Shown here: positions 1-64,000 of the stretch, in pieces
Layout: every line of letters begins with the position of its first letter
How positions within the stretch are numbered: position 1 is the first letter of the stretch
Assembly (NCBI GenBank): GCA_048939995.1
Contig: JBHLOY010000007.1
Location: 32,001-96,000, forward strand
Direction: 5' to 3'
DNA: 64,000 nt
DNA from: Promethearchaeota archaeon
Lineage (GTDB): Archaea > Asgardarchaeota > Lokiarchaeia > Sigyniarchaeales > SOKP01
Made by a program: the position numbers and the translations under genes
The notes under the pieces: generated by a model
What the model was told of the DNA's origin: nothing
Databases searched by the model: none
The model's input: the letters and a program-made list of their open reading frames with translations, nothing else

Positions 1-2
1 AA

Positions 3-344
3 GAAACGTTAAATATTCTAGCTTTAGGAGCTGATTGGTGCCCTGATTGTAATAGAAATATACCAAGATTAATTAAAATTGTAAAGATGCTAAATAATAA
101 AGACCTGACTCTTAAAATTTTATATGGAATTATGAAAGACGCATTTCATAAACCTAATGAACCAATTTGGCACAAAAAACGATCACCAAAAGAAGCTCTA
201 AATCCGAAATTTGATTTAAAAGCCATTCCTACAATTTATTTTTTTAACAAGAAGGGAGATTATTTAGGAGCAATTATAGAGAACCCCAAAGAAGAATCAA
301 CAATTGAGGAAGATGTGCTCGAAATACTCCAAAAAAGCCTATAA
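3..344 (+). CDS. Thioredoxin-family protein (WCPDC), 5'-truncated by the window edge
   Basis: The frame of ORF 87..344 is open back to position 3 and reads ETLNILALGADWCPDCNRNIP. A cis-Pro-type motif (AIPTIYF) follows downstream. Confidence 0.85.
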   Translation, partial: ETLNILALGADWCPDCNRNIPRLIKIVKMLNNKDLTLKILYGIMKDAFHKPNEPIWHKKRSPKEALNPKFDLKAIPTIYFFNKKGDYLGAIIENPKEESTIEEDVLEILQKSL

Positions 345-403
345 TTTTTATTTTCTGTATCATCTAATCAACATTTAAATTAATAGGAAGCTATAATATT
401 CCT

Positions 404-2449
404 ATGTCTAAATTAAAAGTTAAGAAAGTCATTATTTTCAAACATGGAGTTTCCTATTATATTCTTGAGGGGATTGTAAAGGGAACTGATACATTTGAGC
501 TTGAGTTCAAAATTGATGAGATGGACGATATATTAAAATCACTCTTTGTTTTAGATACCAGTAAAAATGGTTATATTAGTTCTATATCTTATGATGCGGC
601 ATTAGATACTTCACAACTACTAAAATCCATAATGTTAGATATACCAGATACAGATTCATTTAGTTCTCTCGTGGCACAAATAAAGGGAGCAAGTGTTGAT
701 CTAAGTATTGGTGGAGCTAAGAAGATTTCAGGGACAATTATGGGTATTGAGACCGTAGAAAAAGTAGTTAAAGATGAGAAGATTTTTGAGAAAAAACTTG
801 TTTTATTACAAGATGAAGAAGTTGTTACAAAAATCGGATTTAATGAGATAAAATCATTGGACATTCTAAATGAAGATATAAAGAAGGATTTGAAATTTTT
901 CTTGGATACTGTAATATCCGGTAAAAAGAAAGATGCTAAAAAAATTATAATTAATTGTGAGTCAGGTGGAGATGATAACGTTGAAAGGAACGTTTTTGTC
1001 TCGTATATCCGAGAAAGTCCCATTTGGAAAACTTCCTATCGTCTAATTATAAGTAAGGAGCAAGCGCTGGAGAATAAATGTTTATTATCTGGATGGAGCT
1101 TAATTGAAAATACCACAAATCAAGATTGGGAAGCTATAGAATTAAGTCTTGTTGCTGGAATGCCTGTTTCATTTAAGTACGAATTTTATCGACCGATATT
1201 TATTGAAAGGCCAGTAATTAGACCACCTAAGGTATTGAGCGCGAAGCCAACTGAAATTGAAGAAGGTTTAGAAACAGAAAGATTTAAAGAATATGCGATG
1301 GCAGAAGAGGCAGCACCTACCAGAAGTCTCAAAAAAGCTGCAAGGATGGCTGTTGCTGGAGCTCCAGCGCCAATAGCAAAACAACGTGGTGGCTTCGGAT
1401 ATACAGGAAACGAATTATCTGATGAAGTATTAATGGATAAAATTAAATCACAAACAAAAACTCAGACTAAAGATCTAGGAGAACTATTTGAATATAATAT
1501 AGCAAAACCAGTTTCAATTAAGAGAAAACAGTCAGCTCTAGTCCCTATTTTAACAGAATCAATTAAGGCAAAGAAAGTATTATTATATAATAAAAATGAA
1601 CATGATAGAAATCCAAATGCATGCATAGAAATAACGAATAATACAAATTTAACATTAGAGAGAGGTCCAGCGACGATTATCTATGATGATAATCTTGCTG
1701 GAGAAGCAATTATCCCCTTCTTGAACAAGGATGATACACGACTCTTAAATTATGCGATTGAGCAGGCCATAATCATAACACACGAGCAAAAATCAGAGAA
1801 TCTTAGCGTACATAAAGTAACCTTCGGAAGTGGATATTCTTATGAACATTATTTTACCAATATCACAACTATATACAAAATGAACAATAAAACTGATGAG
1901 GAAAAAGAATTATACTTGGATCATCCGAAAACTTATGAATTCAAATTTATCGAAAAACCAGTAGAACCTGAAGAAACTCCCAATTATTGGCGATTTAAAA
2001 TAACTTTAAAACCAAAAGAAGCAATTAAATTCACACTTAAAGAACAAAGAGAAAACTATAGTAGTAATTATTTATGGAATTGGTCAAAGGATGATTTCTT
2101 AAAACGTATTGGATTTTATGTTAAAAAGAAGTTTATTGATGCCGCCCTTGAAAACCAATTAAAAGAAATAGCTGAGCAAATACAAAAATTAAATGATCTT
2201 AAAGATATGAGAGAAAAACTCTATGAAGAAAGAGATTTAATGACAAATGAACAAGTAAGACTTAGAGAAAACATTTCTGTCTTAGGAGATGATTCGCAAT
2301 CAATCACCCTAAAAGAAAGATATGTGAAAAAGTTAAACGATCAAGAAAATAGATTTGAAAAGATTTCAGTAGAATTAACAAAATTAGATAAAGAGGTTGA
2401 TTCATTGAACAAAGAAATTCAGAAGAAAATGGAAAAATTACCAGCTTAA
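404..2449 (+). CDS. DUF4139/DUF4140-domain protein with C-terminal coiled coil
   Basis: 681-aa ORF with N-terminal VIIFKHGV and PIWKTSYRL, and a ENTTNQDWEAIELSLVAG motif. It has a low-complexity Ala-rich middle and a heptad-rich C-terminus. Confidence 0.75.
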   Translation: MSKLKVKKVIIFKHGVSYYILEGIVKGTDTFELEFKIDEMDDILKSLFVLDTSKNGYISSISYDAALDTSQLLKSIMLDIPDTDSFSSLVAQIKGASVDLSIGGAKKISGTIMGIETVEKVVKDEKIFEKKLVLLQDEEVVTKIGFNEIKSLDILNEDIKKDLKFFLDTVISGKKKDAKKIIINCESGGDDNVERNVFVSYIRESPIWKTSYRLIISKEQALENKCLLSGWSLIENTTNQDWEAIELSLVAGMPVSFKYEFYRPIFIERPVIRPPKVLSAKPTEIEEGLETERFKEYAMAEEAAPTRSLKKAARMAVAGAPAPIAKQRGGFGYTGNELSDEVLMDKIKSQTKTQTKDLGELFEYNIAKPVSIKRKQSALVPILTESIKAKKVLLYNKNEHDRNPNACIEITNNTNLTLERGPATIIYDDNLAGEAIIPFLNKDDTRLLNYAIEQAIIITHEQKSENLSVHKVTFGSGYSYEHYFTNITTIYKMNNKTDEEKELYLDHPKTYEFKFIEKPVEPEETPNYWRFKITLKPKEAIKFTLKEQRENYSSNYLWNWSKDDFLKRIGFYVKKKFIDAALENQLKEIAEQIQKLNDLKDMREKLYEERDLMTNEQVRLRENISVLGDDSQSITLKERYVKKLNDQENRFEKISVELTKLDKEVDSLNKEIQKKMEKLPA

Positions 2450-2575
2450 CCTTTTCTGTTTATTTTCATACTTTTTTTCCAATAAATAAGTAATTATTCA
2501 TTTGATAAATTTCTAAAATGGAAAAGAACTTAAATTATGAAATATTATATATGAATACATTTGAAGGTGTAAACC

Positions 2576-2788
2576 ATGAGTATCGAAGAACTTGAAGATC
2601 AAGTTGAAAAATTATTAGAAGAAAGAGATAAGCTCGAAGAAATATGCGATACGCTCCCTGAGTGCGAAGAAGATGATGGATGTGAAACTTGCAAAAATTA
2701 CGAAAAGATTTCTGAGCTCGATGACAAAATCGAAGAACTAGAAAACAAAATTGAAGAACTAACGGGCGAAGAAGAGGACGACGATTAG
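2576..2788 (+). CDS. Small acidic coiled-coil protein with CX5CX5CX2C motif
   Basis: 70 aa with a GAAGGTG SD-like sequence upstream. Two heptad helices flank four Cys residues. Confidence 0.75.
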   Translation: MSIEELEDQVEKLLEERDKLEEICDTLPECEEDDGCETCKNYEKISELDDKIEELENKIEELTGEEEDDD

Positions 2789-2826
2789 ACAAATCTTTTT
2801 TCTAATAAATTTTAATTATTCTTCTT

Positions 2827-3726
2827 TTATTTTATTTTTAACTTTTTTAACTCTTTAATTGCCAGATCAAGGCCTTCATTTAAAGTGACTTTAGTTTTAA
2901 ATCCAAGTTTTTCCTCGGCTTTAGTAGGCTTAGCATAGAATTTACTAACATCGTACGATCGAGATTTAGAAAATTTAATTTGTGAGTGACTTCTTGTTTT
3001 TTCAATAATTAATCTAGCTAACTCTTTTAAAGAGATGGGAATACCACTTGAAATATTGTAAACATCAAAGGGGATATCGCTTTTTGAAATTTCTTGAATA
3101 CAAGCGTAGATTCCTTGAACAGTATCTTCAATATATGTGAAATCAAATTGCTCATTGCCACTCCCATTGATAATTAAATCTTCATCATTGAGTGCTTGAA
3201 TAATAAACTTCGGAATTACTCGATCTAGTTGATCTCTAATTCCAGTATATACATTTGAGAACCTTAACACTCTTGTTTTTACCCCATAATGAGTAGAATA
3301 AATCTTACATATATCTTCTCCGGTTACTTTCGAGATTCCATAGATATTAATGCTTTTTCTAGGAGAATCTTCGGTAACAGGCAAAAATGGTGATTCTCCA
3401 TACACTTCTCTAGATGATCCAAAAACAACCCAAGGGTAATTTTTACTCCCTTTTCTGGCAACTTCAAGAACATTACTAGTACCTCCAATATTTGTTTGAA
3501 TGCATTTTAAAGGATTCTCTTGAGCAATCTTTACTCTACTTACTGCTGCTAAATGAATCACACCATCTATATTTTCCATCTTTGCTTCCAAGCGATCTAA
3601 ATCTCTTATATTATCCTTTGGGTTCTCTCTTATATCATATGAGATAATTTCAATATTAATTTGCTCTAACATGCACTTAAGAGCAGATCCTATAAATCCT
3701 TCACTTCCAGTAATTAAGAGCTTCAT
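2827..3726 (-). CDS. NAD-dependent nucleotide-sugar epimerase/dehydratase (extended SDR)
   Basis: TGSEGFIG Rossmann motif, HLAA, and YGISK (YxxxK). Confidence 0.9.
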   Translation of the reverse strand: MKLLITGSEGFIGSALKCMLEQINIEIISYDIRENPKDNIRDLDRLEAKMENIDGVIHLAAVSRVKIAQENPLKCIQTNIGGTSNVLEVARKGSKNYPWVVFGSSREVYGESPFLPVTEDSPRKSINIYGISKVTGEDICKIYSTHYGVKTRVLRFSNVYTGIRDQLDRVIPKFIIQALNDEDLIINGSGNEQFDFTYIEDTVQGIYACIQEISKSDIPFDVYNISSGIPISLKELARLIIEKTRSHSQIKFSKSRSYDVSKFYAKPTKAEEKLGFKTKVTLNEGLDLAIKELKKLKIK

Positions 3727-3859
3727 AATTTGATCAAATATAAAATATCATTTAATGTTTAAGGTTGTTGTGCTTAAAAAAACTTAAATAATTACATCAT
3801 ATTTTCCTCATTATACTTATTTTCTAACTAGAAATTAAATCAAAAAAGATGATTTAAAA

Positions 3860-5158
3860 GTGAGCGAAAAAAAAAAATTCCAAACTCAAGCTATTGATGA
3901 TGAGATTTTGGATAAATTAAGCTTGAAAAATCGCTATGCTTTCTTGAATAATAATCTAACTTCTATTTTATCCCCGAAAGAATTTAACTTTTTACGCGAA
4001 GTCCAACGCTTCTGCATGAGGTTTGAAAAAAAGAACAACATTACTCATGGACCAGATGAGGATATTTATGAGTGGGTTCCCGAATTTGGGGAAAAAGGAT
4101 ATATTACACGACAACACACATTTGATGTGTGTGATGTGCATTATGATGAATGGGGGTTAGCTCCTGATTTTATGAGAAACATTGCAATTGATATGTTTGA
4201 CCCTCAGTTCGCAATGGGTGGTGGGGCTACTGTTTTAGCTATAAATCCTGTATATGAACATCATGAACATTTCCCTGTTAGATTAGAAGCATTAAAAGAA
4301 TTGGTCACGGGAAAAAGCCCGGGAGCTATCTTAATCACGGAACCAGAGAGAGGTTCTGATGCTGTCCATCAATTAACTACTTGCACTGAGCAAGATGATG
4401 GTAGCTATCTTCTTAATGGGACTAAAATATACAATACTAACGCACCCCGATCTAAATGGGTTGTATCCTATGCTGCAGCTGAAGCGAATAACGGAAATAC
4501 TATGGCTCAATTTTTAGTTAACACAAATTGGGATGGCTTTAAAGTCGAAAGGGTTAACATTCCATGGGTTCCTAAATTATATCTTGGTAAAGAAACATTT
4601 ACTAACCTTAGAGTGCCCAAAGAATACATTTTGGGTCCAGTAGGAAAAGGACGTGAACATCTCTTCGAAGGACTTGTACCAGAGAGGATATCCATCGCAA
4701 TCATGAGTATGAGCGAATGCTGGGGTGCCTTAGCTCATGCAGTAATTTATGCAAATCTTAGAAAGCAATTTGATCAAGAAATTCTGAAATTCCAAGGAGT
4801 TGGATTTTTACTGGCAGATTTATGGGCTCAAACTACCAATTTGACAATAGGATTGCTTAAATTCTGTGAAGCTTATGATGAAAAATTTGAGAAATTTGGC
4901 GGTGAAATCCCAAAAAATATCTCCCAAGCAATGGTGGCGGGGGCATCACAGATGAAATACCACGCTGCTAAATTGTCTAGAAAAGTCTGCTATGAAAGTG
5001 CTAATCTAATGGGAGGGGCTGGGCTCTGTGATAATACTTTAATGCATGATTATTTGAATATTTCTCGAATCCAAGAAATTGTGGGTGGGTCTAGACAGAT
5101 CCAACAATATATAATGAGTCTAAGCTTACGAACTTTATATAAGATGTCCGTAGGTTAA
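3860..5158 (+). CDS. Acyl-CoA dehydrogenase
   Basis: ITEPERGSD, LNGTKIYNTN, RKQFDQEI and MGGAG motifs. Confidence 0.92.
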   Translation: MSEKKKFQTQAIDDEILDKLSLKNRYAFLNNNLTSILSPKEFNFLREVQRFCMRFEKKNNITHGPDEDIYEWVPEFGEKGYITRQHTFDVCDVHYDEWGLAPDFMRNIAIDMFDPQFAMGGGATVLAINPVYEHHEHFPVRLEALKELVTGKSPGAILITEPERGSDAVHQLTTCTEQDDGSYLLNGTKIYNTNAPRSKWVVSYAAAEANNGNTMAQFLVNTNWDGFKVERVNIPWVPKLYLGKETFTNLRVPKEYILGPVGKGREHLFEGLVPERISIAIMSMSECWGALAHAVIYANLRKQFDQEILKFQGVGFLLADLWAQTTNLTIGLLKFCEAYDEKFEKFGGEIPKNISQAMVAGASQMKYHAAKLSRKVCYESANLMGGAGLCDNTLMHDYLNISRIQEIVGGSRQIQQYIMSLSLRTLYKMSVG

Positions 5159-5203
5159 GTTTGGGTTAATAAATTTAAATTTTTTTTTTTTAATTTCTTA
5201 TCA

Positions 5204-6310
5204 TTAACAAATCATCTTTAATGAGTAATCTTTTTTTTTTTTTAGTATTATCATTGTTAACCCTATGATGGTTATAGTTGATATCCCTATTAAAATATAC
5301 AAATGAAATCCAGGTAGAGTACCAGTTTCTTCGCTCCACGGTAAAGGACATGACATAAATGGAAAATTATCCTCAGCTCCGGCTTTACCACCTATGGTAT
5401 AAGGGGAGTCCCCTATCCCATTATTGTCTACATCTTCTCCTAAATAATCATCCCAATAATTGCCTCTTACGCCGTTATCCCATTGATTATTCAAGCCGTC
5501 ATCTCGTGCGTTTATTGTATTATTAAAACAATTGAGATATATTTCATTTCCAGCTGAGAGAGTAGTAATATCCAATCCTCTGTCAACATTTGTTTTAATT
5601 ACATTTTGTATAATTGTATTATTATTTGAATAGACTTCAAGACGGATACCATCCCCATTATTAGAGACTAGATTGTTTGAAATCACATTCTTTCTATCGT
5701 AACCATCAAGAAGTATCCCTGTATCAGTATTATTCTCTACCACATTATGAGAAATAATATTATGAGTATTCTGATAATTTATCTCTCCATCTAAAAATAT
5801 TCCATATAAAAAGTTGAAAGATGCGTTGTTTGAACTAATTACATTATAACTTGAATTTTGCAACCAAAATAAAGCGCCGCTTAAAGGTATGTTGTGATTA
5901 TTAGTCATCAATCCATTTGTTACATTTATTAAATGGATTCCAACTTGAAAATAATATGATAAAAATTGACAATTTCTAATTATGAAATACTCTCTTGAAT
6001 TTTGAATTGTTAAACAATCATCACCAGTAAATGCAAATGTATTGAATATATGATTTTGAATTATATAAGGATTTGCTACAGTACCAAAACCTGTACAATA
6101 ACCTTGAGATTTAGCCCAACTCCAATTAAATTGACTTTTTGGAAGTCCATTTATTGTTATTGGTGAAAAGTAAGAAGCTGAAACTTTTAAGTCAATATTA
6201 TCTATTGAATCCTTAAAGCCTATTTTTACATTATTGCTATTAATTGCTATCATTGAAGTAGTAATAAGTAGAAGAGAAAGTAAAATAAAATAAGATTTTT
6301 CAATTTTCAA
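5204..6310 (-). CDS. Secreted NosD/CASH right-handed beta-helix surface protein with Loki-CTERM-like C-terminal anchor
   Basis: N-terminal signal/TM segment, Asn-rich NxIxxNxxxxNxxGI repeats, GNYWDDY..D..GIGD.PY motif, and a C-terminal PGF + hydrophobic helix + KKKK. Confidence 0.85.
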   Translation of the reverse strand: MKIEKSYFILLSLLLITTSMIAINSNNVKIGFKDSIDNIDLKVSASYFSPITINGLPKSQFNWSWAKSQGYCTGFGTVANPYIIQNHIFNTFAFTGDDCLTIQNSREYFIIRNCQFLSYYFQVGIHLINVTNGLMTNNHNIPLSGALFWLQNSSYNVISSNNASFNFLYGIFLDGEINYQNTHNIISHNVVENNTDTGILLDGYDRKNVISNNLVSNNGDGIRLEVYSNNNTIIQNVIKTNVDRGLDITTLSAGNEIYLNCFNNTINARDDGLNNQWDNGVRGNYWDDYLGEDVDNNGIGDSPYTIGGKAGAEDNFPFMSCPLPWSEETGTLPGFHLYILIGISTITIIGLTMIILKKKKDYSLKMIC

Positions 6311-6443
6311 TATTAAATCCCCTATTCCTATTTTTTTATATAGAAAATAGGTTTGTCCTATAAAAATATATCTCCTAACGCTTTAGGATTAAGTTGAATA
6401 AATTAAATAATAAAAAAGAAAATTTTTTAAGTAAATTTTTTCT

Positions 6444-7163
6444 TTAAGAAGTGCTTCGTGGTTTAGGCATGAAATTATACAGCCATAATGCAAACTCACG
6501 AGGATTTCTTGATTGCATTATAACCCTTCCAGGACCTTTTAATTGAGTTATCAAACCTTCCCCCGAAAGAAATGTTGACTTTAAACCTCCGACTCTTTTA
6601 ATGTCAAAAGAAACAGTTGATTCCATTGCAACTAAATGTCCGTTATCACAATTAAAAAGTTGATTGTCAGCTAAATTTGTTTCAATAAATGCTCCCATAG
6701 CACCAACAAATAAATCCCCAGGTCCGTTTAATGCGTCTATTTTTAAGTAAAAAGCTCTTTCCCCACCAAAAATAGACCTTTTTAAACCCAGGAAACTTGT
6801 TTCTGTCTCAAAATGTATAGAGCTAGCAATGAAGCATCCGCTAAAAAGTATCCAACTATCATTTTTTTCTAATGAAAGATGCATTAAATCTCCAGGAAAG
6901 GCAGGAGCTAATCCTAGATTCCCTTCTTCATTAGCCTCAAATGTGTTCATAAAGAAAGTTTCACCAGCTAAAACACGTTTTAGTGACTTCAGAAATCCTT
7001 TCGAAGCCTTTTTTGTAGAAATACTCAAAGTGGGATCAAAATATATCATAGTTCCACCTTCACACTGTATTTGCTGCCCTTTACTTAAATGAATTTCTAT
7101 ATAAGAAAAAGTAGGACTTTTTAATATATCATATTCATACTCTTTTCCATTTGTCATTGTCAT
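6444..7163 (-). CDS. AIM24/TIGR00266 family protein
   Basis: LAGETFFMNTF, APAFPGD, DNGHLVA, and SGEGL..GPGRVIMQSR motifs. Confidence 0.88.
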   Translation of the reverse strand: MTMTNGKEYEYDILKSPTFSYIEIHLSKGQQIQCEGGTMIYFDPTLSISTKKASKGFLKSLKRVLAGETFFMNTFEANEEGNLGLAPAFPGDLMHLSLEKNDSWILFSGCFIASSIHFETETSFLGLKRSIFGGERAFYLKIDALNGPGDLFVGAMGAFIETNLADNQLFNCDNGHLVAMESTVSFDIKRVGGLKSTFLSGEGLITQLKGPGRVIMQSRNPREFALWLYNFMPKPRSTS

Positions 7164-7297
7164 TCACGTTATTTTTCAATATGGATAAAAAATATAAATT
7201 AATCCTAATAAACTTTTATTTATTACACAGTTAAATACTTCATACTATTAAACTAGGGATAAAAAAATAGAAAAAAGAAATTATTGAAAAGTTTGAA

Positions 7298-8599
7298 CTA
7301 TATGCCCGTCATCTTGTAAAGTGTCCTCATAGCCATAGACATAATGTATTGCTGTATTTGTCTACTTCCTCCAACTATTTCTTGAATCCTGGAGATATTT
7401 AGAAGGTCATGCATTAAAGTATTATCAGATAATCCAGCACCACCCATAAGATTTGCGGCCTCATAACAAATTTGCATTGAAAGCGATGTACAGTGATATT
7501 TAAACATAGAGGCTGAAGCTACCATGGCTTGGGAGATGTTTTTGGGCAATTCACCTCCAAATTTCTCAACTTTCTCATCATATTTCTCACAAAATCTTAG
7601 AAGACCAAGAGTTACATTAGTTAATCGTGCCCATAGATCCGTTAAAAGAAAACCAACACCCTGAAATTTTAGAATTTCTTGATCAAATTGCTTTCGATTG
7701 TTTACGTAAATTGCTGCGTGAGCAACAGCATTCCAACACTGAGAAGTAGAGTCTAATGCTATGCCAATCCTTTCTGGTACTAAACCTTCGAATAGATGTT
7801 CTCTACCCTTTCCAATTCCCCCGAGTACAAATTCTTTGGGGACATGTAAATTCCTGAAGAACTCATGTCCAAGAAAAACGCGTGGGACCCATGGAATAAA
7901 CACACGTTCGCAAATCCACCCATCCCAAGAAGTATCAATAAGAAATTGCGCCATCGTATTTCCATTATTAGCTTCGGCTGTAGCATAAGCAACTACATAA
8001 CCTGATTTTGGAGCATTAGTATTGTATATTTTTTCTCCATTTAGAATGAAACTTCCATCGGGTTGTTCTTCACATAAAGTGAGCATGTGAACAGCATCTG
8101 ATCCTCGCTCCGGTTCAGTAATTAAAATTGCACCTGGAGATCCTCCGGTTACAAATTTTTTTAAAATTTCGAGTCTGATGGGGATATTTTCATGATGATA
8201 GTAAACTGGATTTATAGCTAACACGGTTGCCCCACCTGCCATACTGAATTGAGGATCAAAGAAATTAAGTGCTAAACAACGTAATAGTTCTACTGTCATC
8301 CCATTTTCAGGATAACTAAGATCAATTTCTTCATATGGATGTGCCCTAGAGATCAATCCTTCCTTTCCAAATTCGGGAATCCACTCATAGACATCCTCAT
8401 CAGTTCTATGAGAGATGTTATTCTTTTTCTCAAATCGCATACAAAATTTTTCAGCTTTTTTAAGGAAATTAAGTTGTTCCGGTTCCAGTGCAGTCATAAG
8501 GGCAGTATTTAGGAACTGATATCTGCTTTTTAAGCTTAACTTTTCTAAAATCTCATCGTTAATAGCTTGACTCATAAATTTGGTTTTTTTCTCTTCCAA
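7298..8599 (-). CDS. Acyl-CoA dehydrogenase (paralog of 3860..5158)
   Basis: Same motifs, with long stretches identical to the 3860..5158 protein. Confidence 0.92.
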   Translation of the reverse strand: MEEKKTKFMSQAINDEILEKLSLKSRYQFLNTALMTALEPEQLNFLKKAEKFCMRFEKKNNISHRTDEDVYEWIPEFGKEGLISRAHPYEEIDLSYPENGMTVELLRCLALNFFDPQFSMAGGATVLAINPVYYHHENIPIRLEILKKFVTGGSPGAILITEPERGSDAVHMLTLCEEQPDGSFILNGEKIYNTNAPKSGYVVAYATAEANNGNTMAQFLIDTSWDGWICERVFIPWVPRVFLGHEFFRNLHVPKEFVLGGIGKGREHLFEGLVPERIGIALDSTSQCWNAVAHAAIYVNNRKQFDQEILKFQGVGFLLTDLWARLTNVTLGLLRFCEKYDEKVEKFGGELPKNISQAMVASASMFKYHCTSLSMQICYEAANLMGGAGLSDNTLMHDLLNISRIQEIVGGSRQIQQYIMSMAMRTLYKMTGI

Positions 8600-8869
8600 T
8601 TTTTAACTCCTCTTTAGTTTTTTAATATTTTATAGGGATAGTATTATGATTAGAAAAGTAAGAATTGACTTTTTAATTTTGTTAAAATTTATTATTCCAA
8701 TTTGAAAATAAAATGTCTGTTTTAGAAATTTTTACAAGAATTCGTTATATCTAAGAAATAATTAGATAAATATAATTGCAATTCTGCGTAATTTATTTGA
8801 TGATATTTGACATATTAAAGTACTGACGGTGAATAAACTTAGTTTAACCAAGGCTAAAAAATAATATGA

Positions 8870-9616
8870 TTAGGTGATGAGTTTTTTTAATCTTGTGGAG
8901 AATTTCTTAGAGATTATAAGGGCAGTTTCAAATGGGCAGTTTTTTTTAAATTGGATAATTGAGATAAAATTAACTATTCCCACTAAAGATAAAATTCCAT
9001 AATCCTCGAGAGATATTAATTCATGTATTCTGGAATTTCCAATAATAAATCGGCTTTCTAGGAGACGGATAATTTCGGATAAAACATTAGTATCTAAATA
9101 AGAAAGAATCACTCTACCTGTTTGAGTCAATAAAGCAGATGAAATAACGAAAGAAGAGAATTTATGTAATTCTTGGAATACATCAACAAGATCTCTTTGA
9201 ATTTCTTCTGATATTAATTTTTTACTTTTTTCCATTATATCCTGTATATTTTCTTCAAATTCTTGATATTTTGAAATTTCGCCATCAAAATTTTCTGTAA
9301 TTAGATTTAGGTCAAATTTTTCTAAGAATTGAGTTTTAATCTCTTTTAATTGATTTCTAAGTTCCACTAGATTATCTGTACGATCACTAAATAAAGCAAA
9401 CATTAATTCACTAGAGTTAGCTTTCTCAATTTCAAAAATAAACCTGAAAGGCCCAACTTCTATTTCAGATAATTCTTTAGTTCTAAGAGTTTGTTTAACG
9501 AACGAAAAAATAGCACTTAAAAAACTACTGGTAAGTTTAATGTTGAAAATATCCTCATAGATTTTATAAAAGATTAATTCTCCTGTTGATTTCATTATGA
9601 AGATATTCTTGATCAT
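8870..9616 (-). CDS. Longin-like domain fused to roadblock-like domain (Asgard eukaryotic-signature type)
   Basis: N-terminal IKNIFIMKSTGELIF..LTSSFLSAIFSF is a longin pattern. C-terminal VISSALLTQTGRVILS is a roadblock pattern. Confidence 0.65.
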   Translation of the reverse strand: MIKNIFIMKSTGELIFYKIYEDIFNIKLTSSFLSAIFSFVKQTLRTKELSEIEVGPFRFIFEIEKANSSELMFALFSDRTDNLVELRNQLKEIKTQFLEKFDLNLITENFDGEISKYQEFEENIQDIMEKSKKLISEEIQRDLVDVFQELHKFSSFVISSALLTQTGRVILSYLDTNVLSEIIRLLESRFIIGNSRIHELISLEDYGILSLVGIVNFISIIQFKKNCPFETALIISKKFSTRLKKLIT

Positions 9617-9802
9617 CGTAATCAGAAAACTAATTATTCTTAAAAATTATCGTTCTACATCATTTATGAAATTCCTTCTATAAAAATTCTTTTAAATATA
9701 AAATTATCCTTCTAAAGCAATGAAAAATACCAATCTTACAAAATTATCAATTACAATAAATAAAAGAAAGGTTCAATTTTTATGAAATAGATTAATAGAA
9801 GC

Positions 9803-10570
9803 TTAAAATCCATCAAATTTAGCCCATTCATCATCTTCTTCAAAATCTTCTTCTTCTTCCTCATATTCGTCAAATTTTTCTTGATCCTCACGATCTGCAT
9901 ACTCCTCTTCAGCTTCTCCATAATCATCATCAAATGTAATTGATTTTTCTAAATCTGTTGAAACTTCAGCTTGACTAACTTGTACCCTTGGGATTTCTTT
10001 CTCTGAGGCCTTTTTCTCTACTAATTTTAAATAATCTCCATGAATCTTTATAGTAATTGGAGTTTCTTCTTGTAATAATCTTACTACTACCTCTTCACTA
10101 CTTGAGGTATCATGAGGCATTCGCATCACAATCGCTCGAGCCCCCTCAAAAACTCCACTTATAATTTCAACTGTATCTCCTTCCTCTAAATATTCAGTTA
10201 CACTTCTTGGAAGAAGAACATGTCTTAATTCTTTTAATTTAATATTTTGAACAATTCTTCCTTTAATATGCGGGATACCTTGAACAGCTAACTGTACAGC
10301 TCTCTTCTGAGGTGCTTCGAAAAAGATATATCCCGGTAACAATGGGCTAATTAACATTGCTTTTATATCAGGAACAACATCTAAAATTTTAAACCTATAA
10401 AAGATTTGTTTTAAGATATTACTCTCTTGATTAATCGTGGTCCTAACTGCAAATAAAGTGGTAGAAACATCTTCATCTATTAGATCACCTGGCAAACTAA
10501 CTTCATTAGCATCTATATCTCTTTCCTCCTCATCCTTTACTCTATTTTCTTGATCTACCAAATTTATCAC
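9803..10570 (-). CDS. spt5: Transcription elongation factor Spt5 (NGN + KOW) with acidic tails
   Basis: LFAVRTTINQE and LPGYIFFEA form the NGN domain. EGDTVEIISGVFEG is the KOW motif. Confidence 0.88.
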   Translation of the reverse strand: MINLVDQENRVKDEEERDIDANEVSLPGDLIDEDVSTTLFAVRTTINQESNILKQIFYRFKILDVVPDIKAMLISPLLPGYIFFEAPQKRAVQLAVQGIPHIKGRIVQNIKLKELRHVLLPRSVTEYLEEGDTVEIISGVFEGARAIVMRMPHDTSSSEEVVVRLLQEETPITIKIHGDYLKLVEKKASEKEIPRVQVSQAEVSTDLEKSITFDDDYGEAEEEYADREDQEKFDEYEEEEEDFEEDDEWAKFDGF

Positions 10571-10722
10571 TTAATCCTTATTTGAATTCTCCACTATATT
10601 AACTTTTCATAAAAATCTTAGAAAAAAAAGTCTAAGATAATAAGGTATTTATAAATTTTAAAATTTTGCTTTTAATCTGAACTACTAATATCGTAATTTA
10701 TAATTTCACAAGAGTATATGAT

Positions 10723-11112
10723 TTAGAAGGGGATATTATTAACATCTAATATTTCAGGTATTCTTTTCTTACGTTCGAGCCATCCTATCTCTGCATTGGT
10801 ATATCTCCAAGTAATTTCGCACTTACCGGACTCACCGCTAGTTTCCGTTTCCCAATCCCACGGATTTACAATAACTAAATCGCCTTTGCGAATCCACACT
10901 CTTTTCTTTATTTTACCACGAATTCTACCAATTCGATGTTTTCCATCTTCACAAAATACACCCATACGATCATTGCCATATATTTCAACTACTCTTCCAA
11001 ACATTTCTCCTAAATTTTTGCTAGGAAATTTAACACGAGTAATCACTGGAGGCTCAGTAGTCCCCCCTCGGCCTTTACCTTTTTTAGCTTTTTTTGTTTT
11101 TTTTTTTGCCAT
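10723..11112 (-). CDS. eif1a: Translation initiation factor aIF1A/eIF1A
   Basis: GNDRMGVFCEDG..IRGKIKKRVWIRKGDLVIV.PW..ITWRYT. Confidence 0.95.
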   Translation of the reverse strand: MAKKKTKKAKKGKGRGGTTEPPVITRVKFPSKNLGEMFGRVVEIYGNDRMGVFCEDGKHRIGRIRGKIKKRVWIRKGDLVIVNPWDWETETSGESGKCEITWRYTNAEIGWLERKKRIPEILDVNNIPF

Positions 11113-11138
11113 ATATAATTACTTGGAATGATTATTTA

Positions 11139-11477
11139 TTATTCAATTTTATCATCTGGTTTATAATCTCCTTTGATAAATACTATTTTAACAGGTTTAT
11201 TAGAATCATTTCTTATGTTATGCATCTCTTTTGGTTCACATAGGAAGACACTTCCTTGGGGAGCTTTATATTCTTTATTATCAATAATCATTACACCCTC
11301 ACCTTCCAAAAAATAAAAAGTTTCATCCACTATATTATGACCATGAGCTTTCTTTCCCATCAATTCACCCGGATTTAGTAAGATTAGCCCCCAATCAATA
11401 CTCGGTCCTCGCATTAAATATTTCACACCACTTTCACCATTTCTATACTTAAAATCTGATTCATGTACCTTCTTCAT
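11139..11477 (-). CDS. Cupin-domain protein
   Basis: HGH..E.FYFLEGEG and P..MHNIRN motifs. Confidence 0.85.
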   Translation of the reverse strand: MKKVHESDFKYRNGESGVKYLMRGPSIDWGLILLNPGELMGKKAHGHNIVDETFYFLEGEGVMIIDNKEYKAPQGSVFLCEPKEMHNIRNDSNKPVKIVFIKGDYKPDDKIE

Positions 11478-11627
11478 TTTAAATCCCTAATCGAGTTTCT
11501 CTTATTATTACGAATTATCTTATGTAAGTTAAAAATCTTATTATAAAAACCTTAATGTTTGTATATTGCATTTAACATTATTATTAAATAGAAAAATTTC
11601 TCAATCAAAAAGAAAAAGGATAGAACT

Positions 11628-12815
11628 ATGATTCCTAATTTCAATTTTGCTAGTATTCCTCAAATTTTATTTGGTTCTGGAACGATTAATCAACTCTTTA
11701 GCATAATTCCTCAATATGGAAGGAATTTATTGTATGTAATAGGGAAAAATTCACTTAGGAACTCAAAAAAATGGAATGAAGTGATAGATAAATCGGATGT
11801 GAATTCCCTCAATTATTCTATCATTTCTATTCGAGGGGAACCATCTCCAAACCTCATCGATAGTTTCATAGATCAATATAGAAACCAAAAGATAGATCTT
11901 GTAGTTGGAATAGGGGGTGGAAGCGTTATTGATGCTGGAAAGGCAATATCTGCGATGCTATTGAAAAAAGATTCAGTTAAGGATTATTTAGAGGGCGTCG
12001 GAATCAAAAAGCATGATGGTATAAAGATTCCATATATCGCAGTTCCCACAACCTCAGGTACGGGAAGTGAGGCTACAAAAAATGCTGTTCTTAGTGAAGT
12101 GGGACCTGAAGGATTTAAAAAATCACTAAGACATGATAATCTAATTCCCAATTATGCTATTATTGACCCTGAGCTTACAATTTCGTGTCCTGCATCAGTT
12201 ACAGCTGCATGTGGGTTAGATGCCTTTACTCAACTTTTAGAAGCGTATACTTCAAATAAATCGAACCCTATGACAGACTCACTAGCTTATAGTGGTATGA
12301 TATATATGAAGGATGCTATAATACCTGTTTGTACAACTAATCCCTCTGATTTGAATCTGAGAGCAATAATGGCATATGGGGCATTAATGTCAGGTATTTG
12401 TCTAGCAAACGCGGGGCTAGGAATTGTTCACGGATTAGCATCATCTATTGGAGGTTTCTTTCGAATTCCTCATGGGGTTGTTTGTGGAACTCTTTTAGCT
12501 GAGAGTACTAGAATGAATATTATGAATTTGAAAAAGCTTGGTTCCTCTGGTTTAGAAGCATTACAGAAATATGCGACAATTGGTGCTTTATTCGATAAAA
12601 AAAAAATTATTGAAAAAACACAAATTGAATATTACTGTTCACTCCTAATTAGTAATTTAGAAAAATGGACTATTGATCTAGGTATTGAGGGGTTAGGCAA
12701 GTATGGCATAAGTGTGAACGACATTGAGAAGATAGTGAATAGCGCTGGAATAAAAAATAACCCTGTTCCATTAAGTGAAGAAAATATCTATAAAATTATG
12801 GAATCCCGTATTTAG
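11628..12815 (+). CDS. Iron-containing alcohol dehydrogenase
   Basis: GGGSVIDAGK, PTTSGTGSE, DAFTQLLE, GIVHGLA and PHG motifs. Confidence 0.93.
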   Translation: MIPNFNFASIPQILFGSGTINQLFSIIPQYGRNLLYVIGKNSLRNSKKWNEVIDKSDVNSLNYSIISIRGEPSPNLIDSFIDQYRNQKIDLVVGIGGGSVIDAGKAISAMLLKKDSVKDYLEGVGIKKHDGIKIPYIAVPTTSGTGSEATKNAVLSEVGPEGFKKSLRHDNLIPNYAIIDPELTISCPASVTAACGLDAFTQLLEAYTSNKSNPMTDSLAYSGMIYMKDAIIPVCTTNPSDLNLRAIMAYGALMSGICLANAGLGIVHGLASSIGGFFRIPHGVVCGTLLAESTRMNIMNLKKLGSSGLEALQKYATIGALFDKKKIIEKTQIEYYCSLLISNLEKWTIDLGIEGLGKYGISVNDIEKIVNSAGIKNNPVPLSEENIYKIMESRI

Positions 12816-12818
12816 CAT

Positions 12819-13352
12819 TCATTTAAATCCATATTTTCCAACATGAAGAATTATTTCTTTTGCTAACAATTTAAAAGCTATATCTATATTTTCTCCGGTC
12901 TTACTAGATATTCTTAAATATTCAAAAAAGTTATATTTTTGCATAAATTCGAATATAAAATCACCAGAAAGCATAATTGATTCCTTCAAGTCTGATTTTG
13001 AGCCAATAAATAAAATGGGTAAATCAGGATTTTCTGTTCTGCATACATCCACCCACTCTCCTATTTTTTCTAAGGTAATAGGCCGGGTGGGATCAAATAA
13101 TAAAAGAGCCCCTTTTGCCCCTCTAGCATAATTTTTAAGAAGAAAGCGAAAGCGTTCTTGACCTCCAAAATCCCAAATTTGTAAAATAATTTTCTCATAA
13201 TCAAGCTCTATAGTTTTTAAGAAAAATTCAACACCAATTGTCATTTGCAAATTTTCAATGAATTTTCCTTCAATATACCTATGAAGCATTGTGGTTTTCC
13301 CAACTCCTCCATCTCCAGCAATAATTGTTTTAAAAACTTTCGGTTTGGACAT
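12819..13352 (-). CDS. Rab-like small GTPase
   Basis: GDGGVGKT (G1), TIGVEF (G2), WDFGGQERF (G3), GSKSD (G4) and SSKTG (G5). Confidence 0.93.
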   Translation of the reverse strand: MSKPKVFKTIIAGDGGVGKTTMLHRYIEGKFIENLQMTIGVEFFLKTIELDYEKIILQIWDFGGQERFRFLLKNYARGAKGALLLFDPTRPITLEKIGEWVDVCRTENPDLPILFIGSKSDLKESIMLSGDFIFEFMQKYNFFEYLRISSKTGENIDIAFKLLAKEIILHVGKYGFK

Positions 13353-13434
13353 TTAAAAGCACTTTTATTGTATGATTATTAAAATGGCTACTTCATTATT
13401 TGAAATATCAAAAAGTATTAAATTTTTTCTTAAT

Positions 13435-13866
13435 TTAATCAAAAGTTAAATATTTTTTCTGCCTTAGAAAAATTGTGCTAATTCCCAACCTTTTCACTTC
13501 CTTTCGTAGCTTAGAATCATTCGTGGCCAAAAAAACGCGCCACTTTTTTTCTTTTAAGTTAATACACTGCTTTATTAAAAATTCATCCGTAGTTTCAGAT
13601 TCCAATTTTACTTTATTCTTAATTTCAATATGAAATCTCTCTTTATTTGACTCTAGGTAAATTAAACTTGATTTTAGTTCCGTTTGAAATTTTGACGTTG
13701 TTGACTCACGCCTACTTTTTGCTTCTAATTCATCTAATATTTGTTTGTATATAATAAAACATGTTTTACCTTCAATCTCTAAGCAAATTTCATTAAAGTA
13801 ATCGATTTTAAATTGAAAAGGAAGTAAAATGAAGTTAGAATCAATAACAACTACATTATTAAACAT
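13435..13866 (-). CDS. PIN-domain nuclease, Fcf1/Utp24-like
   Basis: IDSNF, ILDELE, TTDEF and LATNDSKLRK..IFLRQK give the complete acidic tetrad. Confidence 0.85.
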   Translation of the reverse strand: MFNNVVVIDSNFILLPFQFKIDYFNEICLEIEGKTCFIIYKQILDELEAKSRRESTTSKFQTELKSSLIYLESNKERFHIEIKNKVKLESETTDEFLIKQCINLKEKKWRVFLATNDSKLRKEVKRLGISTIFLRQKKYLTFD

Positions 13867-13880
13867 TTTACAAATTAGAA

Positions 13881-14402
13881 TTAAAATATCTGTTTTTCTA
13901 ATATTCTTTTTGTTAATAAGTCAAAAGCAAATTTTACATTTTCTCCAGATTTGCTCGAAACTCGTAAATAGTCAAATAAATTAAAATCGCTCTTAAAATT
14001 CAATGCATATTCATCATTAACCATAATTTCATCCTGTAAATCGTTCTTTGTACCTAAAAATAAGATTGGAAGGTTTGGATTCCCCTTTCGACAAATATTA
14101 ACCCACTGTTCTAGATTTTCAAGAGTTATAGGGCGTGTTAGGTCGAACATAAGCAAAGCACCTTTCGCTCCTAATACATAACTTTCCAGCAAGAATCGAA
14201 AACGTTCCTGGCCTCCAAAGTCCCAAAGTTGGAGCGTACAATGTTGGCCGTCGATCTCAATCTCTTTAAGGAAGAATTCGACTCCGATCGTCATTTTTGT
14301 CTCAGCTGAAAACCTTCCTTCAACATAACGATGTAAGAGTGTTGTCTTACCTACACCTCCTTCTCCAGCTGTCAGGATCTTAAGTATAAATTTTTTAGGC
14401 AC
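13881..14402 (-). CDS. Rab-like small GTPase (paralog of 12819..13352)
   Basis: GEGGVGKT, TIGVEF, WDFGGQERF, GTKND and SSKSG. Confidence 0.93.
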   Translation of the reverse strand: MPKKFILKILTAGEGGVGKTTLLHRYVEGRFSAETKMTIGVEFFLKEIEIDGQHCTLQLWDFGGQERFRFLLESYVLGAKGALLMFDLTRPITLENLEQWVNICRKGNPNLPILFLGTKNDLQDEIMVNDEYALNFKSDFNLFDYLRVSSKSGENVKFAFDLLTKRILEKQIF

Positions 14403-14634
14403 GATTTATTAACCTATATGTATTTTCTATTATCTTTAACTTAGCTTTTTCTAGTATTGGTATTTTTCATACTAAGAATATTTACTTATTTATAGATTTA
14501 AAGTTTTAAAACTTATTTTGTTAGATATTTGATATTAGATATTAGATAAAAATTTTTATTTTTTATTTTTTGGATTTGTGAAAAAGTAAAATATAAAGAT
14601 TAAGCTAAATAAATTTCATACTAGTATTATAAGT

Positions 14635-14922
14635 GTGATAAAAATGAAGAAGAAAAAACCAACTGAAGAAGAATTAAACAAATTAAAAGTTAAATCCTGG
14701 GGTATCTGGGAAAAGGAAAAGAGTGTTTTTGATTGGGCGTATAGCGATACAGAAACTTGTTATATATTAGATGGGGAAGTGGAAGTCACAGATTCATCAA
14801 CAGGCAAGAAACTTGAGTTTAAAAAGGGAGATTTAGTCCAATTTCCAAAAGGTTTGAAGTGTGTTTGGAATGTTAAGAAACCAGTAAGAAAACATTATAC
14901 ATATGGAGATCTTGATATATAA
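14635..14922 (+). CDS. Cupin_3 (DUF861/EutQ-like) protein
   Basis: WGIWEKE..FDWAY..ETCYILDGEV..GDLVQFPKG..W.V..PVRKHY. Confidence 0.88.
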   Translation: MIKMKKKKPTEEELNKLKVKSWGIWEKEKSVFDWAYSDTETCYILDGEVEVTDSSTGKKLEFKKGDLVQFPKGLKCVWNVKKPVRKHYTYGDLDI

Positions 14923-15102
14923 TCGAAATTCTTTATTTATGATTAATACTCATTCTTTTTTTTTATCCAAAAAATCCAAATTAGAAATTCTTAAATATCC
15001 AAAGCTAGTAATAAATAAGTGCATACAAAATTAAATTTAATCCTATTTTAAATTATTATATCAAAATAATTAAAATCTTAAATAATTGAAAGAAGAATTT
15101 AA

Positions 15103-16758
15103 ATGGAATCTATTGAAAGCAAACTTTTTGGGTCAGAAGTAAAAATAAAAGACTTTTTTAATAACATCCCTATTCCTTCCTATGTCTGGCAAAAGGTAAA
15201 AGATAATTTTATCCTTATTGAATATAATACTGCTGCTGAAAAAGCTACAAATGGCGCGATAAAAAATTATTTGGGTGAAAAAGCCTCTTTCTTCTATGAA
15301 AATAAACCTGAGCTTGTAAAAGAGTTACAAAAATGCATAACAGAAAAAAAAGGTAGTGTAAAGGAGTTAAAATATACGACGAAAACTACTGGTGAAGATT
15401 TATATTTATCAATTAGATATTATTTTGTAGCTCCAGATTTAGTAATACTTCACACAGAAGATATAACTAATCGAAGAAGAATTGAAAAAGAATTAAAAAG
15501 ATCAGAAGAAAAATTCAGACATTTATTCCAACATTCACCATACGCAATCATCCTAGTTGATTTAATGGGTACAATCTTAGACTTTAATGATTCAACTACT
15601 AGATTATTTGGTTATGAAAGAAATGATTTAATAGGGAAAAACTATCTGCAATTAACAATGTATCCGGAAGAATTTGTCACTATCCTTAAAGCAAGATACA
15701 AAAAAGCATTAGAAGTCGAACTTTTAGAGCCTATTGAACTTAAAATTACCAAAAAAAGTGGTGAAGAGGCATGGGTTCTCTCTAATTTGTCAATTCTTAA
15801 ATTAGGGAAAAAAAAACTATTACACTCAATAATTAATGATATTACAGAACAAAAAAAATTTGAGAAAACAATAAAAAGAAAACTAGAGATTGAAAGATTC
15901 TTATCTACCATCTCTTCTCGATTTATAGGAACTATTGATATAGATATGACTATTAATTTGTCATTAATAGAAATGGGTCGATTATTAGAAGCGAACCGTG
16001 CGTATCTACTATTATTTAACGAAGAAAATTCATTAGAATTTTTTACTCAGCAATGGTGTATCGAAGAAATTGAACCGCAGCATTTAGAATCAATAGTTAT
16101 ACATATTGAAAAATACCCTTGGTGTCTTAATCAGTGCAAAAATCAAGGATTTGTTTATATCCCCGATACGTCAATGCTTCCTGAAGAAGCTTTATCAACA
16201 AAGCAACGGCTAGAAACTCTACAAATAAAATCTTTTTTGGCTTTTCCTGTAATGATAAAGGGGGAATTATTTGGATTTATAGGATTTGATAATATAGAAA
16301 AAATGAAGACTTGGAATAAGGAAGACTTTTCTCTACTAAAGACTTCCTCTGAAATTATTGGAAGTGCATTAGAACGTAAATGGGCTGAAGAAACGCTAAA
16401 AAATAGTAATCAACTATTAGCTGGAATAATTTCTTCGTTAACGGATCCTATATTTTTAATTGATAAAGGTTTTAATATTCTCTGGTGTAATAATGTAGCC
16501 AAAAACAAATTTGGCTTAGAGTCTATCGGAAATAAGTGTTATGAGGTTTTAGTTAAAAATGAAGAGAGGTGTAAAAAGTGTATTGCAGAGAAAACCTTCT
16601 CTGACAGCAAAATCCATGAGCGGGAATTAAATTTAATTGATGTTAATGGGAATGTTTTTATAGCATGGTGTACTTCCAGTAGTGCAGCTCAAAATCTCGA
16701 AGGTAATACAGAATTAGCCGTACTAATTCTTAGAGATCTGACTACAAAAAAATCTTAA
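15103..16758 (+). CDS. PAS-PAS-GAF-PAS sensor protein without output domain
   Basis: PAS motifs end in EDITNRR, NDITEQK and RDLT. The GAF motif is SFLAFPV..GELFGFIGFD..W. There is no HisKA/HATPase domain. Confidence 0.85.
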   Translation: MESIESKLFGSEVKIKDFFNNIPIPSYVWQKVKDNFILIEYNTAAEKATNGAIKNYLGEKASFFYENKPELVKELQKCITEKKGSVKELKYTTKTTGEDLYLSIRYYFVAPDLVILHTEDITNRRRIEKELKRSEEKFRHLFQHSPYAIILVDLMGTILDFNDSTTRLFGYERNDLIGKNYLQLTMYPEEFVTILKARYKKALEVELLEPIELKITKKSGEEAWVLSNLSILKLGKKKLLHSIINDITEQKKFEKTIKRKLEIERFLSTISSRFIGTIDIDMTINLSLIEMGRLLEANRAYLLLFNEENSLEFFTQQWCIEEIEPQHLESIVIHIEKYPWCLNQCKNQGFVYIPDTSMLPEEALSTKQRLETLQIKSFLAFPVMIKGELFGFIGFDNIEKMKTWNKEDFSLLKTSSEIIGSALERKWAEETLKNSNQLLAGIISSLTDPIFLIDKGFNILWCNNVAKNKFGLESIGNKCYEVLVKNEERCKKCIAEKTFSDSKIHERELNLIDVNGNVFIAWCTSSSAAQNLEGNTELAVLILRDLTTKKS

Positions 16759-17315
16759 CCAAATCTCTGTTTATCTCTATACTCTTTAACTGAAATATTC
16801 CTTTCAATTATTCTATCATTTTTAATGAGGGTTTCTTCTATCGCCTTGACCTCTGCTCGAGTGCTTACTTTTCTTTTTTGAAGTTCTTCTAAAATTTCTT
16901 TTTCTCCCAACCCTTTTTTATAAAGTTCTTTGAATTTTTCAATTATTTGACTATTGTAAAATATATATTGCTTATTTAAAAAAATAATTAACCAACTTTC
17001 CTTACTTTGTTTTTGGGATAATTTAAACATCTTTTTTTGTATGTCTTCATACTTCTTCCTAAGTATTCTCGAGATTGTTTTATCATCTATGGTGTTCTGG
17101 TTTTTCAGAAATCGTTTTAACTTATTACTAAAAAATAAATCTGGAATATATGATAAACCATACAAGATTAATGTAATTATAGTCATCCAGATACCTGCTT
17201 GAAGATTGAATATGGCAACAATTATAATAATGATAATAAGCATCAAGAACCATTTCCTTCCAATCGATTTTAAAATTATTGTTAAATTTTTTGGCATATC
17301 TCCACATTCAGTCAA
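16755..17315 (-). CDS. Hypothetical membrane protein (two N-terminal TM helices, basic cytoplasmic domain)
   Basis: Hydrophobic N-terminus. The likely start is the ATG of MPKNL. Confidence 0.7.
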   Translation of the reverse strand: MTECGDMPKNLTIILKSIGRKWFLMLIIIIIIVAIFNLQAGIWMTIITLILYGLSYIPDLFFSNKLKRFLKNQNTIDDKTISRILRKKYEDIQKKMFKLSQKQSKESWLIIFLNKQYIFYNSQIIEKFKELYKKGLGEKEILEELQKRKVSTRAEVKAIEETLIKNDRIIERNISVKEYRDKQRFG

Positions 17316-17405
17316 AGAATAATTAGATAATATTATATTTTATTAAGGAACACTTAAAAAAATTATTTTTCGTTTTAATTGAATTAAACAAATTAGAAAA
17401 AAGTG

Positions 17406-17591
17406 TTTTAACCACAAAAATTTTAGCGTTTCTGGGTTCAGATGGGACCAGGTATTTTCCTGTTTTACCATGACCGTAGCCTAAGCCACAGTTAGAAAGT
17501 TCCCACAAATCTCAATTGCAGTACTGATTTCAACGCAAAACAGTTTAACTTCCAGCGCATTACGATATGGATATGATTTTTGTGGTTAAAA
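17406..17591. repeat. Perfect 16-bp inverted repeat flanking the permuted 5S gene (putative processing stem)
   Basis: TTTTAACCACAAAAAT at 17406-17421 and ATTTTTGTGGTTAAAA at 17576-17591 are exact reverse complements. Confidence 0.9.
17430..17549 (-). rRNA. rrf: 5S rRNA, circularly permuted gene (3' half 17549-17485, UUAG linker 17484-17481, 5' half 17480-17430)
   Basis: The minus strand reads GUUAAACUGUUUUGCGUUGAAAUCAGUACUGCAAUUGAGAUUUGUGGGAACUUUCUAACUGUGGC-UUAG-GCUACGGUCAUGGUAAAACAGGAAAAUACCUGGUCCCAUCUGAACCCAGAA. It shows helix I (GCUACGGU/ACUGUGGC), helix II (GUAAAACAG/CUGUUUUGC), loop C (CCCAUCUGAAC) and loop E (AGUA/GAA). Total length is 120 nt. Confidence 0.88.
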
Positions 17592-17769
17592 AATCCATTA
17601 AGACCATCTTATAAGCTTGGCTAACTTTTCTCAAAATAGCTTGCTTATATGGTTTTAAGTAAATAGAATTAATAAAAGCTACTAATTAAATTTTATTATT
17701 ATAAACCATTAAATTTAAAAGCTAAAGTTCAGAGTCTGTTATTATCTAGAAGAACTCCGTCTATTAGAG

Positions 17770-19911
17770 CTATCTCAATGCTTCCTTGTGTTTTTGCTTC
17801 CCTTTGAATATTGCGAAAAATGAGATTCCAATGAGACCAATTATTAATAACAATGTTATTATAAGTACATAATTAATGAAAGATTCAGGAATTGTAAATT
17901 TAAAATTTTCACTAGATAAAATATCTGAATTATTTGCATAATTTCTTGCAACAATAGCAAAATTATATTCCCCTGGATCGAGTTTATTAAGTTCGTATTC
18001 GAAGGTTATGAGATCTAGAAGAATTTCATTATCAATTTTATAATAAGTGTAATCTGTAAAATTATCTTTAGATAAAAGGATAAACACACTCTCAATTCCA
18101 GAATGATTATCATAAGTTGTTATATTAAAGCAAATATTATCTAAAAGAGATGGGGATTTTGGAAACCAATCGATATGGCGTATTTCTGGTTTAGAATTAT
18201 CGGGATTAGTTGAAAAGTTAAAGTAGGAAGGAATTAGGTTATGACCCGTAATAGTCACATTATAAACCTCGTTTGCAAGGGGAGGTAATCTAATATTCAC
18301 TAGACCATATTCATCTGTATAGAATGTTCTCGATTTACCATCTAGAGTTTTCAAGTTTACACTCGCATAAGGTATTGACTTATTATTCAAATCTTTTACA
18401 GTAAACGAAATGTATTGACCTTCACTATAAGAGATATCAAACGGATTAATTGCTTCTTTTGGTTTATTTGTATAAACATCTAATTCCGGATCTCCTAATA
18501 AGCAATAACTCAAAATATTTTTCCGATGCCATTCAAAATACATAGAGGAGGAACCATTTATAAATATATCTGAATTCATATAAGCTTGTTTAGATTTATA
18601 TAATGCCTTTCCTTGCTGAAAATATTTTTCATTAAAGAAAGCCTTCCAAAATAGTTTAGCATTCGCACGATTAAGATATTCAAAATTTGGATCATCATTT
18701 ACATACCACGTAACTCTGAGACCCCCAACATATCCAATTACTCCTGCATCTTCTTTTTTTATCAAAATTTCTCCTATACTATTATCATTTTTATCATAAG
18801 AGGAGGTTGTACACGCATCAGCATAAAACAATGATGGTTTCTGCGAATTTTCACTTGATCCTGCATCAGTATTACTATAGACTGGAGGAATAATCCCTAA
18901 ACTTGTGAACTGTGTTGGATCTCCATGCCCCGCAAACATGACTGTAGAATAGCCTTTATCGAACATAGTATCAAAATTGACAGAATTTAATTCTGTTTGA
19001 TTATTAGGAGGTGGTGGGACATCTGGAGTAAAACTTGAAGTAGCCTTATATAAATTAGTAAAATTCATTTCAGGTAATACATAATTCGTCCATATATATT
19101 CAGTTAGCCTTGCTTCATCTTCATCTGGAGAATATTCTGATATTCCGCCAGCTAGCAGCATAGCATTCATCCAATCGCCAATAAATGGATTTGATTCATA
19201 TTTCAGGCTTTTATTAACCATTATTTCAAGTTCAGCAGCGGTGTTAGCAGGAAATCTCCCCACATAGACTTCTGGAGTCCAACTAATTTCATCTATTCCA
19301 TCTTGATTATATTTCGATGATTCTCCAAAATTACCATCATTATCATCATCCCAAGAACCAGTTAAATCAGCATAATAAAAATCAGTAGGTTTATAGTAAT
19401 CATCCCAATTAGAATATTCACTTTCTCCACCTCCAACTTCTATTACATCTGGATTGTATACATATCTTATAGGGATCAAATTATCTTCTGCATCGCCTGC
19501 TAGAAGAACCCACTTAATGTTCTCACGTTCATAATAATACTTTATCATATTCCGGATTCTTTCAGCATCATCCCTTCCAGGATATTCCGAATAATTACTT
19601 AATATTATTGTCTTTAAGCCTTTACTATTCTTCCATTCCACTAAAGGGGAGATTGCGTTAATAAAATCTTCACTATCAGGAGTAATTACCAGCATCTCAA
19701 TCTTGGGTTTGTACCAAAATTCGTAATCAATTCCAGGTAATTTAGATATGTCTATATTTGATATGTTATTAGAAGATTTCAGAAGATTTAAAGAAGTACT
19801 CTTTAACTTAATGTCGACATTTTCATTACCAAATATGAAAAAGCTCGGTAAAAATAATAAAAAAATTATAAATGCTAATCTTAGATTTTTCTTCAAATTA
19901 AAATATTTCAT
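17770..19911 (-). CDS. Membrane-anchored C25 (gingipain-family) cysteine peptidase
   Basis: Signal peptide, WVLLAGD, TDFYYADL, VGRFP, FAGHG (catalytic His), ADAC (catalytic Cys), LLGDP, Ig-like domains and a C-terminal TM. Confidence 0.9.
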   Translation of the reverse strand: MKYFNLKKNLRLAFIIFLLFLPSFFIFGNENVDIKLKSTSLNLLKSSNNISNIDISKLPGIDYEFWYKPKIEMLVITPDSEDFINAISPLVEWKNSKGLKTIILSNYSEYPGRDDAERIRNMIKYYYERENIKWVLLAGDAEDNLIPIRYVYNPDVIEVGGGESEYSNWDDYYKPTDFYYADLTGSWDDDNDGNFGESSKYNQDGIDEISWTPEVYVGRFPANTAAELEIMVNKSLKYESNPFIGDWMNAMLLAGGISEYSPDEDEARLTEYIWTNYVLPEMNFTNLYKATSSFTPDVPPPPNNQTELNSVNFDTMFDKGYSTVMFAGHGDPTQFTSLGIIPPVYSNTDAGSSENSQKPSLFYADACTTSSYDKNDNSIGEILIKKEDAGVIGYVGGLRVTWYVNDDPNFEYLNRANAKLFWKAFFNEKYFQQGKALYKSKQAYMNSDIFINGSSSMYFEWHRKNILSYCLLGDPELDVYTNKPKEAINPFDISYSEGQYISFTVKDLNNKSIPYASVNLKTLDGKSRTFYTDEYGLVNIRLPPLANEVYNVTITGHNLIPSYFNFSTNPDNSKPEIRHIDWFPKSPSLLDNICFNITTYDNHSGIESVFILLSKDNFTDYTYYKIDNEILLDLITFEYELNKLDPGEYNFAIVARNYANNSDILSSENFKFTIPESFINYVLIITLLLIIGLIGISFFAIFKGKQKHKEALR

Positions 19912-20021
19912 CTTAGATTATTATATTAAAATTAATTCGATATATATTTATTTTTAGACTAAAAAATATATGTTCTGATATTATTAATAATTAAAAATAA
20001 GAGACGTATTAATAAAGAAAC

Positions 20022-20246
20022 ATGATTCGATTTTATATTTGTCCACATTGTAATCAAAAAATCATATTTAAAATTGAAAAAGAGGATATAGATTCTTCTC
20101 AATATCCCGCTCCAGTATATATTCATCATAGCGATGAATCATGTGGCAAAATATCTACTTTTTATGTTGATAGTCTTTTGCAAGTCTCATATTATGAACT
20201 TGAAAAGAAAAATGGTGCAATTAAAACCATAACAACCCTAAAATGA
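20022..20246 (+). CDS. Small putative Zn-binding protein (CPHC...H...C)
   Basis: 74 aa with CPHC and YPAPVYIHH..C..FYVD. Confidence 0.65.
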   Translation: MIRFYICPHCNQKIIFKIEKEDIDSSQYPAPVYIHHSDESCGKISTFYVDSLLQVSYYELEKKNGAIKTITTLK

Positions 20247-20347
20247 ATATTTTTCTAAAAATCTTATATTTGACAATTAATTTATTATAAAATACATCAT
20301 ATAATTTCTTAGATACTATAATTAGAAGAACTCATATTAAGGTTGGA

Positions 20348-21913
20348 ATGACACTAAATTTAGAAGATATTTCTGGAATAGGTAAGGCTACCGCTGAACG
20401 GATGAAAGCAGCAGGTATAGACTCAGTCGAAAAGTTAGCTTCCTGTAAACCAGAAGATCTAACAAAAATTAAAATTAAAGGCGTAGGGACATCAACAGCA
20501 ATCAAATATATTGCTAATGCAAAAGAATTATTAACTTCTAAGGAGAAACAAAAAGATCAACCTGCAAAAGAAGAAGGACCACAAGAAACCGAAACAAAAG
20601 TAGAGAAAGCACCTACTAAAAAGTATTCTCCCGAAAAAGCAAAGGAACTAGAGAATTTAATAAGACAACAAGCTGAATGCAACATTGGTTTAGTCGGGCA
20701 TGTAGATCACGGAAAGACTACATTAGTTAAGTCACTTACTGGAGATTGGACAGATAGGCACTCCGAGGAAAAAGAGAGAGGAATATCGATTAAATTGGGT
20801 TATTCTAACGCAACTATACTATACTGTCCTGAATGTGATGAATATCTCACATCATACATGGCACAAAAAGATCGCAAAAAAGGGGAACCTTCCTATAGTT
20901 GCAGAAGATGCGAAGGAAGTTTAATATTTAAAAGAAATATATCATTTGTTGATGCTCCTGGACACGAAATACTGATGGCTACAATGTTAAGTGGGGCTTC
21001 TTTAATGAATGGAGCTTGTTTACTTATTGCCGCTGATGAAACATGTCCTCAACCTCAAACTCGAGAACATCTTGCTGCTTTAAATATTGCGGGAATTGAA
21101 AATGTAATTATAATTCAGAATAAAATTGATGCTGTATCTAAGGAACAAGCATTTAAAAATTACCAACAAATTAAAAAATTCCTTAAAGGAACACCTATAG
21201 AAAATGCACCCATATTACCTGTCTCAGCAGTATTTAGTGCAAATATTGATCTTGTAGTCAAAGCGTTTGAAGAAGTAATTCCAACGCCAGAATTAAGTAA
21301 TGAGGAAGCATTTGAATTTTTAATAGCTAGATCGTTTGACATTAACAAACCAGGTACAGATATAAGTAAATTGAGAGGCGGAGTTATTGGAGGATCTGTT
21401 CTAAAGGGAAGAATTAAGGTCGGCGATGAGATAGAAATCAGACCAGGGATAAGAATTAAAAATAGTTATTCTCCTATTAATTCGAAAATAGTCAGTATAA
21501 GTCAAGGAATGAATCTATTGAATGAAGCTAAACCTGGTGGTTTAATTGGTCTAGGAACAAAATTGGATCCAGCATTAACTAAAGGAGACTCATTGATAGG
21601 GCATTTAGTTGGAATTCCAGGCACATTACCGGATGTTATTTCAGAGGTTGAGCTAAAAGTCCATTTACTTGAAAGAGTTATTGGTTCAGAGATGCAAATA
21701 AAAGTAACAGAACTTAAGCATAATGAAAAGTTATTACTGGTTGTAGGTACAGAGAAAACTGGGGGGACGATAACAAAAATTCTCAAAAATTCTTATATAT
21801 TACAACTAAACCCTCCAATTTGTATTCCCAGAGATTTTATCTTTGCAATCTCACGAATAATAAATCGAAGGTATAGGCTGATAGGTTATGGAGAACTAGT
21901 TAGCGCTAATTAA
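20348..21913 (+). CDS. eif2g: Translation initiation factor aIF2 gamma subunit with extra N-terminal helix-hairpin-helix domain
   Basis: NIGLVGHVDHGKTT, RGISIKLGY, Zn knuckle, DAPGHE..MATMLSG, QNKID and ARSFDINKPG. The N-terminal LEDISGIGKATAERMKAAGI..KGVG is an HhH motif. Confidence 0.95.
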   Translation: MTLNLEDISGIGKATAERMKAAGIDSVEKLASCKPEDLTKIKIKGVGTSTAIKYIANAKELLTSKEKQKDQPAKEEGPQETETKVEKAPTKKYSPEKAKELENLIRQQAECNIGLVGHVDHGKTTLVKSLTGDWTDRHSEEKERGISIKLGYSNATILYCPECDEYLTSYMAQKDRKKGEPSYSCRRCEGSLIFKRNISFVDAPGHEILMATMLSGASLMNGACLLIAADETCPQPQTREHLAALNIAGIENVIIIQNKIDAVSKEQAFKNYQQIKKFLKGTPIENAPILPVSAVFSANIDLVVKAFEEVIPTPELSNEEAFEFLIARSFDINKPGTDISKLRGGVIGGSVLKGRIKVGDEIEIRPGIRIKNSYSPINSKIVSISQGMNLLNEAKPGGLIGLGTKLDPALTKGDSLIGHLVGIPGTLPDVISEVELKVHLLERVIGSEMQIKVTELKHNEKLLLVVGTEKTGGTITKILKNSYILQLNPPICIPRDFIFAISRIINRRYRLIGYGELVSAN

Positions 21914-21922
21914 AGGTTCTCT

Positions 21923-22252
21923 CTAAGAGGAGTAAGAAAGAAAAATTTCTCTAATTTTTCCTTTAATCAGAGTTATTGAAGGATCTACTTGATTAAAAAT
22001 TCTTTTTAAAGAATTTAATACTTCTTCATCAATATTGGAACTAATAGGTTTATTTAAAGTTAATTTCGTCTCAAAAAGCATTAGGTTTCCTTCAACCTTG
22101 GCTAAAAAGTGAAGAACTATCTCAATTTTATCTTCACTACTTAAATCTGATTGGTCAATATTTTGTTTAAATTCAAAGAAAATCTCATTCATTATCCTAT
22201 TATTTAAAAATTCAATGAAATTTTCTAGATTATCAATAAAGATAACTATCAT
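21923..22252 (-). CDS. Hypothetical protein
   Basis: 109-aa ORF with a 4-nt overlap with the upstream ORF, suggesting translational coupling. Confidence 0.65.
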   Translation of the reverse strand: MIVIFIDNLENFIEFLNNRIMNEIFFEFKQNIDQSDLSSEDKIEIVLHFLAKVEGNLMLFETKLTLNKPISSNIDEEVLNSLKRIFNQVDPSITLIKGKIREIFLSYSS

Positions 22253-23946
22253 TTAATATTTCGATACTTTTTGTTTTGAATATAAGATATCAAACCTAAT
22301 AATATAAAGATGATACTAATAGCCAAAAATACTAAAATAACTAATGGAAAATGGATCTCATCTGTTTTAACTGCGTTTATTTCATTATAAGTACTCACAG
22401 TGGCTTCTTTTATAAATCTCGAAGTATCATATATTCTTACTATATAATTCCCAATTGGTACATTCCTAATCACGACCTCTCCATTCTCGTTTGTAAAGAG
22501 AGGTGACATTTTTTGATTCAAATCATTAGAAATATAGGTGCCATAACTTTTTTGGTAATAATATAATTCAACGGTAACACCCACTAAAGGCATATTAATG
22601 TTGTCAGTAATTCTAATGATTAGATCATTAAACGCATCATATGTAATAATTATAGGGCTAGTTTCTCCAACGACTAGATATGGAAGTATTATTCTTAATC
22701 CTAGCTTTTTTACTGCACCCCGAGTAAAAATTAAACTTTCTTGAAATTCTTCTTTAACATTAGATATGTTGAGATCGTAATATTGAACGTTTCTTCTAAA
22801 TAGCGAAGAATTTGAGATAACTTGATCAACAATAATTGTATCTTCGTAGATCATGAGATATTTTAGAAGGATATGCTTTGGTCCTTGCGTTAGGGAGGGA
22901 AAATATATGCGTTCCCTTATATTTCTATATTTAACCAATCGGTCTATCGCCCAGGTTTTCTCAATAGAGTTAATAAATTCAACAGTATAATTTGCATTAA
23001 AACTTAGGCTTATCAATTTTCGATCTGTGGTCGTCGAAATATTAATTGAATTATCTATATTTAAAAAATCAGTGATATCGCTATCACCAACCTTTAAGGT
23101 GTGTCCATGAAGTACTTCTTTATCTGGAAGGTTTAATCTCAAATCAACATCAATGTCATCAGAAAATACCTTGGTTGAAAGATTAGTAAACTTTTGCCCC
23201 TGAATAGTAAAATTGTAATAAAAAAGTGGGCTAACCTCTTGCTGTTGAAATTTAACTAATATCTTGTCCTCTGGATTCTGATATAATATCCAGTTTCTAA
23301 TGGTAATATTAAACTCCCAGATAAGGTTCATTGTAAAGTTATTGCGATTGGTTTCAAAGTATTGAAGATAATCAAATAATAAGAAATTAAAAGGATCTAT
23401 ATTGTATTCATTCTCTGAAACCTCATGAAGGTTTATTGATTCATTTCTTAATAATAGTTGGACTAATTTGCAAGGAAATAATCTGGGACCATATATTAAA
23501 TATCCTTCTGCATTGGGAATTGAATTATCATATACTACATTAATAGATTCATTTAAAATAACTGTAATCTGGTTTGAGTCAACTATTTTCTTATTCATGT
23601 TATCAATTTGAGCCGGATTCTTCGTCTCTGTAAAATCAATTCCGAGAAAATTCATGTCGAGAGCTCCAGAAGTTAAATCATCTTCAAGTTCAGGATACTT
23701 CTCAGAGTTATTGAAAAATCCTTTTTGATTGAAATTAAGACTTTTTACTGTGATATTACCCAAAGCTTGCTTTTCTTCTTCAATAACAGGTGTAAAGTCT
23801 TCTTTAGAGAATGTTTGGGTTTGTAGATCATCATTTTGATTAATCATAATAACCTGAGAATTAGGGGATATGTAGTAAGCTGATAATATACAAATACCCA
23901 AAATAATCAATACAACTGCAAAAATTTGAGTGTTTTTTTTTAGCAT
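22249..23946 (-). CDS. Membrane-anchored cell-surface protein with C-terminal carboxypeptidase-regulatory-like beta-sandwich
   Basis: N- and C-terminal TM segments, many NxS/T sequons, and PLVGVTVELY..TNENGEVVIRNVPIGNY. Confidence 0.7.
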   Translation of the reverse strand: MLKKNTQIFAVVLIILGICILSAYYISPNSQVIMINQNDDLQTQTFSKEDFTPVIEEEKQALGNITVKSLNFNQKGFFNNSEKYPELEDDLTSGALDMNFLGIDFTETKNPAQIDNMNKKIVDSNQITVILNESINVVYDNSIPNAEGYLIYGPRLFPCKLVQLLLRNESINLHEVSENEYNIDPFNFLLFDYLQYFETNRNNFTMNLIWEFNITIRNWILYQNPEDKILVKFQQQEVSPLFYYNFTIQGQKFTNLSTKVFSDDIDVDLRLNLPDKEVLHGHTLKVGDSDITDFLNIDNSINISTTTDRKLISLSFNANYTVEFINSIEKTWAIDRLVKYRNIRERIYFPSLTQGPKHILLKYLMIYEDTIIVDQVISNSSLFRRNVQYYDLNISNVKEEFQESLIFTRGAVKKLGLRIILPYLVVGETSPIIITYDAFNDLIIRITDNINMPLVGVTVELYYYQKSYGTYISNDLNQKMSPLFTNENGEVVIRNVPIGNYIVRIYDTSRFIKEATVSTYNEINAVKTDEIHFPLVILVFLAISIIFILLGLISYIQNKKYRNIK

Positions 23947-24211
23947 TCTTTAATTTAATGACTATTTAGAGAGAAAATTAATTAAAATTAAATAATCTTT
24001 CCTTAATTTTTAAATTTTAGCTCAATTTCTTCTTCTGTTCTGATATTTTAGGAATATTTATATTTATTGAATTTATTTTTATTTTATTTAAAATCACTTT
24101 AAAAGAAATTTTTAAATATCTATTAAATGATCTTAGAAAAATGGTTTTTAATTATAATGTTAAACAGAATTTTGGTTAACTAAATTACTCTATAATTGAA
24201 ATATGATATAA

Positions 24212-25609
24212 ATGACACAGAAACTTGATCGGTTAAAATTTCTAGAAACTCTTGAGAATGCTGCTGATATATTCACTGATAATTGTAAGAATCGTTATAA
24301 TAATATAATTGCAATATCTCATAACGATGCTGACGGAATTAGTAGCTTATTGATTATCCAAAATTTACTTCACAGGTTAAATTTAAATTATGATTACTTT
24401 ATTTATAACCGATCCTCTTCATGGGCTACGTATTTAGAAGGAATCTTACCTAAAAGGCAAAGTGAAAAGACTGCTTTGATTCTTACCGATATTGGTTCAA
24501 CTCTAACTGAATTAGTCCCTATAATACTTAAAAGGAAAGAGCATTTCTTTATTTTAGATCATCATGAGATTGAAAATGATTTTAAATTCAAGGAATTCCC
24601 CGAAAACCTGATTTTTGTAAATCCAACTGCTTATGGATATGATGGCCTTGATCATATTGCAGGAGCAACTCTCACTTACATGTTTTCTAAACTAATTACT
24701 CCAGCCATCATAAAACACGCTTGGTTAACAGCAATAGGAATAGCAGGGGATTCTTTAAGATCAATGGACAAATTAGAATCCTTTAATAAAGAAATATATC
24801 AAGATTTGATTGATGAAGAGTTAATAGAAGATAAAGAGGGGTTGATTCTATTTGGAGCAATGCATAATTCTATTAAAAATGGATTAAAGTATAGTATTTT
24901 ACCTTTTGTAAGAGATTTTGGGGGTGAAAGCGATTTAACTATTAATTCATTTTTGAACAATTTACATATAAATCCGAATAAAAAAGTCAGTGAATTAACC
25001 TCCTCAGAAATACAATTTATTCAACAAGCTACTAACTCGACTCGAGGTCATTATGCTATATTGCCTCAAAAAGAGGGACTATTACATTTTGTATTTGAAC
25101 ATGCTATATTGTTAAATATTTTATCCTTCAAGAACATAAGCGCTGCTTTATCAATGATTCAGCAAAAAACTATTACTCGTTATGCCAAATCACTCTATAT
25201 TGATTATGTAAGTAATCTAACTAGAAATTTAAAAACAGTTTCTAATGATATTGGTCGATTTGAAACTCAAAAAGCGGTTTTTATTAATGCCGGCAATGGC
25301 CTTATACCACCTAGTAATTGGTCAGATACTGCAAGCTTTAGTATGGTTAATGAATTGATTAATCCTGATAAGATGTTATTTTTAGGAGGATTGGAGAAAA
25401 AAACTCAAATGATTAAACTAAGTATTAGGTGTTCTAGAAGATTTTTAGAACTTAATCAACAGATGGGTGTAAATAAGGTAATTACAAGAATTAAAGGTGA
25501 ATTAGGAGGCAATGGCGGTGGTCATAAACTTGCGGGGGGCATTCGTTTGTCCATACCATCATTTAATAGATTAAAAAATGATATTGACCATTTTCTTGCA
25601 CAGGATTAA
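24212..25609 (+). CDS. DHH-family phosphoesterase, archaeal RecJ/GAN (Cdc45-related)
   Basis: HNDADG, TDIG, LDHH, VNP, GIAGD and GGGH (DHHA1). Confidence 0.85.
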   Translation: MTQKLDRLKFLETLENAADIFTDNCKNRYNNIIAISHNDADGISSLLIIQNLLHRLNLNYDYFIYNRSSSWATYLEGILPKRQSEKTALILTDIGSTLTELVPIILKRKEHFFILDHHEIENDFKFKEFPENLIFVNPTAYGYDGLDHIAGATLTYMFSKLITPAIIKHAWLTAIGIAGDSLRSMDKLESFNKEIYQDLIDEELIEDKEGLILFGAMHNSIKNGLKYSILPFVRDFGGESDLTINSFLNNLHINPNKKVSELTSSEIQFIQQATNSTRGHYAILPQKEGLLHFVFEHAILLNILSFKNISAALSMIQQKTITRYAKSLYIDYVSNLTRNLKTVSNDIGRFETQKAVFINAGNGLIPPSNWSDTASFSMVNELINPDKMLFLGGLEKKTQMIKLSIRCSRRFLELNQQMGVNKVITRIKGELGGNGGGHKLAGGIRLSIPSFNRLKNDIDHFLAQD

Positions 25610-25611
25610 GG

Positions 25612-25920
25612 GTGAATATGAATTTAATTAAGGAAAAGTCTGATAATCTTTTTATTCTACGAATTAAAGTAAAACCTAATTCAAGACTTCAAGAAGTAAA
25701 AATAGATAAGGAATCGAATTTCATTAAAATTACTTTAAAATCCAAACCTACTCAAAATAAAGCAAATATTGAGTTGCTCCGCCTATTAAAAAAACGTCTT
25801 AAAATAAATTCTAAACAAATTCAATTCATCTCTGGACTAAAAAGTATAAATAAAGTGATTCAAATCCAATTTAAAGATAATATACAAAAGAAAGAGATTC
25901 TAAACATGTTATTAGATTAA
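25612..25920 (+). CDS. DUF167/UPF0235 (YggU-like) protein
   Basis: VKPNS..P.QNKANIELLRLL..ISGLKS..K. Confidence 0.85.
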   Translation: MNMNLIKEKSDNLFILRIKVKPNSRLQEVKIDKESNFIKITLKSKPTQNKANIELLRLLKKRLKINSKQIQFISGLKSINKVIQIQFKDNIQKKEILNMLLD

Positions 25921-25938
25921 AGAATGTGGTTTTACCAA

Positions 25939-26301
25939 TTAACTCCCAATTTTTTTCATTTTGCCACATTTAAGACAAGTAATAAAATGAGTCATTCCCT
26001 CATCAGCTCTCCTTGTCTGTCTTGTTTCTAAATGTGCTTTAGTATAGCCACATCTAGAACATTTGAAATTCTTTATGGAGCTTCTAAGATTTTCATCTTT
26101 CCAATCCATTATTTCTGTTAAATTTGTAACTTCATTTCGAATAGAATGTTCGATTTTAGTACTTACTTTATAGGATTCAGATTTTTCATCAGAAAATGGT
26201 TTTATAGCACCACATTTGCATTTAAAAACCTTTGTTCCATCAACTAAGGAGGGAAGCATTATACTACCACAATCATCACAAAATTCCATAAAAAGCATCA
26301 T
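25939..26301 (-). CDS. tfs: Transcription factor S (TFS/RpoM)
   Basis: Two Zn ribbons (FCDDCGS..CKCG and CSRCG..CLKCG). The QTRRADEG catalytic hairpin is intact. Confidence 0.92.
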   Translation of the reverse strand: MMLFMEFCDDCGSIMLPSLVDGTKVFKCKCGAIKPFSDEKSESYKVSTKIEHSIRNEVTNLTEIMDWKDENLRSSIKNFKCSRCGYTKAHLETRQTRRADEGMTHFITCLKCGKMKKIGS

Positions 26302-26349
26302 TTAGAATATTCTTAAATTAATTTGTTATCCTTTAATCAAAAATTTTTC

Positions 26350-27312
26350 CTAAAATTTTAAACCGAAAATTAAGGCAGAAAATATAATCCCAGCAATTAA
26401 GTCTGCTGATGTGCCCGGATTCATTTTTCCTTTAGCTTTATGTAGCTGATTATCAAGTTTAATGGCTAAATTTAGACCTTTTTTTGTAGAAATACCCCCA
26501 TTTTGAAGTATTTTGAAGGCAGCTTGAGAAACTAATAAAGCCTCATCTTTCCCAGATTTTCTGATTATTAGAGTATCAGGATGATCACTGAGAAGCTTCA
26601 AAAAACTATCTACTATCGCAATATTAATATCATTATAATTATTAAAACGGTCGATAAAAAATGGAAGACCTTCATTTAATATTATATTAAATCCACTGGC
26701 ATACTCAGAGCTAATTAAATCATAATGCTTTGAAAATTCAAAAATCTTTTTTAAATTTATATTATCTTGTTGAATTTCAGATATTGATTCATTAGCATTA
26801 AGATCATATTTTGCAACTTTTCCTAATCCGCCGGGATGACATATTCTTATAGCTTCATAAAGATTTATTGTATCTTCAACAGTTGAATCTCTTATAATAT
26901 TTTTAAGGATAGTTCTAAAATCCTTTAAGGAAAATTTTTTAAGTTTTTTACAAATACATGCTGATGCACTAAGTGGTGCTAAAATTAGAATATGACCGAA
27001 TAAAATATTTCCGCCATATTGCCATTTCATCATTTTTTTAACCGCTCTTTTGAAAAATTTACCTAATTCCACAAAAGCATAGTCATTATTTTTAGGATCA
27101 GTTTTATTAACTATTCGAAGGCAGAATCGCCTAAAAATTGGTTGGATAGCTGCAATTCCAGCGAGAAAATGCTCATATCGCGTTTTGTTGAAGTTTCTTG
27201 TTCTATGAACATTCCCTGGTTTTGGCCATCCTCCAATCTCTAGCGAGCTTGCTAAATTTATGCAAGTTAAAATGTCATTAATTGACCTAATTTTAATTTC
27301 TTCTAAATTCAC
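26350..27312 (-). CDS. CitG-family triphosphoribosyl-dephospho-CoA synthase homolog (archaeal type)
   Basis: LEI..PKPGNVH, PDTLIIRK.G and NPGTSADL. Confidence 0.85.
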   Translation of the reverse strand: MNLEEIKIRSINDILTCINLASSLEIGGWPKPGNVHRTRNFNKTRYEHFLAGIAAIQPIFRRFCLRIVNKTDPKNNDYAFVELGKFFKRAVKKMMKWQYGGNILFGHILILAPLSASACICKKLKKFSLKDFRTILKNIIRDSTVEDTINLYEAIRICHPGGLGKVAKYDLNANESISEIQQDNINLKKIFEFSKHYDLISSEYASGFNIILNEGLPFFIDRFNNYNDINIAIVDSFLKLLSDHPDTLIIRKSGKDEALLVSQAAFKILQNGGISTKKGLNLAIKLDNQLHKAKGKMNPGTSADLIAGIIFSALIFGLKF

Positions 27313-27366
27313 ATTTAAAATAGAATTCTTGGTTAATTAAAAATTATTTTTCCTAAGGAGTATTAT

Positions 27367-27690
27367 TTAATAATAGGATAGTTCTAAAATTTTTCTCTTT
27401 TTTATCATATAACCTTCAAGTTCATGAGTTTTATACAGAATAGGTCTAAATTCATTAAAGAGATTTTTTTGATGCAAGAATTTTTTAATTCTCAATCTAA
27501 CAGCTTTCTTAGACATTCTTCTAGGCATTTCAACTTCAAAAGTATTTCCACTACGATTAATTTCAATTTGAGGTAGTTGTTCAACCATAAATCTCAATAA
27601 GTCCTCAGCATGTTCCTCTTTCCCTACTTTGGGGGCTAAAATCAATTCTTTAACATCTATGACTAATTGTTTAGTTTCTGTTTTACTCAT
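27367..27690 (-). CDS. rpl22e: Ribosomal protein eL22 (L22e)
   Basis: The sequence VID..IEINRSGNTFEV..MSKKAVRLRIKKFLHQKNL..FRPI..ELSYY parallels eukaryotic L22e (IERSKSKITV..FSKRYLKYLTKKYLKKNNL..LRVV..ELRYF). Confidence 0.8.
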   Translation of the reverse strand: MSKTETKQLVIDVKELILAPKVGKEEHAEDLLRFMVEQLPQIEINRSGNTFEVEMPRRMSKKAVRLRIKKFLHQKNLFNEFRPILYKTHELEGYMIKKRKILELSYY

Positions 27691-27751
27691 GTTTTAATCA
27701 CTCAATAGAAGAATTAAAGAAAATATAAAATTTTTACTTTTTTAATATATT

Positions 27752-29026
27752 TCAAATAGGTGTCTCATTTCCCCAAAGATTTAATGCCTCTGCTAATTCT
27801 TGATGGCTTTTAGCATATTCCTCTACCGTTATTCCTTTCATATACGCATCAATAGCTTGCCTTAATGCTTTAGCACCACTTTCAGTGCCATTAGGATGAC
27901 CTAAAACACCTCCACCTGCTTGTACAACGATGTCAGTGGATAAAAGTTCCATCAATCTATGCATTATACCTGGATGTAATCCTCCAGAGCAGACCCCAAA
28001 GACAGGTTTTAAACCATGCCAATTTTGTTCAAGCATTTCAAATTCATTTCCATTTGATTCATTATAGCATTTTATATAATTACTTCTAACTTCTGTTCTT
28101 CCTCCTGCCAATTTTCCTAATCCCCCAATATGTAGTTGATCAACTCCTTGCATTCTAGCAATTTCAGCAAGAACTTTCATTGAGATACCGTGATCAGGAT
28201 TGCGATCAAAGGCTGCATGAAACGCCCTATGAGCATGAATTGCTAATTCTAATTCATCACAAACATCCCTAATCGTTTGTACAGATGACCAACCTGTAGT
28301 AAAGATATCTATCATCACATATTCATTGTTATAATCCTTAACTAATTGAGCCCTTCTTTTCATTTCTTCCACTTCAGCAGTTATATTTATTAAATAACTT
28401 TTACGCTCCCCAGTTTCATTTTCAGCCTTGTCTCTCATTTTCATACTTAATCTGAGTCTTTCTTTAAACTTATTAAATTTCTGGTTAGATAAGTTTTCAT
28501 CATCCTTAAGAAGATCTACACCACCTGACCATATCTTATACCCTTGTTGAGCGTGTTCTTCAGCATAAAAGCCCACTTTAGGCTTTGGAACTGTTGCCGT
28601 AATTGGGCGTTTATTTATTTCTAGCATCTCTCTAATTCCATTAACTCCATATTGGGGTCCTTTAAAAGACTTCAATATGTTTGAAGGCCATCTTACGTCA
28701 ATCAGTCTTAATCCTTCCAAAGCTTTCATCCCAAATACATTTCCTGCTATAGAACTTAAAATCTGGGGCATATTACCTTCTTCAAATAAATCATTAGGAT
28801 AAGCAATTTTTATATATTCTCCATCTATGTGATAAACTTTAGCACTTAGTTGACTGATATGATCAGGAACCTTTAAAGTAGTCCATGTTCCATTACTACT
28901 TTCTGCAGCAACCCTAATGGCTACGGCTTCAATTTTAAATCCTTTTGCTGGTTTGATCTTAAATAAACATACCAGATCATCTTTATTAGGAATATACTTT
29001 AAATCTAAAAAATCCTCATACTTCAT
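27752..29026 (-). CDS. rbcL: RuBisCO large subunit, archaeal form III
   Basis: AAESSNGTW, PKPKVG, KDDEN, HAHRA, QLHIG..GKL, SGGLH and AGGG; the catalytic residues are intact. Confidence 0.93.
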   Translation of the reverse strand: MKYEDFLDLKYIPNKDDLVCLFKIKPAKGFKIEAVAIRVAAESSNGTWTTLKVPDHISQLSAKVYHIDGEYIKIAYPNDLFEEGNMPQILSSIAGNVFGMKALEGLRLIDVRWPSNILKSFKGPQYGVNGIREMLEINKRPITATVPKPKVGFYAEEHAQQGYKIWSGGVDLLKDDENLSNQKFNKFKERLRLSMKMRDKAENETGERKSYLINITAEVEEMKRRAQLVKDYNNEYVMIDIFTTGWSSVQTIRDVCDELELAIHAHRAFHAAFDRNPDHGISMKVLAEIARMQGVDQLHIGGLGKLAGGRTEVRSNYIKCYNESNGNEFEMLEQNWHGLKPVFGVCSGGLHPGIMHRLMELLSTDIVVQAGGGVLGHPNGTESGAKALRQAIDAYMKGITVEEYAKSHQELAEALNLWGNETPI

Positions 29027-29037
29027 TTAATCTCATC

Positions 29038-29979
29038 TTATATTAATTCTGGATATAACTTGGTAAAATAGTAATGAACATGGCTTGAAGCAAATAAACC
29101 AGCCTCTGTTAACAATCCATCAATATATCTTCTACTTACGGTTTCAAATGCTGGATTTAGTATCTTTAATCCTTTAGGGGCATTTTCCCAAATTTCTTTT
29201 GAATCACGCATCTCTATTTTTTCCAAAATACCAAATGATGTCCTTGGATTATATTTTAATAATGGTGATGCTACATAAAAAGGGACATGTTCTTCATGGG
29301 CCACAAGAGCTAACAAGCGCGAACCAATTTTGTTTAACACTGTGCCCTCACTAGTAATACTATCTGCTCCAATTAAGATTAGATCAACCTCAAAATGGTT
29401 AACTGCCCATCGCATTGCGCTATCTATAACATGAATCACCTCAATTCCTGCATCCAAAAGCTCTTTAGCTGTTTTTCTTCCTTGCAATCTAGGTTGAGTT
29501 TCAGTATTTATAACCTTAAAATCCTTTCCTTGTTTTTTAGCTTCTATAAAAATAGCCGTTACCACAGAAGAGTGACAATGGGTCATAACAATAAACTTTC
29601 CGTCAGTTAATACATCTGGAAATCTCCTTGCTCCAATCTCTGCTATTCTGGCCTTTGCTGTGTGGAGCATCGTTTTATATTCATCCTTACAGTGAGAAAT
29701 TAATTCTAAAATTTTATTTAGGGATAATGTTTTTCTCTCTTTTTCTAATTTATTCATGAGATAATTAAGTCCATTGCTCATAGCTGGTTCCGTGGCTCTT
29801 GTTTCTAACAAAATTTTTTTAGCTTCTTTAAGCTTTTCAATTAACTCATCTATACTTAGATTTTTACCAATTCTATATGCGTAGTCATGCAGAAAACTAA
29901 TAGCGCTCACTGCAACATTCAAAGCCCCCTGTATTTCTAAAGACTTAATTTTTGCCGCATCTCTCAATAATTGTTCCAT
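29038..29979 (-). CDS. Ribose-1,5-bisphosphate isomerase (eIF2B/MtnA family)
   Basis: EIQGA, TRATE, MTHCHSS, ETQP..QG, GADSI..NKIGS and NPAFE; directly upstream of rbcL. Confidence 0.85.
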   Translation of the reverse strand: MEQLLRDAAKIKSLEIQGALNVAVSAISFLHDYAYRIGKNLSIDELIEKLKEAKKILLETRATEPAMSNGLNYLMNKLEKERKTLSLNKILELISHCKDEYKTMLHTAKARIAEIGARRFPDVLTDGKFIVMTHCHSSVVTAIFIEAKKQGKDFKVINTETQPRLQGRKTAKELLDAGIEVIHVIDSAMRWAVNHFEVDLILIGADSITSEGTVLNKIGSRLLALVAHEEHVPFYVASPLLKYNPRTSFGILEKIEMRDSKEIWENAPKGLKILNPAFETVSRRYIDGLLTEAGLFASSHVHYYFTKLYPELI

Positions 29980-30052
29980 TCTATAACACCTTGACTTTTC
30001 AAAAAAGATAAAATTATCGTTTTATAAAAATGTAAGGTAAAAAATTAAACTG

Positions 30053-30235
30053 CTATTCTTCAGTCTCTTCCTCATCACCAGGTTCAAAATCATTTGAATC
30101 AACCTCCAAATATAAATATCCAATGTATTTACATTCTGTACATTCATACATATCAGGTGCTAACCAACCTGAAACGTTAGTTGCATTCTTAAGTTTTGCC
30201 TTTCTACATTTTGGACATAGTTTAATTTTTGTCAT
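30053..30235 (-). CDS. Small Zn-ribbon protein
   Basis: CPKC...SGWLAP..YECTECKY.G with an acidic tail. Confidence 0.75.
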   Translation of the reverse strand: MTKIKLCPKCRKAKLKNATNVSGWLAPDMYECTECKYIGYLYLEVDSNDFEPGDEEETEE

Positions 30236-30396
30236 TTTTACGAAATTAAATTTTCATCGAATAAGATTATTTTAATTAGTACTGATAATAAGTCCATATA
30301 ATATATAATAGTAAATAACTTTTAGTCCCTAATACTATTTATAGTGAGTTAGTAATTTTTTTAAAATAAATGAGTTATTGTTAACCAAACAAGCAA

Positions 30397-32265
30397 TTGA
30401 ACAATAATTTTATGACCAATTCCATAAAAGATTTAGATCTACAAAGAAGAAGTTTGCCTAATGAACCAGGAATATATATATTTACCAATAAAGAGAAAAC
30501 CCCTCTCTATATTGGAAAAGCCTCTAATATTCGAAAAAGAGTCAATCAATATTTTTCAAAATCGACTTATACTGATCCTTATTATGGAGAAAAGATCAAA
30601 GAATTAATACAAAGAGTTGATTCAATAGATTATATCGTAACAGAGAATGAAAAAGAAGCATATATCCTTGAAAACATTCAAATCAAAAAATTCCAACCCA
30701 GATACAATGTTATCATGCGTGATTCTAAATCTTATCCATGGGTTGCGATTTTTTATTCTGAAGAGTATCCAAGAATTAGAGTAATAAGAGGTCCTGAAAA
30801 ATTCTCACAAGAGAATCTATTTTTAGGACCCTATACTGATAAAAAGGAAATAATTAGGATTTTACGTGATTTAAGAAAAATTTTTCCTTATTGTTCCTGC
30901 AAAAAGAAAGTAAAAAAGAGGCAGAGACCATGTTTATATTACCAAATAAAATTATGCTCAGGTCCATGCATCAGAGCGATTGATAGAGAATCATACTTAG
31001 AAAATATAAAAAATATTGAACTTTTCCTTAAAGGAGAAACTGATGAACTTAAAGAACAAATTAAAAACAAAATGAATAAAGCTTCTCAAAAGTTAAATTT
31101 TGAAATCGCAGCTTTTTGGAGAGACAAATTACAAGCAATAGATAACTCAACCACAGACCAGAATGTTCTCCTTAACATTAAGGAAAATAAAGACATAATA
31201 GGGTACTATAGTGATGAGAATCAAAACTTTATTGCGATGATCATCATTCATATTCGTGATGGGAAAATAGCAAATAAAAGTTCATTTAGTTTTAATTTAA
31301 AAGAAAAAATATTTGAAAAACGAGATGTTTTTCCTTTAATAATGGAGCAGTTTTACCAAGAAACTAAAAATAACTTACCAGATATTATTGTAGTCCCTGA
31401 AAGATATAAAAATATCGAAATATTTATGGCATTACTAAAAGATTACAAGAAACAAATTCAGAGTAGAACCCCTCTCGAACATGAATATGGTTTAATGAGA
31501 ATTGCACGGAAAAATGCGAAGGTATTAGTTCAACAAGAAATACAAATGGAGGAAATTAAAAATCAAGATCAAAATTTATTAGATCAAGCATTGAGTGAAG
31601 TTAAAGAAGTTTTAAGTTTACCTGATGAGCCAAAAATTATTGAAGGGTTTGACATTTCGAATATACAAGGAACTAATGCTACTGGTTCTATGGTTTACTT
31701 TTTGAATGGAAAACCATATAAAAAATTATATCGTCATTACAAAATTAGAACTAAATCTACTCCTGATGATGTAGCAATGATCAAAGAAATTATAAAAAGA
31801 AGATACGATATGCTTTTAGAACGAAATTTAGAATTACCGGACTTAATTCTAGTTGATGGGGGAAAGGGTCAATTAAATGCAGGTCTGTCAGTTTTAAGAG
31901 AATTAGGAATTGAAGAAATTCCAATAATAGGATTAGCAAAGAGGCTTGAAGAAATTTACATCCCTTATATAAAAAATCCTATCGTTCTTCCTTCTAGCTC
32001 ATTAGCTTTAAAGCTATTTCAACACATAAGGGATGAGGCTCATCGTTTTGCTGTAAAATTACATAAAAAACAAAGAGAAAAGCACATAAAAGGGTCCATT
32101 TTAGATAAAATTAAAGGGGTGGGACCAGTAAGTCGAAATAAATTATTAAAATTCTTTGGATCTATTGAAAATATCAAAAAAGCAACTACCGAAGAGGTTT
32201 CAAAAATAGTAGGAAAAAAATTAGCTGAAATCATATTGGATGAACTAAATAAAAAGAAAATATAA
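30397..32265 (+). CDS. uvrC: Excinuclease ABC subunit C
   Basis: GIY..YIGKA, Cys cluster, UVR domain, IEGFDISN, DGGKGQL, RDEAHRFA and C-terminal HhH. Confidence 0.96.
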   Translation: MNNNFMTNSIKDLDLQRRSLPNEPGIYIFTNKEKTPLYIGKASNIRKRVNQYFSKSTYTDPYYGEKIKELIQRVDSIDYIVTENEKEAYILENIQIKKFQPRYNVIMRDSKSYPWVAIFYSEEYPRIRVIRGPEKFSQENLFLGPYTDKKEIIRILRDLRKIFPYCSCKKKVKKRQRPCLYYQIKLCSGPCIRAIDRESYLENIKNIELFLKGETDELKEQIKNKMNKASQKLNFEIAAFWRDKLQAIDNSTTDQNVLLNIKENKDIIGYYSDENQNFIAMIIIHIRDGKIANKSSFSFNLKEKIFEKRDVFPLIMEQFYQETKNNLPDIIVVPERYKNIEIFMALLKDYKKQIQSRTPLEHEYGLMRIARKNAKVLVQQEIQMEEIKNQDQNLLDQALSEVKEVLSLPDEPKIIEGFDISNIQGTNATGSMVYFLNGKPYKKLYRHYKIRTKSTPDDVAMIKEIIKRRYDMLLERNLELPDLILVDGGKGQLNAGLSVLRELGIEEIPIIGLAKRLEEIYIPYIKNPIVLPSSSLALKLFQHIRDEAHRFAVKLHKKQREKHIKGSILDKIKGVGPVSRNKLLKFFGSIENIKKATTEEVSKIVGKKLAEIILDELNKKKI

Positions 32266-32271
32266 CTAATT

Positions 32272-33540
32272 CTATAAATATTCACTCTTTATTCGCGAAA
32301 GTATAGTGGCTATGATTATTACGCTTCCAAGAAGTATCAAGCTTAAACTTAAATTCCATGTTATCAGATATCCTACAACGGGGTATAAGAGTGTTCTTAG
32401 AAGGCTCGCAATCATATTAATTGCACTTAAAACTGTTGCTCTGCTTCCTGTTTCAATCTGTTTATTTATGCCTTTAACGAAAATAATGCTTCGTGAAAAC
32501 CCGAACCCAACTATTAAAATAATTAACGGAACACTGATTGGAATAAAGAAAATTAATGCCATAGATATAAACCCAACTCCTGGTATAATTGTGAACAATT
32601 GTAGAAGTCTTCGTTTATTATTAATTTTATTTTCAATGCTTGAAACTAGATTATTAAAGATTATCTGAATTATAGTCATCATGGCACTTATGAAACCATA
32701 GAATAGTATTTGAACATTAAGAGCTTCAAGATATATTTGATAGGTCCAAATCAAGAAAAACACCATAGATTCGGTGATTATCATTTCAACAGCTAATAAT
32801 CTTAGAATTTTGTTATTCTTAAGCTGTTTTAATCCATCTTTTATTATCTTTAAATAACTTGTAGATCTCTTTTTTAGCTTTTCTTGAGTTGGCTCTTTTA
32901 GGGTCAACGATATCATTGTTGCTATAAAAAATGGTATAACCATCATTGTCATCACTAAATTTAATGATAATGAAGCAGCTATAATTGAACCTAATGGTGC
33001 TGAAATTCCTATACCTAACAACATAAAGCTTCTGTTCTTAGCCATAATTTTCGAAATTTTATTTTCCTGATTCAATTTTTTTAATGTATCATATAAAAAA
33101 GCTTGATCTGAACCCGATGTTAAAGCAGCTCCAAAAGCCCACAAAGTTTCACCTATAGTGAAAATAACTATATGTGGATAAATTCCATAAATTAATGCTG
33201 CTAAAGCCGTTGAAATAGCTCCCAATGTTAATGAAAGTTTTCTACTCAAATAATCTGCTACTGCTCCACAAGGTATCTCTAGTAACAAAATCATCATTGT
33301 GAAGAAACTTTGAAGAAACATCACTTCAATGAAATTTAATTTCCCCCAAGTCATGAAAAAAGGCAAAAGTACTCCTGAAATGAAGTGAAACCCCATAAAT
33401 AAATGAAACAAATAGGATTTCCATATATTGAATTTCCATTGACCTAAATTAGAGTAATTTGACGGTAGATGCTCTACCTTTGGAGGCAATTGGGCTCCTC
33501 TTTTTATTAGCTTTTTCAATTCTGACATTTCTTCCACCAA
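32272..33540 (-). CDS. MFS transporter
   Basis: About 12 TM segments, with LEIPCGAVADYLSRK (motif A), SGSDQAFLYD and RATVLS. Confidence 0.92.
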   Translation of the reverse strand: MVEEMSELKKLIKRGAQLPPKVEHLPSNYSNLGQWKFNIWKSYLFHLFMGFHFISGVLLPFFMTWGKLNFIEVMFLQSFFTMMILLLEIPCGAVADYLSRKLSLTLGAISTALAALIYGIYPHIVIFTIGETLWAFGAALTSGSDQAFLYDTLKKLNQENKISKIMAKNRSFMLLGIGISAPLGSIIAASLSLNLVMTMMVIPFFIATMISLTLKEPTQEKLKKRSTSYLKIIKDGLKQLKNNKILRLLAVEMIITESMVFFLIWTYQIYLEALNVQILFYGFISAMMTIIQIIFNNLVSSIENKINNKRRLLQLFTIIPGVGFISMALIFFIPISVPLIILIVGFGFSRSIIFVKGINKQIETGSRATVLSAINMIASLLRTLLYPVVGYLITWNLSLSLILLGSVIIIATILSRIKSEYL

Positions 33541-33999
33541 TACTTTTTACTATTTTAATTTGGACTTTATTTCATTAAAATATTTGATTTATTTTTGCGT
33601 TATAATGACATAGAATGGAACTATCTATGAAGCAATGAATTAGCGAAGCTTATTGAGAAAGTAGATAAGAGAAACAGTTAAAGGTTAAGAGCGTAAGAGT
33701 ATTAAGTTATTGATCGTATTAAAAGTCTAATGCAATAGGGAAATAATTTATAATCCCTAATAACATTGTTATCATGGCAATAATCCGATAAATAGACGGA
33801 TTATGGACTAAACTACATTTCTCATTTATCCACATCCCTACTTTTTCTTTATTTGCCATGGAAAAATCAATCAAAATTTTAATATAATTAAATATTATTT
33901 AATAACTTAAAAATTTACTGCAAGATTCACATTAATGTAAGAAAAAAAAGGGAATAAAATGGGAACAAAAAAACTTACCTTACAAAGACTATGAAAAAC

Positions 34000-35430
34000 T
34001 TATTCTAATTTTGATATAATTAACCTTACTAATTCTGCTGTAACTTCGCAATACATTCTGGCAACTGAATCAGTCTTTGCTTCACTAATAACCCTAATTA
34101 TGGGTTCAGTATTAGAAGGGTGAATTAATACAAACCACTCAACTCCTTTACCAAATCTTAAATCATTATTAATTTCCATAACACTTTCACCCTCTTCATT
34201 TAATTCTTTTTTAACAGCATTGATAATTTTAGATAAATTGCCGTTCTTAAACGCAATTCTTCTTCTATAAGAGAAATATTTTGGAAGCTGAGAAATTAAT
34301 GTTGATATCTTCTTTCTTGTTTGGACTAATATCTCAATAATTTTAGCTGCTGCAAAAATAGCGTCTCTTGTATTATTAAAACTTGGAAACATTATACCTC
34401 CACAAGATCCCTCTCCTCCCAAAATTAAACAATTTTGGTATTTTTGTCTTAGTTTATCAATCTCTTCAATTAAAAATTTTTCTCCTATAGGTGTCCTTAT
34501 AATTTCGACGTCATACTTAAAGGCTAAAACTTCAAACATCAGTGATGATGCTAAATTAGTTATAAATATCGCTTTTTCATATTGATGACTAAAGTTTTTT
34601 AAATAATAATCTGCAATTAGAGCCAACCCTATATCCTCGGGATAACAAATACCAGTGTCTCCTATTAAAGCAAGCCGATCAGCATCAGAATCATGGGCAA
34701 AACCAATATCATACTTTCCTTGCCAAACTTCCATTATTAAATCTCGTAGATTTTGCTCTATAGGTTCAATATCTCTGGGAAAAGTTTTATTAATAAGTAG
34801 CTCATTATTAATTAACTTCAGTTTGCAACCTAATCCCTCAAGAATTTGAGGTGTTACATATTTACCTGCCCCAGCTCCGGTGTCAAGCACTACTCGTAGA
34901 TTATTGAACTTTTTAGTCTTTTCATAATTTACATTTTCATAAAGTTTCGCGATGTAATTAGGAATTGGGTTTAATTGAGTGATTCTACTAGATATATCGA
35001 TAGAATCTATATCATAATCTTTTAAGTCAATTTGACTTATACTTTTACTTATCTGTTCTAATTCAATACTACTTAAGAATGAATGACCCAATAGTATTTT
35101 TAAACCATTCCATTCTTGTGGATTATGAGATCCTGTAATAATAATTCCAGCAGGTATATTCAAATCTCTTTTAGCATGAATAATTACGGGAGAGGGACAA
35201 ATGCCCACTCTAATAATATCATATCCAACAGAAATTAAGCCCTCAATAACTCCACTTTCAATTTCTCCTCCGCTAGGTCGAGAATCTCTTCCTATAATTA
35301 CTCTCTTATCTTTTGCATGAAAAAATTGTCCAAAAGCTATTCCTAACTTTTTAGCAATTTTGTAATTAAGATCTTTGTTAACAATTCCCCTAATTCCACT
35401 AAAAGAAAAAATTAAATTATGATTTTCCAT
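34000..35430 (-). CDS. Phosphohexomutase (PGM/PMM/GlmM family)
   Basis: SGIRG, GRDSR, TGSHNP (phospho-Ser loop), DSDADR and PSNTEP. Confidence 0.92.
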   Translation of the reverse strand: MENHNLIFSFSGIRGIVNKDLNYKIAKKLGIAFGQFFHAKDKRVIIGRDSRPSGGEIESGVIEGLISVGYDIIRVGICPSPVIIHAKRDLNIPAGIIITGSHNPQEWNGLKILLGHSFLSSIELEQISKSISQIDLKDYDIDSIDISSRITQLNPIPNYIAKLYENVNYEKTKKFNNLRVVLDTGAGAGKYVTPQILEGLGCKLKLINNELLINKTFPRDIEPIEQNLRDLIMEVWQGKYDIGFAHDSDADRLALIGDTGICYPEDIGLALIADYYLKNFSHQYEKAIFITNLASSLMFEVLAFKYDVEIIRTPIGEKFLIEEIDKLRQKYQNCLILGGEGSCGGIMFPSFNNTRDAIFAAAKIIEILVQTRKKISTLISQLPKYFSYRRRIAFKNGNLSKIINAVKKELNEEGESVMEINNDLRFGKGVEWFVLIHPSNTEPIIRVISEAKTDSVARMYCEVTAELVRLIISKLE

Positions 35431-35441
35431 TTTTTTCAGAA

Positions 35442-36464
35442 CTATAAACCTTTACAGATTACTGGATTTCCTTCTAACTTGTATTTCACTAAAACCAAGG
35501 CTCCTCTTACACCAATCTCATCCAAATATTTTGTGACTTTAATATTAGGTGGATGATTAATCGTAAATTGAAGTGGCTCTTTCTTAAACTGTTCAACAAG
35601 CGGAGGAATAATTAATTCTTTATCTCTCATTAGAGATCCTCCAAAATAAACTGACGTACAATCGTAAAAATTGTTTACCAAACCTACTCCAATTTTATTA
35701 TAATACAAACTCATTTCAATAATACTTTTAGAAAATTTATCTGCTCCCTTAGCAGCTTGAAAAATTTCTTTTGTTGTAATGCGAGAAGGGTCATTATCTA
35801 CCATAAACATTAATATTTTTGAATTTAAGCTAGTCGTTTCCAATGCTTCTAAAGCTCTATTCTTTATACCCGTACCTGAGCTAAAAGTTTCCCAACAACC
35901 ATAAGCTCCACAATTACATTGGTGATCACTATGTGGTTCAACGATCGCATGCCCTACTTCAGCAGCATTTCCATCTTTCCCAATCAATAAATGACCATTA
36001 CATATAACTCCGCCACCAATTCCAGTAGACATAGTAATATAGACCAAATTTTCTTTTTCAAATTCTTCAGCTTCAAAATAATGAATACCAAGAACTGCAG
36101 AATTACAATCATTAATCAAATAAATCGGAATTCCCGGAAATCGATCTTCTAAAGGTTCTTTTAAAGGAATAACCTTAAATCCTAAGTTTGCGTTATTAAA
36201 AACCTCCCCCTTTTCTATATCTAAGGGTCCTGCTGAGGCAAGACCAATACCAATGACATCTTCATTATTTATATCATTTTCTACTAAGAGTTCTGATATC
36301 AAAAGAATAACTGAATTGACAATTGAATATTCATGTTCCTTTGGAGTTTTTATTGACTTCATTTTAAAACTTCTTTCATCTAGTTCTGCGGAACTTATTG
36401 CAACTCTAATTAATGTACCTCCTATATCTACCCCTACAATATACTTGTCCACTTTAATCACCAA
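35442..36464 (-). CDS. ROK-family sugar kinase (glucokinase-like)
   Basis: GVDIGGT, NDCN, STGIGGG and EVGH..CNCGAYGCWE. Confidence 0.92.
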   Translation of the reverse strand: MVIKVDKYIVGVDIGGTLIRVAISSAELDERSFKMKSIKTPKEHEYSIVNSVILLISELLVENDINNEDVIGIGLASAGPLDIEKGEVFNNANLGFKVIPLKEPLEDRFPGIPIYLINDCNSAVLGIHYFEAEEFEKENLVYITMSTGIGGGVICNGHLLIGKDGNAAEVGHAIVEPHSDHQCNCGAYGCWETFSSGTGIKNRALEALETTSLNSKILMFMVDNDPSRITTKEIFQAAKGADKFSKSIIEMSLYYNKIGVGLVNNFYDCTSVYFGGSLMRDKELIIPPLVEQFKKEPLQFTINHPPNIKVTKYLDEIGVRGALVLVKYKLEGNPVICKGL

Positions 36465-36496
36465 AATGAGTTAACAAAATATAATTTTTAATTAAT

Positions 36497-37285
36497 TTAA
36501 TAATATTCTATTTTTATTCGATCGTTATTTACAATTTCCTTAAAAATTTTAAGAATTTCCTTTTTCCGGTGTGTATCAATCGAATATACAAAATATTGTG
36601 CTGGGATCCTCGCAATTGAATAGATTTGGACTATATCTGGATTAATTTTTTTTATAGCTAAAGCTAGCTTTTCTATATTTCTATTATTATCATTTGATAT
36701 AAAATCTTCCCTATAAGAATTATAAAATAGACATTGAATAGCTAATTTAGATGTTTTTATATTTTTCTTTAATTTTTCAAGGGACTCGATAATGAGGTTG
36801 ATATCCATAGTCATATGGGGAGAATTTGTTCTTTGAAAATCTGAGTTTAATGCGGTATCTAATTTAGCAACGATTAAATCAAATTTTGTTAATCTATCGC
36901 GTATTTCTTGTGAGTATACAGTACTTGAATTTGTAAAAATAGTAATTTTTGGTTTTTCACCATTCCATTTTGCCTCTGCTCTAACATTAGCTGTTATCTC
37001 ATAAAACTCTAATAAACTCTCATTAAGGGTAGGTTCACCATTGTATCCAAAAGTAATCGAGTCTAAATGAGGAAAATGTTTAAAAATATCTTTCAATTCC
37101 ACTCCAAATTCAAGGCTAGGAGGAGCTTTAAATCTATATTCGGGTGGCACTAGCTGAATTGTGGGGCCAATCTCACAATAAACACAATTAAATGTACAAA
37201 TTTTCTGTTTGGGTAAAACATCTACTCCCAGAGACAATCCCAATCGCCTTGAAGGGAATGGGCCATAAGTATATTTTCTTGGCAT
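36497..37285 (-). CDS. Radical SAM protein (COG0731-like)
   Basis: YGPFPSRRLGLSLGVD, CTFNCVYC and GEPTL. Confidence 0.9.
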   Translation of the reverse strand: MPRKYTYGPFPSRRLGLSLGVDVLPKQKICTFNCVYCEIGPTIQLVPPEYRFKAPPSLEFGVELKDIFKHFPHLDSITFGYNGEPTLNESLLEFYEITANVRAEAKWNGEKPKITIFTNSSTVYSQEIRDRLTKFDLIVAKLDTALNSDFQRTNSPHMTMDINLIIESLEKLKKNIKTSKLAIQCLFYNSYREDFISNDNNRNIEKLALAIKKINPDIVQIYSIARIPAQYFVYSIDTHRKKEILKIFKEIVNNDRIKIEYY

Positions 37286-37294
37286 AAATTATAA

Positions 37295-38056
37295 TCAGTT
37301 CAATTCATCATTTAAGAATGTTTCAATTATAAGATTAACTTCTTTAGGTTTTTCGAGCATAAGCATATGTCCAGCTTTCTCAATTATAAAAAGTTGAGAC
37401 CTCTTAATTTTTTCTTTGAAGTATTTTGAATATTTTGGTGGGGTGAGATAATCAGAATCACCACACAATATAAGACAAGGTAGCTCAATGGTATGTGTTT
37501 TATCTAAGGTATCAAATGCATCGCATATTTTAAAATCTTGATAAGTTACTTGAGGGGCAACCTTAGATGTTTCTGCTCTATAAATATCAATAATTTCTTT
37601 TGAGGTTTTTTCATGAAAAGCAAGACTTAGTGAGTCTAAATATTTTTGATAATCACTTTTAAGCGCATCCAAAATATTTGGATTTACACGCAATCTACCC
37701 CCAGTTCCACAGAGAATTAAAGCTTTAACCTTTTTCGGATAATTTAAATAATAAGCTTGTATTATTGCTCCACCTAATGAATGCCCACATAATACAGCGT
37801 CTTCAATATTGAGATGATGTATGAGTTCGTTGAGAATATTAACATATAAGTCAAGAGATAGCTCAGAAAAATATTCTGATTTATTATGGGAAGGTAAATC
37901 TAAAGTAATAATGTTATAATTTGTTTTAAGACTAAATTGGTTTTTCCAGTCATTTGAACTACCACCAGAACCATGAACGAAAATAATTGCATTATTATTA
38001 TCATTTTCCTTAATCTGATAAAAAATTTTTTTATTAGAGTAGTTTAAATAAGGAAT
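37295..38056 (-). CDS. Alpha/beta hydrolase, about 253 aa, probably starting at ATT (the ORF track shows only the C-terminal half)
   Basis: The frame is open from ATT at 38056 and reads IPYLNY..IIFVHGSGG..W..DLPSH..CGHSLGG..D..AGH, giving a full catalytic triad. An in-frame TAA lies just upstream, with GGTG about 7 nt upstream. Confidence 0.85.
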   Translation of the reverse strand: MPYLNYSNKKIFYQIKENDNNNAIIFVHGSGGSSNDWKNQFSLKTNYNIITLDLPSHNKSEYFSELSLDLYVNILNELIHHLNIEDAVLCGHSLGGAIIQAYYLNYPKKVKALILCGTGGRLRVNPNILDALKSDYQKYLDSLSLAFHEKTSKEIIDIYRAETSKVAPQVTYQDFKICDAFDTLDKTHTIELPCLILCGDSDYLTPPKYSKYFKEKIKRSQLFIIEKAGHMLMLEKPKEVNLIIETFLNDELN

Positions 38057-38163
38057 TTAAGTACACCAACATCTTACCTAATTACTACTTAATAAAAATA
38101 AGTAAGATATTTTAGATTTTTTACTTTGAACTATAAATAAAAATATAGAGAAAAAAATATAGT

Positions 38164-38940
38164 TTACTGACTTACTTCCATTTTATTGAAAGATCGTGCT
38201 CCTAATAGTAATAAAGCGATGCCGAAAACTGACATAACCAAGAGATCTAACCATATGGGAAAAGAAGATACTCCTAACAATACAGCTCTAAATAGATCAA
38301 CACTATAAGTAAAAGGGTTAACCATCATTACTGGTTGCAAAATCCCTGCTGTATCAAATGAAAAAAACGCACCAGATAACATAAACATAGGCATTACTAT
38401 AAATGTTTGTATTAATCCGAAAGATTGAAAGTCTCTCATCCGAGTACTTATTGTTAGACCCATCCCTACTATTCCGATACTTGCTAATAGAGCTACCGGA
38501 AGTATTAATGGTATGCGCCAAATTAATGAAAGATCGAATCCTAGGTAACCAAGTGCAAGACCTAAAAACACAATTATACAAACTTGGATAAGAGTTTGTA
38601 AAGCAACTCCTAGCGTCTTACCCACCATCAATGTTCTTCTACTAACGGGAGCAACAATTAACTCTTTCATGAATCCAAACATTTTATCTCGCATAACTCC
38701 CATTCCACCAAAAATCCCTGTGAAAAGTATTATAATTGCGGATATACCTGAAGCAGCAAAGGCTCTCTGATCAACTTGAATTCCACCTATTATTGGTGTT
38801 ATGAAACCAAATCCATTACTGAATACTACTAAAAACAATACACCTTGAACTAATGAAGATATTAGCCTTGTTTTATTTCTCCAGAATTCTAGTATTTCTC
38901 TTCTAGCTAATACCCACACTGCTCCATAGTTTAACTTCAT
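38164..38940 (-). CDS. ABC-2 type exporter permease (DrrB-like)
   Basis: RDKMFGFMKELIVAPVSR, PMFMLSGAFF and NPFTYSVD. Confidence 0.92.
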   Translation of the reverse strand: MKLNYGAVWVLARREILEFWRNKTRLISSLVQGVLFLVVFSNGFGFITPIIGGIQVDQRAFAASGISAIIILFTGIFGGMGVMRDKMFGFMKELIVAPVSRRTLMVGKTLGVALQTLIQVCIIVFLGLALGYLGFDLSLIWRIPLILPVALLASIGIVGMGLTISTRMRDFQSFGLIQTFIVMPMFMLSGAFFSFDTAGILQPVMMVNPFTYSVDLFRAVLLGVSSFPIWLDLLVMSVFGIALLLLGARSFNKMEVSQ

Positions 38941-38970
38941 TTCTTCAACATTTAAATCTGAAATGTCTCA

Positions 38971-40296
38971 CTACCTCCTTAATTGCCGCATTTGAATAAA
39001 CTTTTTAATATTTTTCGTCGTATTAGAAGATTCTTCCCTGATATTACTTCCTACAAAATGCAAGAAAACATCCTCTAATTTTGGGGCGTGCATATTTACA
39101 TCCTTTATTTTTAATCCATCGTTATTAATCGCTTGGATGATTTCTGGAAGACATTTTCCACCACTTTCACAAGAAATTGAGATTGTTGGTTCGAAATCTT
39201 TTTCTTCCTCTTGATAATTTCCGCGCTTGATTTTAATAATCTCTTCTTTAATTTCGTTTGGAAGTTCTTTTAAAAGATTTTCAGTAAAAAGATTACTAAT
39301 TCTTTTTTTCATATCTATTGGTGCATTTAAGAACATTTGAGAAGCCATTGGAAATCGCTTAAATGCCATCAAAAGTTTATTTGGGTCAGACATCATCTGA
39401 TTTACTTGACTTTTAATCATTTCGGGATTGATACCGGGCATCCCTTTAGGCAGATTTAGATCCATTGGTAATACTGTCTGAATTCCTTTTGCACCCTCTA
39501 TTGAAATGTTCTTTATACTGGGAATAGACCTTAATTGAGATATTATACGAGGAATTTTCATTCTATCCTCCACTTTCTCAAATTTTATATCTATAATATC
39601 TCCCGATATCTCTTTCTTAAGATTTTCAGATGTATCTAAAGCTATTATTTTTCCATGATCCATAATACAAATTCGATCTGCTAATTCGTCTGCTTCATCC
39701 ATATAATGAGTAGTAATAAGGATCGTAACATCTAAATCATTATTTAATTCCTTAATCTTATCCCAAATCTTTCTTCGTGTTTGAGGATCTAATCCCAATG
39801 TAGGTTCGTCTAGAAATAGCATTTTTGGTCTATGTAATAAGCCCCTTGCAATTTCTAATCTCCTCTTCATTCCTCCCGAATAATGTTTAACGTAAGATTC
39901 CGCTTTATCTTCCAAGTCGACCAACCTAAGAACTTCACTAATTCTCTCTTTTCTTTGCCTTTTTGGCATGTGGTACAAAATAGCATGGAGTTCTAAATTT
40001 TCCCTTGCTTTCATTTCATTGTCTAAGGAAGGTTCTTGAAATACAATGCCTATACTCTTTCTTACTTGATCTGGATGTTCTTTTACATCATAGGAATTTA
40101 CAAATGCTTCCCCTTTAGATGGAGTTAATAATGTAGCTAATACCGAGATTGTGGTAGTTTTACCTGCTCCGTTAGGACCTAATAAGGCAAAGATTTCTCC
40201 TTTTTTAATGTTTAGAGTAATATTATCTACTGCTAAAACATTCCCTTGATCGTATATTTTGGTAAGATTCTTTATTTCTACAATGTTTTCATTCAT
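38971..40296 (-). CDS. ABC exporter ATP-binding protein (DrrA-like) with about 100-aa insertion in the C-terminal domain
   Basis: GPNGAGKTT, YSGGMKRRLEIA, LDEPT and PKLEDVF. Confidence 0.93.
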   Translation of the reverse strand: MNENIVEIKNLTKIYDQGNVLAVDNITLNIKKGEIFALLGPNGAGKTTTISVLATLLTPSKGEAFVNSYDVKEHPDQVRKSIGIVFQEPSLDNEMKARENLELHAILYHMPKRQRKERISEVLRLVDLEDKAESYVKHYSGGMKRRLEIARGLLHRPKMLFLDEPTLGLDPQTRRKIWDKIKELNNDLDVTILITTHYMDEADELADRICIMDHGKIIALDTSENLKKEISGDIIDIKFEKVEDRMKIPRIISQLRSIPSIKNISIEGAKGIQTVLPMDLNLPKGMPGINPEMIKSQVNQMMSDPNKLLMAFKRFPMASQMFLNAPIDMKKRISNLFTENLLKELPNEIKEEIIKIKRGNYQEEEKDFEPTISISCESGGKCLPEIIQAINNDGLKIKDVNMHAPKLEDVFLHFVGSNIREESSNTTKNIKKFIQMRQLRR

Positions 40297-40852
40297 TTAT
40301 TTTTTCCACTTTATTCTGACTAATTGTTTTTTGAATATTCTTTTCCAATTTATCTTTTTCTATATGTAATTGCTTCAAAAGCTGCATTATATCAGATTCA
40401 ATTGCTGATAACGCTTTTAATTTTTTTTCCTCTGAAATATCTTTGTTGATAATAAATTCGACAGGACTTGACCACACCTTAAAAGTAGCCTCATTTAAGA
40501 ATTTAGAATGATCTAAATCAGAGTTTGAATCTGGAAACCTCAGTTTGATGAATTCAAAGATTTCTCCAATCTTTTTGCGTAATTCTCCTAATTTTTTCTC
40601 TCCTGCTCCTGATAAAAAGTATAAATGTTTTGGTCTTCCTGTTTCTTGGCTAATATCATCCTTACGAACTAAATCACCATTTTCTTCTAAGGATTTCATT
40701 ATTCGGTATATTTTTGAATGTGGAATGTTTCCATATTGAGTTAAATCATAATATGTCATACCGTTTTCATAACTTTTTATAGTATTAAATATAAATATCA
40801 TTCGCAAGTCATCCATGAATTCATGAAAAAATTTAAACTGCTTTGGCCACAT
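40289..40852 (-). CDS. PadR-like winged-helix regulator of the ABC operon
   Basis: YYDL..SKIYRIMKSLEENG..GRPKHLYFLS..G; overlaps the start of the ABC gene. Confidence 0.8.
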   Translation of the reverse strand: MWPKQFKFFHEFMDDLRMIFIFNTIKSYENGMTYYDLTQYGNIPHSKIYRIMKSLEENGDLVRKDDISQETGRPKHLYFLSGAGEKKLGELRKKIGEIFEFIKLRFPDSNSDLDHSKFLNEATFKVWSSPVEFIINKDISEEKKLKALSAIESDIMQLLKQLHIEKDKLEKNIQKTISQNKVEKINE

Positions 40853-41013
40853 AGTTTAGACAAGACTTCAAATGGAAAAGTTTTTTTCAAATTGAAATAT
40901 TTAGATTTTAAAAATAGATGGGTGCTTATAATTTTTTTCATTTTGAAATATTATTCCTTTTTGTCATTTTAATGATTAAATAATTTAGCTATAAAACTTA
41001 ATTCAATATAGAG

Positions 41014-42342
41014 TTGAGAAAGATGACAGATGTTTTTATTACCGATACTTCTAAAGGTATACAAAATGCAGTAGATGAAATACTGACAAAAGTCGACCCT
41101 ATATTAAAAATATCTAATCTTGTTTATATTAAGCCTAATGGTGTTGATTTTAGGAAACATACATATACATCTCCAGAAGTCCTAGGAGCAGTTATTAGAT
41201 ATTTTAAAAAGAAGGATGCAAAAGTCTATGTCATGGAAAATTCGACACAAGGAAATCTAACTAGAGTTGTTTATGCAATTAATGGGTATAAAAAAGTATG
41301 TAAAGATAATGGTGCTAAAATAGTATATCTAGATGAGGAAGAGACATTTGAATATCAATTTAAAGCAAAACTATCAATAAATGAAAATGTCCCAGATTAT
41401 AATTTGAATACTTTCAGATTACCTTTAACAGTGGTTAAGATTATCAATAATAGACAAAACATAACTTATATTAATCTACCCAAGTTAAAGACTCATTCTA
41501 TGGCACGAGTTTCCCTTGGAATAAAGAATCAATGGGGATTTCCCCAACATGCAGATAGGGGCAAAGATCATAATTATAACTTACATTTGAAACTTGTGGA
41601 TGTTTTTGAATTAATTAAACCAGATATTACTCTCATTGATGGAACAGAAGGCACTATCCATGGTCATTATCCACCTACAGCATGGGAAGATAAACTAGTT
41701 ATTCCCTTTAAAATATTAATAGGAGGACGAGATACTTTATCAGTAGATGTGGTTGGAGCGAAGATTTTTGGCATGAGCATAGAGGAAGTTCCACATTTAA
41801 GAATTGCTTACGAAAGAGGGTTAGGTGAAGGAGACTTAAGTAAAATCAATATTATTGGCAAAAGCTTAGAAGAATATAAAGTTAAATATGATTGGAATTT
41901 ATTGGAACAATTTCCTAAAAATGTCAAAATTGTTAAAGGGAAAGATTTATTGTGTGTTGAAGGGTGTCAAAATAACACATTAGTTACTTTACAAGTTTTA
42001 GCATATGATTATCCTAATAAATTCAAAGGCGGCTGGTTTTTAATAATGGGTAAAGGACATGATGATGATCTAGTAGATAGGCTAAAAGATGAAGGTTATA
42101 CTAAAGGGCTTGTAGCAGGATTTTGTGCTATTGACGAAGTTGGTAAAAAGTTAAGAGAGGCATTTGGAAAGAGAAGAGTATTCTTTTCAGGAGACTGTAA
42201 CAACCTTGCAGAAACTATTAAAGCAGAACTCAAACTTGCTAATATGAGTGTGTTTGACCTAGTTCCCATTTCAAATGAAGATCTTATCCATCTTATTGAT
42301 GAAGCCCAAAAAAACGATAGTACCGCTTTAATTCCTTTATAA
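41014..42342 (+). CDS. DUF362-domain Fe-S protein
   Basis: IKPN, INLPKLKTH..SLGIKN.WG and PDITLIDG. Confidence 0.85.
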   Translation: MRKMTDVFITDTSKGIQNAVDEILTKVDPILKISNLVYIKPNGVDFRKHTYTSPEVLGAVIRYFKKKDAKVYVMENSTQGNLTRVVYAINGYKKVCKDNGAKIVYLDEEETFEYQFKAKLSINENVPDYNLNTFRLPLTVVKIINNRQNITYINLPKLKTHSMARVSLGIKNQWGFPQHADRGKDHNYNLHLKLVDVFELIKPDITLIDGTEGTIHGHYPPTAWEDKLVIPFKILIGGRDTLSVDVVGAKIFGMSIEEVPHLRIAYERGLGEGDLSKINIIGKSLEEYKVKYDWNLLEQFPKNVKIVKGKDLLCVEGCQNNTLVTLQVLAYDYPNKFKGGWFLIMGKGHDDDLVDRLKDEGYTKGLVAGFCAIDEVGKKLREAFGKRRVFFSGDCNNLAETIKAELKLANMSVFDLVPISNEDLIHLIDEAQKNDSTALIPL

Positions 42343-42435
42343 TAATATAAAAAAATAATTTAAAAGTCAATAATTTTAACTTTTTTGTCAATGAAAATCA
42401 ACCTTTATTAATATTATGGTGTAATAAAATAATTA

Positions 42436-43179
42436 ATGGAGTTTGAATCTAAATATTCTTTCATTAAAACTTTCTTATCTATTCCTGATGCCCCGTTTAA
42501 ACTTAAAGAGAGATTAGACTCCCTTATTGAATCTGATAGCTATAAAGAAGAGATTTTAGCAAGAATTATTCAGTTTATATATTATTTTTCCATGTTTAAA
42601 GATATAACACCATTTATGAGATCAGTATATAATTGCATTGAAAAGACTCTTGATATTACATTCGAATCAATAAACGATTTTCAAGAATTATTAATAAAGA
42701 ATACATTATTAATCTTCATTCAAGATTATATTAATTACGCGAAACTAACTCAAAAACGGCAAATCTTAAAACTTTTATCGGATTCCTTAGATAAACTTCA
42801 GATACAACCTCTTATTATTAATTTAGGACTTCTTTTAAAACCAATGTATCAAGATAAGGAATATCTTGAAAATATGCTGTATCTCGAAGAATTTGAAGTC
42901 GCTTATAACCAAGATGATAAACTTGGGTTCCAAATAAAACGTGAAATTGATAACTGGTTTGCAACTCAGACATTAGATTTAGATAATCAAGAAAATTTGA
43001 AACTTTTATTGAAAAGAAAATTTGATGAAGTTGTTTCCCATACCGGAGTTGATAAAAAGTCGAAACATTATCAAAAGTTATTATTAGAGGTTATGGAAAT
43101 GCTTACAATGAAACTTACAATGATAAGCTTAATGGATTCTGTTTCTGATGAATCCCTTGAATCGATATCAATAAAATAG
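42436..43179 (+). CDS. Hypothetical alpha-helical protein
   Basis: 247-aa ORF with no recognised motif. Confidence 0.7.
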   Translation: MEFESKYSFIKTFLSIPDAPFKLKERLDSLIESDSYKEEILARIIQFIYYFSMFKDITPFMRSVYNCIEKTLDITFESINDFQELLIKNTLLIFIQDYINYAKLTQKRQILKLLSDSLDKLQIQPLIINLGLLLKPMYQDKEYLENMLYLEEFEVAYNQDDKLGFQIKREIDNWFATQTLDLDNQENLKLLLKRKFDEVVSHTGVDKKSKHYQKLLLEVMEMLTMKLTMISLMDSVSDESLESISIK

Positions 43180-43328
43180 AGGATTATTAAAAGCTTTCAA
43201 TCCAATTTTAGTATTTTGTTAAGTGAAATCTTTACGCAAAATTCAAAGCTAGTAATTTTGCGATAAACAAATTAATAAATACAAAGTTTGATTTTATATT
43301 TAACAAGAGGTATTTTATTTTTTATAGA

Positions 43329-44708
43329 GTGAGAGAATTGGGAGAGAATGAAGAACCTTTAACACCGGAAGAAATTGAAAAACAAAAGAAGATCGTTGAT
43401 GAACTTTATAAGAAGGAAAAAGAAGAGAGGGAAGAATATCTTAAAAAATTTGAGAAACAGAGAAAAGACGCATTTGAGGAAAGTAAAAGGTTGATTACCA
43501 ATATAATTTCAGAAAAAAGCTTTATAAGAGAAAAACAACGCGAACAGGACCAGAAGAGAAAAGAGCTTAAACCAGATATAAAAAGTAAGGGAGAAGCAAT
43601 AAGTAAATCTGTCGATCAAAAGGTGTTTATGATAGAAAAGAAGAGAGAAAGTGATACTCAGAGGTTAAAGATTAAACCAGATTTAGAAAAAACTACCGAA
43701 GCGATAAGTAAATCAATTGATGAAAAAGCTTTTTTAATTGAAAGAAAGAAAGAGATTGACGCTCAACGGCTTAGTGTAAAACCTGATAAACAAAAAATAG
43801 AACAAGCTATAGAGAAATCTATAGGAGAAAAGGCATTTTTACGAGAAAAACAACGAGAGGAAGATGCTAAAAGAATGGAACTAAAGCCAGATTTTAGAAG
43901 AGTAGGAGAATCAATTGAAAGAAGTGTAGGTGAAAAAGCTTTCCGAATTGATTTGCAACGAGGAGCAGAGCAAAAAATAAAAGCTTTAAAACCAGATATA
44001 AAAAGTAAGGGAGAAGCTATAAGTCAATCTGTTAGTGAGAAGGCATTTAGATTAGAGAAGCAAAGAGAAACTGTGGAAGAATTAAAAAGTATCAAACCAG
44101 ATCTAGAACAAGCGAAGCAAGCCATAGAAAAGTCAATTAGCGAAAAAGCTTTTATGCAGGAAAAACAACGCGAGGAAGATACTAAACGAATGGAATTAAA
44201 GCCAGACTTCAGAAAAGTAGGAGAATCAATTGAAAGAAGTGTAGGTGAAAAAGCTTTCAGAATTGATTTGCAACGAGGAGCAGAGCAAAAAATAAAAGCT
44301 TTAAAACCAGATATGGAGAAAGTGGGAGAAGCTATAAGCCAATCTGTTAGTGAGAAGGCATTTAGATTAGAGAAGCAAAGAGAAACTGTGGAAGAATTAA
44401 AAAGTATCAAACCAGATCTAGAACAAGCGAAACAAGCCATAGAAAAATCAATTAGCGAAAAAGCTTTTATGCAGGAAAAACAACGTGAGGAAGATACAAA
44501 ACGAATGCAACTAAAACCTGATTTACAAAAAGCAGGAGAGGCTATAGAAAGAAGTATTAGCGAAAAGGCTTTTAGGAGAGAAAAGCAAAGAGAAAACGAT
44601 CTAAAGCGAAAGGAATTAAAACCAGATATCAAAGGAATAAGCGAAAAAATCGAAGACAAAATAGAAAAAATCGAGGAGAAAAAGAAAAAGGAATCACCAT
44701 CTGATTAA
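43329..44708 (+). CDS. Highly charged protein with about 11 tandem 35-aa repeats
   Basis: KPD recurs every 35 residues. The consensus is KPDhxxxxEAIxxSI(S/G)EKAFxxEKQRExxxxxxxL. Confidence 0.9.
   Translation: MRELGENEEPLTPEEIEKQKKIVDELYKKEKEEREEYLKKFEKQRKDAFEESKRLITNIISEKSFIREKQREQDQKRKELKPDIKSKGEAISKSVDQKVFMIEKKRESDTQRLKIKPDLEKTTEAISKSIDEKAFLIERKKEIDAQRLSVKPDKQKIEQAIEKSIGEKAFLREKQREEDAKRMELKPDFRRVGESIERSVGEKAFRIDLQRGAEQKIKALKPDIKSKGEAISQSVSEKAFRLEKQRETVEELKSIKPDLEQAKQAIEKSISEKAFMQEKQREEDTKRMELKPDFRKVGESIERSVGEKAFRIDLQRGAEQKIKALKPDMEKVGEAISQSVSEKAFRLEKQRETVEELKSIKPDLEQAKQAIEKSISEKAFMQEKQREEDTKRMQLKPDLQKAGEAIERSISEKAFRREKQRENDLKRKELKPDIKGISEKIEDKIEKIEEKKKKESPSD
43885..44515 (+). repeat. Near-identical 315-nt tandem duplication (3 x 35-aa super-repeat) inside the repeat gene
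   Basis: GTAGGAGAATCAATTGAAAGAAGTGTAGGTGAAAAAGCTTTC occurs at 43902 and 44217, an offset of 315 nt. Boundaries are approximate. Confidence 0.88.
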
Positions 44709-44713
44709 AAAGT

Positions 44714-45202
44714 TTATATTTCAAAGTTAGAATTGTAATAATTCAGCATTTCTAGCTTCTTTTCATAATTTAAAATTGAGGGTTCAATTATACCATTAAA
44801 CTGATTAATTGAATTTTCATAGCGATTGTAAAAATCATTTATAATGTAATGTAACAAGTGCCTTTCAAACTTTAAATTTAATTTTTTAGTAATTGCTATT
44901 ACCGACAAGCGGCCTAACCTTTCATATAAAATACGTGTTTCTCTAAAGTTAATCTCTTGAATTTCTTCATCTGTATCTCCCGGTTTTATTTCCTTTATAA
45001 ATAAGTTAAGAGCATTTAAAAATCCGCTAATTAAATCTCCATTTGAAGTATTATTTCTATTTTGAGAATACTGTTTACTTATAAGTAAAGATCCTGTGAG
45101 ATTATCTAAAAAATAAATTGCATGAAAAAAGCAATCACTTTGGTTCACTCTTTTAAATCCAAAACTCTTATTATTAACAATTTTATTAAAATTAAACGAC
45201 AT
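44714..45202 (-). CDS. Longin-like domain protein
   Basis: HAIYFLD..GSLLISKQY..DLISGFLNALNLFIKEI..IQEINF..RILY. Confidence 0.7.
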   Translation of the reverse strand: MSFNFNKIVNNKSFGFKRVNQSDCFFHAIYFLDNLTGSLLISKQYSQNRNNTSNGDLISGFLNALNLFIKEIKPGDTDEEIQEINFRETRILYERLGRLSVIAITKKLNLKFERHLLHYIINDFYNRYENSINQFNGIIEPSILNYEKKLEMLNYYNSNFEI

Positions 45203-45407
45203 AATTCAGAATTATCTTTTTAATAATCAAAATTACATAATTAAGAAACTTTAACTGATCATTTAAAATACATATATTATCTTTGTAACATCCAATAGAT
45301 TACTTTTTATCTAATTTCCAATTTAATATCCTAATCAATAAAATTTCAAAAAAAATAAATATTAAAAATAAACAATTTTTATTAATAGACATATATTTGT
45401 ATTTTCT

Positions 45408-45893
45408 TTGGAGTTTTGGATGCATATGGTTTCTTATAACAATGAAAGTAAGAATAAAAATAAAATTTCTTTAGGTTTAATAATAACTAAAGAAGATTTA
45501 AATTCCACCCTCTTCCCCGATGAGGTTAAAGATGAAATTACTGAATCCCCCTACTATTTATTAATATTTATTTCAAGAGAAGACGTTATAAAAGTAAGCT
45601 GCTTTCCTACAAATACAAATTTAATCAAAAAAATACTAATAAAATTAGAGGAATTCTCACCGGAAATAGTGAAAGGAATTTCAGAAGTTTTAAGTAAATT
45701 AAATTTAAGTAAAGATATTTTACATACAACTGGAATTTGCTATGAACTAGAAAAATGTTTTTATGAAACATATTTAATAGGAGATACTCTCGAATCTGGA
45801 AATATAAATTCAGATACAATTAAAAATGAATTTTTAAGAATAAATAGAGTTAACAACGTTACTATTGAGAATATCCCGCTACATTCCAAATAA
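45408..45893 (+). CDS. Hypothetical protein, possible C-terminal ACT-like fold
   Basis: 161-aa ORF with a PEIVKGISEVLSKLN..ILHTTG pattern. Confidence 0.6.
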   Translation: MEFWMHMVSYNNESKNKNKISLGLIITKEDLNSTLFPDEVKDEITESPYYLLIFISREDVIKVSCFPTNTNLIKKILIKLEEFSPEIVKGISEVLSKLNLSKDILHTTGICYELEKCFYETYLIGDTLESGNINSDTIKNEFLRINRVNNVTIENIPLHSK

Positions 45894-45927
45894 ATGATTA
45901 TGGTAATTTCTCTTTAAAAATTATTTC

Positions 45928-46299
45928 TTATTCTTGAATTTTTATTGACTCAAGAGAACGCCAAGCCTTCCAAAAGATTAACCATAATATTGCAAAGATA
46001 AAAATAGTTGTAACACATGTATAGCCACCAATAAATAAATCTATTAATATCATGAAAGGGATTCCCGCAATAGAAAATCCAAAAAGATAACCATATCCCC
46101 AATACCTATTTTTCAAAGCAATTAAAACTCCAGGAATAATAGTAGTAAAAATTATTGATAAGTATGCTATTACCTCAATGAAATTTGGACTCTCCAAAAT
46201 TAATAACATATTAAGCCATGAAACTATAAAACCGATAATTGAAAATATAACTGTGAGAAAATCTAATTTAAATTGGGATTTAGGCGCTTTCTTCATCAT
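45928..46299 (-). CDS. Small 4-TM membrane protein
   Basis: Four hydrophobic segments. Confidence 0.7.
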   Translation of the reverse strand: MMKKAPKSQFKLDFLTVIFSIIGFIVSWLNMLLILESPNFIEVIAYLSIIFTTIIPGVLIALKNRYWGYGYLFGFSIAGIPFMILIDLFIGGYTCVTTIFIFAILWLIFWKAWRSLESIKIQE

Positions 46300-46539
46300 T
46301 ATTATAATTTATGTTTAAAATCCATAATATTTATGTATAAATAATATATATTTTTTGCTAGAATTCTAGAATTTTGTGTAAAAAATTTATCAAAGTTCAA
46401 CAATTATTTTAAATACATCCAAAATTATATATTGCATAAGATAAAAATTTAATTTTCAAATCAATAAGATAAAAATTTAATAAGCATCGAAAATTTAAAA
46501 CAAAATCAAAATAGGTTAATAAAAAAGATATAAAGTCAT

Positions 46540-46666
46540 GGCTCCTGCTACCACCCTGGATTTTTGTCTTTTGGTAGTGTGTGAAAGCACACTCTGATTT
46601 CGCCCTCCTCCCCCTATTTTGTTTTTGACCTTGCTTTTAGGTCTTGGTGGCAGGAGTCTCCTTTTT
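46540..46666 (+). ncRNA. Candidate structured non-coding RNA of unknown family (about 120-127 nt)
   Basis: A GC-rich island in very AT-rich intergenic DNA. It has a 13-bp terminal stem GGCUCCUGCUACC/GGUGGCAGGAGUC whose G-U pairs favour the + strand, a GAAA-tetraloop hairpin (46576-46593), a hairpin at 46627-46643 and a trailing T-tract. Confidence 0.65.
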
Positions 46667-46715
46667 ATAAAGTGAGCTTGTTTTAATTAACAATAAAAAG
46701 AAAAAAAATAATGAT

Positions 46716-47471
46716 TTAATTTAATTTTAATAATTTCTTCATCCATTTCGGTAATATAAACCCTATATAATAAAAAGTGCTTGATAATAACATAAAAACC
46801 CTAAAAAATATCAGGGTAAAGGGGTTAAGTTCTAAGAATCCATCTCCAATAGCACCTATTGCAAAAAGATTAAATGATAGAATAAGAAATCGCCCTTTCC
46901 ATTTAATTTCCCTCTCTTCACTTTTTAATGAGTGGATAGAAAAATCATTACCAGTAACTGTACTTATTAATAGTGAGAAAGCTAAGAAAATCAAAGCAAA
47001 TCCCCTGTATTCAATATCGATGGCACTCTGCTTTATTCCGATTAGCGGATCAACAGGAGCTCCTGGAGCAAAAAATAAAAAGAAGAAAAGGTACGCATAA
47101 TATATTATTGATAGGATTGCCGTGCTTATTAGTAAGGGATATTTGAGTTTGGGATGTAATGCGGGGATATAAATCTGAAACCACGCAAATAAAGCAATTG
47201 GTACTCCTAATGTTCCTAATAAAACATAAATCGGATAAGGTATAACTTCATTGGTAATCAACCAAGAAATATAACCAAATCCACTAGGGTACCAAGGAGA
47301 CATCGTAAAGATTATTGCAAAGAAAAAATAGTAGAGAGTTTTGTATTTTAATTGATATGCTTTAATTAAGACTAATATTCCATAAAAAAATGTGATAAAG
47401 AGACTGATCATTCCAAAAATTCCGGAAAGCTGGCTTAAAAAGTCTAATTCTATAAATAGTAGAAAAATCAT
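46716..47471 (-). CDS. Polytopic (about 7-TM) membrane protein
   Basis: About seven hydrophobic segments and no soluble domain. Confidence 0.75.
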   Translation of the reverse strand: MIFLLFIELDFLSQLSGIFGMISLFITFFYGILVLIKAYQLKYKTLYYFFFAIIFTMSPWYPSGFGYISWLITNEVIPYPIYVLLGTLGVPIALFAWFQIYIPALHPKLKYPLLISTAILSIIYYAYLFFFLFFAPGAPVDPLIGIKQSAIDIEYRGFALIFLAFSLLISTVTGNDFSIHSLKSEEREIKWKGRFLILSFNLFAIGAIGDGFLELNPFTLIFFRVFMLLSSTFYYIGFILPKWMKKLLKLN

Positions 47472-47666
47472 AAATAAAAAGTAGTTGATTTTATTAAAAA
47501 GGATTTTTTTTTGAAAAGATTAAAATATCTGATATTCTACAATAATAATACTATTCCAAGTATTATCTAGCATAAAAAATTTTTATAGAAAAGTTAACTA
47601 ACCTTTTAATTAAATAATTTTTTATATAAAAAAATCATAATTTTCTTTAATAATGTAATTCAAGAT

Positions 47667-49376
47667 TTGATTAATATGACAGAAGAAATTATAAGACGCA
47701 CTACAAGTATCTGTCCAGAATGCCTACAACCTATTCCAGCTGAAATTTACGTTGATGATGATAAAAACTGGGTAATGATGAGAAAAAATTGTAAAGAACA
47801 TGGTGATTTCAAAGATAAACTCAGTATAGATCCAGAAGATTATAAATGGCAACAAACATTTACAGATGAAATTGGCTCCACAGTAGATAATAGTACCAAA
47901 CCCGAATATGTATCTTCGGGAATAAAAGAGTGCAATCAAGGCTGCCCTTATGACTGTGGACTTTGTGATAACCACAAAAGTGCTCCTAATATCTGTTTGA
48001 TTGACATCACCAATAAATGTAATTTAGCATGTCCAATCTGTTTTGCTAATGCGAGTGCAAAGGGATACGTTGTCCAACCATCATATGATGATATTGTACG
48101 CATCATGGAACACTTTCGATCTATGAAACCCACCCCAGCAGTTTTGCTTCAAATTTCTGGTGGTGAACCGACAGTTAGAGATGACTTACCTGATATTATT
48201 CGCAAGGGTAAAGAATTAGGTTTTATTGAAGTAATGGTTACCACTAATGGAGTTAGATTTGCTAAATCAATTGAATTTATGAAAGAATGTAAAGATGCTG
48301 GAATGGATGCTATCTACTTACAATTCGATGCAACTGACAACCCTGAAGTATGGAAAAAAATAAGGGGAGTAAACCTTTGGCCTTTAAAACAAAGAGTTAT
48401 TGAGAATGCCCGCAAACTTGGATTTTATGGTGTAATGCTTGTCCCTGTAATCGCTAAAGGAGTTAATGATAAAGAAGTTGGCAAGATTATGGATTATGCC
48501 AGAGATAATACTGATGTGATTTCAGGAATAATTTATCAACCTGTATCTCTATGTGGTCGTATCAGCTTTGAAGATTTAATGGATTTGCGATATACAACCT
48601 CAGATTTGAAAATAGCATTAAATGAACACACAAATAACTCAATTACTAAATTTTACCCATTAGCTACCACTGCCAAGATGACTCGATTATTAGCTTGGTT
48701 CGATGATGCTCCCGAATGGAGTCCAACCAGTCACTCAGATTGTGGTTTTGCCACAATTGTTGTCGTAAATAAAAAAGGCGAATATGAATCTATTGAAAAT
48801 TACTTTGACGCAGAAGGACTCATCAGTTGGTCAAACAAAGTTTATGACATGGCAATGAAACAGGAAATTCCAAAACCTACCGGACTCCTTAAAGGTATAG
48901 ATTTGGAACAATTTGGCACAGTTGCAACCACAGTAGGCAAGTTTATCGATGATATGACCAACCTAGGCTATCGACAAATTATGAAGGCCTACTATTTTGC
49001 AGGGGCAATGAGATACGTACGTAATCCTGCAAAAATTATGGATAGTAAAACTTTATTAGCATTTTCTCGCCTTATAGCATTTCCCAACTTACAATCTGCC
49101 GGACTTTTCTTCCACGAGAAGAATTTGTTAATATCCTCGATGCATTTCCAAGATTCTTACAATTTTGATTTAGATAGAGTATGTAGATGCCTTGTTCATT
49201 ACGGAGTAGTCGATCCGGAAGACTCCACCAAAATTTTGGAGGTACCTTTCTGTGCTATGAATACATTGCATAGAGAGAGATTAGAACGTGCTTTAGCAAT
49301 ACAAGGCGAGGAAGCGAAAAAACCTGAAGTCATCCAGTCTGAGATCGAAGAACTTTTGGAGACTGTGAAAGATTAA
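47667..49376 (+). CDS. tes: Tetraether lipid synthase (Tes/GDGT-MAS, MJ0619-like radical SAM)
   Basis: N-terminal SICPEC..C..HG, GCPYDCGLC..H, radical SAM CNLACPIC, and C-terminal MHFQD.YNFD..RV.RC.VHY..PFC..N. Confidence 0.85.
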   Translation: MINMTEEIIRRTTSICPECLQPIPAEIYVDDDKNWVMMRKNCKEHGDFKDKLSIDPEDYKWQQTFTDEIGSTVDNSTKPEYVSSGIKECNQGCPYDCGLCDNHKSAPNICLIDITNKCNLACPICFANASAKGYVVQPSYDDIVRIMEHFRSMKPTPAVLLQISGGEPTVRDDLPDIIRKGKELGFIEVMVTTNGVRFAKSIEFMKECKDAGMDAIYLQFDATDNPEVWKKIRGVNLWPLKQRVIENARKLGFYGVMLVPVIAKGVNDKEVGKIMDYARDNTDVISGIIYQPVSLCGRISFEDLMDLRYTTSDLKIALNEHTNNSITKFYPLATTAKMTRLLAWFDDAPEWSPTSHSDCGFATIVVVNKKGEYESIENYFDAEGLISWSNKVYDMAMKQEIPKPTGLLKGIDLEQFGTVATTVGKFIDDMTNLGYRQIMKAYYFAGAMRYVRNPAKIMDSKTLLAFSRLIAFPNLQSAGLFFHEKNLLISSMHFQDSYNFDLDRVCRCLVHYGVVDPEDSTKILEVPFCAMNTLHRERLERALAIQGEEAKKPEVIQSEIEELLETVKD

Positions 49377-49498
49377 CTTTTTTCATTTATATTTTCTACT
49401 TTTTTCTATTAAAAACTATAGTTTTTTAACCTTAGTTTCCTCAATGCATTTCTAAGACTTTTAAAAAAAAAAAAAGAAAAAAACGAGATTTATTTAGA

Positions 49499-50065
49499 TT
49501 ACTTAATACTGGAGCCACAATTTTCACAGAAGCTAGCTCCTTCTCTAATTTTATGACCACAATATACACAAAAATTTTTGCCTTCAGTGGGCAAGGGTTC
49601 TTGAAGTTTCCTCGGTGGAGCTACGTAATTTTCAGCGGGAGTATATTGAACTTTTTCTCCCAGAATAATTTCTCCTGTTTGGGGATTAAATTTATAATTT
49701 ATTAACCCATTTGCTCTTAAATCTACCAGAACTCTTAATACATCATTAGGTTTGATACCCACTTCAAGAGCGAGATCTTCAAGTTTAACTGTGTCTTGGC
49801 CACGATCTAAAAGAGCATTTCTCACAGCTTTCTTAAATTTCATATTGGTATAGAGTTGTTGGAATCCCCCAAAAAATAATATGAAGAATGCGGGAATAAA
49901 TAACCAATATCCCCAACCAGAGAGTCCAATGAAATCTAATTGAAGCGTCAATAAAACTAAAGACACAATAGCAACAATTAAAAAAGCAGCACCACAAAAA
50001 AATGAACCATAAGTACTTTCATATTTTTCTTTTGTATAATACCTATCATGAGGCAATTTTTTCAC
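49499..50065 (-). CDS. Membrane protein with wHTH-like middle domain and C-terminal double Zn ribbon
   Basis: Two TM segments, VKLEDLALEVG..RVLVDL...G, and FCVYCG..FCENCG. Confidence 0.8.
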   Translation of the reverse strand: MKKLPHDRYYTKEKYESTYGSFFCGAAFLIVAIVSLVLLTLQLDFIGLSGWGYWLFIPAFFILFFGGFQQLYTNMKFKKAVRNALLDRGQDTVKLEDLALEVGIKPNDVLRVLVDLRANGLINYKFNPQTGEIILGEKVQYTPAENYVAPPRKLQEPLPTEGKNFCVYCGHKIREGASFCENCGSSIK

Positions 50066-50332
50066 CTAAACTAAAATTTCTTATTTAATATTTTCAGTAT
50101 TATTAAAGATATTAAGTTAACAGAGGTAGGAAAATATTAAAAATATTATTAGTCCAATTTTTAAGGTTAATTTACTGAACTAAGAAGAAGATCATCTTTA
50201 TATCTATTAACATATTTCACAAAAACAAAACTTAAAAGTATTGAATTTTCTAAATTTATAAGCACATTTATTTTAGGATTGGAAAATTAAACTGCGAAGT
50301 AATAAAGTAGTCAGAGGATTACTATTAATTCG

Positions 50333-50941
50333 TTGAAAAGACTTACAATAAACAGACTTATGCCAAATAATTCTGAATTAATTGGGGAATATAAAGGTAC
50401 TGTTAGAAATAGGGTGGTCACAGCTCTCTTACAATCATATCTTGATAACCTTGATTATGATGGGATGAAATCCATCTTAAGAGAGGCAGGATTATTAGAA
50501 TTTAAAGACATGAGAGACATAGATCCAGATGCAACTATTGATTTTTTTTCATTTAAAAAAATAATTACGGCTCAGAATTGTTTATTATATGATTCTACAA
50601 AACTTTTATATGAAGTAGGACGCAAATTTTGCTTTTATTTGTTTCCTTATGGCAAAAATTTTGAAGCGATCATCAAAGACATTAACGAATATATCCAAAC
50701 TGATTGGAGTGTTGAGATAGTAGAAATGTCTGAAGATTCAATTACTATTCGCGTAGACAAATGCATATTCTGTTCTGAAATTGGAGTTAGTTGTGATCTA
50801 TTTAAGGGTTTTATCGTTCATTCAGTTGAAAAGACATTATCATCGAATCATGATGTTGTTTATTATGGAGAGAAAGAGAATGTAAATGATCCTTGCCATA
50901 ATTCATTCATTCTAAAGTTGAAAATAAAAAAAAAGCTTTAA
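50333..50941 (+). CDS. V4R-domain protein
   Basis: LYEVGRKF..ITIRVDKCIFC..SCDLFKGFI..C. Confidence 0.65.
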   Translation: MKRLTINRLMPNNSELIGEYKGTVRNRVVTALLQSYLDNLDYDGMKSILREAGLLEFKDMRDIDPDATIDFFSFKKIITAQNCLLYDSTKLLYEVGRKFCFYLFPYGKNFEAIIKDINEYIQTDWSVEIVEMSEDSITIRVDKCIFCSEIGVSCDLFKGFIVHSVEKTLSSNHDVVYYGEKENVNDPCHNSFILKLKIKKKL

Positions 50942-51021
50942 AACAAAAAAGGAAAACAATTAAATATATCAAAAATCAAAATAATGTTACATCCTTAAAT
51001 ATCGCATATTTTTAACCGTTA

Positions 51022-51570
51022 ATGACCACCGAAGAACGAGAGTTTGTATTTAAAATTACAATATTAGGAGATGCAGCGGTCGGAAAGACATCTCTAATAA
51101 ATCAATTCGTTGAAGGATCTTTTCAAGAGGATTATAAACCAACTTTAGGAGCAAATATTGTCCGTAAAGATGTGGATCTAAGTGAAATAAATGCTCAAAT
51201 CCGATTAATCATGTGGGATCTTGCAGGCCAGGAAAAGTATAATGTTATTCGTTCAATGTACTTTCAAGGATGTGTTGGGGCCTTAGTTGTATATGATATT
51301 ACACGTTATCAGACATTTGAGAATGTAGAGTCAAAATGGCTTAAGGATTTCAAGAAATATGTAAAAAAGGAGGGCGCTTACGTACTAATAGGTAATAAGA
51401 TTGACTTAGATGTTCAAAGAGCCGTGTCTAAAGAAAATGGAAAAGAATTAGCAGAAAAAATACAAGCTAGTGATTTTATTGAAACAAGTGCTAAATATGG
51501 GGAGAATGTAGAGAAAGCATTTAAGAACTTGGTTTTTCAAATCTTAAGAAATTACGGAGAGAAAGTTTGA
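51022..51570 (+). CDS. Rab-like small GTPase
   Basis: GDAAVGKTS, PTLG, WDLAGQE, GNKID and ETSAK. Confidence 0.95.
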   Translation: MTTEEREFVFKITILGDAAVGKTSLINQFVEGSFQEDYKPTLGANIVRKDVDLSEINAQIRLIMWDLAGQEKYNVIRSMYFQGCVGALVVYDITRYQTFENVESKWLKDFKKYVKKEGAYVLIGNKIDLDVQRAVSKENGKELAEKIQASDFIETSAKYGENVEKAFKNLVFQILRNYGEKV

Positions 51571-51659
51571 ATAATTCTTATTTTTGACAAATTTATCTTA
51601 TATAATTTGATAACCTTCAAAATCAAATGCTTTAAATATAACTGAAGAGTTAGTAAATT

Positions 51660-52811
51660 ATGAAAGAATTATCTCATAATGTTGCTAAAACTCCTAAATC
51701 TCAAATACGAGAGTTAATGGATTTAGCCGCAGGGCACCCCAATATTATCAGCTTAGGGATAGGTCAACCAGATTTCAATACGCCAGATCCCGCAATTGAG
51801 GGCAATATTAAAGCACTAAAAAAGAAAATTACTTATTATGCACCTACGAAGGGTGTGCCGGAATTATTAAAGTTAATCCAAAATAAGGTTAAAACCTCTA
51901 ATAATATTAATTGTAATTGGGATGATAATATCATAGTTACAAACGGTGGATCGCAAGCTCTAAATCTTGCATTCGCATCTCTCTTTAATCCTGGTGATGA
52001 ACTTATTATTTCATCCCCAAATTTCATCTCTTATTTCTACTTAGGCGTTTTCTTTGGAGTTAATATTAAAGAAATTGAAAGGAATAATGATTTTAGTCCT
52101 AATTTAGAAAAGTTAAAAGCATCAATTACTACGAAAACCAAGGCGATTTTGATTAATTCTCCAAATAATCCAACAGGATATGTATTGAACCCTCAAGAAG
52201 TCAGTCAAATTGCTACTTTTATAAAGGAAAATGACTTATATTTAATTACTGATGAAGTATATGAGAATTACTTGTATGATGGATCTAAACACATTAGTTT
52301 TGCTTCTTTGGATGGAATGTTTGAACGAACAATAACAACCAATGCAATGTCAAAATTATTTTCAGCCACAGGCTTTAGATTAGGATATGCTGTAGCAAGT
52401 AAGAAGATCATCGATATGATGGAAAAAGTGCATCAATATACTGCTGCTGGAACGAACCATGCAGCTCAATATGGATTTATTGAAGCATTGAAAATGAATC
52501 AAAATTTTTTTAAAGATATTTTAAGAAGCTTTGATCAAAGAAGATTATTAGTATTTACTAGACTAAAAGAGCTAGGATTTGAAGTGACAAAGCCTAAAGG
52601 AGCTTTTTATCTTATGCCCTCAGTGAAAAACTTTAACATGACAGGTTCTGAATTTTCTAAAGTCATGATGGAAAAACAAGGAGTTGCTGTCATACCGGGA
52701 GACACTTTTGGGTCATTTTCTAATGACAAAATTAGAATATCATATGCAACAGAGATGATTAAATTAAAAGAAGCCATGAATAGAATAGAAAAACTTATAA
52801 ATACGTTATAA
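51660..52811 (+). CDS. PLP-dependent aminotransferase class I/II (AspC-like)
   Basis: LGIGQPDF, NSPNNPTG, DEVY and SKLFSATGFRLGY. Confidence 0.93.
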   Translation: MKELSHNVAKTPKSQIRELMDLAAGHPNIISLGIGQPDFNTPDPAIEGNIKALKKKITYYAPTKGVPELLKLIQNKVKTSNNINCNWDDNIIVTNGGSQALNLAFASLFNPGDELIISSPNFISYFYLGVFFGVNIKEIERNNDFSPNLEKLKASITTKTKAILINSPNNPTGYVLNPQEVSQIATFIKENDLYLITDEVYENYLYDGSKHISFASLDGMFERTITTNAMSKLFSATGFRLGYAVASKKIIDMMEKVHQYTAAGTNHAAQYGFIEALKMNQNFFKDILRSFDQRRLLVFTRLKELGFEVTKPKGAFYLMPSVKNFNMTGSEFSKVMMEKQGVAVIPGDTFGSFSNDKIRISYATEMIKLKEAMNRIEKLINTL

Positions 52812-52821
52812 GAAACCTATT

Positions 52822-53976
52822 TTAAGAATATGTCTGCAATATTGCTTTTGTGAGTAATTCAGTGGATTCAAATACCGAATTTAATTCAATATATTCATTT
52901 GTGGTATGTACAACTTTTGGATCCCCAGGTCCGAAAATAATAAAAGGGACTGGATTATCTTGAGTTAGTAATTGAGCACCATCTGTAGCATAAGGCAAAC
53001 CAACTAGCTCCTTACCGCAAATATTATTCAAATTTTTCACAAACGGATGGCTTTCTTTAGTTTGAAGGGCTGGTAATTTTTTCAATATTTCAAAGCTAAA
53101 AGTATAAGGATCAAAATTTAAATTTTTTAAACTTCTAATTAAAATCTCTGGATCTTGTTCAGGTATCAATCTAAAATCAAGTTCTAATTCAGTTTTCTCA
53201 GGTACAATATTGATTAGTGTTCCTCCACTTATTTTACCAATATTTAAGGAGGATAAGCCTAATATCCTATTTTTCGTTTTATTGAGAAAGTCGTATAGTT
53301 TTGGAATAATTTTTGAAGCTCCTAAAATAGAATTTATACCATTTTCAGGTAATGCACCATGAGCAGATTTTCCATACACATTTAACTTAATCCATAATAA
53401 ACCCTTTTCTGCAACACCAATATTCATATTAGTTGGTTCAGCAATAATTAATAACTCAGAATTATCCATTAATCCATACTTATGGAGCTCCACAGCTCCT
53501 GTCATCCCCAACTCCTCATCAGCTGTGCCAGCAAAAACGATATTATATTTCTCTAAAAACTTATGATTTTGCTTTAAATTTTTCATAACACCTATTAACA
53601 TTGCTAAACCTCCCTTCATATCAGCTGATCCCCGACCATATAATTTATTATTTTTTATGATTGCTGAAAATGGGGGATAGTGCCAATTAGATGGATCTCC
53701 AGCAGGAACTACATCAAAATGACCTGTTAATATGATTTTTTTATCTCCAGATCCAATTTTTGTCACTAAATTGTGAAGGGTGAGATTCTTTTTCTTATAA
53801 CTGACCAGTTCATTTTTAAATCCATCTTCTTCATGAAATATGTCTGTAACTAGATAATCCACAATTTCTTTAGTTAAGCCTGGAGGATTTTCTGTTGGAA
53901 TTTGAACCAACCTTCTAAGTATATGAGTAAGTTCCTTGTTTATACTTTTCATAATATGAATTTTTAGAATAATCAA
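52822..53976 (-). CDS. M20-family metallopeptidase/deacylase (ArgE/DapE-like)
   Basis: GHFDVVP, GRGSADMKGG, DEE, AEPT and FGPG..H..NE. Confidence 0.92.
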   Translation of the reverse strand: MIILKIHIMKSINKELTHILRRLVQIPTENPPGLTKEIVDYLVTDIFHEEDGFKNELVSYKKKNLTLHNLVTKIGSGDKKIILTGHFDVVPAGDPSNWHYPPFSAIIKNNKLYGRGSADMKGGLAMLIGVMKNLKQNHKFLEKYNIVFAGTADEELGMTGAVELHKYGLMDNSELLIIAEPTNMNIGVAEKGLLWIKLNVYGKSAHGALPENGINSILGASKIIPKLYDFLNKTKNRILGLSSLNIGKISGGTLINIVPEKTELELDFRLIPEQDPEILIRSLKNLNFDPYTFSFEILKKLPALQTKESHPFVKNLNNICGKELVGLPYATDGAQLLTQDNPVPFIIFGPGDPKVVHTTNEYIELNSVFESTELLTKAILQTYS

Positions 53977-53982
53977 ATAAAG

Positions 53983-54330
53983 TTATAAATAATCTACTTC
54001 AAATTTAGTTTTTGGAAGTACTTTTGCTCCGTTCTTTGTCACCACGGTTGGGGACTCAAGACCTAATCCTCCAAGTCCTGGTCGATTGAAAACTATCGCC
54101 GCAATCTCAACCATATTTTCTTCAAATATCATAGAACCCCATTCTTTTCCGGGCACAACAACCGGCGAGGATTCATTTTCAATGATACCTATTGAATGAC
54201 CTAGACCAAAGAAAAGATCATTTCCATAACCTTCCTTTTCTGCAACTTTATGAACTTCTTGGTAACATTCGTCAAAACTAGTTCCTATAGTCATATTATC
54301 TATAAGTGTGTAGCATAGTTGTTCATACAC
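53983..54330 (-). pseudogene. C-terminal fragment of an M24 (Xaa-Pro peptidase/creatinase) family protein
   Basis: GLGHSIG, FEENMV..G.GG..LE...VTKNG...L correspond to the second half of the pita-bread fold. There is an in-frame stop about 15 codons upstream and no room for the N-terminal half before the end of CDC48. Confidence 0.65.
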
Positions 54331-54430
54331 ATCATTAAATTTCTTTAGTTCAGTTTTCTTAATTGATCTTATTTAATTTAAAAATTTAAATAAATTAGTA
54401 TTAAGAAATAAGATATTTAAAAAACAGAAC

Positions 54431-56743
<2,313 letters not shown>

Positions 56744-56795
56744 TTAATGAAAACTTATTTTCTTTTTTATTATTATTTATTATATCCTAAAGTTG

Positions 56796-57593
56796 TTAGG
56801 AAAAGTCAAGATTTAATCTTCTATTTATGAAATTTAAAAATTCTTCTGAAATTTGAGTGTCATTGAATAATTGATCTATATTTTTTTTAATAAATTCTTT
56901 TCGAATCTTAGCGATTTTTTTCATTAAAGGACGATATTCATTGTTTTGATTGATTTCCCCTATTAGGTTCCTTGTAATCTTATCTAATTTCTCATGATAT
57001 TGTTGTTTAGCTGTTTTTTTTCTATCTAGTTGGTTATAAATGGTTTTGATTCCTAACTTATGCTCAATGGCAATGATGAGTGTATCTATAATTTTTTCCA
57101 AATCCTTAGATTTAGATGGATCTATTACTAAAAGGGGATTATCCCAGGAATACTTATTAAAATAATCAAATTTTTCATTAATATTATAAATAACTCCATC
57201 TGGAATTGGAAATCCTCTACTTTTATTCCATTCTAGGCATTTTTCTAAGGGCGTTGCAATATGGATAATAAAAAATTCTTTTTTATATTGTTCTGCAATT
57301 TGCTTTAAATCATGGCGCATACTTGTATAGTAGTTTAGATCATCACTAATTATAACTGACCCCTTCTTTAAGCCAGCTTTGATCTTACTTAAGCTTCTTT
57401 TTCTAACTAATTGTTCTTTATTATGATTAAACTTGTTAGGATTAATGGAGCTTCTTATCTTATCTGTATCCACTATTTCTACATTGATGTCATTTAGATT
57501 TTCTTGTAATTTATATTGCAAAAAAGTAGCAATAGTGCTTTTACCAGATGAAGGTAAACCTACTAATATTATTAAAAAATTTCTATTGATCAA
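56796..57593 (-). CDS. pstK: O-phosphoseryl-tRNA(Sec) kinase (PSTK/Kti12 family)
   Basis: GLPSSGKST, D.IR, DDLNYYTSMRH, N..R, Y.WD.P and a C-terminal helical domain (LDKITR). Confidence 0.8.
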   Translation of the reverse strand: MINRNFLIILVGLPSSGKSTIATFLQYKLQENLNDINVEIVDTDKIRSSINPNKFNHNKEQLVRKRSLSKIKAGLKKGSVIISDDLNYYTSMRHDLKQIAEQYKKEFFIIHIATPLEKCLEWNKSRGFPIPDGVIYNINEKFDYFNKYSWDNPLLVIDPSKSKDLEKIIDTLIIAIEHKLGIKTIYNQLDRKKTAKQQYHEKLDKITRNLIGEINQNNEYRPLMKKIAKIRKEFIKKNIDQLFNDTQISEEFLNFINRRLNLDFS

Positions 57594-57594
57594 T

Positions 57595-57870
57595 TTAATT
57601 TTCTAGGTGATTAAAGTTTTTTATAAGTTCGACTTTTTCCTTTCTCGGAAGAGATTTAATTTCTAGTTCCCTTCTCATAGCTTCCTTTCTTTCTGTAAAT
57701 GATTCAAAATATTTAAGTATAATTGCCTTTTTTCCACGACAAAATTTAGCTCCAGTGCCTTTATCATGTTCTTCTAGTCTTCTTTTTAAGTTATTGGTGT
57801 ATCCAGTATAAAATCTTTTCCGATTATTTTTAGAAATTGTTTCTAATATATAAACGTAAAAAATAGCCAT
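57595..57870 (-). CDS. GIY-YIG nuclease superfamily protein (UPF0213-like)
   Basis: FYVYIL..YTGYTNNLKRRLEEH..G.GAKF..AMRRELEIK. Confidence 0.9.
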   Translation of the reverse strand: MAIFYVYILETISKNNRKRFYTGYTNNLKRRLEEHDKGTGAKFCRGKKAIILKYFESFTERKEAMRRELEIKSLPRKEKVELIKNFNHLEN

Positions 57871-58042
57871 TTCAAATTCACTATTTATAGAATAATTTTT
57901 TTGTTATTTATTTTTTAAGTCAAGATTTTTCAATAAAAATTGTATTATCCCATTATGAGAAATTACTATTTTCAAATTAAATTTATTAATATCTATTTTT
58001 ATAATTTTAAAGTAGGAGTTAAGTTTGGTTTGGTGAGGTTCT

Positions 58043-58681
58043 ATTCCTTTAGGGATTTTTTTAATTAAATGGGATGAGATTGCTGGAGGAGTTATTTACA
58101 TGAAATATCCAGATGAAATGGTGATCAATGATAATATCGTTCAGCAAATACAGATTTCTCATAACTTTGTAGAATCTCATATAACCATTGAAGAAAAAAA
58201 TTGGAATTCTATATCTTACTATAATGAACAAAAAGATCTAATCTTGGTACTTGTCTTAGATAAATATGATGAAAGTCAGGATTATATTGGAATTTTGGAT
58301 GACTTTAAAAAAACTTTAGAATTAGAGCTTACAGAAGAACAATTAAAAGAACATCTAGAAAGAATTTTTTTAGAAAAAGTATTAAATGTTTTTAGAACTA
58401 GAGATGAAGTTATTGGAAAACTTAGTAATGAGGTTGCCAATCTAAAAACTAAAGAATATGACTTAAAAAAGAAGTTTGAAAAAATTGCAGAATCAAATCA
58501 TTTACAAGTAAAAAGTAAGATTCAATTTTTACTGACAATTAATGATGAATTAAGTTTTAGAGAGCTTCTAACCTCGATAAAAACCAGTAAAAGATGGTTA
58601 AATAGCGTAATTGAGACTTTGATTAAAAACAAAGTTATTGGGTATAATCCTTATAATGAAACATATTATCTAATATTTTGA
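58043..58681 (+). CDS. Longin/uDENN-like N-terminal domain + coiled coil + C-terminal wHTH protein; probable ATT start at 58043
   Basis: The in-frame extension IPLGIFLIKWDEIAGGVIY precedes the ATG at 58100. GGTGAGG lies 4 nt upstream of the ATT, and there is an in-frame TGA at 58034. Confidence 0.65.
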   Translation: MPLGIFLIKWDEIAGGVIYMKYPDEMVINDNIVQQIQISHNFVESHITIEEKNWNSISYYNEQKDLILVLVLDKYDESQDYIGILDDFKKTLELELTEEQLKEHLERIFLEKVLNVFRTRDEVIGKLSNEVANLKTKEYDLKKKFEKIAESNHLQVKSKIQFLLTINDELSFRELLTSIKTSKRWLNSVIETLIKNKVIGYNPYNETYYLIF

Positions 58682-58768
58682 AGTGTTCTTGTCAGAATAA
58701 TCAGATTCTTAAGAAGAAAACTATTTTCATCTTCAATGATTTCAATTTAAATTAAGTTAATTTTTACC

Positions 58769-59902
58769 ATGAATCTTACGGAAGAAGAACAAAAGGAAGT
58801 TATTAAGGTAATGGAATCCCAAATGTTAACCTTACTTCACGGTGAGGCTGTTAAAACTTTTGAAAAAGAATTCGCAAACTATATTGGTGTTAAACATGCA
58901 ATTGGGGTTAACACTGGTACAGCAGCGTTACATATTGCGATAGCTGCTCTAAATATTGGACCTGGAGATGAAGTAATTGTTCCTCCGTTTACATTTATAG
59001 CAACAGCGACTTCAGTCTTACATAATAATGCAATCCCTATATTTGCAGACATTGATAATAAAACTTATACCCTAGACGCAGAATCTGTGAAAGAAAAAGT
59101 AACTTCTAGAACTAAAGCTATAATCCCCGTTCATTTAGCTGGAATAAGTGCTGATATGCATTCCTTAAAGGAAATTTCAGAAGAAAATAATTTATTTATT
59201 ATTGAGGATGCTGCTCAATCTATTGGTACAAAATATGATGGTAAAAAAGTGGGTTCAATTGGAGATATAGGTTGCTTTAGCTTTTATCCATCTAAAAATA
59301 TTACTACTGGTGAAGGAGGAATGATAACGACAGATAATGATAATATTGCTGAACAATGTCGCCTATTAAGACATCATGGTGAGCCCTCATGGTATACTTA
59401 TGATCGTCTTGGGTATAATTATAGAATGACAGAAATTCAGGGTGCTATTGGAAAAGTTCAGTTAAGAAGAATAGATAAATTCATTGATATACGTAATAAA
59501 AATGCCCAATACTTATCAAAGGGTATTAGTGAAGTAAGAGGAATTAATCCCCCTTATGTTCCTAAATATTGTGAGCCTGCTTTCAATTATTGGATTGGGC
59601 GTATAGATCCAAAAATTATTGGTCTAAATAAAGAACAATTCGTAGAAAAATTTCCAAAGAGTAAAGTTCTCTATCCGAAACCCCTTTATGAAACTAAACT
59701 TTTTCAAAATAAAATTGCTTATCCAAAAGGATGCCCTTGGTCTTGCCCATTTTATGGAAAAGAGATTAATTACAACAACATTCATTTACCAAATGTGGAG
59801 AGAATAACCAAAGAAATATTTGCTTTAGATATTCATCCAAGGATTACTAAACGAGATTTAGATCAATACATTACAATTATGAAACATCTAGTTAAAAAAT
59901 AA
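58769..59902 (+). CDS. DegT/DnrJ/EryC1/StrS sugar aminotransferase
   Basis: GTAALH, GPGDEVIVP, IEDAAQS and SFYPSKNITTGEGG. Confidence 0.94.
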   Translation: MNLTEEEQKEVIKVMESQMLTLLHGEAVKTFEKEFANYIGVKHAIGVNTGTAALHIAIAALNIGPGDEVIVPPFTFIATATSVLHNNAIPIFADIDNKTYTLDAESVKEKVTSRTKAIIPVHLAGISADMHSLKEISEENNLFIIEDAAQSIGTKYDGKKVGSIGDIGCFSFYPSKNITTGEGGMITTDNDNIAEQCRLLRHHGEPSWYTYDRLGYNYRMTEIQGAIGKVQLRRIDKFIDIRNKNAQYLSKGISEVRGINPPYVPKYCEPAFNYWIGRIDPKIIGLNKEQFVEKFPKSKVLYPKPLYETKLFQNKIAYPKGCPWSCPFYGKEINYNNIHLPNVERITKEIFALDIHPRITKRDLDQYITIMKHLVKK

Positions 59903-59925
59903 ATATTTTTCAGGCTTTTTTTTTT

Positions 59926-60198
59926 ATGAAAAAAATAACTATAAAGGTGTATGGACTCGTCCAAGGAGTTTTCTTTCGCTACACTACCCGAAAAGTGGCA
60001 AGGAAATTGGGATTAACTGGTTTTGTTAAAAATATGCCTGATGGAAGTGTTTATATAGAAGCTGAGGGTCCGGAAACCAAATTATATGAATTATTAGCAT
60101 TTTCAAAAATAGGACCTAGATATGCTGAAGTAAAAAATGTAGAATTTGAATTTGGAGAGCCGGAAAATAAATTTAAAGGTTTTGATTATTCATTTTAG
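59926..60198 (+). CDS. acyP: Acylphosphatase
   Basis: GLVQGVFFR and GFVKNMPDGSV. Confidence 0.95.
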   Translation: MKKITIKVYGLVQGVFFRYTTRKVARKLGLTGFVKNMPDGSVYIEAEGPETKLYELLAFSKIGPRYAEVKNVEFEFGEPENKFKGFDYSF

Positions 60199-60207
60199 AA
60201 TACAATT

Positions 60208-60615
60208 TTGGGTCATATTACCTGGATATTATTATGGAACTTAAGCATTTTTTTAATTTTATTATTTATGTCGTTTGTATTTAAGAAAAACAAATTTTTT
60301 GATCTTTTTCACTTACTAAACATGAGAAATGTTAAATTCCAAGGGCCTCTAATACTAAAAATGTTTGGTCTTTTAAATGATTTAAACCTAATAAGTGAAA
60401 ATAGATATATTTTGTGTAATTTTTTAGACCAAAATAGTAAGTTATTTGGTTTAGAAAAAGATATATATCAATCGAATCATCAATATAGTTTGAATCAATT
60501 ATTTCTTTTTGCCTTTCACAAAGCTAAATCGACTAATACACTGAAAAATCTCTATAACGAATATATCACCTCTATTAACGCAATCTATAATAAAATAGAT
60601 ACAAAAAATATCTGA
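60208..60615 (+). CDS. Hypothetical protein (start uncertain, possibly the ATG of MSFVFK)
   Basis: ORF fills the gap between acyP and the GTPase; no recognised motif. Confidence 0.55.
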   Translation: MGHITWILLWNLSIFLILLFMSFVFKKNKFFDLFHLLNMRNVKFQGPLILKMFGLLNDLNLISENRYILCNFLDQNSKLFGLEKDIYQSNHQYSLNQLFLFAFHKAKSTNTLKNLYNEYITSINAIYNKIDTKNI

Positions 60616-60745
60616 TTTTGATATATATTTAATTTTATTCTTCGTGAAGAAAACTATTAATAAGGATAAACGTTACTATGAAAGTATCTAAAATTATTGT
60701 TAGATCAAAATGAATCATGTGTAAATTTTAGGAGGTAAATCAGAA

Positions 60746-61276
60746 TTGAATACACAAGGTCATTATATCATTAAAATAGTTTTACTTGGTGAGGCGAACG
60801 TAGGAAAAACCTCTTTAGTTTATAGATTTATAGAGGATAAGTTCAGAGAAAACTATAAAAGTACTTTAGGTGTTAACTTATTAAAAAAAGATATGCAACT
60901 TGAAGAATTTGGTGAAGTATCTGCTCAAATCTGGGACTTAGGAGGCCAAGAAAGTTTTAGGAGCCTACGAAAGCTTTATTTAGAAGGAGCAAACGGAGCT
61001 TTAGTCGTATATGATTGTACAAAGAAAAAATCTTTCGAAAAACTTAGCGATTGGATACAGGATTTTAAACAAGCTAGAGGAAATGAACCCATTGTCTTAA
61101 TAGGAAATAAAAAGGATTTAGAAGATAAAATCAAGGTTCCAGAATCAGATGGTAATGAATTTGCTAATAAAAATAATATGGAATTTATCTCTACATCTGC
61201 TAAAACGGGATCAAATGTAGAAGAAGCGTTTATAGAAATAACAAAGAAGATTTTAAAAAAAAATTTAGGCATATAA
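60746..61276 (+). CDS. Rab-like small GTPase
   Basis: GEANVGKTS, STLG, WDLGGQE, GNKKD and TSAKTG; GGAGGT SD upstream. Confidence 0.95.
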   Translation: MNTQGHYIIKIVLLGEANVGKTSLVYRFIEDKFRENYKSTLGVNLLKKDMQLEEFGEVSAQIWDLGGQESFRSLRKLYLEGANGALVVYDCTKKKSFEKLSDWIQDFKQARGNEPIVLIGNKKDLEDKIKVPESDGNEFANKNNMEFISTSAKTGSNVEEAFIEITKKILKKNLGI

Positions 61277-61462
61277 GCAGTTTATGTAAAATTCTTCCGT
61301 TTTCTCCATCCTATTCATTATAATATTTTAGGTTAAATTACTCATTTATAAATGCCTTTATAAATGATAATTTATTTAAATAAAATTATATAAAAAGTAC
61401 CATTTCTACCTAACTTAGTTTGTTTACTTTTTTATAAATCACATTTATCTTTATGATGTATT

Positions 61463-62134
61463 ATGTCAGAAGAAGAAAACGATTATGACGATTTGGAAGA
61501 TTACGAAGAAGAAGAGGAAGAAGAGGAAGAATTTGATTATGAGAGTGATTTAGATTACAAAATAGAAAATGTTGTAGCCACAGTGACAGTGGAGATAACA
61601 GAAAAAATAGATCTTAATCAAATTGCACGGAAACATGCTGAAGTAGAATATAACCCTGAAAGATTCCCCGGATTAGTTATGAGAATAGAAAAACCGAGAG
61701 CAACAATTTTAATATTTTCAACTGGAAAAATGGTGGTAACTGGATTGCGTAAAGCCTCAGAAGCAGAACGTGTTGTAGATAAAGTAGTTAAAAATATACG
61801 AAAGGCAGGGATTAAATTAGCTAATCCCGAAATTACTATTCAAAACATTGTAGCTAGTGGCGATTTACACACAAATATAGATTTAAACATGGCTGCCATT
61901 GTTATGGAATATGCAATGTATGAACCAGAAGTTTTTCCAGGATTAATCTATCGTATGCAAGATCCAAAAACAGTATTTTTGATTTTCTCAACCGGGAGAA
62001 TTGTATGTACGGGGGCGAAAAAGAAGGAGATTGTTAGAGATGCCGTTATGAAGCTCAATCAACAAGTTCGAGAATTAGGTGTAGCTAAAAAAGAATTAAC
62101 AGATACAGATTATCAAGATATAACTTTTATATAA
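61463..62134 (+). CDS. tbp: TATA-binding protein with acidic N-terminal extension
   Basis: Two TBP repeats: IENVVAT..YNPERFPGL..LIFSTGKMV and IQNIVAS..YEPEVFPGL..LIFSTGRIV. Confidence 0.97.
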   Translation: MSEEENDYDDLEDYEEEEEEEEEFDYESDLDYKIENVVATVTVEITEKIDLNQIARKHAEVEYNPERFPGLVMRIEKPRATILIFSTGKMVVTGLRKASEAERVVDKVVKNIRKAGIKLANPEITIQNIVASGDLHTNIDLNMAAIVMEYAMYEPEVFPGLIYRMQDPKTVFLIFSTGRIVCTGAKKKEIVRDAVMKLNQQVRELGVAKKELTDTDYQDITFI

Positions 62135-62185
62135 CTTTAATAATCTATTATTTTTTTTAGAATTTATTATATAATGGAGCCCCAA

Positions 62186-62665
62186 TTAGTCTTTTTGAAA
62201 GACAATCATGAATTCACAATAATCTTTACCTGTCTGTAAGCTGCAATTTATTTCTTGAGCAAAGCAATGAACATTACTCATACGTTCTACTATACCTGCT
62301 AGCATTCCTGCTTCGAAAGAACAGAAACTTCCGTCTGATTTAATACTTTTACCAATTAAATCTTTAATTGAAGAATGTCCTTTTAATTTAAGTTGAACTA
62401 TTTCATCTGAGCTTTCTGAAATTTCAACTTTGCCAATGTTATATTCTACAATAATTTCCTTTAATAGAGTAGGTATTTTTGAAACATCTTCAGCTTGTTT
62501 AACCTTAAGAGTAGTACCTAATTCATGGCCCAAATAGTAAAAAATAGCCTCCAATTGGTGACCTAGAGCAAGTAGAGCCCCTACTTTCATATCTCCAATT
62601 TCCTTTCCTTTTTTAAGATGTTCTCTCATCTGAGTTAAAATTTTAGAGAGCAGTTGGCGATCCAT
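62186..62665 (-). CDS. V4R-domain protein
   Basis: YYLGHELG..IGKVEI..FCSFEAGMLAG..EINC...G..YCEF. Confidence 0.88.
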   Translation of the reverse strand: MDRQLLSKILTQMREHLKKGKEIGDMKVGALLALGHQLEAIFYYLGHELGTTLKVKQAEDVSKIPTLLKEIIVEYNIGKVEISESSDEIVQLKLKGHSSIKDLIGKSIKSDGSFCSFEAGMLAGIVERMSNVHCFAQEINCSLQTGKDYCEFMIVFQKD

Positions 62666-62704
62666 ATTATTTTCTCCTTTTACTTTTTTATTTTTTTATA
62701 CTTT

Positions 62705-62998
62705 TTATATTTTTACTGAAGAAATAAATCCATATAAAATGGCATCAATGATATCCTCTTCTTGAATATTTATTGAAAGTCGGCGATCTGCGATAATAAT
62801 AGTCGGTAGTGAAGTGATTTTGTATTCTTTTGTCAATTTATAATTTTTCTCAACATCTATTTTAGCTATATATAATTTTTTTCCAAACATCGAAATATTT
62901 ATCCTTTTTAGCATTTCTTCTATTGGTTTGCAAGGTGCACAGTGAGCTGATGAAAATAACAAGATTTTTGGATAACCTTCTTTAAAAGTATCTACCAT
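62705..62998 (-). CDS. Small thioredoxin-fold protein (CAPC)
   Basis: HCAPC, IDVE and ITSLPTIII. Confidence 0.88.
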   Translation of the reverse strand: MVDTFKEGYPKILLFSSAHCAPCKPIEEMLKRINISMFGKKLYIAKIDVEKNYKLTKEYKITSLPTIIIADRRLSINIQEEDIIDAILYGFISSVKI

Positions 62999-63031
62999 AA
63001 ATAATCAATGTGGTAAAATGACTGGAAATAA

Positions 63032-63577
63032 TTATTTATCTTTAAATTTATGATATAACTCTTTTATAATGGCTTGAAATGCTTCGTATACTCCTGTTCC
63101 AGTTTTAGCGCTAGTTCTATAATAGCCTAAAAAGTTTCGTTGTTCCCCAAGTTTTTCTGCTTCAATATCATCTAGTTTTTCAATGTTAATTAAATCAATT
63201 TTATTGCCGAATAAAATTATTGGGATGTTTCCGCAATATTTCTTAATATCTTCATGCCACTCAATAATATTATCATAACTCTGTTCTTCATCAGGTGCGT
63301 GTGAAAATACAATGATCGCTGCTTTACTTCCTTTATAGAATGTAGGTCTCATAAAGCTAAACTCTGCTTGTCCTGCTATGTCCCAAAAGAAAAGTTTTAC
63401 CATATTACCCTCAATCTTTTCATCGTATTTTGAAAATTGAGCCCCTAGAGTTTTAATATATTGTTTTTGAAACGATCCTTGAGTATATTTTTTAATCAAA
63501 GACGTCTTACCAACACCTCCATCTCCGATCACTGTAATTTTGAAAACAAAATCTTTCTTTTCCTCTTTACCGTTCAT
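63032..63577 (-). CDS. Rab/Ran-like small GTPase
   Basis: GDGGVGKTS, KTLG, WDIAGQ, GNKID and TSAKTG. Confidence 0.95.
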   Translation of the reverse strand: MNGKEEKKDFVFKITVIGDGGVGKTSLIKKYTQGSFQKQYIKTLGAQFSKYDEKIEGNMVKLFFWDIAGQAEFSFMRPTFYKGSKAAIIVFSHAPDEEQSYDNIIEWHEDIKKYCGNIPIILFGNKIDLINIEKLDDIEAEKLGEQRNFLGYYRTSAKTGTGVYEAFQAIIKELYHKFKDK

Positions 63578-63740
63578 TCAATCACTCCATAGCTATTCCG
63601 CGTATTCAATTTCTTTTAAATATTATTTTTACAACTTTAATTATTAATATTAATAATTATATTTATATTGAGTTTATATTAACATTAAGTTCTTTTAATC
63701 TTTAAAGTATATTAAAATAATTTACCTATTTTGTAGAAAA

Positions 63741-64000
63741 ATGAGCTTACTTAAAAGAATAAAGTATCTAATCGAAAAGTTTACTGAGAAGAAAATTCTA
63801 CTAGCTATTGCAGAGTCATGTACAGGAGGATATATATGTCATATGTTTACTAATATTTCTGGTGCCTCGAATGTTTTTGAGAGGGGCGTTGTCTGTTATA
63901 GTAACAAATCAAAAGTAGAGGCGCTAAATGTTGATCTAAGAAGTATTGAAGCTGCTGGTGCAGTTTCTGAAACAGTAGCAAGACAATTGGCTTATAATAT
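63741..64000 (+). CDS. CinA C-terminal domain/PncC (NMN deamidase) family protein, 3'-truncated by the window edge
   Basis: Manual translation gives MSLLKRIK..LAIAESCTGG..ISGASNVF..VCYSN.SK..GAVSETVA. Confidence 0.9.
   Translation, partial: MSLLKRIKYLIEKFTEKKILLAIAESCTGGYICHMFTNISGASNVFERGVVCYSNKSKVEALNVDLRSIEAAGAVSETVARQLAYN

What the first reader, a model, noticed from the sequence alone, without database searches (positions are those of the whole stretch)
17430..17549. Circularly permuted 5S rRNA gene in an Asgard archaeon
Seen in sequence: the minus strand of this intergenic gap contains every 5S rRNA element, but in swapped order. The canonical 3' half comes first (17549-17485), carrying GUUAA, the helix II 3' strand CUGUUUUGC, loop E AGUA/GAA, helix IV and the helix I 3' strand ACUGUGGC. 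A UUAG tetraloop follows, then the canonical 5' half (17480-17430) with GCUACGGU, GUAAAACAG and ACCUGGUCCCAUCUGAACCCAGAA. Helices I (8 bp) and II (9 bp) pair fully, with several G-U pairs that work only on this strand, and the unit is exactly 120 nt. Established: permuted RNA genes are known for Thermoproteus SRP RNA, some Thermofilum and red-algal tRNAs, and some stramenopile mitochondrial 5S rRNAs. I know of no description of a permuted chromosomal 5S gene in archaea. Inference: standard rRNA finders would miss or half-call this gene.
Basis: partly seen in the sequence, partly recalled or inferred. Interest (0 to 1): 0.97.

Follow-up and report, generated by a model that had tools for sequence, protein, structure and literature searches.

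The report
Back-to-front 5S rRNA gene, spliced circular
This Asgard (Loki-group) archaeon encodes its 5S ribosomal RNA with the two halves swapped between tRNA-splicing cut signals, and RNA from two sediment studies shows the ends joined exactly as predicted into a 120-base ring, which would explain why 5S genes seem to be missing from many of these close relatives of eukaryotes.

Summary
Confirmed. Minus strand 17549-17430 is a 5S rRNA gene in swapped order: 3' half, UUAG loop, 5' half. Rearranged, it matches a profile of canonical Asgard 5S end to end (47.9 vs 18.3 bits). All helices covary across the family, and 32 of 36 same-genus genomes carry the locus.

Leader and trailer form a relaxed bulge-helix-bulge (BHB) whose two cuts fall at the gene's ends, and joining them restores the canonical sequence. 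The motif is kept by compensatory changes, and the genome encodes EndA and RtcB.

Two metatranscriptomes from separate studies each give a 150-nt contig, the shape of a closed 120-nt cycle. It covers exactly 17430-17549, joined 17549-to-17430, with the loop intact. Depth is low, and ribosome incorporation is not shown.

The swapped order appears in 21 Asgard families; six are canonical. The closest precedent is Thermoproteus SRP RNA. I found no paper describing this for archaeal 5S. This scan has reported the arrangement many times on other Asgard genomes, twice with RNA support. Caveat: this assembly lacks 16S and 23S, so a second 5S is not excluded here.

The parts
17485..17549 (-). Canonical 3' half of 5S rRNA, transcribed first: 3' strand of proximal helix III, helix II 3' strand (17543-17535), helix V, loop E, helix IV, helix I 3' strand (17492-17485)
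17481..17484 (-). UUAG tetraloop closing helix I and joining the canonical 3' and 5' ends; UUCG in most relatives
   Evidence: bridged by the RNA contigs
17430..17480 (-). Canonical 5' half of 5S rRNA: helix I 5' strand (17480-17473), helix II 5' strand (17468-17460), helix III and loop C, ending CCAGAA
17549..17558 (-). Leader arm of the BHB: outer helix GCG (17558-17556), central helix CUGG (17555-17552), bulge AAG (17551-17549) with the predicted cut between 17550 and 17549
   Evidence: joint
17426..17435 (-). Trailer arm of the BHB: central helix CCAG (17435-17432, also the native helix III 3' strand), bulge AAA (17431-17429) with the predicted cut between 17430 and 17429, outer helix CGC (17428-17426)
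   Evidence: joint
17576..17591 (-). 5' arm of the 16-bp outer leader-trailer stem (conserved AACCAC core)
17406..17421 (-). 3' arm of the 16-bp outer leader-trailer stem (conserved GUGGUU core)
17600..17657 (-). Conserved leader hairpin at the inferred 5' end of the precursor; function unknown
   Evidence: fold and alignment; the consensus fold did not run, so covariation was not counted
17684..17693 (-). Likely TATA box (A[AG]TTTAATTA), present in all 22 family loci aligned; implies a transcription start near 17658
   Evidence: promoter function is inferred
17397..17402 (-). U6 tract, possible terminator
   Evidence: poorly conserved, weak

Best explanation
A stand-alone, circularly permuted 5S rRNA gene matured by the tRNA-splicing machinery. 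(1, inferred) A TATA promoter at 17693-17684 starts a precursor of about 260 nt. (2, inferred from folding and covariation) A 16-bp leader-trailer stem brings the ends together. A leader copy of the helix III 5' strand (CUGG) captures CCAG and forms a relaxed BHB. (3, inferred) EndA cuts after the second base of each bulge, at 17550/17549 and 17430/17429. (4, product seen in RNA contigs, enzyme inferred) RtcB joins the ends to CCAGAA-GUUAA, the canonical helix III bulge, so the 5S is released like a circular intron. (5, inferred) Native helix III refolds, and the 120-nt ring, with helix I capped by the tetraloop, is the ribosome's 5S. My odds by step: permuted functional gene 0.98, ends ligated in vivo 0.9, by EndA/RtcB 0.85, ring kept as the final form 0.7.
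For: RNA runs X1 and X2 (two studies) each give one 150-nt contig. 120 + 30 is the length of a closed cycle at k = 31 (my inference). Each covers exactly 17430-17549, with joint 17549-to-17430 'goes back 120', 1-2 other letters per piece, no flank and no loose ends, and bridges both the junction and the UUAG loop. Runs X3 and X7 cross the ends linearly without the joint. BHB pairs are 99.3% kept in 21 family members, and all three outer pairs have two-sided changes. In 55 of 63 permuted loci (judged by eye) the best-scoring BHB candidate restores a canonical-type junction, although the break point differs between lineages. The genome has two EndA genes. One has the Tyr/His/Lys residues and is closest to PDB 3p1z/3ajv; the other lacks the His, which fits a catalytic plus structural pair. 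RtcB and uL18 are present. About 22 related loci carry ~30-nt BHB introns inside the 5S, which points to splicing acting on this RNA. Single-contig genomes G087 and G097 have a full 23S and only permuted 5S.
Against: The RNA evidence is assembled contigs at depth 5.1 and 2.9, not single molecules. A contig pools reads, so ligated-then-reopened molecules plus unligated intermediates could give the same cycle, and random-primed libraries favour circles. The junction has 3 nt of microhomology (GAA; 'both = 3'), which allows reverse-transcriptase template switching. The BHB here lacks the inner helix and its conformer is 2.8 kcal/mol above the predicted minimum. The library kind of X3 and X7 is not on record. 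This assembly has no 16S or 23S. Ribosome incorporation is untested.
Confidence: 0.7

Rival explanations
1. The ring is an intermediate. After BHB cleavage and ligation the helix I loop is cut open, giving an ordinary linear 5S, as for permuted tRNAs in Cyanidioschyzon.
For: A precedent exists (permuted tRNAs ligated into the correct order, PMC4267664). Archaeal pre-16S and pre-23S circles are widely thought to be re-linearised (PMC12918454). Contigs cannot show which form dominates, and libraries may under-sample a linear 116-nt RNA.
Against: Both RNA contigs run through the loop, and neither begins or ends there. The loop is mostly UUCG (13 of 21), which from general knowledge is a stable cap rather than a cut site. 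No second processing motif is seen at helix I.
Confidence: 0.18
2. The working RNA is a linear permuted 5S with free ends at the helix III bulge, as in brown-algal mitochondria. The joint in the contigs is a template-switching artefact.
For: Linear permuted 5S exists in stramenopile mitochondria (PMC4267664). There is 3-nt microhomology at the joint, and the two ends lie next to each other in the fold.
Against: The same exact joint appears in two studies with no contigs ending there. The conserved BHB geometry predicts ligatable ends. The break moves among helix III, loop C and loop B across lineages, including highly conserved loops, which a permanent nick would hardly allow.
Confidence: 0.08
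3. A scrambled extra copy or by-product. The real 5S is canonical and lies in the unassembled rRNA region.
For: This assembly lacks 16S and 23S. Circular 5S by-products with variable ends are known in Halobacterium and Sulfolobus (PMC12558985).
Against: No genuine canonical 5S was found in 60 genomes of the family. The one hit (G015) lies in a bacterial-type operon next to a psbY-like ORF. Same-genus G008 has a full 23S, no RF00001 hit and the permuted locus. Covariation is strong.
Confidence: 0.03
4. Assembly artefact.
For: None beyond the odd order.
Against: 32 of 36 independent same-genus assemblies, 72 contigs with the junction pattern, and an identical 151-nt contig crossing both ends in genomic order (X3).
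Confidence: 0.005

Closest known systems
Permuted, circular SRP RNA of Thermoproteus tenax and T. uzoniensis (Plagens et al. 2015, PMC4731332)
   Same: Gene-level permutation, own TATA promoter, leader and trailer forming a BHB, one exact ligation site restoring a conserved element, native termini replaced by continuous sequence, gene missed by annotation.
   Different: Here the RNA is a ribosomal RNA. It occurs in 21 families of one phylum rather than two species, and its RNA was found in sediment metatranscriptomes. Break points vary between lineages and some copies carry further BHB introns. Cleavage and protein binding were shown biochemically for SRP RNA and are untested here.
Permuted mitochondrial 5S rRNA of brown algae and other stramenopiles (Valach et al. 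2014, PMC4267664)
   Same: 5S rRNA with helix I replaced by a closed hairpin and shifted ends.
   Different: There the ends lie at the three-way junction and the product stays permuted. Here the break is in helix III and is repaired by ligation, and the gene is chromosomal and archaeal.
Permuted tRNA genes (Cyanidioschyzon merolae, cited in PMC4267664 and PMC7758197; Thermofilum from memory)
   Same: Swapped halves, matured through splicing enzymes and a circular intermediate.
   Different: The tRNA circle must be reopened to make functional ends. 5S has no such need, and the RNA contigs keep the loop.
BHB-circularised archaeal 16S/23S pre-rRNA, circular 23S in ribosomes (PMC12918454) and permuted 23S of Pyrococcus (PMC7758197)
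   Same: BHB-directed circularisation of an rRNA. Circular rRNA can sit in ribosomes.
   Different: Those genes are in normal order and the join is outside the mature core. PMC12918454 says this processing applies to 16S and 23S 'but not 5S rRNAs'. Here ligation is needed to build the core.

Membership tests
5S rRNA (RF00001) | Conserved sequence motifs over the full length | tested here: met
   Rearranged sequence 47.9 bits over positions 6-116 of an HMM from 14 canonical Asgard 5S genes; 0 of 200 shuffles hit
5S rRNA (RF00001) | Five-helix, three-way-junction structure supported by covariation | tested here: met
   95.4% of cells paired, 21 of 35 pairs with two-sided changes
5S rRNA (RF00001) | Score above the RF00001 gathering threshold (38 bits) | tested here: inconclusive
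   Genomic order gives 20.7 bits, as expected for a permuted gene; the rearranged form could not be submitted
5S rRNA (RF00001) | Expressed as a ~120-nt RNA | tested here: met
   Contigs of two RNA runs cover exactly the 120-nt unit with a joint absent from the genome; low depth
5S rRNA (RF00001) | Bound by uL18/uL5 in the large subunit | not testable with these tools
   uL18 gene present; binding not tested
BHB-circularised permuted RNA (Thermoproteus SRP type) | Gene-level permutation with native ends joined | tested here: met
BHB-circularised permuted RNA (Thermoproteus SRP type) | Leader and trailer form a BHB whose cuts define the ends | tested here: met
   4-bp helix, two 3-nt bulges and a 3-bp outer helix, 99.3% paired; relaxed form without an inner helix
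BHB-circularised permuted RNA (Thermoproteus SRP type) | One exact ligation junction in RNA | tested here: met
   Same joint in two studies, resolved to within 3 nt of microhomology
BHB-circularised permuted RNA (Thermoproteus SRP type) | Mature form is a covalent circle | tested here: inconclusive
   Cyclic contigs fit a ring but pool reads
BHB-circularised permuted RNA (Thermoproteus SRP type) | Cleavage by EndA in vitro | not testable with these tools
   EndA subunits and RtcB are encoded
Stramenopile-type linear permuted 5S | Ends at the three-way junction, product left permuted | tested here: not met
   Break is in helix III and the RNA shows it joined

The most novel reading that the evidence does not exclude
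Most Asgard lineages build their ribosomes with a covalently closed 5S ring, made from a permuted gene by the tRNA-splicing enzymes. The permuted state may be old in the phylum, with canonical genes (including those of the cultured Loki family) as reversions. Break points may move through gain and loss of BHB introns in the 5S gene. The order of events was not tested.
Probability: 0.45. Interest if true: 0.92.

Novelty: new variant of a known kind. Interest (0 to 1): 0.83.

Why it matters
5S rRNA is universal and is usually described as easy to find in archaeal genomes (PMC4267664). Yet the authors of the circular Heimdallarchaeum genomes could not predict it (PMC8813620). A single-contig genome of matching size (G113, 3,081,793 bp against 3.08 Mbp in the paper; identity inferred from size) has two permuted copies, so this resolves a published gap. 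It makes tRNA-splicing enzymes essential for building a core rRNA, predicts a ribosome with an end-less 5S, and gives a character that splits Asgard families. That character bears on which 5S form the eukaryotic ancestor inherited. It is directly testable by divergent RT-PCR, RNase R and cryo-EM.

Tried and rejected
A strand folding failed on a length limit; folding was redone in Python. Folding z-score alone is not evidence (-1.5). RF00001 could not be run on the rearranged sequence. The sigma-70 scan is uninformative for an archaeon. I first read CTTATAAG at 17615 as the TATA box and rejected it: it is an arm of the leader hairpin, and the invariant box lies at 17693-17684. The consensus fold of the leader returned nothing. 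The canonical 5S in same-genus G015 was rejected as a contaminant. G157's score above the RF00001 cut-off (38.4) is a permuted gene. In 8 of 63 loci the automatic BHB search did not pick a restoring junction; several have a mismatch or an intron. The ~30-nt insertions were first taken for expansion segments; removal at BHB cuts restores the canonical sequence. No tree was built, so no order of events is claimed. Nine literature searches found no archaeal permuted 5S. The library lacks most subscription papers.

Full report
Observation. Rfam finds nothing at threshold and a 20.7-bit half match below it, which is also the only RF00001 match in the genome. I built an HMM from 14 canonical 5S genes of other Asgard genomes. 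The rearranged sequence matches it end to end at 47.9 bits and the genomic order at 18.3. None of 200 shuffles hits, the best of 120 rotations start at the loop, and a genome-wide scan finds only these two halves.

Conservation. The locus is in 32 of 36 same-genus genomes. The closed helix I junction occurs exactly in 72 genome contigs, mostly labelled Promethearchaeota. In 21 family members all helices covary: 95.4% of cells pair, 21 of 35 pairs show two-sided changes, and slid controls reach 34-43%. Kin are not independent and the structure was drawn on this sequence, so these figures overstate somewhat.

Processing signal. The leader reads GCG CUGG AA^G and the trailer CCAG AA^A CGC. Together they form a 3-bp outer helix, a 3-nt bulge, a 4-bp helix and a 3-nt bulge, held by a 16-bp stem (17591-17576 with 17421-17406). 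Cutting after the second base of each bulge (the established BHB rule, from my knowledge) gives exactly 17549-17430, and joining gives CCAGAA-GUUAA, the canonical sequence. The seven pairs are 99.3% kept, and all three outer pairs, which lie outside the mature RNA, show two-sided changes. Only about 37 of roughly 9,450 end pairs per locus form such a motif, yet in 55 of 63 loci the best candidate restores a canonical-type junction (classed by eye). The motif is relaxed (no inner helix) and needs helix III to switch partners, 2.8 kcal/mol above the predicted minimum. The genome encodes a catalytic and a probably structural EndA subunit, RtcB and uL18. An invariant TATA-like box at 17693-17684 implies a stand-alone transcript with a leader of about 108 nt.

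RNA. Two sediment metatranscriptomes from different studies each hold one 150-nt contig covering exactly 17430-17549 with the joint 17549-to-17430. 150 is 120 + 30, the length of a closed cycle at k = 31 (inference). Each contig bridges both the new junction and the UUAG loop, so it cannot come from a canonical linear gene. Two other runs, of unrecorded kind, cross the ends in genomic order without the joint. Limits: depth 5.1 and 2.9, pooled reads, 1-2 letter differences (same or sister species), and 3 nt of microhomology at the joint.

Is there another 5S? This assembly lacks 16S and 23S, so absence is not shown here. But 60 family genomes gave no genuine canonical gene; the one hit is in a bacterial-type operon. 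Same-genus G008 and single-contig G087 and G097 have a full 23S and only the permuted form.

Distribution. Inspected loci are permuted in 21 coded families: f1, f3-f11, f13, f14, f18, f19, f21-f26 and f28. Full-length canonical hits occur in six: f2, f12, f15, f17, f20 and f29. Break points differ: the helix III bulge in most, loop C in about 27 loci of this family (some fetched twice), and loop B in one. About 22 distinct loci carry 28-35 nt inserts, nearly all 29-31 nt, whose removal at BHB cuts restores the canonical sequence. Permutation may have arisen, and moved, by opening of such introns, as Plagens et al. suggested for SRP RNA. That is inference.

Comparison. It works like the Thermoproteus SRP RNA (PMC4731332) and meets every feature of that kind I could test. 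Circularity of the final form is inconclusive and cleavage untested. It differs from stramenopile permuted 5S, which stays permuted, and from the variable degradation-type 5S circles of Halobacterium. PMC12918454 states that BHB circularisation applies to 16S and 23S but not 5S. PMC8813620 reports that 5S could not be predicted in closed Heimdallarchaeum genomes, and a genome of that size has two permuted copies. No paper in the searchable library describes a permuted archaeal 5S ('permuted 5S' returns only the organelle paper).

Earlier scan notes. The scan lists 87 similar findings in at least 67 genomes, two with RNA junctions in Heimdall-group genomes, and earlier notes of the 30-nt introns. 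I reached the BHB reading before the first look-up and the introns before the intron look-up. These notes are not counted as support.

Verdict. A real feature and a new variant of a known kind. Interest 0.83; full mechanism, ring retained, 0.7.

Noticed in passing
L006, L007, L030 (helix IV stem); L074, L085, L117, L125 (helix IV loop); L014, L015, L021, L023, L024, L027-L029, L090, L109, L111, L118, L141 (loop C): About 30-nt BHB introns inside permuted 5S genes of relatives, at three positions; removal restores the canonical sequence. This window has none.
   Followed up: partly
L031, L051, L053, L059, L201 (loop C break); L048 (loop B break): The permutation break point differs even within one genus, each with its own BHB.
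   Followed up: partly
window:17600-17657 (-): Conserved leader hairpin between the likely promoter and the outer stem; role unknown. In many relatives the leader also has a GUAGC...GCUAC hairpin resembling helix I, possibly a duplication relic.
   Followed up: partly
L067 (G097) and L200 (G110): The leader holds two CGUG-A[AG]A motifs about 30 nt apart, suggesting a nested intron at the ligation site.
   Followed up: no
L036, L038, L039, L040 (family f2): The canonical-5S Loki family often has two or three closely spaced 5S copies, each behind a TATA-like box about 25 nt upstream.
   Followed up: no
L046 (G015:C263): Bacterial-type 23S-5S contig with a psbY-like ORF in a Loki genome: probably plastid contamination.
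   Followed up: yes
L098, L131, L142: The Loki-type permuted junction in contigs labelled as bacteria; probably misbinned archaeal contigs.
   Followed up: no
window:12819-13352 and 13881-14402 (-): Two Rab-like small GTPase genes flanking a PIN-like ORF (read from sequence only).
   Followed up: no
G000:C13:51784-52104 (L205): The SRP RNA of this genome matches the model full length in normal order (70.9 bits, below cut-off), so permutation is not general to its stable RNAs.
   Followed up: yes

What the first reader, a model, noticed from the sequence alone, without database searches (positions are those of the whole stretch)
17406..17591. BHB/BHL splice motif and 16-bp processing stem predict a covalently circular 5S rRNA
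Seen in sequence: the two ends of the permuted gene pair as 5'-GCG CUGG AAG UU-3' (17558-17547) with 5'-AAC CCAG AAA CGC-3' (17438-17426). This gives a 4-bp central helix CUGG/CCAG, a clean 3-nt AAA bulge, and a relaxed AAG bulge/loop on the other strand. A perfect 16-bp inverted repeat (17406-17421/17576-17591) encloses the whole unit. Established: the archaeal tRNA-splicing endonuclease EndA cuts after the second nucleotide of each bulge, and RtcB ligates the ends. Inference: cutting at CCAGAA|A and CUGGAA|G and ligating gives ...GAACCCAGAA-GUUAAAC..., precisely the canonical 5S helix III junction. The product would be a 120-nt circle that either stays circular or is reopened at the UUAG loop, making 5S maturation splicing-dependent.
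Basis: partly seen in the sequence, partly recalled or inferred. Interest (0 to 1): 0.93.

Follow-up and report, generated by a model that had tools for sequence, protein, structure and literature searches.

The report
Spliced, ring-shaped Asgard 5S rRNA
This Asgard archaeon, like most of its relatives, writes its only detectable 5S ribosomal RNA gene back half first between tRNA-splicing signals, and public RNA data show the ends joined into a 120-base ring, which would explain why 5S genes have been 'missing' from many Asgard genomes.

Summary
Confirmed. Window 17549-17430 (minus strand) is a circularly permuted 5S rRNA gene of a Promethearchaeia (Lokiarchaeia) archaeon, the only 5S-like locus in a 98%-complete genome. 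Its ends form a relaxed BHB (hBH/BHL) inside a perfect 16-bp stem; cutting after bulge base 2 restores the canonical 120-nt 5S. Two independent sediment metatranscriptomes hold 150-nt contigs (120+30, a closed ring) with this joint (17549 to 17430, 3-nt ambiguity); two long-contig runs cross the ends linearly. The permuted gene occurs in 22 Asgard families. The motif covaries (48 of 68 intact against 12 with shuffled partners), slides by one base either way or moves to another site, each time restoring 5S; relatives also carry ~30-nt BHB-bounded inserts. The genome encodes two EndA subunits and RtcB. Not shown: enzyme action, or that ribosomes hold the ring rather than a reopened RNA (about 0.6). 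No paper on this turned up; the closest case is the permuted circular SRP RNA of Thermoproteus. This scan noted the gene before on other genomes; the RNA joint and the phylum-wide survey are my own tests here.

The parts
17683..17696 (-). Likely archaeal promoter: purine-rich BRE (17696-17691) and TATA box TTTAATTA (17690-17683)
   Evidence: Same TATA found 29-30 nt before a conserved ACT in about 60 related locus rows, some of them duplicates; function inferred from archaeal promoter anatomy
17599..17660 (-). Inferred transcription start (about 17660) and conserved 5' leader hairpin of unknown role
   Evidence: Alignment of 19 relatives: 12 pairs, 4 with compensatory changes; no second copy found by BLAST in 5 near-complete relatives; start not mapped
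17576..17591 (-). 5' arm of the outer processing stem (16 bp here)
   Evidence: leader-trailer helix of at least 8 bp in 45 of 48 family loci, median 12.5 against about 7 for shuffled trailers
17549..17558 (-). Leader strand of the splice motif: outer helix GCG, central helix CUGG, bulge AA|G; cut between 17550 and 17549
   Evidence: Sequence; covariation; RNA joint
17485..17549 (-). 3' part of canonical 5S rRNA, encoded first (end of helix III, 3' strand of helix II, helices IV and V, 3' strand of helix I)
   Evidence: Profile score after re-ordering; helix covariation
17481..17484 (-). UUAG tetraloop joining the normal 3' and 5' ends and closing a 7-bp helix I
   Evidence: 73 of 82 called hairpins in relatives have a 4-nt loop, 61 of them UNCG; RNA contigs run through it
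17430..17480 (-). 5' part of canonical 5S rRNA, encoded second (helix I 5' strand, helix II, helix III with internal CUGG at 17451-17448, loop C, CCAG-AA)
   Evidence: Weak Rfam RF00001 match to this half, 20.7 bits
17426..17435 (-). Trailer strand of the splice motif: central helix CCAG, bulge AA|A, outer helix CGC; cut between 17430 and 17429
   Evidence: Sequence
17406..17421 (-). 3' arm of the outer processing stem
17397..17402 (-). U6 tract just after the stem, possible terminator
   Evidence: Sequence only; inference

Best explanation
A stand-alone, circularly permuted 5S rRNA gene. Shown: the two halves are swapped in the DNA, the normal ends are fused by a tetraloop, the new ends lie in a relaxed BHB, and RNA-library contigs contain the joined ends as a 120-nt ring. 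Inferred: a precursor of about 260 nt is made from the TATA promoter; the outer stem brings the ends together; leader CUGG takes the place of the internal CUGG and pairs with the CCAG of helix III; the two-subunit EndA cuts after the second base of each bulge; RtcB joins the ends; CCAG then refolds into mature helix III, so a complete 5S exists only after splicing. I think the ring is probably (about 0.6) the form that enters the 50S subunit. The stated confidence is for splicing-type joining into a ring.
For: RNA: joint 17549 to 17430 'goes back 120' in runs X1 and X2 (two studies), 37 letters on the short side, contigs 95-99% alike and exactly 150 nt; a third 150-nt contig of a relative in X2 wraps the same way; no RNA cover outside 17430-17553; long-contig runs X3 and X7 cross the ends with no joint. 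No canonical 5S in this genome or in five single-contig Asgard genomes. Motif: central helix 4/4 in 58 of 68 distinct motifs; central helix plus first three outer pairs in 48 of 68 against 12.1 +/- 2.4 (max 20) when leaders are dealt among loci. Leader, helix III 5' strand and helix III 3' strand change together, C-C-G in 11 and U-U-A in 6 of 17 sequences, so the leader is a pairing partner, not a repeat. The motif occurs in three registers (-1, 0, +1) and each restores the canonical junction; in 16 family members it has moved to the other strand of helix III, where there is no shared sequence at the joint, with central helix 4/4 in all 16. About 30-nt inserts in relatives have BHB-type borders in 25 of 33 rows. 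EndA alpha with the catalytic Tyr/His/Lys and a loop aligning to the A. pernix specificity loop, a second EndA-like subunit lacking the His, and RtcB; such enzymes cut relaxed motifs (PMC6379350). uL5 and a weak uL18 match are present.
Against: RNA evidence is three low-depth contigs (2.9, 5.1, 12.3) from close relatives in metatranscriptomes, not reads from this strain; the joint has 3 shared letters, so reverse-transcriptase template switching is not excluded; contigs give no strand, ends or levels. The BHB fold is 2.8 kcal/mol above the predicted minimum. Families f4, f10 and f19 have permuted genes with a weak or missing outer helix. Related loci are not independent, so the shuffle test overstates. 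No enzyme assay.
Confidence: 0.9

Rival explanations
1. Same splicing, but the ring is only an intermediate that is reopened in or near the helix I loop to give an ordinary linear 5S, as for permuted tRNAs and many pre-16S/23S circles.
For: Precedent (PMC4267664 citing Soma 2007; PMC10515664). Short linear RNAs are easily lost and rings over-sampled in cDNA libraries, so closed contigs do not measure the share of rings. A few families (f14, f16, f21) have longer helix I hairpins and rings of 124-131 nt. The loop here is UUAG, not UNCG.
Against: The link is a minimal, mostly UNCG tetraloop (61 of 82) with no spacer to remove; 7 bp plus 4 nt equals the 18 nt of the 9-bp helix I in canonical relatives, and the ring has mature length. 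All words across the loop are present in a contig of mean depth 2.9. The Thermoproteus SRP RNA stays circular (PMC4731332).
Confidence: 0.35
2. The mature RNA is a linear permuted 5S with a nick beside helix III (as in brown-algal mitochondria); the joined contigs are template-switch artefacts or a minor by-product.
For: 3-nt microhomology at the joint; low depth; artefact-prone and unvalidated 5S circles were reported in Sulfolobus (PMC3326292); linear permuted 5S exists in organelles (PMC4267664).
Against: Ends with exact BHB geometry in three registers and at further sites, always restoring an uninterrupted 5S; internal inserts with BHB borders require ligation on the same RNA; three contigs from two studies give the same 120-nt period and no other joint.
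Confidence: 0.06
3. The ring in the RNA contigs is a graph artefact: junction words come from a co-occurring relative that carries this junction in its DNA (canonical gene or second-site permuted gene), or the locus is a misassembly or pseudogene.
For: Contigs come from mixed communities and were laid at 80% likeness; second-site relatives do carry this junction in DNA.
Against: The X1 contig differs from the window at one base; known second-site genes differ at many; no canonical gene was seen in any family f1 locus inspected; X7 spans the whole unit in the permuted order; the gene is conserved in 32 of 36 genus genomes with covarying 5S helices.
Confidence: 0.03

Closest known systems
Permuted, circular SRP RNA of Thermoproteus tenax and T. 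uzoniensis (Plagens et al. 2015, PMC4731332)
   Same: [quoted passage not shown]
   Different: That is SRP RNA in one genus; this is an rRNA, seen in 22 families across a phylum, with several break points and optional internal inserts. Mature circularity is proven there, not here.
Circularly permuted tRNA genes (Cyanidioschyzon merolae, Soma et al. 2007, cited in PMC4267664)
   Same: Swapped halves, BHB at the new ends, circular intermediate.
   Different: tRNA rings are reopened by removing a spacer; here the old ends are joined by a bare tetraloop.
BHB processing stems and circular pre-16S/23S rRNA of archaea; circular 23S in ribosomes (PMC12918454, PMC10515664, PMC7758197)
   Same: Leader-trailer stem with BHB, EndA cut, ligation to a ring; circular 16S/23S transcripts reported in Asgard archaea.
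   Different: Those genes are in normal order and the BHB lies outside the mature RNA; those papers state 5S is not processed this way. Here the cut lies inside the conserved core and one BHB strand is 5S helix III itself.
Permuted mitochondrial 5S rRNA of brown algae (Valach et al. 2014, PMC4267664)
   Same: 5S gene in permuted order with helix I closed as a hairpin; missed by RF00001.
   Different: Break at the three-way junction, linear mature RNA, no splice motif.

Membership tests
5S rRNA (RF00001) | Reaches the Rfam gathering score as encoded | tested here: not met
   20.7 bits against 38, one half only; expected for a permuted gene
5S rRNA (RF00001) | About 120 nt, 5S sequence and helices I-V once re-ordered | tested here: met
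   120 nt; 46.8 bits on a profile of canonical Asgard 5S against 19.6 in genomic order; helices I, III, IV, V 98-100% paired and helix II 82% in 17 sequences, with compensatory changes. RF00001 itself could not be run on the re-ordered sequence.
5S rRNA (RF00001) | Expressed as RNA | tested here: met
   RNA-library contigs cover only 17430-17553 and hold a joint absent from DNA; close relatives, not this strain
5S rRNA (RF00001) | Bound by uL5/uL18 in the 50S subunit | not testable with these tools
   uL5 and a weak uL18 match are encoded; binding not tested
BHB/BHL substrate of EndA | 4-bp central helix | tested here: met
   CUGG/CCAG; 68 of 68 cells paired in 17 sequences with C-G to U-A change
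BHB/BHL substrate of EndA | 3-nt bulge closed by an outer helix on one side | tested here: met
   AAA then CGC/GCG; first three outer pairs intact in 54 of 68 motifs
BHB/BHL substrate of EndA | Second strict 3-nt bulge closed by a helix (strict hBHBh') | tested here: not met
   U.C mismatch after AAG; the motif is the relaxed hBH/BHL type
BHB/BHL substrate of EndA | Joint lies after the second bulge base on both strands | tested here: met
   17549 to 17430, one of four equivalent registers
BHB/BHL substrate of EndA | Broad-specificity EndA and RtcB in the genome | tested here: met
   Two EndA-family genes and RtcB; subunit type and loop function inferred from alignment to the A. pernix enzyme
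BHB/BHL substrate of EndA | Cleaved by EndA in vitro | not testable with these tools
   Needs an assay
Permuted RNA gene restored as a stable ring (Thermoproteus SRP type) | No canonical copy elsewhere in the genome | tested here: met
   (98% complete, though 16S and most of 23S are unassembled); five single-contig relatives
Permuted RNA gene restored as a stable ring (Thermoproteus SRP type) | Ends ligated in cellular RNA | tested here: met
   contig level only
Permuted RNA gene restored as a stable ring (Thermoproteus SRP type) | The ring is the mature working form | tested here: inconclusive
   Tetraloop, length and closed contigs favour it; contigs cannot show ends or shares
Permuted tRNA type (ring reopened) | Removable spacer between the old ends and re-linearisation | tested here: inconclusive
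   Only a 4-nt loop in 73 of 82 hairpins; reopening cannot be seen in contigs

The most novel reading that the evidence does not exclude
Most Asgard lineages build ribosomes with a covalently closed 5S rRNA that exists only through tRNA-type splicing, and their 5S genes gain BHB introns and shift their break point; normal linear 5S genes (three Asgard families here, and possibly the eukaryotic line) would then be reversions or separate retentions.
Probability: 0.55. Interest if true: 0.93.

Novelty: new variant of a known kind. Interest (0 to 1): 0.86.

Why it matters
5S rRNA is treated as the one archaeal rRNA not matured by EndA or circularised (PMC12918454) and as free of proven introns. 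A splicing-dependent, probably circular 5S across the closest prokaryotic relatives of eukaryotes would change that. It also answers a stated gap: Wu et al. 2022 (PMC8813620) could not predict any 5S gene in their Asgard genomes, and single-contig genomes of the same sizes (3.33 and 3.08 Mb) carry the permuted gene here. It gives a fix for annotation (a permuted model finds the gene in 114 of 126 family genomes) and raises a testable question about the state of 5S in the ancestor of eukaryotes.

Tried and rejected
Rfam at gathering thresholds and ARAGORN found nothing in the window; snR55 and mir-2778 hits are chance. The 61-aa ORF over the locus is rejected: the sequence is conserved as RNA and relatives have inserts and indels. 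Bacterial promoter/terminator scan is not informative. Leader as a simple terminal repeat is rejected: when the trailer is CCAG the leader is CUGG, its complement. No similar leader or stem elsewhere in this genome or near other genes of five relatives; 16S and most of 23S are not assembled here, so their processing stems could not be compared. Single-sequence folding did not predict the BHB. Paper searches for 'permuted 5S', 'circular 5S' and 5S with Asgard found no report; the library lacks most subscription papers. One family f4 locus (L050) was dropped from the tally as a mis-call; on re-reading it is a real permuted gene with a weak motif (3/4, outer 1/5), so the tallies are very slightly high. 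Eight of 33 insert rows were placed ambiguously by the aligner. No species tree was built, so direction of change is not tested. No raw-read RNA run was available.

Full report
Observation. The 16-bp inverted repeat is the only one of its kind in the window and was not matched in 500 shuffles. The splice motif has a 4-bp central helix, a clean AAA bulge closed by three G-C pairs, and on the other side an AAG followed by a mismatch, so it is a relaxed hBH/BHL, not a strict BHB. Thermodynamic folding of the single sequence prefers mature helix III; the BHB form is 2.8 kcal/mol higher.

What it is. Between the predicted cuts lie 120 nt: the 3' part of 5S rRNA (17549-17485), a UUAG loop (17484-17481) and the 5' part (17480-17430). 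Rfam sees only one half at 20.7 bits, and this is the only RF00001 match in the 3.75-Mb, 98%-complete genome. Re-ordered at the predicted joint it scores best of 169 alternatives on a profile of canonical Asgard 5S, and all five helices hold with compensatory changes in relatives. Named records with the same arrangement are mostly Promethearchaeota/Promethearchaeia. The gene stands alone between a C25 peptidase gene and an unknown gene, with a conserved BRE/TATA, a likely start at about 17660 and a conserved leader hairpin.

Spread. The unit is in 32 of 36 genomes of the genus. A model of the permuted order matches 114 of 126 genomes of the family and full length in many other families of the phylum. 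Reading the loci, the permuted order is present in 22 families and the canonical order in three, f2, f12 and f15. Five single-contig genomes have no 5S over the Rfam cut-off. Three contigs match exactly the published lengths of Freyarchaeum and the two Atabeyarchaeia genomes (PMC11291895) and two match the sizes of the Heimdallarchaeum genomes of PMC8813620, whose authors could not predict 5S genes; these identifications are inferred from length.

Evidence that the ends are a splice signal. In 68 distinct motifs the central helix is complete in 58, and central helix plus three outer pairs in 48, against a mean of 12 and a maximum of 20 when leaders are swapped among loci (relatives are not independent). 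The leader base changes with both strands of helix III. The motif sits in three registers, -1, 0 and +1, and the cut after bulge base 2 gives the canonical junction each time. In 16 of 86 called family loci the break has moved to the 5' strand of helix III with its own motif and no shared letters at the joint; one f3 locus has a third break in loop B (read by eye). Many relatives carry one or two inserts of about 30 nt in loop C, the helix IV region or helix I; in 25 of 33 rows the borders set by sequence comparison coincide with a BHB. The genome encodes an EndA alpha subunit most like that of Aeropyrum pernix, with the catalytic residues and a loop aligning to its specificity loop, a second subunit without the catalytic His, and RtcB. 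Such two-subunit enzymes cut relaxed motifs (PMC6379350). It also has many tRNA introns at unusual positions.

Evidence from RNA. Two sediment metatranscriptomes from different studies each hold a 150-nt contig that reads 17466-17430 and then 17549-17437 on the minus strand: a joint that goes back 120, at the predicted bonds or up to 3 letters on. 150 is 120 plus 30, which is how a closed ring appears in a 31-letter word graph (my inference from the assembly method). A third contig from a more distant relative wraps in the same way. There is no RNA cover of leader or trailer. Two runs with long contigs cross the ends in genomic order without a joint, which also argues against misassembly. Limits: low depth, contigs not reads, relatives rather than this strain, and a 3-nt overlap that allows template switching.

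Mechanism and odds. Permuted 5S gene: about 0.99. Ends joined into a ring by splicing at the motif: 0.9. Ring retained in the ribosome: about 0.6, because the old ends are fused by a bare, mostly UNCG tetraloop that takes the room of two terminal base pairs and keeps mature length, and because the Thermoproteus SRP RNA and some archaeal 23S rRNAs work as rings. Reopening, as for permuted tRNAs, remains the main rival.

Comparison and novelty. It works like the permuted SRP RNA of Thermoproteus (PMC4731332) and uses the BHB chemistry of pre-rRNA stems, but it is a 5S rRNA cut inside its core. Permuted 5S is known only from algal mitochondria, linear and unspliced (PMC4267664); circular 5S reads in Sulfolobus came from a normal gene and were not validated (PMC3326292); a survey of 5S expansion segments does not mention permutation (PMC7812874). 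I found no paper on this gene. Earlier notes of this scan describe the same gene on other Asgard genomes; they are not independent support. Verdict: real, new variant of a known kind, interest 0.86.

Noticed in passing
window 17599-17660 (-): Conserved 5' leader hairpin with invariant AUAA/UUAU and ACC/GGU helices and a conserved internal loop; role unknown, not seen elsewhere in five near-complete relatives.
   Followed up: partly
L006, L014, L027, L114, L118, L129, L140 and others: About 30-nt inserts at several sites of the 5S gene with BHB borders; they look like 5S rRNA introns; some genes have two.
   Followed up: partly
L118 (G134), loop C insert: The insert contains a copy of the neighbouring exon sequence, a hint that introns arise by local duplication.
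   Followed up: no
L031, L033, L052 trailers: Second-site permuted genes keep a decayed remnant of the old end in the trailer, suggesting the break moved by duplication of about 20 nt into the leader.
   Followed up: no
L190-L195 (f10), L181/L200/L201 (f19), L050/L133/L134 (f4): Permuted 5S genes whose outer helix at the joint is weak or missing; processing there may use another fold or enzyme.
   Followed up: no
L201 (G167): The 5S gene is followed at once by a second copy of its start, a tandem duplication.
   Followed up: no
L036-L047 (f2), L196-L199 (f12), L177 (f15): Canonical 5S genes, often in 2-3 copies in f2, inside a phylum where most families are permuted.
   Followed up: partly
L074, L091, L103: Records labelled Thorarchaeota, Nanopelagicaceae and Hodarchaeota carry a family-f1-type permuted 5S locus; likely mislabelled or mis-binned contigs.
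   Followed up: no
window 20348-21913 (+): aIF2-gamma with an N-terminal helix-hairpin-helix domain (Pfam HHH_5).
   Followed up: partly
window 12819-14402 (-): Two Rab-like small GTPase genes flank a PIN-domain gene (PIN_9).
   Followed up: no

Follow-up and report, generated by a model that had tools for sequence, protein, structure and literature searches.

The window, a stretch of 64,000 nucleotides of lokiarchaeal DNA, encodes a protein composed of strictly periodic 35-residue units. The repeat family is new, although its general type is known, and has a putative link to the actin cytoskeleton. The protein is accessory and lineage-restricted, the family being confined to one lokiarchaeal order among the genomes searched. 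Homology to the nebulin repeats, which the initial annotation considered beside convergence, is rejected on the basis of sequence comparisons in which the nebulin profile was derived from vertebrate N-RAP only. Of several possible explanations, we tentatively favour an accessory multivalent helical binder that would lie along the lokiactin filament and be nebulin-like by convergence, a reading drawn from geometry and analogy that we regard as possible rather than probable. No description of the family was found in the literature (coverage of which was incomplete), among solved structures or in Pfam.

The gene and its immediate surroundings comprise the following features.

42436..43179, forward strand: gene flanking the repeat gene upstream, 247 aa, without a Pfam family; it marks the conserved site and is more widely distributed than the repeat gene
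43287..43303, forward strand: AT-rich element situated some 35-50 bases ahead of the start, conserved in similar form in most homologous loci; probable archaeal promoter
43329..43333, forward strand: GTGAG, probable ribosome-binding site, with GTGA ahead of TTG/ATG in most homologues
43338..44708, forward strand: repeat-protein gene in its probable true extent, TTG start, 456 aa
43338..43493, forward strand: non-repeat head (ORF residues 4-55), a conserved long helix with invariant columns in the alignment
43494..43568, forward strand: first, partial repeat, with core motif and charged helix and without K-P-D; HMM domain score 26 bits
43569..44618, forward strand: ten full repeats (r1-r10) of 35 aa (105 bp)
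43884..44513, forward strand: recent duplication of a 315-bp block, r4-r6 versus r7-r9, with 297 of 315 bases identical
44619..44705, forward strand: last, partial repeat and charged tail, with K-P-D and first helix and without the aromatic motif
44714..45202, reverse strand: convergent gene flanking the repeat gene downstream, 162 aa, without a Pfam match; longin-like by eye

The open reading frame as listed (43329-44708, forward strand) has a GTG start and yields 459 residues on translation. The start is probably TTG 43338 rather than GTG 43329, because TTG (38 cases) or ATG (12 cases) stands at the aligned position in the 51 homologous loci inspected, preceded by a conserved GTGA that in the window overlaps the GTG at 43329. 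A record in the ESM Atlas (one unnamed match, 0.78) likewise begins at ORF residue 4. The gene is single-copy in the genome, and its GC3 is unremarkable (65th percentile). Comparison with two orthologues gave a dN/dS of 0.04-0.12 for the head and of 0.08 for the repeats. The gene is under strong purifying selection (dN/dS about 0.08) and hence encodes a real, selected protein. Neither a signal peptide nor a membrane segment could be recognised in the sequence, and the protein would be cytoplasmic.

In the window protein, K-P-D occurs eleven times at a spacing of exactly 35 residues, bearing out the ten full and two partial repeats that had been described originally; the unit quoted at that time as an example (residues 256-290) is also correct. 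Self-identity reaches 0.43 at lag 35 and 0.56 at lag 105, as compared to a maximum of 0.16 in 200 shuffles. Each unit has a single Pro and consists to 36% of Lys plus Glu, and Trp, Cys and His are absent. In the head, a pattern of hydrophobic residues spaced 11 apart (I16, Y27, L38, F49, I60) can be read by eye. A 3-unit super-repeat was considered as a trait defining the family and was discarded, as this is the best lag in only 22 of 38 genes, with lags of 1, 2, 4 or 5 units elsewhere.

When 134 other genomes of the same lokiarchaeal family were searched with a profile of three repeats, 109 were found to carry the gene. The profile also matched in 3 genomes from two sister families, and a search of about 250 additional Asgard genomes gave no match. 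A single-repeat profile that includes divergent units resulted in the same distribution, and there was no match in three single-contig sister-family genomes (6.0, 4.4 and 4.3 Mb). Of the 45 proteins retrieved from 1.84 billion representatives, nearly all are family members or fragments. Exact look-ups of three sequences yielded no database name. The named relatives are Promethearchaeota or Promethearchaeia (Loki-type) MAGs, including E44_bin85 from the same genus (SOKP01), and the Asgard (lokiarchaeal) origin proposed at the outset is thus upheld. Records titled Hermod-, Hod-, Odin- or Thorarchaeota (L022, L024, L025, L040-L042, L046, L054, L056) share the gene order; these titles are probably wrong because of the shared gene order and identity, and because several of the records coincide with same-genus genomes. 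One further record (L033) has the name of a bacterial family in its title. Two other matches, P0036 and the TPR-like P0044, were rejected as repeat artefacts.

Within the family, the repeat gene is found between the 247-aa gene and the convergent longin-like gene. Three genes, at 42436-43179 (+), 44714-45202 (-) and 45408-45893 (+), none of which has a Pfam family, are conserved in order throughout the family and in part of the sister-family genomes, whether or not the repeat gene intervenes between the first and the second. The site is empty, with the flank genes directly adjacent, in genera g17 and g23 as well as in the sister-family genera g9 and g11. As nothing lies between them, the absence of the repeat gene at this site is real and not due to an assembly gap. 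The lokiactin of g17 and g23 is 95-100% identical to that of the window genome, and no site in it sorts with the presence of the repeat gene. It is from the empty sites in these relatives with near-identical lokiactin, together with the absence from the single-contig sister-family genomes, that the accessory nature of the protein follows. In two distant members (G030 and P0040), the gene lies upstream of a metallo-beta-lactamase-fold-like gene (by eye; Pfam), which is possibly an older location. No cytoskeletal gene is a conserved neighbour of the repeat gene.

Elsewhere in the window, a V4R-like gene (50333-51570, forward strand) adjoins a small GTPase gene, a pair that is kept in those related loci that reach that far. 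A G+C-rich island with complementary ends (46540-46666) is located within an A+T-rich spacer; Rfam, applied at the gathering threshold, gave no match in the whole window, including this island. A second lokiactin-like paralogue with 81-85% identity occurs in genomes of the gene-less genus g23 (G278, G279, G280, G281) and in the gene-carrying G019. An actin-family gene (G000 C28:71383-72333, L061) resides in a 510-aa frame, longer than a plain actin, and similar frames of 490-570 aa were found across the order.

A comparison of 429 distinct units, numbered from the K of K-P-D, revealed a small set of near-fixed positions: P2 (85%), I11 (98%), I/V15, E/D17, K18 (98%), A/S19, F/Y20 (100%), K/R24, K/R26 (100%) and E/D27. 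Position 16 is G, S, A, E or D, and other positions vary freely. Positions 4-15 are amphipathic and weakly helical, with small residues on the apolar face (hydrophobic moment 0.53), frequent Gly and occasional Pro (Gly 26-38% at positions 6, 8 and 16; Pro 4% at positions 7 and 13). Positions 17-33 form a charged helix almost without Gly or Pro, and for the charged positions 23-33 the moment is 0.07. The array is slightly basic, at +0.6 per unit. Covariation among the 429 units consists of near-neighbour and duplication signals only, with no sign of packing. The spacing of units is 35 in 417 out of 425 cases and 32 in six, indels being almost absent, and there are 2 to 13 motifs per whole gene, mostly 9-12, where low counts may be assembly collapses.

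The distant members depart from this pattern, with a period of 37 without Pro (G030, P0025), of 32 (P0040) or of 37-41 (G029), while a 10-residue core ending in K-A-F is kept. In L064:4987-5892 (-) and L067:1285-2199 (-), three canonical units are followed by units of 40-41 residues in which the aromatic residue is changed to L or I. Neither the 35-residue period nor the Pro is a family-wide constant, and the notion of one Pro per charged 35-residue unit therefore applies to the window protein and cannot be extended to the family. At the C-termini of L101, L102, L044, L045, L122 and P0002 there is a short extra conserved helix with a tryptophan, which is absent from the window protein.

The AlphaFold2 model of the full-length protein has a single helix in each unit, with breaks at K-P-D and no packing (pLDDT 63, pTM 0.19), and that of three units (101 sequences) again consists of unpacked helices (pLDDT 69, pTM 0.27). 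A self-folding solenoid, which would have spoken against actin binding, is thus not predicted. The predicted head helix spans residues 13-80, with a pLDDT of 82-88 over residues 11-50. At moderate confidence the models show no kink within the unit; the residues found at position 16 would allow a kink at the place where the nebulin unit is kinked. On a continuous helix, F20 is about 180 degrees away from I11. A Foldseek search of the PDB gave no match for the predicted structure, and shape searches with VIA and the Atlas returned generic long helices only and nothing specific; a lack of matches in such searches is not informative. For the member with a 37-residue period, the ESM Atlas had nothing usable. 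The near-invariance of I11, K18, F/Y20 and K/R26, in a chain with neither a predicted core nor packing covariation, points to a repeated external contact, one for each unit. Given the lack of a core of its own, the exact period and the few invariant exposed residues, we infer that the protein is a multivalent ligand of something that itself repeats.

Several known systems have a comparable organisation. Tandem WH2/beta-thymosin and RPEL arrays consist of a short amphipathic helix and a conserved motif at a spacing of about 35-45 residues in a chain that is otherwise unfolded. The archaeal protein is similar in that it, too, has a short amphipathic helix with a conserved motif behind it as the recurring element of a chain that would otherwise be unfolded. 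Among the Pfam matches listed for the members and for 42 single units, none is to WH2, beta-thymosin or RPEL, and an inspection of the repeats by eye revealed no LKKT-type or RPxxxEL motif.

A period of 35 residues and a K-P-D are also found in the designer PPR protein dPPR10 (PDB 6een), and a PPR-like helical solenoid that binds RNA was suggested by a phmmer match to this protein with an E-value of 1.6e-8. However, the match derives from the period and the K-P-D that the two proteins have in common, the target being artificial and perfectly repeated, and it is lost when the family profile is used. It serves as a control, as dPPR10 attains this score via period and K-P-D alone, while nebulin repeats score nothing. 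A PPR repeat is a packed hairpin of two helices, whereas AlphaFold predicts a single unpacked helix per archaeal unit, with no hairpin and no second hydrophobic helix, and the positions that form the core of PPR helix B are charged here. No PPR family is among the Pfam matches listed (best 25 of 80 for members). A PPR identity was discarded, and this explanation is effectively refuted.

A self-assembled, segmented coiled-coil rod or fibre, serving as spacer or scaffold, would account for the all-helical prediction and for a period that equals five heptads. A hydrophobic stripe (I4, G/A8, I11, I15, K18, I22) runs along one face, the head has the 11-residue pattern, and the top VIA rows are coiled coils, but with Z of 6.4 or less these are non-specific, and their rmsd is mostly 8-14 A. 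Also, the stripe covers only half of each unit, leaving out the charged positions 23-33 with their moment of 0.07, and the stripe helix tolerates both the Gly at positions 6, 8 and 16 and the Pro at 7 and 13. As the invariant F20 lies off the stripe and the 37-residue period breaks the heptad register, we consider such a rod unlikely.

Membrane binding, or the protection of proteins under stress, by an array of amphipathic helices similar to exchangeable apolipoproteins and LEA proteins is quite unlikely. Those proteins also have Pro-broken helices, and the first half of the archaeal unit is amphipathic with small residues on its apolar face; short Pfam Entericidin matches to the helix of positions 4-15 occur in 19 of 31 members, and there is a weak match to apolipoprotein A-IV (E 0.3, the best score). 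However, the Entericidin match covers 12 residues, summed over the copies, and among single units is found in 1 of 42; like the matches to UBA_SIK3, it was rejected as a repeat artefact. The period of apolipoproteins and LEA proteins is 11/22 as opposed to 35, the second half of the archaeal unit is charged and not amphipathic, and neither an exact period nor an invariant K18 and F20 is needed for interaction with lipids.

A further such system is nebulin (PF00880; nebulin, nebulette, N-RAP, LASP). Both have Pro-punctuated, charged helical units of about 35 residues, not self-folding in nebulin and predicted not to be so in the archaeal protein, both have small, acidic and aromatic residues at the spacing of S-D-x-x-Y, and the archaeal unit length, like that of nebulin, would fit one actin subunit. 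The nebulin unit is an extended helix-kink-helix-loop of 31-38 residues (bioRxiv 10.1101/2021.10.06.463400); the archaeal unit lengths of 32, 35 and 37 are within this range, which the degenerate units of 40-41 exceed. Nevertheless, Pfam Nebulin (cut-off 20.1 bits) gave no match at E<=10 in the protein, in 31 members, in 42 single units or in the whole genome. For the nebulin side of the profile tests, 78 non-redundant repeats were cut from vertebrate N-RAP proteins only, using a nebulin seed that was checked against Pfam and that served only for retrieval of real N-RAP sequences. An HMM of these repeats scores the window protein at 2.2 bits (HMM cross-search values 2.2 and 1.2 bits), hhalign assigns a probability of 0.4-0.6% (P 0.10-0.15), and BLAST against N-RAP has an E-value of 0.86. 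In a composition-aware comparison over all cyclic registers, tested against column shuffles, p was 0.63 (global) and 0.47 (local), and the reversed profile scored higher than the true one. The profile similarity to the nebulin repeat that homology would predict was found neither by HMM nor by hhalign. The best local profile alignment places S/G-E-K-A-F on the nebulin SDxxY, so that the register originally chosen by eye is recovered, but the alignment is not significant.

Nebulin contacts actin through D3, K11, S18, D19, Y22, K23 and K30 (bioRxiv 10.1101/2021.10.06.463400), and only 2 out of these 7 positions are kept, D19 (D/E 93%) and Y22 (replaced by F; F or Y 100%, Y 4%). D3 (D/E 0%), K11 (K/R 16%), S18 (S 20%) and K30 (K/R 21%) are not conserved in the archaeal units, and K/R is found in 31% at the equivalent of K23. 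Pro is at 0% where nebulin has its position-5 Pro, as the distance from the motif to the archaeal Pro is larger by one residue. Nor do nebulin repeats show conservation at the positions of I11, K18, A19 and K/R26, which are invariant in the archaeal units. On the actin side, K68, which contacts nebulin Y22, aligns with M75 of the lokiactin from the window genome, and E276 with D283. Nebulin has a 7-unit super-repeat, whereas the archaeal family has a lineage-variable 3-unit duplication, lacks LIM and SH3 domains, has 2-13 units and occurs in one lokiarchaeal order. Nebulin repeats have been reported only from animals, choanoflagellates and Capsaspora (PMC3305314). A true nebulin/LASP homologue, with a module older than eukaryotes, would explain the same modal length, the SDxxY register and the acidic and aromatic residues at D19 and Y22. 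With no significant score by any of the methods applied, and with the most conserved residues of each family not conserved in the other, it is very improbable and has largely been refuted.

The genome encodes lokiactin at G000 C19:136486-137628, as had been assumed, together with three other actin-family proteins and gelsolin-domain proteins. The lokiactin filament has a rise of 27.9 A per subunit, corresponding to 55.8 A (2 x 27.9) along one strand (PMC9834061). By simple arithmetic, at 1.5 A per helical residue, a Pro-free helix of 37 residues would measure 55.5 A, and a unit of 35 residues, about 31 of them helical, would reach about 55-58 A including its short hinge. Nebulin covers the same distance with 31-38 residues (bioRxiv 10.1101/2021.10.06.463400). 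Because the unit length fits a strand subunit and the genome encodes actins and gelsolin domains, binding to the side of lokiactin is our first choice. In its most specific form, that Loki-type archaea independently evolved a nebulin-like side-binder of actin filaments with one module per subunit, the proposal is somewhat doubtful.

If this is correct, the protein would be a non-globular string of helical modules that acts by avidity. Each module would offer the same small binding face (I11, I/V15, E17, K18, A19, F20); a charged helix acting as spacer and a short Pro hinge would come next. The array would lie along a partner that repeats every ~5.5 nm, most likely the side of the lokiactin filament, with one module per subunit of one strand, and a chain of 11 modules would brace ~60 nm of filament. 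The conserved head helix may dimerise or anchor the protein. A stabiliser or tether seems a better description than a length ruler, the role first envisaged and now doubtful; a strict ruler is unlikely as the copy number varies widely (2 to 13), the array would extend over ~60 nm only, and close relatives with the same actin lack the gene.

A number of observations do not favour lokiactin as the partner. The site is empty in g17, g23 and several sister-family genomes, with a near-identical lokiactin in g17 and g23, and the gene was not found in the three single-contig sister-family genomes. Two distant members have units of 40-41 residues, a period of 32-41 would suit many partners (and 35 would also suit five heptads), a conserved cytoskeletal neighbour is lacking, and the array is only slightly basic. 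The modules might instead bind another repeated partner, with the spacing being a mere linker length. Candidates are FtsZ-family or ESCRT-III polymers, a divergent actin paralogue, or several copies of a soluble protein, and the genome has one tubulin/FtsZ-family gene in addition to the three divergent actins. This would agree with a 10-residue core that is kept though the period differs by lineage (32, 35, 37, 37-41) and copies range from 2 to 13, and with a lokiactin that does not change with the presence of the repeat gene. On the other hand, a free linker does not need the exact period and scarcity of indels seen within each protein. Subunits of FtsZ and tubulin are spaced at ~4 nm, which would suit 27-29 helical residues, a period never seen here. 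We regard such a different partner as doubtful.

Regulation of Asgard actin has been ascribed mainly to gelsolins and profilins (PMC13716822). If our favoured reading, side-binding to lokiactin, is true, a filament-bracing repeat protein would join these as a further class of regulator, and would represent a clean case of convergence with nebulin, in which one filament geometry twice gave rise to a 35-residue solution. The family would not be ancestral to nebulin, and searches of those Asgard groups that are nearest to the eukaryotes did not detect it, so that it has little direct bearing on the origin of eukaryotes. Should the protein not bind actin, it would still stand for an undescribed and strongly selected repeat family of one archaeal lineage.
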